Below are positions 1-24,025 of a DNA stretch of 24,025 nucleotides, piece by piece; position 1 is the first letter of the stretch; each line of letters opens with the position of its first letter. Location of the stretch: contig CAXIUT010000057.1 in assembly GCA_964035545.1 (NCBI GenBank), positions 366,928 through 390,952 on the forward strand, written 5' to 3'. The translations under genes and the position numbers were made by a program. A model generated the notes under the pieces. The model saw nothing but the letters and a program-made list of their open reading frames with translations, did not search any database and was not told the DNA's origin. Source of the stretch: Bugula neritina. Lineage: Eukaryota > Animalia > Bryozoa.

Positions 1-70
1 CCCAACCCCAACCCCAACCCCAACCCCAACCCCAACCCCAACCCCAACCCCAACCCCGAACCCCAACCCC
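1..70. repeat. Left telomere, distal tract (CCCCAA)n
   Basis: C4A2 repeats from base 1, with one variant unit CCCCGAA at 54-60. C4A2 is the Tetrahymena-type ciliate telomeric repeat. Confidence 0.97.
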
Positions 71-111
71 TTATTGTTATTGATAAAAATATTGATGATA
101 AAAATATTGAT
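71..111. other. 41-nt non-telomeric insert within the left telomere, containing a 15-nt tandem duplication
   Basis: TTATTGTTAT+TGATAAAAATATTGA (81-95)+TGATAAAAATATTGA (96-110)+T, flanked on both sides by C4A2 tracts in the same orientation. Confidence 0.9.
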
Positions 112-198
112 CCCAACCCCAACCCCAACCCCAACCCCAACCCCAACCCCAACCCCAACCCCAACCCCAACCCCAACCCCAACCCCAACCCCAACCCC
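112..198. repeat. Left telomere, proximal tract (CCCCAA)n, about 14.5 units
   Basis: Uninterrupted C4A2 repeats ending at CCCC 195-198, followed by 45 nt of unique sequence before the first ATG. Confidence 0.97.
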
Positions 199-243
199 TC
201 ACATCCCATAATTATACAAGAAATAAATAATCAAATCTTGAAC

Positions 244-1398
244 ATGTAGAAATTGTTGATATTCTTATTCAAAAAGCATATATCAAGTGACTCCCGTCTT
301 TTCCTCTAGTAACTATCACTCCTACGTCCTCTATCTCTAAGAAACATAAACCTCAACATGTAAGAGATCTACTTAATATCATATCTCCTCTCAAAAAATA
401 TAATAACATACTCCTCATCCCACTTTACCCTCACTCTCAACCACTACATGGTCTTTATCTACTAACGTCTGCATAAAATAAAAATATTTGCTAAAGAACT
501 ACATCCACAGTTTCAAGTCCTTTTAGACAAATATATCTAAAACGATTTTTATCCTGTAGCTTTTCCAAAGAAAACATACTAGTTTCTAAAAGAATAGAAG
601 AACAATCAGTAACAAAAAAAGAAAAATGCTAAACAAGAACCTTTATAACTCAATAAGATAAACTACAGTAAGTTGATATACGAAAGTGATAATAGCATGG
701 ATACATTGAAGGAGGGGTAAATAAAAGTAGCAATCAATATTGAATAGTTGTCTGTTCTTTTAAAATATAGCAAGTATTAGAAAATGATGGGAAAATAGAG
801 AATACAATCATTAATAAAATAATTTAAAATATAATAAAAAACATCCATCTACTATTAAATGTACATCATCTCGAAATAAAACTCTCAAAAAAAAGATATT
901 CTCAATCAAATAATGTAATCATAAGACTATCTTAGATAATAAATCAAGTATTAAAAAATATAAGAATTTATCCTTCACTCCATTAGAAAACATTTCATAC
1001 TCGAATAAAACACATCATAAACTTAAGTCGTCTATAAGTAAAATCGAGAGGATACTTTGAATTGTCTTCTTCTATTCAACTTGATAAAAAAGTATCCACT
1101 AATCAACTAAAAATAGCTCACATCCCATACACTGCTACCAGCAGTTGTGATGAGAAAACATCTCAATATCCTATTACAAGCTGGATTGGTTAATTTCTAT
1201 ATCGAAGGACCAAGGTCGTTAGTCTATAAGATAGTATAAATATAGCAAATAAAAAATAGTCACATCAAAAATATATCAGAAAGCTATCAAAAAATACTCA
1301 TACTCATGGAATCAGACAGCCTTAACAAAGAACAACTACTCAAGTTCTAGTGCATGAAAAACGATCTCGATGATATCTTGCTGCTATTCGAAGAGTGA
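244..1398 (+). CDS. Divergent RNA polymerase III subunit RPC3/C82 (RPC62)-like winged-helix protein, 384 aa, intronless
   Basis: ATG244 to TGA1396-1398 is open when TAR=Glu. N-terminus LIFLFKKHISSDSRLFLEELSLLRPLSLRNI...LISYLLSKNIITY resembles the first WH domain of RPC3. C-terminal LLFNLIKKYPLINEKELTSHTLLPAVVMRKHLNILLQAGLV resembles a WH, and the ending LDDILLLFEE resembles the RPC3 tail. The ORF is solid; the family call is by eye. Confidence 0.6.
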
Positions 1399-1436
1399 TG
1401 TTAAAGATAAAATATTGTAATCAAATACTATTAATA

Positions 1437-1581
1437 AGTATAACTAATTGATAGATATTAAAATAGTATCATTGATTGGTAGATATTATAAATAGTATAA
1501 TAGATAAAATATTATGAATAATGAGTATAACTGATTGATAGATATTATGAATGAGTATTAGTAAGTCAAATATTAACAAAT
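1437..1581. repeat. Degenerate intergenic minisatellite, about 5 units of 28-30 nt
   Basis: Units include AGTATAACTAATTGATAGATATTAAAAT, AGTATCATTGATTGGTAGATATTATAAAT and AGTATAACTGATTGATAGATATTATGAATG, lying between two convergent stop codons (1398 and 1588). Confidence 0.75.
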
Positions 1582-1587
1582 AAGCTA

Positions 1588-2436
1588 TCATATTTTTAGC
1601 TATTAGGGAACTATTTTTTATCCTTTTTAATTTTAGTCTTTTTTGGAATTAGCCAAAACAAATATGTACAGCTTGCCATTTTTTTTCCTTTCCTAGTGAA
1701 GCACCTCAAAGTCAAACTATTTTATCAACTTCTCCCAATTCCTATTCGAAAAGTAGCCTCCCCTTATCAAATTATACCCCCACTTTATATTCTACCAATA
1801 GTGAAATTCCACAATACTGGATATCCCCTCATTCATCAGCATGACCTTCCCTCCCTTTTTGCATACTCTTTGTATAAGATAAAATACCTTCTCATTTCAG
1901 ACAGCGCCTTATGAGGATTCAAGACATACTACAGCCCAAAAGTGTCGATCACGCAATCGAAGCTGTTAGAAGGAAATGGCATCTCCATCACGTCTCCCAC
2001 GATATAGCTGTAATTTATAAAAGGACTGACTTTAGCACTGCCAATACTCGCCATATTGGGACTGAAGTCAATCAAAGTCAACTTGGTTTATGGTTTATAG
2101 TATTTTAAATTTCTATTAGACCCCACACAAGTCTAAAGAACCTATCTCGAGAACAACATACCTTTCCCTCACAAACACCAGCGAGAGTCTACCTGTACTT
2201 ATTGATAGAGAACTGATTGTAACTTCTTTAGTATGAGTCCATGACTGAGTCAATAGAGAAGGCAGCTTCTTGGTTGGTTTAGAAGAGATGGGAACTTAGT
2301 TAATTATTTTAAATAAGTTTTTAGATATCTTTGTTGATTTTGTTGTATTAGAAATACTTCAAATAAGTCAGTCCTCCCAATCCGCATATTCCTATATCCT
2401 ATCATCAATACCCATAAACCCTAAAAATTTGTACAT
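1588..2436 (-). CDS. Class I SAM-dependent methyltransferase (Methyltransf_11, OMS1/METTL7-like) with N-terminal hydrophobic anchor, 262 aa, 3 introns
   Basis: After removing three 20-nt introns (2392-2411, 2142-2161, 1868-1887): MYKFLGFMGICGLGGLTYLKY...GKVLETCVGSNRNLKYY...LTLIDFSPNM...IVGDVMEMPFPSNSFDCVIDTFGLEYVLNPHKALSEMRRVCKKGGKVML, showing motifs I, post-I, II and III. TGA at 1588-1590. Confidence 0.9.
1868..1887 (-). other. 20-nt spliceosomal intron (methyltransferase intron 3)
   Basis: GTATTTTATCTTATACAAAG; removal restores EMRR|VCKKGG. Confidence 0.9.
2142..2161 (-). other. 20-nt spliceosomal intron (methyltransferase intron 2)
   Basis: GTATGTTGTTCTCGAGATAG; removal restores GK|VLETCVG (motif I). 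Confidence 0.9.
2392..2411 (-). other. 20-nt spliceosomal intron (methyltransferase intron 1)
   Basis: GTATTGATGATAGGATATAG; removal joins ATG2436 to the main frame, which otherwise hits a TGA. Confidence 0.85.
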
Positions 2437-2490
2437 CTACGATTATTATATATCTAACACATTTAATATTAACCTTTCCTTTAAAATATC

Positions 2491-2657
2491 CTATTAACAA
2501 CAACAACAAATAAATACCTATTAACAAAATTAAATGAATACCTTACTAACAACAAATAAATAAATACCTATAAACAACAATACATGAATACTTATTAAAC
2601 AATGATAAATAAATACCTATTAACAACAATACATGAATACTTATTAAAGAACAATAC
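2491..2657. repeat. Intergenic minisatellite, 6 full units of 24-27 nt with alternating ~50-nt higher-order structure
   Basis: Plus-strand units include CTATTAACAACAATACATGAATAC and TTATTAAACAATGATAAATAAATAC; units start at 2491, 2518, 2542, 2568, 2592 and 2617, with a partial at 2641. Confidence 0.85.
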
Positions 2658-2771
2658 AAGAGTCTTTTAATTATAAAATATAATTTAATATCCACAGAAA
2701 TCAAACTATAGTAATCTTAATACATCAAAAATAACTAAGTAAATACTCAAAATAGCAAATAACAATTAGTA

Positions 2772-3452
2772 TCACAACTGACTCCAAAGAGTAGACTAGA
2801 TCAGTGCATTAATACTTTCTAGTCTAAAATATTAAGAACCCAAACGAATAATCTCTTGGACCTTAATTCTCCTTTCTTCATTCAAAAACAAAGCCATCCA
2901 CTTCCTATCATACCTCCTCAATACATACTCCTCATTCTTATCCCTCTTTAAGACCAGTCTAGTCCCTCCTACCTTCATCTCCATCTCATCTGACAACTAC
3001 CTAGTATAGGATTATTAGATTTATCCATCAAAGACTTTCCAGACTACCTTTCCAAGACTTTTCATGATAGTGATGAAGCCATCTTCTACTTCAACCATAA
3101 TAGTGTTTTTGCAGTCAGTTAGAGTTATTTTCTTTCTCATTAGAAATACTCCTAGACCCACTCCACAATCTTTAACCATTATACACCCAGATACTATTCT
3201 AATTTTAACTTTGAATTGATTACTAGCTCCTCCCTTCCACTGCTGGTCGCAATCCCCCAAAGTACCAAAACTCAAATATTATTTATCTTTCAGTCTCAAA
3301 TGAAAAGAAGAGTAAGAGTTAGTCAAAGTCAGTCGAGTAAATAACAATGAACTTTGAATCGAGTTGTCAGTCGATGAAGTCAGATGCTTAACACTGTTCT
3401 GCTATAACTAGTCGATTAGCACCTACTGACAGTGACAGTTAATTTGTCCCAT
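2772..3452 (-). CDS. Degenerate FHA-domain-like protein with N-terminal MG..C.C acylation-like motif, 226 aa
   Basis: ATG3452 to TGA2772 is open with TAR=Glu and contains ORF 3021..3275. Starts MGQINCHC. YLSFGTLGDCD...FKVKIRIVSGCIMVKDCGVGLGVFL and QEIIRLGSEYFRL match FHA strand patterns, but the G-R and S-x-x-H phosphothreonine-binding residues are absent. Confidence 0.55.
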
Positions 3453-3590
3453 TTAATTATATTTATTCAAAACCATCAACTCTTAATATCTATTCAGGCT
3501 TTATCTCTATCAATTGGCCAAAACTACTATTTCAGATGTTTATCAAATTGATAAAGTAGTAATTGATATTTTATAATTAGTAGATATCTG

Positions 3591-5064
3591 ATGCTCAATA
3601 ATAATCACCTACTCGTTCTTCTCTCTTGCATATTTATCTCCATCTCCTGCCAAAATGACTAAGACATCATCGATATCAGCAACATCACTGTATTTCCACA
3701 AGACTACAGTCATAATATCAGAGCAGGATATCTCAATGTCACTCCCAACAATCAAGCTCTCTACTACATCTTCTGCTAAAGGTATTTCCTCTTTCATGCA
3801 GTCAAGACAACCCAGACAACGATCCGGTCATTCTCTGGCTGAATGGAGGACCAGGATGCTCTTCACTAACAGGTTTTTTCACGTAAAACGGGCCATTTCT
3901 TTTCAAGTAGAATGACCCTTCAATGATGTATCATAACTAACACGCCTGGAACAAACATGCCAACGTGATATACTTATAAAGTCCAGGAACAGTAGGCTTT
4001 TCAACAGCAACAGACAAATACAAAACTAGTAATGACACTTCAGTAGCAAAAGACAACCTCAAAGCACTGCAAATGTTTTTTGACTATCACAAACACTTCT
4101 CAGGCAATGATTTCTATTTAGCTGGGTAGAGTTATGCAGGCATCTACATACCGAGACTAGCAGAATAAATATTGAATTTCAATGACGGTGCACAAGATAC
4201 AAGGATAAATCTACGAGGAATACTGATAGGAAATGCCTGTACTCATCCCTACTAGTGCTATACAGCTAAATACTATTCAAGATTTAGTACATAATTCTGG
4301 TACACTCGAGGATTCATGGATGACAGCCTCTACAACCAGTATCAAAATACATGTATAAAATCATAAAGTTCAACTAGTTGCATAGCTATTCAAAAAACTA
4401 TCAGTGATAACTTTATCAATACTGGAGCCAATATCTACAACATCTATGCCAAATGCTACAAGCCAATCTACCCTCCTCAATATTAATCAATATTCATCAA
4501 GTACTAGGAAGTGATGAACAAATATCATTAGAAATAACATAGTTTAAAACATCCTTTGAGATGCACTGATGCCATTGGACCACTAACTGTCCTTAATACT
4601 AATTAGTTTAGATCTGCATTCAAAGTCTAAGAATTCAATGATACCCTTTTCTGGACTCCTTGCTCAGATGTATTTCACTAATAATCAAGAAACTCAATTA
4701 TACCATCGAATCTAAAGCTGCCTACTCCACTCTGCCTACTCTAGTAACAGCAGGAATCAAAATATTCTACTTCTCTGGGGATCTAGATGCCATCGTTCCC
4801 ATCCAAGGAACACTCTACTGGTTCGATAAGTATCGTAAAGATCATGGAATGCCCATCAAGAGGAGTTGGAGACCCTGGGTATCTACCAGTCAAAATATAT
4901 CAGGTATGCTATGGGAGCTAGATGCTCTGACTTTGGCGACAGTTAGAGGAGCAGGACATATGGTACCTTCAGACAAACCAGCAGAAGCAGAATAAATACT
5001 AAATGTCTTTCTTGAAAGAACCACCTGGAAATATCCAGACTACTACTTGGAGACTTCAATATGA
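3591..5064 (+). CDS. Serine carboxypeptidase, peptidase family S10, with signal peptide, 477 aa, 2 introns
   Basis: Signal-like [20 protein letters not shown]. Motifs [29 protein letters not shown], catalytic [16 protein letters not shown] and [10 protein letters not shown]. Introns at 3782-3801 and 4670-4689; TGA at 5062-5064. Confidence 0.97.
3782..3801 (+). other. 20-nt spliceosomal intron (carboxypeptidase intron 1)
   Basis: GTATTTCCTCTTTCATGCAG; removal gives YYIFCES|QDNPDNDPV. Confidence 0.92.
4670..4689 (+). other. 20-nt spliceosomal intron (carboxypeptidase intron 2)
   Basis: GTATTTCACTAATAATCAAG; removal joins WTPCSD to KLNYT in the frame carrying GDLD and GAGH. Confidence 0.9.
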
Positions 5065-5145
5065 ATAAACCTATGTGACCATTTTGATTAGTTCATTCAA
5101 TAATAATAAATAAATATCCAACAGAGAGGATGATAGTCGACATTC

Positions 5146-5245
5146 AGTCTAGATAGAGATATTATAAGTCTAGATAGAGATATTATTAAGTTGAGATGCT
5201 AGACATTAAGTTTATATATGAAGTTAGACAGTAGATGTTATTAAA
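5146..5245. repeat. Decaying intergenic tandem repeat, ~21-nt unit
   Basis: AGTCTAGATAGAGATATTAT twice, followed by degenerate copies, between convergent stops at 5064 and 5300. Confidence 0.65.
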
Positions 5246-5299
5246 TTTAAAAGAGATTAATTTTAGATAGATATTAGGTTGAGATAATAATCAAATAAA

Positions 5300-8200
5300 T
5301 CACTGCTGGTAGTACTAATTTTGTATGTTGATGACATCTTTCCGGTGTTTATTATAATTTTTATCTCTATTGATTTTACTACTACTATTGTTTTCCTCTT
5401 ATTTCTTTTTTTATTTATTGATGTCAGATTGATAGTTGATTTTAGCCATTTCTGACGACTTCTTTGTGATATCACTATTAAACACTATTTTGCTTTAAGA
5501 ACTATCAATAGTATTTTTGGACTACAACTCTATAAATAGTTGTTCCAATTATGAAGACTTAGATATCTATCCGGCCAGTAACGTCTTATTTTTTTATTAG
5601 AGATCACCTGTTTTTCTATTATAAAGAACCATAAATAGATTTTAGTGTTTTCTTTTCAAACTGATTCCTTTTTATAGATTTTATCTTTCGACCAAACAAA
5701 CAATCACATGTCTGCCTATATTTTTCCTAATTTCTGTTTCCATGTTGCTGTCGCAGGTGTAGCTTTGCAAGATAAGATGATATTTAACAGCCATAACATT
5801 GAATTTATTTCTTTTATTAAAATGAACCAACAAAACAATCAAATTCTTATTCAGTGACCTCTTTAGCTTATTCAACTCGCCCATATCCCATCGATTCAAC
5901 CTAGTTACAGAATTCACACTTAGTGTCTGATTACTAGTTGAACTCACTGATAACCCAGAATCATACTTTATCTTTTACTATTTAAAAGATGGAACTTATA
6001 GCTAGAATTTAGATAGATATTGAGAGACTTGGGAATTTTATAACTTCCTTATAGATGATACTCTGGTATTTTAAAACAAATTAGTTATCGAATTCAAATT
6101 GATGTCTGTTAGCTTCGGAAGTAGTACCTTCAAGTTGTTGCTTTTAAATACTATCGACATCTGCTACTTCTACACCAGTTAGTTAAATAACTACATTGGC
6201 ACCTATCGCATCATCAATAACAACAAATTACCACCGTCATGTAGCTTCTTCAACTCACTTATACTGCTATACAAAACAGGGTAAATCTTTTAGTTTTGAG
6301 AACAAGCAGCCAACAACTACCTCTTCTGCTGCATCTACAAATTCTGATGATACACGATATTTATTTTAGAATAATCGTCCAGCCGAACCATCTTGCATGA
6401 CTACTTATCAGGCTACTACTACCTATCTCGACTCTATATAGGCAAATTACCTTCAGACATCTTTATACTTGACGCGTTGCTACTCTGATGACCACTCTCG
6501 ATCTTCAACTAGTTTTTATCACCTTAAATTTCTTTCTATTCCGATTTTATCTATTCTTCATGCTAAGATTATTGTATTTTTTAAAGATATGATGACTTTT
6601 TACTATAACTTTTCTTTATATGCATCAAAAAAGGCTCTATCTCACTATACCTAATATACAAATGCTAGCTATCATCCACATACTCATGATTTAAATAAAC
6701 TAGCTTCAACCTTTGATTCTAAACATGATATTTAACCAATTATTGAGGTTACTTTTGAGTCTAACTGACAAAAACAACAACTTGTTTATTAGGATTATCA
6801 TTAATATACTATATTACTTGTTAAATAGTCAACTAAAGAAGCTAGCTTTACTTCTATTGCACAATACTAGATATCTAGCTTTAATCTTTGAGTTTAATGA
6901 AGCTGATTTAAAGCAGACTGTCAAGTATAGTTGATACCATATGATTAACTTGTTTAATTTTATTGATTAATTTAACAACATCAGTTTCAGTATTCAGATT
7001 ACCATCCTAATCAATCCAATTTTAGTCCTCCAAACAAAACCAGCGATATCTATCTCCATATCTAGCACGTAATATATCTATCCATCGATTATTGACTTCA
7101 CTATACACCACCACGCCTATAGAATTCTCAAGTCTACTACTCAGACTCAACTAACTTTGATAATAACTCTAAAATAACTATTTAAATATCTCTGTTTTAG
7201 ATGAATATTTTCTAAACTATCTCATCTGAGGATTCTTCTGCATATAAATAGTAAGATTTAACTATAAAATCTCATCTTCTCCTTGGAATAACCAGTTGCT
7301 TTGACCTTTGTATTTTGTTAGTAAAAACTAAAATAGGTCACTCCAACCTTCGTATCTTATCTTATTATATTAATCATAGCTTTTGTTAAGAATTGTCGAC
7401 AGTTCAGATGTTTTAAAAAATATATTTTTGTTGAAAGTTTGCTATTAAGGGTAGATTGTAGAGACTAATGGAAGAGTTAGAGGACTAAAACCACTAAAAT
7501 CATCATGACTCAATGTATTTACCTGAAAAGAAGGTTTTTCTTTATCTTATTGAACCTATATTTTCGAAAAAGAATTTATCTTTTTATTAATTGTTTGAAT
7601 TGGTTCAGGTTACCAAGAATCAATAGTAAACATCTTTTAGTCAACCAATTGCGGTATCTCAAGGTCAACCAATTGCGGTATATCAAGGTCAAGTATTGAA
7701 GGAGCAAACTGAATAGGCATCTTTTGAACCTAAAATTCAAGAGATTTGAAAGGAGGATAATGATTACAGGCAGCTACAGGATATTAAAAAGGCTTAGATT
7801 ATTGACTACCTATTTTATGCATTATTTGATTAACTGAATTTATATTGAGAGAAATAGGTGAGATTTATACTTATTTTCTTTATATCATTCTAGAACTAAC
7901 TTCTTTTCTTTATATCATTCTAGAATTTACCTCTTTTCTTTATATGTATTGAGGAGTAATCTATTTTCTTTATATGTATTGAGGAGTAACATTTTTTCTT
8001 TCAAGACATCTAGAATTAACCTCATTTCTTTATATGTATTTTGGAGTAATATCTTTTCTTTCAATACATCTAGAATTAACCTCTTTTCTTTATATGTATT
8101 TTGGAGTAATCTCTTTCCTTTATATGTATTGAGGAGTAACAGATCTTCCAGAAGAGATAGTTTTTTGACTACTTCTTTCTTAAAACAAAGACTATCTAAA

Positions 8201-9313
8201 CGAATAATCAGATTCTTATCCAAAAAAACTTCTTAATTATCCAATAATATCAGATGATTGATCAGATATTTCCCATAACTTCCATTTACCTTTTTAATTA
8301 TTAACTAAAGCTCTGAATTTATTTATCTCATTGTGATACTTCCTACATATTATAATTTTATTCGTCTCCTAACTCAATTCATTCTCTGTTCTACTTTGAT
8401 TCTGCAAAGACTCTGTCTGAGGGTAGTAACTCGAACAGCCTCTGCTAGAATAGGATAGATCTTGGGAATATATATCTTTCGTAGTACTATAATAGTTGCT
8501 ATTGAGGAGTTATTTACGTTGTGATACTCTTTGTTTTTTGATCATGATAATAACTTCCTAAAACTGTCTAAAGGAATCCACTTTAAAGTTATTTTTATTG
8601 GTTCTTTTTTGATAGGTTAGCAACATCTTGGATATCATTTACTAACAAATAAAATGGATTTGTTTTTATTCCTATCTTCTAGAACTTGAATTAGTATTGC
8701 TCCAATTCGACAACTACTTCTACAAAATAACAGTCTAATCCTGTCTTTTTATATTTGGTTATTCCTAATTTATTTTGATTGATTTTTGTCTGATGATTTC
8801 TTTTACTCCATCCAAAAAGGCTATATCTTCAGTCCAGTAGCAATATATATACTTTTACTATTTTTTATTGTTCATTTTATTAACCTACCTCAAATAGCAC
8901 TTCCTCTCAACCAATGAAAATACCACCAACTTTAACTAACTTTGAGCACTTAGCTAGTTCTGAACAAAAGAACAACAAGACTACAACAACTAGTAGTCGA
9001 TAATGATGCAATACAAATGACCCTTTCGATATGAGTATTTGAGCAGCTCTCGGTAATTACTAAAAAATACTACATTCTCTCCATAGTATCCCTTCAACTA
9101 CTCTACCTTCAGTCGAGTTGTCTGCTTTTATAACAATTATTCGAAAACCAGTAATGTAGCCATTTTACCCACATCCAAACTATTCATTCTCACCATTGAC
9201 AGTCTACCCTGACCTATTTGACTTCTAGTAGATAAATTAGACCAACTCTGATGCTTCAATAACCTTCCTTTCCTGTCGTTCTGACACTCAGACATCGCGT
9301 ATTCCCAACTCAT
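5300..9313 (-). CDS. Uncharacterised ~1337-aa protein with ~7 degenerate alpha/beta (receiver-like) modules and a central repeat linker; paralog of the adjacent 3008-aa protein
   Basis: One frame with no TGA from ATG9313 to TGA5300-5302; an upstream in-frame ATG at 9415 would give 1371 aa. Includes ORFs 9137..9325 and 5681..5947. Shares blocks with the neighbour, e.g. IIICRKYHNEINKFRALV vs IIICHGYHSEIEKFRALV, LDDYSKINIVY vs LDDYSKVRIVY, and LLLLMMREVP vs LLLLMMKEVP. Confidence 0.85.
7640..7693 (-). repeat. 24-nt in-frame coding duplication (DL[D/E]IPQLV x2)
   Basis: GTCAACCAATTGCGGTAT(C/A)TCAAG repeated on the plus strand. Confidence 0.85.
7871..8140 (-). repeat. Nine tandem 30-nt coding repeats (10-aa unit, e.g. 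ITPQYIERKE / VNSRCIERKD)
   Basis: VTPQYIERKE, ITPKYIERKE, VNSRCIERKD, ITPKYIERNE, VNSRCLERKN, VTPQYIERKE, ITPQYIERKE, VNSRMIERKE, VSSRMIERKE, all in frame in the 5300-9313 gene. Confidence 0.92.
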
Positions 9314-9483
9314 TATTATATTCACAGCGGAAAAACTATAAAACCATTAATAACTACAATAAAAGTATTAGTCAACACAACCACAACTCAACTCGTAATA
9401 TAAAACAACACCCATTAGTATCTATCATATTCAATATTATTTTAGAAATATATATTGTTATAATTAGAGATGATCACAAGGCA

Positions 9484-12400
9484 TCAACCTGGAAAATATT
9501 CATCGTTTCTAGCAGCCGGAGGACTAAGAGTCTACATGCGACTGGTCAACTTGCTCTTGCTTCCACTCTTCATATACCTTCTGGAATAGGTCGATTATTT
9601 TGATTTGGGTGGGACAAAGTCTCTAGCAAAACGAGGTGTAGTGCCAAAAGTGTTGGGCTAGTATTTTTGAATATATCTTTTTCCTTAGATATTTTTAGTA
9701 GCTTTATACTTAGTGCCCACATCTTCATAAGGCATAGCTAGCGAATACTTTTGGAACTAGTCCATGATAAACCTCTCGAGATCATCTTTCTTAAAAGTAG
9801 ATAGCAAGTTCTTCACCCGAGGATTATCTCTTAAATCTTCAGGAGGATTAAATCTTATCACATAAATCAACTCTTTCTTCTTGCTGACTATCTCCTACAA
9901 ATAAGGAATGTCAGTGCTATTAGCTATCAATATGCTTGATGAGTTATTGTAGGTGTCAATGAGTCTTCTAAAATCGGGTACTGATTTGTAAGGCACAAAG
10001 TTAATGTTCGAAAAGTTTTATCCCAGCTTCATCCGAATATGATTATTGTCAGGTTACTTATAAAAAAGAAATGCCTTCTTAGATTTTTGGTTGCTCAAAC
10101 CTACAGAAAAACGTTCATTATTAGATAAATTCACAATAGATGTCTTCTTCATCTCAAATCGAGATGCAGCTCTATTACTCTAAGCATTAAATCTTATCCT
10201 CTCATTCTATTGATAAAGATCAGCGATTATCTTGTCCAACTATGAAATCTTCTTTATCTGACCAGACAAGTACGGTCGGTAAGCCTCGATTCCCTCGTCA
10301 TGAGGATTGTCAGATTATAGGACAAAAGCAGTTTGAGGATATTTCTTTTTAATCATGGGCACCTTATCCAACATATTTCTATCAACCACAGTTATAGTCA
10401 CGTTGTCCTTTCTATCTCGAATATCATTCTAAAGGTTCATAGAATTAGTATACCCCTGAACGAGCACATTGAATCTCTTGATGGCATCATCCACCTATCC
10501 ACGCTTATTGTTATCGACCACCAAAACTATCAAATCTCCTGTCAACCTCTGCTTGATCTTCTCTATCTAGTTCTACTGCAACAAATTGCCAGGATCGATG
10601 ATCGAATGCACCATCAGTCGAGTCACATTGTCCATATCAGCAGCCTCCCCCTCAAACTGATTCTGATATCTCTAGCCTTACCAGTCATCTGGTTTGGTTA
10701 TGGTCGGACGCTTATCTAGATAGGTCTAAAACAACTTCAAATACACATCTACCTGCTCATCACTCAAATATTTCAAATTGTCTCCTTATTGGTCAGGTTC
10801 GTCCTCCTCAAGGATAGTCTATAACCCCTCTATATCAGAATTCGACTTCTTGGGAACTATCATCTTCACCCTTCGCTTCTTTATTATAGTTTTATGCTGC
10901 TTCTCAACCACGTCCGCCAAAGCATGAGGCACTTCTTTCATCATCAAAAGCAACAAACTGTCAGACTACTTCATAAAGGTTTTTATCTCGTCCACATCTT
11001 TATACACAGTGGGATAGATCTTATTGTTCTTATCTGATGCAGATAGCAGTCTTCTCTTGCTCTAAAAATCAATATCACGGTCATACACTATTCTCACTTT
11101 AGAATAATCGTCCAAATTACGAAGACTAGTCAACTAATCCTCCACACCACTGCCCTACAACTTCCTTATCAACCCAGGTATCTCCTATTCTCTCATCATT
11201 GTCACATTGCCAATACTTTTAAAACGATCAGGCTCCTCTCCCACCACTATCACATAGTTCTCAGGATTCTCAGACAAAGCCACCATCCTGGGCGTCACCT
11301 CAGTTGATATTATCACCTGAACAGCACCACTTTCGCTAGCCGGAATGCTGCTCTGATTCGAAAAGAAAGTAGCCTTATTGGCAAAAAATTTGCCTACAGG
11401 AAATAAGTTCTTCAACTGATCATCGATATTCAACACGTAGTTCTTATTCGCTAGGATGTTCTATAGATTATTAGCAGGTTTTATGTTAGAATCCATACTC
11501 GGCAAAGGGTAGTCTTCTTCCTAGTTATCGACTCGAACAGACACCCTCTACTTCACATAGAAATTATCTTTGGGATTCGATTCTGTCCTTGTATTGACCT
11601 TCACTTCTAGCTATCCTCCTCCTCTATCGTAGTTATTGACTCTGGCATTGATGCGACTATTTTGAACGAGCTGACTATTGCTTGGTTTAAGATTGGAGCC
11701 AGGAATGATAAAGCTTTTTCTGTCAATATGATGAAATTCGACTCCTTAGCCAGGAATGCCTTTATTACATATGGCATAATTATTGAATATATTTTATATT
11801 TCCTGTTGCTAGTCCTAAAAGCACACTACATATACTTTTCTATACTTGCCTTTTATCTAAAAAGCTATATTTTCTACATCATCCATACTAACATAAACCC
11901 GATCATCCAATCCTCTCAACCGTCTCCTCTGAATCAAAGTCTGGACAGTCCTCTCTCCCTATCCCTCGTGATACACCATGAAATCTATTCTACCAGCACT
12001 TTAGACCTAGTTGATGTGTTTGATGACTGGATCTATTTAGTTAAATTTGATATAAAGGGGATTTTATTCATCAACAAAATCTATTTTGAGAAGAATCAAC
12101 TTTATCCTACCATTTACTTCATCAGCCTATGACATCAATGCCTGAGGAACGTGTTTTATATCTTTCGCCTAGACAAATAAGACCATCAATAGATTACTTT
12201 ATTTTTAGTAGATTTGCAAGAGTTCCTATTTTGTTCTAAAATAAATATTTCTGGCTTTATCCATAGTGGCCTTATTACTCAAGTAAAAATACTTCATATC
12301 GTTATAAGCATCAAAAACATTCTTATTAAACATAGTAGCAAAAACATCTTGCTTCCTCCTCAAACGAACATCCACCACGTCCATTAGTATCCCCTCAGAA

Positions 12401-15400
12401 TCGATCCATCTCTAGCTATTATCAGTCAATCCTATCCACCGATGCTTGTTGTATTTATTCCGCAAAGTTCCCATCCGAAATTGATCACTCAAATTGAACA
12501 AAACCACACAAGGTGATTCTTGTTTCTACAAATATCTAGATAAATCCATATAGTCAGAATAATAAGTCTAAGGCAAATCCCAAAAATCATGCATCACTAT
12601 TCTAGATTTCCTAGCCACCACCTACTAGTTCAAATACCCTTTCTATGAGAAGTTGTTCTTGAAATCTTTCATGTACTATTTGTTTTATAAGTAAACTACA
12701 GGATGCAGAGGTACTAGTTCAGGTCTTCCTGGAGAGTTCTTAATTAACCAGTTACTTTTCCCCTTAAAAAGAGTCACCAGGTATCTAAAGAGTTAAGCCC
12801 AATCTTTGAAAAATATTTTTTAATAATCCTCGTAATCAGAGTCAAAAACCAATTCCTCCTCTCCATAGCTATAAAATAAATATCTAAATTTATCATGATA
12901 AGGAGGCACTGGTTTGCTAGGCAGCATCTTTCTCAGGTACTAGTGTCCATTAGGTCCATAATAAATCGAATAGATCCAAATTCTGTAGAGATACAGCTAA
13001 TCTTCTGGAAGTTGACTATCAGTATCGACCAGTAGATAGCAAGATGGACTAATTTTAGGTTACAATTTGTATTGATGATAATTTTGTCTACTGACTACCA
13101 GAATAATAAAAGTATTTTAAGTATGCAAGCACTTATAGGTATCAGCCTAGGTCTGATACTGTTAAACACTAACGTAACTCGATTTTAGTCCTTCGTATTT
13201 TCTGAAAAGATGCGATGGGACAAGTATCAGTATATGTCCGCAGTGATTCCAAAAGCGAGGTAGGACTTCACACATGTAGGGCAGCTAATATCCTCTGATT
13301 CGATAAGGTCTTAAGAAGTGTTTCAGTTTGTCGTGATTGTCAATATGAAAGTTGTCATCAAAGATAAAATATTACATCCTTCCTCCCAGTTTGCCCTTCA
13401 TCGTCTTCAGAATAGGATCATACTTGCGATACACATTTGATAAAAATACCACTATCTTGTCATAGCCATTCAACTTCTGACCATTATTCTTAGAATACTA
13501 CTATAAATCTACCTCTGTGCGATAGGCCAGCAAAGTTACCATAAACTGATCCGGCTATAAATTCCTTTTAAGCATTTGACCGATCTGATTGAACTAGTAG
13601 TTGCTGGGATGGATTATTGCCAACTTCTGCTTTATTTTCTCATGACACGGTATCTACTTTTGTGGAAACGGAAGACCCACAAAACTGTCAGGTTCGCTTG
13701 TTATCATAGCTATCTCTCTTGTCGGGGCATGATCTACTCCACTATTCAAAATGCTGACATGAATACTACCCTGAGAGTCTTTTGTTTTTTTCAATACCTA
13801 AAAACCATAAGATTGAGGAGGAAGGTCTACCTTCAATAAATTGATATTAGCGAAAGAAGGAGGATTACTATTTAGGGTGCCATTCATCACTTTCACTTCA
13901 CATATTTTTTTTTACTATGCTTTAATACAAAAAGTAGGATAGAAAACCAAACAAGAATAAGCCAAAGACAAGGGAAAAGATGAATAGTGGTCAATACTAT
14001 TAAGAAGTTGATCAGCCTTACCAATACTAACTTAAAGGGGTTCTATTGGTTCAATAGGTTATCCAGTGATGGGTATCTGGTTCATAAAATGTTTGAACTA
14101 AATAGTTTTTCTGGCAATAAACTATCTATTTCCAGTACTAGTATAAGATTTGTCATTTCTGCAGTGATCATTAACAATAAAATAGCTAATATCCTGACGA
14201 TTCAAAGTCTATAACGTCTGTCTTTCATTTTAGGATGGCAATATGACATGACTAGGTTCTTTTATCTTTCTAAGCTAATCGCCCAAATGATGGTACACAT
14301 ACACTATGATATTAGGATTTCTCTTATTTATATTTATCAACTACTATCTATATTTCTGGGTAGGACCCTGCTCACTTATATACAAATTGTACTTTCCTCT
14401 GTAATTTAAAGCTTTGTTATATCTATTCTAAGGCATATTGAACAAATAAGTCAATAGCTATCTTCTATCGTTGGTTTATAACAACCAATTCCTATCACCA
14501 CTGTCTCCTTTAGATATCTTCAAATCTGATGTTTTCATATCGATAAATTTACAATCACGACCATACCGTTGGTTGAAGTCGTAAACCTGTCGACCTGACT
14601 GCTCATCACCCACAAAGACATGCAAATAGTCATAATTACTAGTGACCTTCAAAAGCTACGGTAAGGCATTCACACGATATCCATTATGATTTATAATCAA
14701 AGAATCGTTTTTACTTGTCAAGGCACTCACCTCCTGCGAGGTCAACTTATACTAGTCCTGAATGTACAGCTATATCAACTAGTGATTGATGTTTTTTTAG
14801 AGTTGAGCTTCAGGTTTACGAATATTGAACCTCAAATATCTTAAATAATCAGTTACTTCTGAAGGATAAGTACCGATAAAGAGCTAGTTAGAATCGTCAA
14901 CCAATTTACTTTAATCAAGATTTCTAAAATCATACTACTACTTCCGCCCAGCTACATAGATCAGTTTAACACAGTTCATCCTACCAAATAAATTCAACAT
15001 ATTCTGTCTATCTCTATACGGACCCACCACATAAAACATCTATTTTGAACTCTTCTGCACCATCTCGTTCAAGTCCCCCAGTGACTTAGGGTACTAAACA
15101 GTTGCCTTTAAGACGCTTTTCCACTTACCTACTTCTTGCTAGTTGATGGCCATGGCATTTCCATCAGCATTTTTGAGAATAGCCAAAACAACAGGATGCC
15201 CCACACTCGACTGGTAAAATATATTCTTGTCCCTTCCATATATATTCAACAAGTATTTCTAGATCTCCTTCTTCTAAGAATTCCTAAAAACTACTCGGTT
15301 CTTCAAATTCGGATGCACGTTCTCCCCACTCTCTATTATATACTTAACGTTCCCCTTCTTATAGTTCTCCAACTTGTCCAGGCATTTGCTGTATTCATTC

Positions 15401-18400
15401 AAAGTCCTCACATCCCTAACGATTATCCAAATCTGGTGTCTGCCCCACTCTCTCTCCCGCCCGACTATCCGCTTCACTTCTTCCTTATCACTCGCATACT
15501 AAAATGTAAATTTATTAGTCAGTGAAGAATACTTATCCAAAAAATAGTAATAATGCAAAGTATTCCTATCTATAACCACGTGAGGTGTCAAATAATTATA
15601 CTATATTGGATTTACAGTCGTATTGCATAACCATGTGCCAGTTTGCCTATAATTTTTAAAAGATTCTCTGATGCTAGAATTAGCCTTATCCACCTTCTTA
15701 GACCCATGCTCCTTTATTACTAATATTTTTATGTAATAGTTGTTGCTTTTGTATTTTTGCTGCTCAATTGTCCTCTATATATCAGCCACAGCCACCCTGC
15801 TGGTGTCTTCATTGATAACGATATAGTATTTAAACAAAGGACTCTCTTAGTCGATAGTTTGAACAAGGTCATCCAAAGCTTTAAAATGTATTTTGTTAGC
15901 GACATTGTTTCTATCGCTATCTTTACGATTCCAAACCTCATCGACCATCTCACGACTACTCCTATCCTTCTCGTCATAAAACACAAAAATACTTTCATCA
16001 ATAAAAATCGAATCGAAAGATGGAGAAGGACACCGACCGATTATATACTCCTAGATACGCTACCACCGACTCGATACAAACTTAAACCTCTCATACCGGT
16101 TATGTTCATCAACTAACTAAGCAAACTATCGAGGAACATCACTGTATATTATAAACTACTGCCTCAACTATCCTTTCTAGTTCAAAGCCAGCTCCTTCAT
16201 AAACTTCAACTCGCCCATCAGCTCTTTCTTCCTGGCAGGAGATTCATTTGAGTTATACGCCCAAATAATAAAAGCCAAAGGCTATTCAGCTTTATTCAGT
16301 ATCCTCAGCTAGTTAGGATTCTTGTAGTACTATATCTTAATATCACCATAGAAATGTTTATGCAGTCTATTTTACATCTTCTGTGATTATTAGTCTTTCA
16401 AGTTAGCTGGCAATCTCACACTGATCATATTTCCCTGTCTAAAATCTATGTATTTAGGCAGTTCTCTATTCTTGCGAACAAAAGATTGATCCAATGTCAA
16501 CTAGTTGTAACATTAGTTCTCAATAACACTCACCTAAGGATCGATTTGCTTTATCAAATCGTATATTAAAGCTTTAGGACCAGACGTAAATACTTTCACC
16601 TCCGGCTTAGGATTCTAGCGATCAGTTATATTCAATATATACACCTTCTAAAACTGCTATAAAACCCTCTGGGCGTCTCGAACAGTATAATCATTGGTCA
16701 CCACTATCACACTATCTTTAAGAGTAAGAGTCTCAAGAGACAACTTCAACCACTACTTATCCATATATGTCCTTTTCTTCAATCGAGGAGTATCAGCTAT
16801 ATACGGCTGCAAATCATCCAACTCATCAGCAATCGACTCCTGAATCAGCAAATATACATTAGTGCCAGTTAGTCCTTCAAAGGGATGGAACAGTTTGTCT
16901 CTTTAAGTCATTATATTCTATAGATCATCATTTGGTCGACCCCTCACATCACTCATACTCGACTGTCCCAGTATATTGCTACTCAAAAATACATTACTGC
17001 CGTGTTTTCCGACAGCACTAGATATAAATTTGACATTCTACACTCCCTATCCATTCCGATAACTAGCTATAAACTCATTAATCGCCCTAGTGTACTCAGC
17101 AGTAAAAGATCTGAATCCTCCAGGAACCATAGCTATCGTGAAGTTGTCCAGTGAGTTGACTCCCTCTCTCAAAAAAAGAGAAAACTAGTCCACATCGTTA
17201 TAAATTATCAACTACATATGGTTTAAGGTGTTTCTATGGGCATCAAACAAACTTATTGCTGCTTAGTCATTTGCATGAGCCAAAATTATCAAATGCTTGC
17301 TATGGATTATTCTATCGTATTACTCACTATCCAGTCTTTATAAATTTTTAGCCTATTAGTTTAGAAAATCTCTCAACCTCACCATGAAATCAGAAGATCC
17401 CTACTAAATTTACCACAACAACCAGTTATTGTACTTCTGTGCCCTCACTAAAGCTCTAAACTTCTCTATCTCAGAATGATAGCCATGACATATGATGATG
17501 TTCAAATCGTTCTTATCCAACTTGTTGATTGCTTTGATCGATGAACCCAACACAGATGTACTTACCTGGGATCCTACCATAGCCTACATGATTCCGCTCT
17601 TCATAGATACTGGTTAAAAGTTAAACTAGCTCATTATTTTAGAAGTAGCCTTACGAGCCACATCCATCTACTTTGTCTGAGCCACCTCTCGCTCTCTGAT
17701 CTTTCTTAACACGTCCTAGAAGTCCTTGAAAGAGTATATTTGCAGCCATGAAGACTTGCTCTTCTTGCGGTATGTTTTATATATTCCTTTGAACTAATCT
17801 TCCATCTTCTGCTAATAAAAGAAATGAAGCGTTCTCTTTTTAATCTTCTTCCCTGCATATTTGTTGGTCAAAGCCCATGTCTTTACATGTTTATTCTCCT
17901 CTCTGAGTCTGAAATCAAGTTGCTGTTCGATAGCTCCTACCATTTTGTCAGGATAGTCTTTTTATTAAAGATAGAAGTATTCGATATAGTCCGGAATGGC
18001 TTATATTCTTTTTTTGCTTCTAGCTTTGATCTCCTTATCATACTCCTGTTTTCTCAATAATCCATAAACAAATATTCTGACGCGGTTGCTATTTTCTTCT
18101 CTTTCCTGCTGGGCAAAAGTACTCGCCCAGTTGAGATCAAACTTGGGCACAATGATATAATGCAGATCATTATCGTTGTAGTTGTCTTTAAGCAGCTACT
18201 TATGATCTTTAAAAGTCTTAATCTAAACTTTATCTCCGAACTTATCGAGCAACAACTATTTGAAATATGCCAACCCATCGACACGATTGTCCTACAGAAA
18301 TTGATGAATCTTGACATGGACATACTTCTTATCATTCTGTCCCTGTAAGTGAGGTAGAGTCGATCTGATATGACTATCTATCTTTTGAACTGTCGACTGG

Positions 18401-18510
18401 ATCCGAGAGTTACTTTTAGATAACAAGTGCTGTGAATTAAGTGCATTGGAATGCTGAGAGTGCATGTGATGATTCGAGTGCAGCTAGTCGTAGTTGCTGT
18501 TCTGGTACAT
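9484..18510 (-). CDS. Giant uncharacterised 3008-aa intronless protein built of ~20 tandem degenerate alpha/beta modules (CheY/receiver-like by pattern)
   Basis: I translated the whole frame: ATG18510, preceded by an in-frame TGA, to TGA9484-9486, 9027 nt with no internal TGA. Includes ORFs 15274..15477 and 11185..11436. A hydrophobic strand / helix / (Y,F)x(D,S,N,T)xx(E,D)(L,F) / hydrophobic strand pattern recurs roughly every 90-180 aa. The ORF is secure; the fold is an inference. Confidence 0.88.
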
Positions 18511-19006
18511 TCAAACCTAATTAATATAACCTTCCAAAAAAAAACGAAGAATCACTCATCACCAACAAACAACCAACCCATAACCACCTTACCCTACTCA
18601 CTGCCCACTGCCTTGATGCAGTCGCATATCTCTAAGGGGATCTATAACTGCTGGAGATGGTTTCTACTGGATTCCGTGTTAATTAAAGAGTCAAAAAAGC
18701 AATAGAATTATACCAGTAACGATGTGATATAAATAATCATGTTATCAAATAAAATGGTATCAAATAAAAAAATAATTGATAGAAGTGATAAGAATAATAT
18801 TAGAAAAGGTATTAAAAGCAAAATAAGGAAAAGATGATGATTGATATAATAATAATAAAGGGATATTTCTATTAATATTATGTTATTCTTAATTTAGTTT
18901 GATAATAAGTATAATTGACTCAGAAATTATCATTCAGTTCACTTTTCTTTTTTCTTTGTTTTGGAACAATGGTATATTCCTACTCCCAAGATCAGAACAG
19001 AAAAGA

Positions 19007-20191
19007 TCATAGCCATAACTATAAAGAAAATTTTGTTATGCGAGTATTTTTCCATGTTTGCACAGTTTAAAAGATAGGCCTGGATTCGTTTGAAAGATCA
19101 GAGTTAAACTAGCTAGAACCAGAACAATCTGTCACTATTCCATTTGTAGCTGTGATATTTGCCTTAGCTAGCTATCCTTTGTTCACTTCTGAAGCCTTTC
19201 TATAACCATCTGATAAACTATTGCCCTCTATTATTTTGCTTCCAAACAATGTAATCTCTGTAGATATTGCAAGTAAGTATAAGCACCCTTTTCCAAGATT
19301 TCTACAAATTTTTTATTTCCAGCTTTCGCTTTCAATGACATCTTCTTGTATCTTTTTCCTAAACAAGTTGATTTTTTTTGCTACTTGACTATTTACTAGT
19401 TTTATATACTATTCCATCTTTGCCAGCCCTTCCATAACTTTTTTTATATCTTCAAGTTACATTTCAAGGCTCAATGAAACCATATCGCTTGAATCATAAG
19501 AGGATGTAAACTTTATTATTTCTAGTTCTGTTGTTTATTCCTCTATTTACTTTATAACTCTGAGTAGCTAAAGAACTTCTTCGTTCTCATATTTTTTTTC
19601 TTTGTATTGTGGTTCTAATTATTCATGTTGTTCTTCCTACATAAGCATTGGTTGAGGAGGTTTATTTGATTCCTTCGAAATAAGTTATTTCCCATGATGA
19701 TTATCATTTTCTTATGACTGTTACTCTTTATCTTTACTTTTTGAACTTAGATTTATCGATTCCAAAATTTTCTTGTCAACAGATGATGAATGATTTTGAA
19801 TTTTAGGTTCATTCATTTCTTTTTAGTCATTATTTTCTTCCTCTTTCTTCTGCTATTTGTAGTCTTCTTTATCGCTTTCAAAAAGTTAGTCTTAAAAAAG
19901 GATTCCCTCGATTTGCTTGGGGTCAATATGAGCGATATTTTCTTCTTCTTTGTCTCTCTTTTGTTGCTATTCTTGGCTAGTTTCTTTTCTTGGGATTATT
20001 CTGATCTAATTAGATTGATTTGAAGTTTTTCTTTTGTCAATGGATGATGTGGGCTCCGACTTATCCTTGTTTTAGCTTATCTGGTGTTAAGGGACTTCAG
20101 AAAGCAGGTCTGGCTCTTTCTTCTCTGACTTCCCATCTTTAATATTCGATATATTTTAGGTCCTCTATACCCGAGTTGTGTTTTTCTTCAT
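19007..20191 (-). CDS. Uncharacterised protein: acidic low-complexity N-terminus, coiled coil, then a hydrophobic segment; 394 aa as read, possibly ending at 18939 in another frame
   Basis: ATG20191 to TGA19007-19009 is open with TAR=Glu. E/K/S-rich first half, helical EEVLELLRVIKEIEEE...EMELEDIKKVMEGLAKMEEYIKLV, hydrophobic GCLYLLAISTEITLFG. An overlapping frame (19097-18939) encodes a convincing TM plus basic tail. Confidence 0.7.
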
Positions 20192-20555
20192 ATGATAAGA
20201 GTAAATGTCAAGATAATCAATCGAGACAATGTATAAATATCACATTCGATAAGTGATCATATTCTATAAATCACCATAAAAATAAAAATTAAATAGTTTT
20301 CTCCATCTTTTTATCATAAATCATAATTATCAATTCTAGTATTAATTTTTCATAATATAAGTTTTTCATATCAATTTAACAATATAATATTCAAAAAAAA
20401 AAATAGACTTTATAGATTATAACAACAAATCATCTTTTCAAAATAAAAAACTAATTCATTATAAATAGATCATCAAAGATCAAAGTAACAACATAAAATC
20501 AGTTAAAGTTTAATCAAAATAACATTAATACTAGATCAATTTTTTCCATAATAAA

Positions 20556-23500
20556 TCATTTCTTTTTGGTATACTTTTCTCTCAACTTCCTATCCTTCCT
20601 CTGCAGTATCTCCAACCTCTCCTTCTCATCCTGAGCCCGAGTCACCTCCTTTCTTCTCCTATACTCCACATCTTCTCTCCAATTAGAATCAGAAGGCAAC
20701 GGACTATTCTCATACTACAACACCACTGGATATTGTCTATCAAAATTCCATATCTCCTGCCCGCCATAACTCAAATACTTATTCCATATACCCGTCACCT
20801 TCCCATGATCTTGCACTATATCTTTCTATTCAATATCTTTTCTTTTTCCTTTGATAAATTTAGCCATAAATTACGGCTTTACCTCAAGTATTGAGCCTTA
20901 GATATAATCTGCAGGCTGGTCTTGTTTCCCCATAGAAAAAAACCCTTTCTTGAATTTGTCGTAATTGATTTCAACCAGTATATTGCTATTAGCTATCCAG
21001 TAATAAGCTATGTTATCAAAGATAGTTACATTTACCAACCATAGCAAATTTTCTAGTCCCAGTAGTCAACCCACTCAGCTCCCCTCCCGGTGTTATAAAA
21101 CATATCTCCATGCCATCATCGAACGTCACCCTGTATATACCATCATTAGTCCCAGTCCCGCTGTTAATACTCAACGACATCTTAGACTATATCTGAGCTG
21201 AAATAGCATAGTAGTACCTGTAACTGAATAGCCTCGACCTTTTAATATCAAGGCACCAATAGGAGGATGATGACTCACTTGCTAGGCATAGGCCGGACAC
21301 CCATTGATCCAACATTGAAAAGTCTAGCCCAATATTGGATTAAAGGGCTTTTACATGTTCAAATATAGAACAGAATTCGATACTCCGAATATTATGGTTC
21401 TGATCATGCGAGTTAACATATTTTATTTATGCAGATTTTATAAAACCAAAGGAGCATAGGAAAAACTATAAAGAAAACGTTACAAATTACTACAAGGCAA
21501 AAAGACATCAACAGGCAGACTGATACGAGTAATCGATTGTCCAGAAAATAAATTTTTAGCTATCTTAGTCAATACAAATTTAAGCACTCCTCTCTGATCC
21601 TATGTTTTCTTTTTATTGATAAAAAACAACCCTCCCTACTTCTAGTCCCGAATCCAATCATCTTTCCACACAGGATGAAGGTTATTATTATAGGGCGTCA
21701 TCAATTTAGGTTTCAGCTGCTAGGCTGGTTCGAGTAGCTGCTTCAGTTTTAAAAAGTGTTGATGAAGAATTATCATTCCCTCGGCATCTAGATCACGATT
21801 TACTTTGAATTACAAATATGGCAGAAGTTATTCCTTTGATATTTAGCCCATTTGCTACATAGAAGATTAGTTGAATTTCTTTATGTCCACCTTCTTTGGA
21901 CTATCAGTACTACTAGACGGTGATTATAATAAAGTTGGGGATTCTACTTTTACTGAGGTCTAATTCGATTTGTTCTCAGATTGAAGATTGACTATGATAG
22001 GTTCCACTTATTTCTTTTTAGTAAAATTTCTATTTTAACTAAACTCTTCTTTCTGTTCTTTGATGTCTTGTTCGATTCTAGTGATAGTTCTTCTTCTGGT
22101 TCTAATCTATTACTAAATCTAATTATTTTTATTTTTGCTTACATCCCAGCTAATATCAAAAAATTTATAATTATTTTCTTACTTACCTTATAACAACCCT
22201 TCCAATCCCTTCAAATACTTGATATTCAAATTAGTTTCTTGAATAGGATTAACAATTCCTTCATTTTTAATCTAACAATCAGCAATAACTTTGATTTGCC
22301 CTTCTTATTCAAATATGCCAAAGATGTTGCAAAAAGAGCCTCTAACTATGGTCAGAAAGGGAGGATAGTTGGCATTTTAAATACTTTTATCAATCATAAA
22401 TATTTTGTTGCCCTGACTGAATACGTGTCTGATAAAAATAAAATCTCTAGAACGGTATAATCTATTATAAGGTTTATTCACCTGATAAACCAATGCTGAG
22501 TTCTAAGAGGGAATAAAGGTTTTAAGTTGACTAGTCAGCACCTCACTGTTGTATTTCTTATTATTGTCAGGTTTAGATAAAAGCGATAGAACTTATGAGG
22601 CTGTTTTGTTTTGAAAAAGAAGAAGCAACTTCAAACGACGGTCCAGATAAGTGTGCTGGTATATTTTAAAACGAGATGTAGAATGAGTCAACTAGAAGTT
22701 CTAAAAGATTTATAGCTATTCTAACTAGTACTATGGGTATAGTTTGTGCAGAAGGTTGAAATTTTTCTTATTTATTTTATGCTATTATCTCTACTACTAT
22801 ATCATCTACGAGAATGTCTATGGCTATTCAAATATATCTCCCTCAATCAATTCGTCCACATAGGTCTTTATTTATACTTTTGATTGATATTGCTAAATCT
22901 ACTACTACAACTTTTACTTCTCCTTCAACTTGCCCTCCATCTACCTAGTCTTCAGCTTATCTTCTTTAGTTTGTTCTTTTTTTGAACCTGTATCTGAAAA
23001 ATCTATCTCACCTCCTTTGAATTAATCCAGAACATTACCAATCTACTCTTTTTAAAACTCTCCCCTATTGCTAGAACTCACCATCATACTCGCAGACAAC
23101 ATCTCCTTCTTCTCCATCTATTCCTTTGTCCTCTCAAGACCATTTCCAACATTATACATTGACTGACTGTATCCCTTACTCGAACTTTGTTTATCACTCA
23201 TAGATCTGAGTAAGGGCAAATTTTGATACAAAGTCAGATAAAACTCCCAAGCTCTAAAATCAACTGCAAACCGAATGGCTTTAACCCACTCTTTAAGTTT
23301 ATCTTCTTTAGAAAACCCAATATGAACAGTTCTAGACTTCTAGTGAGGAATAGTATTGATGGCCTCTAGCACAAAACAATGATACTCTTTATTTTTGGAC
23401 TTCCTCAGTATATAATGTCTAAAATCATAGCATTTAATTTTAGATTCTCTCTCGGCAAACATCAATAACTTGTCCATATCCAGTCGTAACTTCTTCTATT

Positions 23501-23855
23501 TCCATCTCTTTATATTAAATGAACGAGAATAACCTACAGCGTCAATCATACCCGAATAGATTGGCTTTGGAGGATCAAAATTTTTATTCACCCATTGCTT
23601 TGTATACCCAACTATCAAACAGTAGTATTAGATTTTTTATTATCGAGTTAGTGTAGTCAGAACTGTTCTGAACTATTTGGTTAGTTATGCTTTGCGATTC
23701 TTTTTGAGGAGTTGAGTTTTATCATTGAGATTGAAATCCAAATGAATAGAATACTACAGGTAATCAAAGACTGCACCCAGGTGCTTTGGTATGTCCCAAG
23801 TTGCACGAGCAGCCGATTCATCCACAAACATCTGGTATAGCTACATACTACTCAT
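20556..23855 (-). CDS. Oxysterol-binding-protein-related protein with PH, START and ORD domains, ~1085 aa, 2 introns
   Basis: ORD signatures ISLPVDVF, KPFNPILGETF, EQVSHHPPI, LPSDSNWRED and AQDEKERLEILQRKDRKLR. PH: KRWKEKKLRL...GFSKEDKLKEWVKAIR. START-like: YQVNKPYNRLYRSRDFIFIR...DKSIENANYPPFLTIVRG. Introns at 21198-21217 and 21008-21029; TGA at 20556-20558. Confidence 0.93.
21008..21029 (-). other. 22-nt spliceosomal intron (ORP intron 2)
   Basis: GTAACTATCTTTGATAACATAG contains an in-frame TGA; removal gives MVGKS|YYW and restores the LPSDS frame. A 28-nt alternative donor is possible. Confidence 0.8.
21198..21217 (-). other. 20-nt spliceosomal intron (ORP intron 1)
   Basis: GTACTACTATGCTATTTCAG; removal gives GRGYSVTA|QIESKMSL. 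Confidence 0.88.
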
Positions 23856-23950
23856 CTTTATCAGGTTTTATTATTATTATTTTCAAGATAAAAACAACAT
23901 TCTGATCAATCATAATCACACAAACTATATTGAATATTAACTATCATATC

Positions 23951-24025
23951 GGGGTTGGGGTTGGGGTTGGGGTTGGGGTTGGGGTTGGGGTTGGGGTTGG
24001 GGTTGGGGTTGGGGTTGGGGTTGGG
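23951..24025. repeat. Right telomere (GGGGTT)n
   Basis: Uninterrupted G4T2 repeats to the end of the window, in the orientation expected for a right chromosome end. Confidence 0.98.

Follow-up and report, generated by a model that had tools for sequence, protein, structure and literature searches.

The 24,025-nt stretch of DNA that we analysed, hereafter the window, is one entire macronuclear chromosome of a ciliate, 24 kb long and capped by telomeres on both ends. Only TGA acts as a stop codon, while TAA and TAG are read as glutamate (code 30). Across orthologues, TAA/TAG codons face the Glu codons GAA/GAG in 34 cases and a Gln codon in one, and position 7192 is a GAG/TAG polymorphism among strain variants, providing independent codon-level support for TAA and TAG as Glu in this genome. 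Two large genes lie in tandem on the minus strand: a giant gene (9484..18510, 3008 codons plus TGA, found by an ORF scan with TGA as the sole stop) and, 170 nt downstream of its stop on the same strand, a short gene of ~1337 aa (5300..9313, ATG at 9311-9313 and TGA at 5300-5302). The giant ORF needs no intron and reads through 150 in-frame TAA/TAG codons as Glu. A serine carboxypeptidase gene (Peptidase_S10, Pfam PF00450, E 2.6e-12) is found on the plus strand at 3659..5061, convergent with the short gene. The other ORFs of this chromosome are unassigned, and none was found to be a histidine kinase or HPt partner gene.

A preliminary description had presented the two large genes as a tandem paralog pair with both frames intact, occupying ~55% of the chromosome. 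This agrees with our measurements, since the pair covers 13,211 of the 24,025 bases and both frames are free of TGA, an event whose chance probability, estimated from how often TGA occurs in the off frames, is ln P = -127 (giant) and ln P = -43 (short gene). The peptides that it quoted are all present in the code-30 translations of both genes.

Next, we compared the two proteins using BLASTP with composition-based statistics and found the discontinuous collinear alignment in three segments that had been predicted. Block A joins aa 100-387 of the giant (17350..18213, minus strand, as for all segments below) to aa 121-405 of the short protein (window 8210-9064), with 28% identity (E 1e-23), and on the giant side it also matches L007p 59-424, L007p being a related short-type protein of 1751 aa. 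Block B joins giant aa 1878-2191 (11938..12879) to short aa 668-961 (window 6542-7423) with 27% identity (E 4e-26), and block C joins giant aa 2459-2789 (10144..11136) to short aa 1008-1328 (window 5441-6403) with 30% identity (E 7e-33). A fourth, weak diagonal was recovered through L007p: short aa 515-664 (window 7433-7882) matches giant aa 1483-1640 (region P, 13591..14064) directly at E 0.024, but matches L007p 516-669 at E 8e-8, which is the start of the alignment of L007p 523-1372 with giant 1490-2364 (E 2e-123). Region P thus has a diverged counterpart in the short gene. Furthermore, a C-terminal N-x-E-Y-[YF] peptide is common to both copies (NEYYQQ in the short protein, NDEYFPG in the giant). 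Collectively, these alignments identify the giant and the short gene, at the level of sequence, as true and ancient paralogs of one orphan gene.

Between the shared blocks, the giant carries several segments that differ in their distribution. Giant-only segment 1 (aa 388-1482, ~1095 aa, 14065..17349) is missing in the short gene and in L007p. The following stretch, aa 1641-1877 (12880..13590), was delimited by junction alignment and BLAST maps and has a counterpart in L007p at ~665-893. A five-way alignment places the segment termed module 16 at aa 2170-2268 (11707..12003); giant-only segment 2, or module 17 (aa 2269-2458, 11137..11706), is missing in all short-type proteins of the alignment. 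By BLASTP comparison, the tail (aa 2790-3008, 9487..10143), ending with NDEYFPG, is also confined to the giant.

In the short gene, the place of module 16 is occupied by an acidic linker (aa 962-1007, 6404..6541) that contains the conserved motif NEL.IESG...GNLPIES and is 51-59% identical to L007p and L009p. The five-way alignment bears out the proposed loss of module 16 with an acidic linker in its stead and the absence of module 17. The region said to replace modules 3-12 with a repeat linker does contain a 30-nt (10-aa) tandem repeat at aa 429-517 (7874..8140; Tandem Repeats Finder, period 30, 8.9 copies), and a second, 24-nt (8-aa) repeat is present at 7639..7692; it is nonetheless more than a linker, as short aa 406-667 keeps a remnant of giant 1483-1640. 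Similarly, module 20 had been described as missing from the short copy: the tails do differ, but because the extreme C-terminal peptide is common to both copies, the difference is an internal one.

A word-based protein search with a piece of the short gene yielded the first two relatives of the family. The nine relatives now in the set (L001-L005 and L007-L010) share 42-70% identity with the short gene but only 27-33% with the giant, and intact short-type relatives were found in at least five other assemblies. The same type of search with two stop-free pieces of the giant found no giant orthologue. No annotated relative of the family was found, and a profile search with the segment termed module 19 returned, from 1.84 billion representatives, seven matches that are all fragments of this same family; scans of JGI metagenomes gave nothing beyond one contig already in the set, Pfam gave nothing above noise for ten stop-free pieces taken from the two genes or for five orthologous pieces, and a literature search found no description of the family. 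So far, the family is seen only where TAA/TAG encode Glu, that is, in peritrich-type ciliates. L004 and L009 share with the window the convergent S10 peptidase gene downstream of the short-type gene, their convergent ORFs being 66-73% identical to that of the window. The expected conservation of giant-short adjacency was found in near-identical strains only, where contigs of independent runs span the junction, and does not extend to L007, in which no giant-like gene is present in the 2.2 kb upstream.

We then examined how module content is distributed among the relatives. As proposed, module number is variable, units of ~100 aa and ~230 aa being either cleanly present or cleanly absent in individual short-type proteins. 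The ~230 aa matching giant 1641-1877 are kept in L007p, and both L009p and the short gene of the window lack them, at nearly the same junction. Module 16 is present in L004p (in which residues 2-104 match giant 2158-2264 with 36% identity, E 4e-15), L007p and L009p, and is deleted only in the window's short gene. Because L007p, L009p and L004p keep segments that are missing in the short gene, the latter has undergone a stepwise loss of modules; for these two segments, comparison of the sequences shows that the change is a loss in the short lineage and not a gain in the giant.

The direction is less readable for giant aa 388-1482, 2269-2458 and 2790-2990. These segments are in no short-type protein of the set and no outgroup is available to orient the change, so that they could instead be giant-specific insertions or internal duplications, by which the giant grew. 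We consider this a possible but less probable history, given that both segments with a readable direction are losses and that the giant-only segments have no internal repeat or profile similarity to other modules, in which case their origin by duplication, if any, would lie very far back.

The best tree, giant / (L007p, L004p) / (L008p, (L001p, ((short, L002p), (L009p, L005p)))), has a topology that fits nested module losses, with the giant lying outside the short-type proteins; its backbone support is weak (58-71). A different timing would have the duplication confined to this species group, with the giant as a fast-evolving copy that retains ancestral modules. Such a scenario would accord with the very long giant branch (2.4-3.5 changes per site), the deviant amino-acid make-up of the giant and the failure of the word-based search with stop-free pieces to recover a giant orthologue elsewhere, and a clade of giant, short and L002p is only borderline rejected by the AU test (p-AU 0.064). 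We regard it as unlikely, because in addition to contradicting the best tree it would need independent ~230-aa deletions with near-identical junctions in L009p and in the short gene.

The preliminary description had taken the breakpoints between aligned blocks as support for a segmentation of the giant into modules 1 to 20. The indels do start and stop in linkers or at the borders of beta/alpha units, but by sequence the modules show no detectable resemblance to each other. We found no significant module-versus-module similarity by BLASTP self-comparison or by hhalign using orthologue-enriched profiles, including those of the giant-only segments. A leave-one-out motif HMM with flank-shuffle controls gave weakly positive z-scores, the high values of which came from overlapping segments and were discarded. 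Without detectable likeness between modules, the numbering 1-20 rests on a pattern of secondary structure and not on measured repeat homology.

Next, we asked whether both copies are retained. Among strain variants, the short gene shows 27 synonymous versus 12 non-synonymous changes, corresponding to a pN/pS of ~0.11 at 3.97 non-synonymous sites per synonymous site. Indels within the short ORF are of 15, 24 and 24 nt or consist of +1/-1 pairs compensated within 12 nt: 24 nt are deleted from the 24-nt repeat at 7640 and inserted into it at 7658 (runs X3 and X2), and the 30-nt repeat shows, at 7916-7928 in related strains, +1/-1 indels that compensate each other. Uncompensated single-base indels occur outside the short ORF only, and position 9357, where a related strain has a +A indel, is thereby placed outside the coding region. 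Compared with its orthologues, the short gene has a dN of 0.16-0.43; because synonymous sites are saturated, no usable dN/dS ratio is obtained between the paralogs or versus the orthologues.

These results show that the short gene is maintained by selection and is not decaying. The loss of ~55% of the giant length and the low-complexity repeats, with a copy number that varies between strains, are features that a decaying pseudogene open by chance might have, yet we find this explanation scarcely credible in view of the low pN/pS, the frame-keeping indels, the improbability of the open frame and the intact orthologues in other assemblies, diverged to the point of synonymous saturation. Judged from the integrity of its ORF alone, the giant is probably maintained as well.

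To obtain structural information on the family, we turned to module 19, located inside block C at ~10201-10578 in the giant and at aa 1184-1300 (5525..5875) in the short gene, where it is a predicted CheY-like (beta-alpha)5 domain. The structure was modelled with AF2 on the orthologous module L002:275-622, which is 84% identical to module 19 of the window's short gene (pLDDT 75.3, pTM 0.72). Nearly all (~45) of the top 50 VIA-align matches are receiver domains (Z 9.5-11.4, rmsd 2.3-2.9 A over ~102 of 116 residues), Foldseek likewise returned REC domains with TM 0.6-0.69, and in an atlas shape search 10 of 10 matches carry PF00072 (TM 0.7). An earlier AF2 model of modules 18 and 19 together (249 aa) was confident for a truncated module 19 only, with module 18 at pLDDT <55; its fold search gave unspecific alpha/beta matches, and it is superseded by the whole-module model. 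At the level of sequence, no match to PF00072 was found at E up to 5 with stop-free pieces and orthologous modules, and a module 19 profile found none among PDB sequences at E up to 10.

We assigned the receiver pocket residues by strand position in the model and by alignments. The phospho-acceptor Asp after beta3 is not conserved, the residue being E in the short protein, L002 and L001, N in L004, G in L007, S in L005 and D in the giant. The acidic pair after beta1 is not conserved either, since only a single residue (H, D or E) remains there, before an F or N, and the residue after beta4 varies (Y/N, Q/H, E/S). A Lys is found 2-3 residues past beta5 in all members (GEISK, GEFWK, GQIKK) and may or may not correspond to CheY K109. 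What is conserved in module 19 is KR after beta1, QxY after beta2, R/K after beta3 and LAGE at beta5. In the model, these residues would sit at the C-terminal ends of the strands, the face that holds the active site of receivers. Collectively, the model and the alignments show that, of the shared modules, module 19 at least is a predicted CheY-like (beta-alpha)5 domain without a conserved acidic phospho-acceptor pocket.

The receiver fold of the model, together with the Asp that giant module 19 has, by strand position, after both beta1 and beta3, could suggest that the modules are working phospho-receivers of a two-component-like relay. We think this very improbable, considering the variable residue after beta3, the single D, E or H left of the beta1 acidic pair and the lack of any match to PF00072 or a PDB sequence.

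With receiver domains (CheY-like, PF00072), module 19 shares the whole fold, superposing on complete domains with Z up to 11.4 and an rmsd of ~2.4 A over ~102 residues, and an atlas feature search also indicated PF03709, the wing domain of Orn/Lys/Arg decarboxylases. Like the REC domain of FleQ, this wing domain is a pseudo-receiver that functions independently of phosphorylation. Besides lacking the profile match and the conserved acidic residues, module 19 differs from receivers in its setting, being one of many alpha/beta units in a eukaryotic orphan protein 1300-3000 aa long, for which no output domain, histidine kinase or HPt partner was identified. The pair also resembles ordinary domain loss after tandem duplication, with adjacent, same-strand, collinear copies, clean deletions of structural units and retention of both genes. 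Domain loss after duplication is by itself ordinary; here, in contrast, the parent family has no annotated relatives and orthologues catch the intermediates, from 1751 aa to a form lacking ~230 aa and then one lacking a further ~100 aa.

Taken together, these results are probably best explained by old tandem duplicates of which both have been kept, with loss of whole units in the short lineage and a CheY-like fold in module 19. Under this hypothesis, a multi-module orphan gene would have been duplicated in tandem into the giant and short copies, four collinear regions (block A, region P, block B and block C) being retained in both. Whole beta/alpha units of roughly 100-230 aa each would then have been deleted stepwise in the short lineage, while giant aa 388-1482, 2269-2458 and 2790-2990 would reflect either one loss in the short-type ancestor or a gain in the giant.

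As to function, we tentatively suggest that the proteins may be non-catalytic scaffolds in which linkers, either acidic or rich in Ser, connect alpha/beta domains of a pseudo-receiver-like type. The sites essential for partner binding would reside in blocks A, B and C; the variable modules, for their part, would be dispensable spacers or additional binding sites. A bolder and equally tentative idea is that the giant may be a single chain of ~15-20 consecutive CheY-like pseudo-receivers, forming with the short-type genes a peritrich-specific family of poly-receiver scaffolds. To our knowledge, a polypeptide of ~15-20 consecutive pseudo-receivers has been described for no eukaryote. If so, the basic pocket of module 19 (KR, R/K and LAGE) would bind an anionic ligand or a phospho-protein rather than accept a phosphoryl group.

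With erosion stages of ~1750, 1500 and 1340 aa kept in related organisms, and the giant adjoining as a reference, the steps of module loss are directly readable, which is rare, and the module indels mark unit borders in a protein without annotated domains. The predicted structure of module 19 offers an initial structural entry point into a large orphan family, in which one module is receiver-like in fold without the phospho-acceptor chemistry. The value of the finding thus lies in the orphan family itself and in the poly-receiver architecture that it may possess.

The window opens on C4A2 repeats and finishes on G4T2 repeats, and therefore represents a complete 24,025-bp macronuclear chromosome (34% G+C). 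In the left telomere (window 1-198), the run of C4A2 repeats is broken by an AT-rich stretch of ~41 nt, part of which is briefly duplicated within it, and then resumes. Long reading frames emerge in an ORF scan only with TGA as the sole stop; the TGA-only scan yields the giant ORF (9484-18510, minus strand, 3008 codons), the short ORF (5300-9424, minus strand, 1374 codons plus stop), whose start is likely the ATG at 9311-9313, and four further genes. TAA and TAG encode Glu here: between the short gene and its relatives in other assemblies they stand opposite GAA/GAG 34 times and opposite Gln codons once. Furthermore, a strain variant turns a Glu codon at 7192 from GAG into TAG, a polymorphism that is silent only if TAG is Glu. 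We take this code to be NCBI table 30, found in peritrich ciliates.

The giant and the short gene lie on the same strand, 170 nt apart, their junction is bridged by contigs of independent runs, and together they occupy 55% of the chromosome, in agreement with the preliminary description. All the peptides which that description quoted were found in the translations, and the three collinear diagonals it predicted were obtained by BLASTP: block A (short 121-405, giant 100-387, E 1e-23), block B (short 668-961, giant 1878-2191, E 4e-26) and block C (short 1008-1328, giant 2459-2789, E 7e-33).

Relatives were sought using a 97-aa stop-free piece of the short gene, which retrieved two database fragments, and a profile of the same module, which retrieved five more among 1.84 billion representatives. 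The contigs of all these relatives bear TGA-only ORFs, with 42-70% identity to the short gene and 27-33% to the giant. Two of them, L004 and L009, share with the window (3659-5061) a convergent Peptidase_S10 gene downstream of the short-type gene, so that their genes are positional orthologues of the short gene; outside this pair the chromosome is not syntenic with either contig. Two frames, 3659-4927 and 4642-5061, make up the window's S10 serine carboxypeptidase gene (plus strand), which thus holds at least one short intron. The ends of the metagenome contig L002 (1-60 and 700-805) differ from its near-identical twin L003 and translate into a sequence resembling a sequencing adapter (…LIHISEPTR…); they are probably adapter contamination.

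An intermediate gene of 1751 aa in contig L007 bears on the order of module loss. Its protein, L007p, aligns to the giant over 59-424 (giant 5-385), 523-1372 (giant 1490-2364; 33% identity, E 2e-123) and 1367-1664 (giant 2463-2779). Over the C-terminal third it resembles the short gene (44% identity) more than the giant (33%), and we therefore regard it as a short-type protein retaining giant 1641-1877 and 2192-2364. The gene occupies a different neighbourhood: of the L007 flanks (1-2258 and 7512-10302), the upstream 2.2 kb are free of any giant-type gene, and the downstream side lacks an S10 peptidase. The protein of L009 aligns to L007p over 36-164 (L007p 524-650) and 178-1036 (L007p 902-1749), and the ~230 aa missing from the short gene of the window are thus missing here too, with gap junctions only a few residues apart. 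Module 16 (giant 2170-2268) is kept in the giant, L007p, L004p and L009p; the window's short gene has a few acidic residues in its place. The best block C tree, giant | (L007p, L004p) | (L008p, (L001p, ((short, L002p), (L009p, L005p)))), is compatible with two nested losses, on a weak backbone (support 58-71); rejection of an alternative clade of giant, short and L002p is borderline (p-AU 0.064). As a refinement of the loss or gain originally proposed, the alignments give loss as the direction of change for two segments. Giant 388-1482, 2269-2458 and 2790-2990 were found in no short-type protein compared, and may be losses of the short type or gains of the giant.

The linker of the short gene described as low-complexity does contain a 10-aa tandem repeat, but also a diverged copy of giant region P, a fourth homologous region: short 515-664 matches L007p 516-669 (E 8e-8), to which giant 1483-1640 is equivalent by position. 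The acidic linker (window 6404-6541) carries the motif NEL.IESG...GNLPIES, with 51-59% identity in L004p, L007p and L009p and absent from the giant, and looks like a short linear motif rather than a spacer. The C-termini are also alike, namely NEYYQQ (short, 5303-5320), NDEYFPG (giant, 9487-9507), NNEYYQN (L004) and NNEYYQT (L007); a similar peptide closes each of the two paralogs and every short-type relative, and could serve as a conserved C-terminal signal.

Next we compared strains, aligning contigs from four public runs to window 5000-10900; the runs labelled as a second organism diverge from it by ~1-2%. The listed substitutions within the short ORF number 39, of which 12 alter the amino acid and 27 are silent; at a non-synonymous to synonymous site ratio of 3.97 : 1 this gives a pN/pS of ~0.11. 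The locus was present in no RNA run. Indels in the ORF measure 15, 24 or 24 nt, or form +1/-1 pairs cancelling within 12 nt; uncompensated single-base indels (5164, 5286 and 9357) all fall outside it, and the position of the last outside the coding region supports the ATG at 9313. The in-frame length variants (+15, -24 and +24 nt) lie in a 24-nt repeat region (7600-7692), and +1/-1 pairs in related strains lie in a 30-nt repeat (7916-7928), where the frame is regained within 12 nt. Against its relatives the short gene shows dN of 0.16-0.43, with synonymous sites saturated.

No stop-free piece searched matched a Pfam family, and the profile of module 19 (short aa 1184-1300, window 5525-5875, minus strand) matched no PDB sequence. 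A first AF2 model, of L004:596-1342 (modules 18 and 19), was confident for a truncated module 19 only and gave unspecific structural matches. A second, of the full stop-free L002 module 19 (84% identity to the window's own piece; 9-row alignment), reached pLDDT 75.3 and pTM 0.72, with the order b1-a1-b2-a2-b3-a3-b4-(a4)-b5-a5. In an exhaustive structural search, response-regulator receiver domains fill nearly all of its top 50 matches (Z 9.5-11.4, rmsd 2.3-2.9 A, ~102/116 residues). Foldseek and an atlas shape search were in accord with this, and a feature-based atlas search made beforehand had led to the wing domain of amino-acid decarboxylases, which is receiver-like. By strand position, the residue at the site of the receivers' phospho-acceptor Asp is E, N, G, S or D in the family, and a single residue stands for the acidic pair after beta1. 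Accordingly, module 19 is, as modelled, receiver-like in fold and not a canonical receiver. Module-module likeness was found neither by BLASTP nor by profile-profile comparison, and a leave-one-out motif test across modules was weakly positive; a poly-receiver architecture, with all ~20 modules receiver-like, is possible, the structural assignment covering module 19 alone.

Taken together, these results confirm the pattern first described and support its reading: the giant and the short gene stem from an ancient tandem duplication in an orphan family, its members set apart by deletions of whole modules. A scaffold function for these proteins is what we tentatively infer. The evolutionary process behind the pair is ordinary; what is new is the family itself and its possible poly-receiver architecture.

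Follow-up and report, generated by a model that had tools for sequence, protein, structure and literature searches.

A peritrich gene for a 353-kDa protein predicted to carry about twenty divergent alpha/beta modules in series

A 24,025-nt stretch from a Bugula neritina assembly (GCA_964035545.1, CAXIUT010000057.1:366928-390952; hereafter the window) contains a 9027-nt minus-strand frame that raises a simple question: what kind of protein does it encode, and in which organism? The initial annotation, made by eye from the sequence, described an intronless orphan composed of about 20 degenerate receiver-like modules, acting as a scaffold or a multi-input sensor. The answer given here proceeds from the gene and its code to its relatives, its internal repetition, and the origin and possible function of the modules.

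Gene frame and genetic code

The 3008-codon frame at 9484-18510 is open when TAA and TAG are read as sense, as the initial annotation had it. It holds 150 of these codons in frame (107 TAG and 43 TAA), and its sole TGA among 3009 codons is the last one; each other frame of the same interval contains between 24 and 126 TGA codons. A further TGA lies directly 5' of the ATG (18508-18510). At the 150 TAA/TAG codons of the gene, the orthologues described below (450 comparisons) show Glu encoded by GAA or GAG 239 times, TAA or TAG 67 times, Asp 50 times, and Gln 15 times. Strain variants of the gene include GAG/TAG and TAA/GAA changes. Judged by the orthologues and the GAG/TAG strain polymorphisms, TAA and TAG encode Glu in the host, which supports the translation table (table 30) chosen at the outset. 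Standard-code gene callers are blind to genes of this kind.

Strain SNPs in the coding sequence comprise 26 synonymous and 12 non-synonymous changes, with 26 of the 38 at codon position 3, and the gene is under purifying selection. The frame is collinear in four species and free of intron-like insertions, which agrees with its description as a single intronless frame; Logan contigs on the gene are also collinear and without joints, a pattern that is uninformative about transcripts, and a search of RNA runs found none that contains the gene. The sequence comparisons identify the frame as a true gene of a peritrich ciliate, protein-coding and without introns. The conserved element GGAAGG-TTATAT...TTTGA lies at equal spacing from the ATG in the window and in orthologues L008, L020, and L022, and is probably a core promoter or a very short leader. 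The orthologues share the surroundings of the ATG and the position of the stop, and the C-terminal tail has 44 invariant columns in alignment A7.

Orthologues and a tandem paralogue

The label of orphan is refuted by full-length orthologues and a conserved tandem paralogue in several organisms that use the peritrich code. The full-length, collinear orthologues are L008 (3028 aa, 68% identity), L020 (3023 aa, 57% identity), and L022 (3006 aa, 51% identity), and partial orthologues are L018, L006, L014, and L024-L030. The orthologues sit in metagenome contigs, and all detectable relatives are on contigs with TAA/TAG as sense. The features of the family, namely a length of ~3000 aa, collinearity, TAA/TAG as sense, and the tail KYEPNTFGTTPRF..DFVPPKSKESTYSR, were found in L008, L020, L022, L018, L006, L014, and L023-L030. 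Public databases hold the family only as fragments of 40-480 residues. Among other candidate relatives, three that the representative search gave (P0005, P0008, and P0019) were rejected as low-complexity repeat false positives, and L031 as a GC-rich bacterial one.

The paralogue lies 70 nt downstream of the large gene (Table 1), and the order of the pair is kept in two other species (L008 and L020). Its three blocks correspond, in the large protein, to residues 100-387, 1878-2191, and 2459-2789. The paralogue also contains a 30/90-nt tandem repeat at 7872-8140. Searches for Pfam families, sequences of solved structures, and named proteins gave no match for stop-free pieces of the window and its orthologues, on which the Pfam, PDB, and AF2 analyses were run. 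A Walker A motif is absent from all four full-length sequences, which also have no conserved GxGxxG. No conserved CxxC motif was found in the orthologues, nor any conserved TM-like segment, in agreement with the initial reading of a protein free of transmembrane segments. These comparisons indicate that the protein, its orthologues, and the tandem paralogue form a new peritrich family outside all described families. Purifying selection maintains this family in several environmental lineages of peritrichs, common inhabitants of activated sludge and freshwater.

Table 1. Features of the large gene and its surroundings, in window coordinates and in gene order. Hydrophobic runs are given in residues relative to the anchor motif, and register refers to alignments between candidate modules.
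Feature	Coordinates	Strand	Anchor (aa)	Observations
Conserved element GGAAGG-TTATAT...TTTGA	18511..18540	-		directly 5' of ATG
Large gene, complete CDS	9484..18510	-		3008 aa, 353 kDa, pI 6.1; ATG 18508-18510, TGA stop 9484-9486
Module 1	18034..18330	-	97	anchor IKTFKDHKELL; runs -35, +19, +47; in-register hhalign matches to modules 5, 8, 15
Module 2	17551..17847	-	258	runs -30, -3, +78; within block common to paralogue
Module 3	17020..17316	-	435	runs -29, -3; in register with module 18
Module 4	16585..16881	-	580	runs -29, +20; invariant Asp after beta3-like run
Module 5	16144..16440	-	727	runs +18, +58; in register with modules 1, 14
Module 6	15703..15999	-	874	runs -34, +19, +51
Module 7	15313..15609	-	1004	runs -19, +22, +51; in register with module 20
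Module 8	14908..15204	-	1139	runs -32, +18; in register with module 16
Module 9	14491..14787	-	1278	runs -33, +17; invariant VGDE after beta3-like run
Module 10	14113..14409	-	1404	runs -31, -3, +37; in register with modules 14, 18
Central stretch, ~aa 1425-1650	13561..14238	-		least conserved, no anchor motif; 33-43% invariant columns
Module 11	13339..13635	-	1662	runs +23, +50; highly conserved NGYDKIVV...RMEYF.FDD
Module 12	12976..13272	-	1783	runs -24, +17, +40; in register with module 19
Module 13	12628..12924	-	1899	best off-diagonal profile match is module 20, in register
Module 14	12379..12675	-	1982	strand/helix alternation in low-confidence AF2 model of orthologous piece
Module 15	12058..12354	-	2089	runs -17, +17, +47; best local AF2 confidence, pLDDT 73-84
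Module 16	11710..12006	-	2205	runs -30, +20
Module 17	11146..11478	-	2381	only module modelled at usable confidence
Module 18	10822..11118	-	2501	runs -29, +17, +47; top module by number of in-register matches
Module 19	10201..10566	-	2685	initially called the most receiver-like; sequence confirmed
Module 20	9808..10104	-	2839	in register with modules 7, 13, 18
C-terminal tail, EGKRYIQKYEPNTFGTTPRF..DFVPPKSKESTYSRRYMKS...EYFPG	9487..9693	-		basic, Ser/Thr/Tyr/Pro-rich, highly conserved
Tandem paralogue	5300..9415	-		~1371 aa; 27-30% identity to large protein in three collinear blocks

Recurrence and predicted fold of the modules

All 20 motifs reported as recurrent occur letter for letter when TAA and TAG are read as Glu, within ~20 nt of the positions first given, and the resulting anchors are spaced 83-258 aa apart. 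Around them, conserved hydrophobic strands form a lattice at about -30, 0, +19, and +47 residues relative to the motifs. Hydrophobic runs conserved in four species occur 17-36 residues ahead of the motif in 16 of the 20 modules, 15-24 residues past it in 13, and 37-58 residues past it in 12. The lattice total is 41, whereas 5000 random anchor sets average 20 and never exceed 35; the strands originally described as flanking the motifs are real. In hhalign comparisons of the module profiles, 38 of 180 pairs align in register over at least 25 columns, against 2/180 for column-shuffled and 8/180 for reversed controls; since the anchors were picked by eye for similarity, part of this signal exists by construction. 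A self-comparison free of anchors places 8 of 12 off-diagonal matches on the motif lattice. Strand lattice and profile register together support the proposed chain of ~20 alpha/beta modules, one of which (module 17) is modelled at usable confidence.

The model of module 17 is without two of the five helices, and the AF2 model of modules 14-15 (mean pLDDT 49) splits into two alpha/beta units. Sequence searches of the PDB with a piece and with profiles A2 and A4 returned nothing below E 0.06. ESM Atlas feature searches with a 91-aa piece, P0022, and the orthologous 281-aa piece of the central stretch gave no usable lead; the last also has no Pfam match, and the Atlas's own model of P0022 has a pLDDT of 0.37. 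Structural comparison with a HAD-type phosphatase core (trehalose-6-phosphate phosphatase, 5dxl) gives an rmsd of 3.7 A, at a match score that equals that of the receivers and falls within the range of chance arrangements. Unlike this enzyme, the modules have no DxD motif, cap domain, or conserved catalytic residues.

Origin of the modules and possible function

A lattice of this kind might also be produced by a collection of unrelated Rossmann-like alpha/beta domains of different origins and possibly different functions; motif and lattice would then show only the beta-alpha period of 25-30 residues that doubly wound folds have in general. Direct comparison of the modules is compatible with such a collection: pairwise BLAST between masked segments gives no signal above shuffles, an ungapped Gibbs motif search reaches an unconvincing 28.5 bits against 27.1-28.1 in shuffles, and MAFFT yields no usable alignment of the 20 modules. 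The best module-to-module profile E-values are 0.001-0.07, with no single pair significant, the best E of the whole-protein profile self-comparison is 0.07, and structural neighbours span HAD, SIS, Piwi-MID, and PTS domains besides receivers. However, the in-register alignments, which cover 25-88 columns and involve 17 of the 20 modules, far outnumber the 2-8 seen in controls, and beta1, beta3, and beta4 keep closely similar distances to the motif from one module to the next. A collection of unrelated domains seems rather unlikely. Far less probable still is that the modules are true receiver descendants, some of which (such as module 19) still accept phosphoryl groups within a multi-input phosphorelay sensor. 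Receivers are indeed the most frequent structural neighbours of the module 17 model, and six modules fall into the expected register when aligned to the receiver profile, though at noise-level scores. However, a PF00072 profile run over six frames of the genome with stops read through has its only match on a bacterial contig. Scanned against Pfam, 20 stop-free pieces, among them the P0011 region with modules 17-19, return nothing at E up to 10. Against 29 true receivers from five bacterial genomes, the 20 module profiles stay at control level in hhalign except for one local 45-column match.

In module 19, the two Asp residues on which its initial description as receiver-like rested, one after beta1 and one after beta3, are each kept in 6 of 7 sequences, and a basic residue follows beta5 in most; however, the module lacks the DD pair, varies at the S and K positions, and has lost both the beta3 Asp and the Lys in the most divergent orthologue, and its hhalign probability against receivers is 0.3%. 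Of the 13 modules that can be scored after the beta3-like run, only 3 have an invariant Asp there, which bears out the earlier observation that most modules lack the phosphoacceptor Asp; after the beta1-like run the count is 2 of 16. With nothing found by either profile and the acidic pocket not conserved, kinship of the modules with receivers is not supported. The assembly's only receiver sits on a Thiothrix-like bacterial contig, and a loose first-look search of the 216-Mb assembly for HisKA (PF00512) gave no match, leaving its absence unproven; on these two results the idea of a multi-input sensor is likewise not supported.

The explanation to which we incline, with slightly more confidence than doubt, is a peritrich gene in which UAA and UAG encode Glu and whose product would be a 353-kDa soluble protein of ~20 very divergent alpha/beta modules in series. 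Each module would span ~100-150 residues in the order beta1-alpha-beta2-(short helix)-beta3-alpha-beta4, forming a three-layer alpha/beta domain of flavodoxin/CheY-like shape; that all modules share one fold is our inference. A small number of linkers, either acidic or of low complexity, and a single central stretch with little conservation would separate the modules. The basic tail, which is strongly conserved and has abundant Ser, Thr, and Tyr, may be where docking or phosphorylation takes place. An ancient duplication of a single module within the protein is the most likely source of the array. Because no conserved phospho-acceptor pocket, nucleotide-binding motif, or catalytic motif is present, we infer a non-enzymatic scaffold, which could offer many contact sites to other proteins; the single ground for this function is that catalytic features are lacking. 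A more specific formulation is tentative and, taken whole, somewhat doubtful: a peritrich-specific 350-kDa array of ~20 CheY-shaped pseudo-receivers, produced by ancient serial duplication, accompanied by a conserved, shorter tandem paralogue, and acting in signalling or cell structure as a multivalent scaffold.

If the modular reading is true, the family is undescribed, with no Pfam family, named relative, or solved relative, and its architecture of ~20 tandem flavodoxin/CheY-shaped domains per chain is unusual; we know of no flavodoxin-like domain for which such an architecture has been described. It would also offer a case study in how far the members of an array can diverge while the fold is retained. 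The large protein is a candidate component of peritrich-specific cell structures, and one could picture it in an organelle such as the myoneme/spasmoneme, stalk, scopula, or oral apparatus, with rigid, bead-like modules and an anchoring tail. Its great size, its freedom from enzymatic motifs, its purifying selection, and the confinement of every detectable relative to contigs with the peritrich code (TAA/TAG as sense) would suit this role, and the ciliate contractile systems reportedly contain giant lineage-specific repeat proteins, such as GSBP1/2 of Spirostomum. However, the giant spasmin/centrin partners known to us are described as arrays of short binding repeats, not alpha/beta domains, and the peritrich restriction rests on searches that do not reach long relatives in other ciliates. 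A role as an organelle component is accordingly improbable.

Comparison with known systems places the proposed scaffold apart from CheY-like receivers (PF00072) and plant PRR pseudo-receivers. The modules have no profile similarity to these domains and no conserved acidic pocket, Thr/Ser, or Lys; a single chain carries ~20 copies, against the one, two, or three usual for receivers; and a loose search detected no histidine kinase partner in the genome. With Spirostomum GSBP1/2, the protein has in common that it is a very large, lineage-restricted, and internally repetitive ciliate protein without enzymatic domains, an analogy of kind only; a relation in sequence was not detected. Scaffold proteins with small alpha/beta domains in tandem are also known, such as TopBP1 with its BRCT arrays and collagen VI with its vWA arrays. 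The modules differ from both in length and strand pattern, and neither a BRCT nor a vWA signature, nor any Pfam match, was found in them. As a comparison of architecture only, the likeness lies in the many Rossmann-like alpha/beta copies set along a large, non-enzymatic binding platform.

The large gene and its relatives

The large gene is the longest frame of the window by a wide margin when TGA is scanned as the sole stop. Its 3009 codons include 107 TAG, 43 TAA and a single TGA, which is the last codon, and the remaining five frames of the same interval contain 24–126 TGA each. The long TGA-free frame described in the initial annotation is therefore present. Roughly 14 true relatives, nearly all of them short fragments, emerged when the longest stop-free piece (91 aa) was searched against 1.84 billion representatives. 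One of them, P0001 (70% identical), has Glu exactly at the positions of TAA or TAG in the window.

The contigs encoding these fragments carry full-length collinear orthologues, of 3028 aa (68% identity to the large protein; loci L008/L009), 3023 aa (57%; L020/L021) and 3006 aa (51%; L022), together with partial orthologues (L018, 57%; L006, 50%; L014, 32%; L023–L030, 49–76%). All orthologues, full-length and partial, contain in-frame TAA/TAG codons. The 150 positions occupied by TAA/TAG in the window correspond, across the three full-length orthologues, to GAA/GAG Glu 239 times, TAA/TAG 67 times, Asp 50 times and Gln 15 times. In Logan contigs of near-identical strains, 38 differences from the window are listed for the large gene. 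Under table 30, 26 of these are synonymous, and third codon positions account for 26. Among them are GAG/TAG and TAA/GAA exchanges, which provide evidence at the population level for synonymy of TAA/TAG with GAA/GAG in this genome.

In all four species the stop occupies the same position in the alignment, and the upstream GGAAGG-TATAT(A)-TTTGA element stands at the same distance from the ATG. This element may be a core promoter of peritrichs, with only a very short leader behind it. Orthologues differ by few indels, and comparison with them revealed no window-specific insertions resembling this genome's tiny introns. Taken together, the orthologues, code evidence, strain polymorphisms, conserved ATG context and stop, and scarcity of indels show that the large gene is genuine and subject to purifying selection; on comparative evidence it is also intronless, as first described. 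The gene turned up in no RNA run, so that its single transcript is a prediction.

The protein had also been described as an orphan, a status contradicted by its full-length orthologues and by a tandem paralogue that begins 70 nt past its stop. The paralogue shares 27–30% identity with the large protein in three collinear blocks, corresponding to modules 1–2, 13–15 and 18–19, and the large-then-small gene pair recurs in L008 and L020. The 216-Mb assembly yielded no additional copy. A tandem repeat inside the paralogue codes for about nine RKE(I/V)(T/N)P(K/Q)YIE-like units and is absent from the large gene. No named protein or Pfam domain occurs among the relatives, and every relative detected sits on a contig using TAA/TAG as sense, within a search whose scope did not extend to long relatives in other ciliates.

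Features of the window
Feature	Position	Strand	Description
Left telomere	1-198		(CCCAAC)n
Serine carboxypeptidase gene	~3659-4927	+	Peptidase_S10, E 2.6e-12 on a 56-aa piece
Paralogue	5300-9415	-	Immediately downstream of the large gene
Repeat in paralogue	7872-8140	-	Periods of 30 and 90 nt
Element upstream of the paralogue's ATG	near 9416-9450		TATATATTT...TTGAAT, similar to that of the large gene
Large gene	9484-18510	-	Sole TGA is the last codon
Search query	11188-11460		Longest stop-free piece
Strain exchanges	15267 and 17964		GAG/TAG and TAA/GAA, near-identical public contigs
Upstream element	18511-18540	-	GGAAGG-TATAT(A)-TTTGA, directly 5' of the large gene's ATG
Intergenic strain difference	18734		27-nt insertion and 3-nt deletion
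Oxysterol-binding-like frame	21174-23882	-	Long, TGA-free, with EQVSHHPP fingerprint
Right telomere	23951-24025		(GGGGTT)n

Chromosomal setting

Telomere repeats cap both ends of the window, which is a complete macronuclear chromosome of 24 kb. Within contig C66 of the source assembly (L032 and L033) it is bordered on both sides by 200-N gaps, followed by the telomeres of neighbouring chromosomes, so this "contig" is in fact a scaffold in which small chromosomes have been concatenated. A serine carboxypeptidase (S10) gene also adjoins the orthologue in L006 and L021, and local synteny is thus conserved. For the frame with the oxysterol-binding fingerprint, Pfam Oxysterol_BP matched a 36-aa piece at E 0.0023, below the family cut-off. 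This frame extends to its lower boundary without reaching the expected domain end, pointing to an intron or a change of frame at 21174. The intergenic difference upstream of the large gene occurs in one public contig (run X2); the same comparison showed no indels in the coding region of the large gene.

Modularity

All 20 listed motifs were found exactly in the translation with TAA/TAG as Glu, within ~20 nt of the coordinates first assigned. They span aa 97 to 2839 at spacings of 83–258 residues. The proposal that they mark about 20 tandem modules fared differently by method. Segment-versus-rest BLAST gave 36 matches at E<1, against 26–43 in shuffles, Gibbs sampling was scarcely above shuffles, and no usable MAFFT alignment of the modules was obtained. 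Orthologue profiles, in contrast, placed 38 of 180 module pairs in register (offset of 4 or less over at least 25 columns), against 2 for column-shuffled and 8 for reversed profiles, a signal that is in part built in because the anchors were chosen for likeness. The in-register pairs involve 17 modules, and their alignments reach well past the 11-residue motif. Anchor-free self-comparison of the whole profile yielded 12 distinct off-diagonal matches, eight of them on the motif lattice, with a best E-value of only 0.07. Independently of these comparisons, hydrophobic runs conserved in four species cluster at residue offsets of about -30, 0, +19 and +47 relative to the motifs. They total 41, whereas 5000 random anchor sets average 20 and never exceed 35.

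Receiver kinship and candidate function

The modules had been interpreted as degenerate receivers forming a scaffold or multi-input sensor. PF00072 matched neither the window, including with stops read through, nor any of 20 stop-free pieces, modules 17–19 included. A receiver profile built from 29 bona fide receivers of five bacterial genomes scored at control level against 19 of the 20 module profiles, the lone exception being a local 45-column match at aa 1823–1867 (probability 42%). The receiver acidic pocket is not conserved in the modules, in line with the earlier proposal that most lack the phosphoacceptor Asp. The assembly's only PF00072 match lies on contig C300 (L001), in a 261-aa response regulator that is free of stops and has a C-terminus of AraC type. 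Its 72% identity to one from a Thiothrix nivea MAG and the contig's GC of 0.48 indicate that the assembly includes a bacterial companion or contaminant. No HisKA domain was found in a coarse first search of the assembly. The modules thus resemble receivers in shape, while membership of the receiver family is unsupported and a phosphorelay role is unlikely. The interpretation first offered is borne out in part.

The large protein contains no Walker A, Rossmann glycine or CxxC motif and, as noted earlier, no conserved transmembrane segment or signal peptide. Conservation is fairly even along its length, peaking in modules 19–20 and in a basic C-terminal tail enriched in Ser, Thr, Tyr and Pro, which has 44 invariant columns among four species. 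Slightly more likely than not, the protein is a non-enzymatic, multivalent scaffold in which degenerate alpha/beta beads are combined with a tail for docking or phosphorylation. Service in a peritrich-specific structure is a possible role. The large protein represents a new, unnamed protein family, in which a known fold type occurs in an unusual array of ~20 modules.
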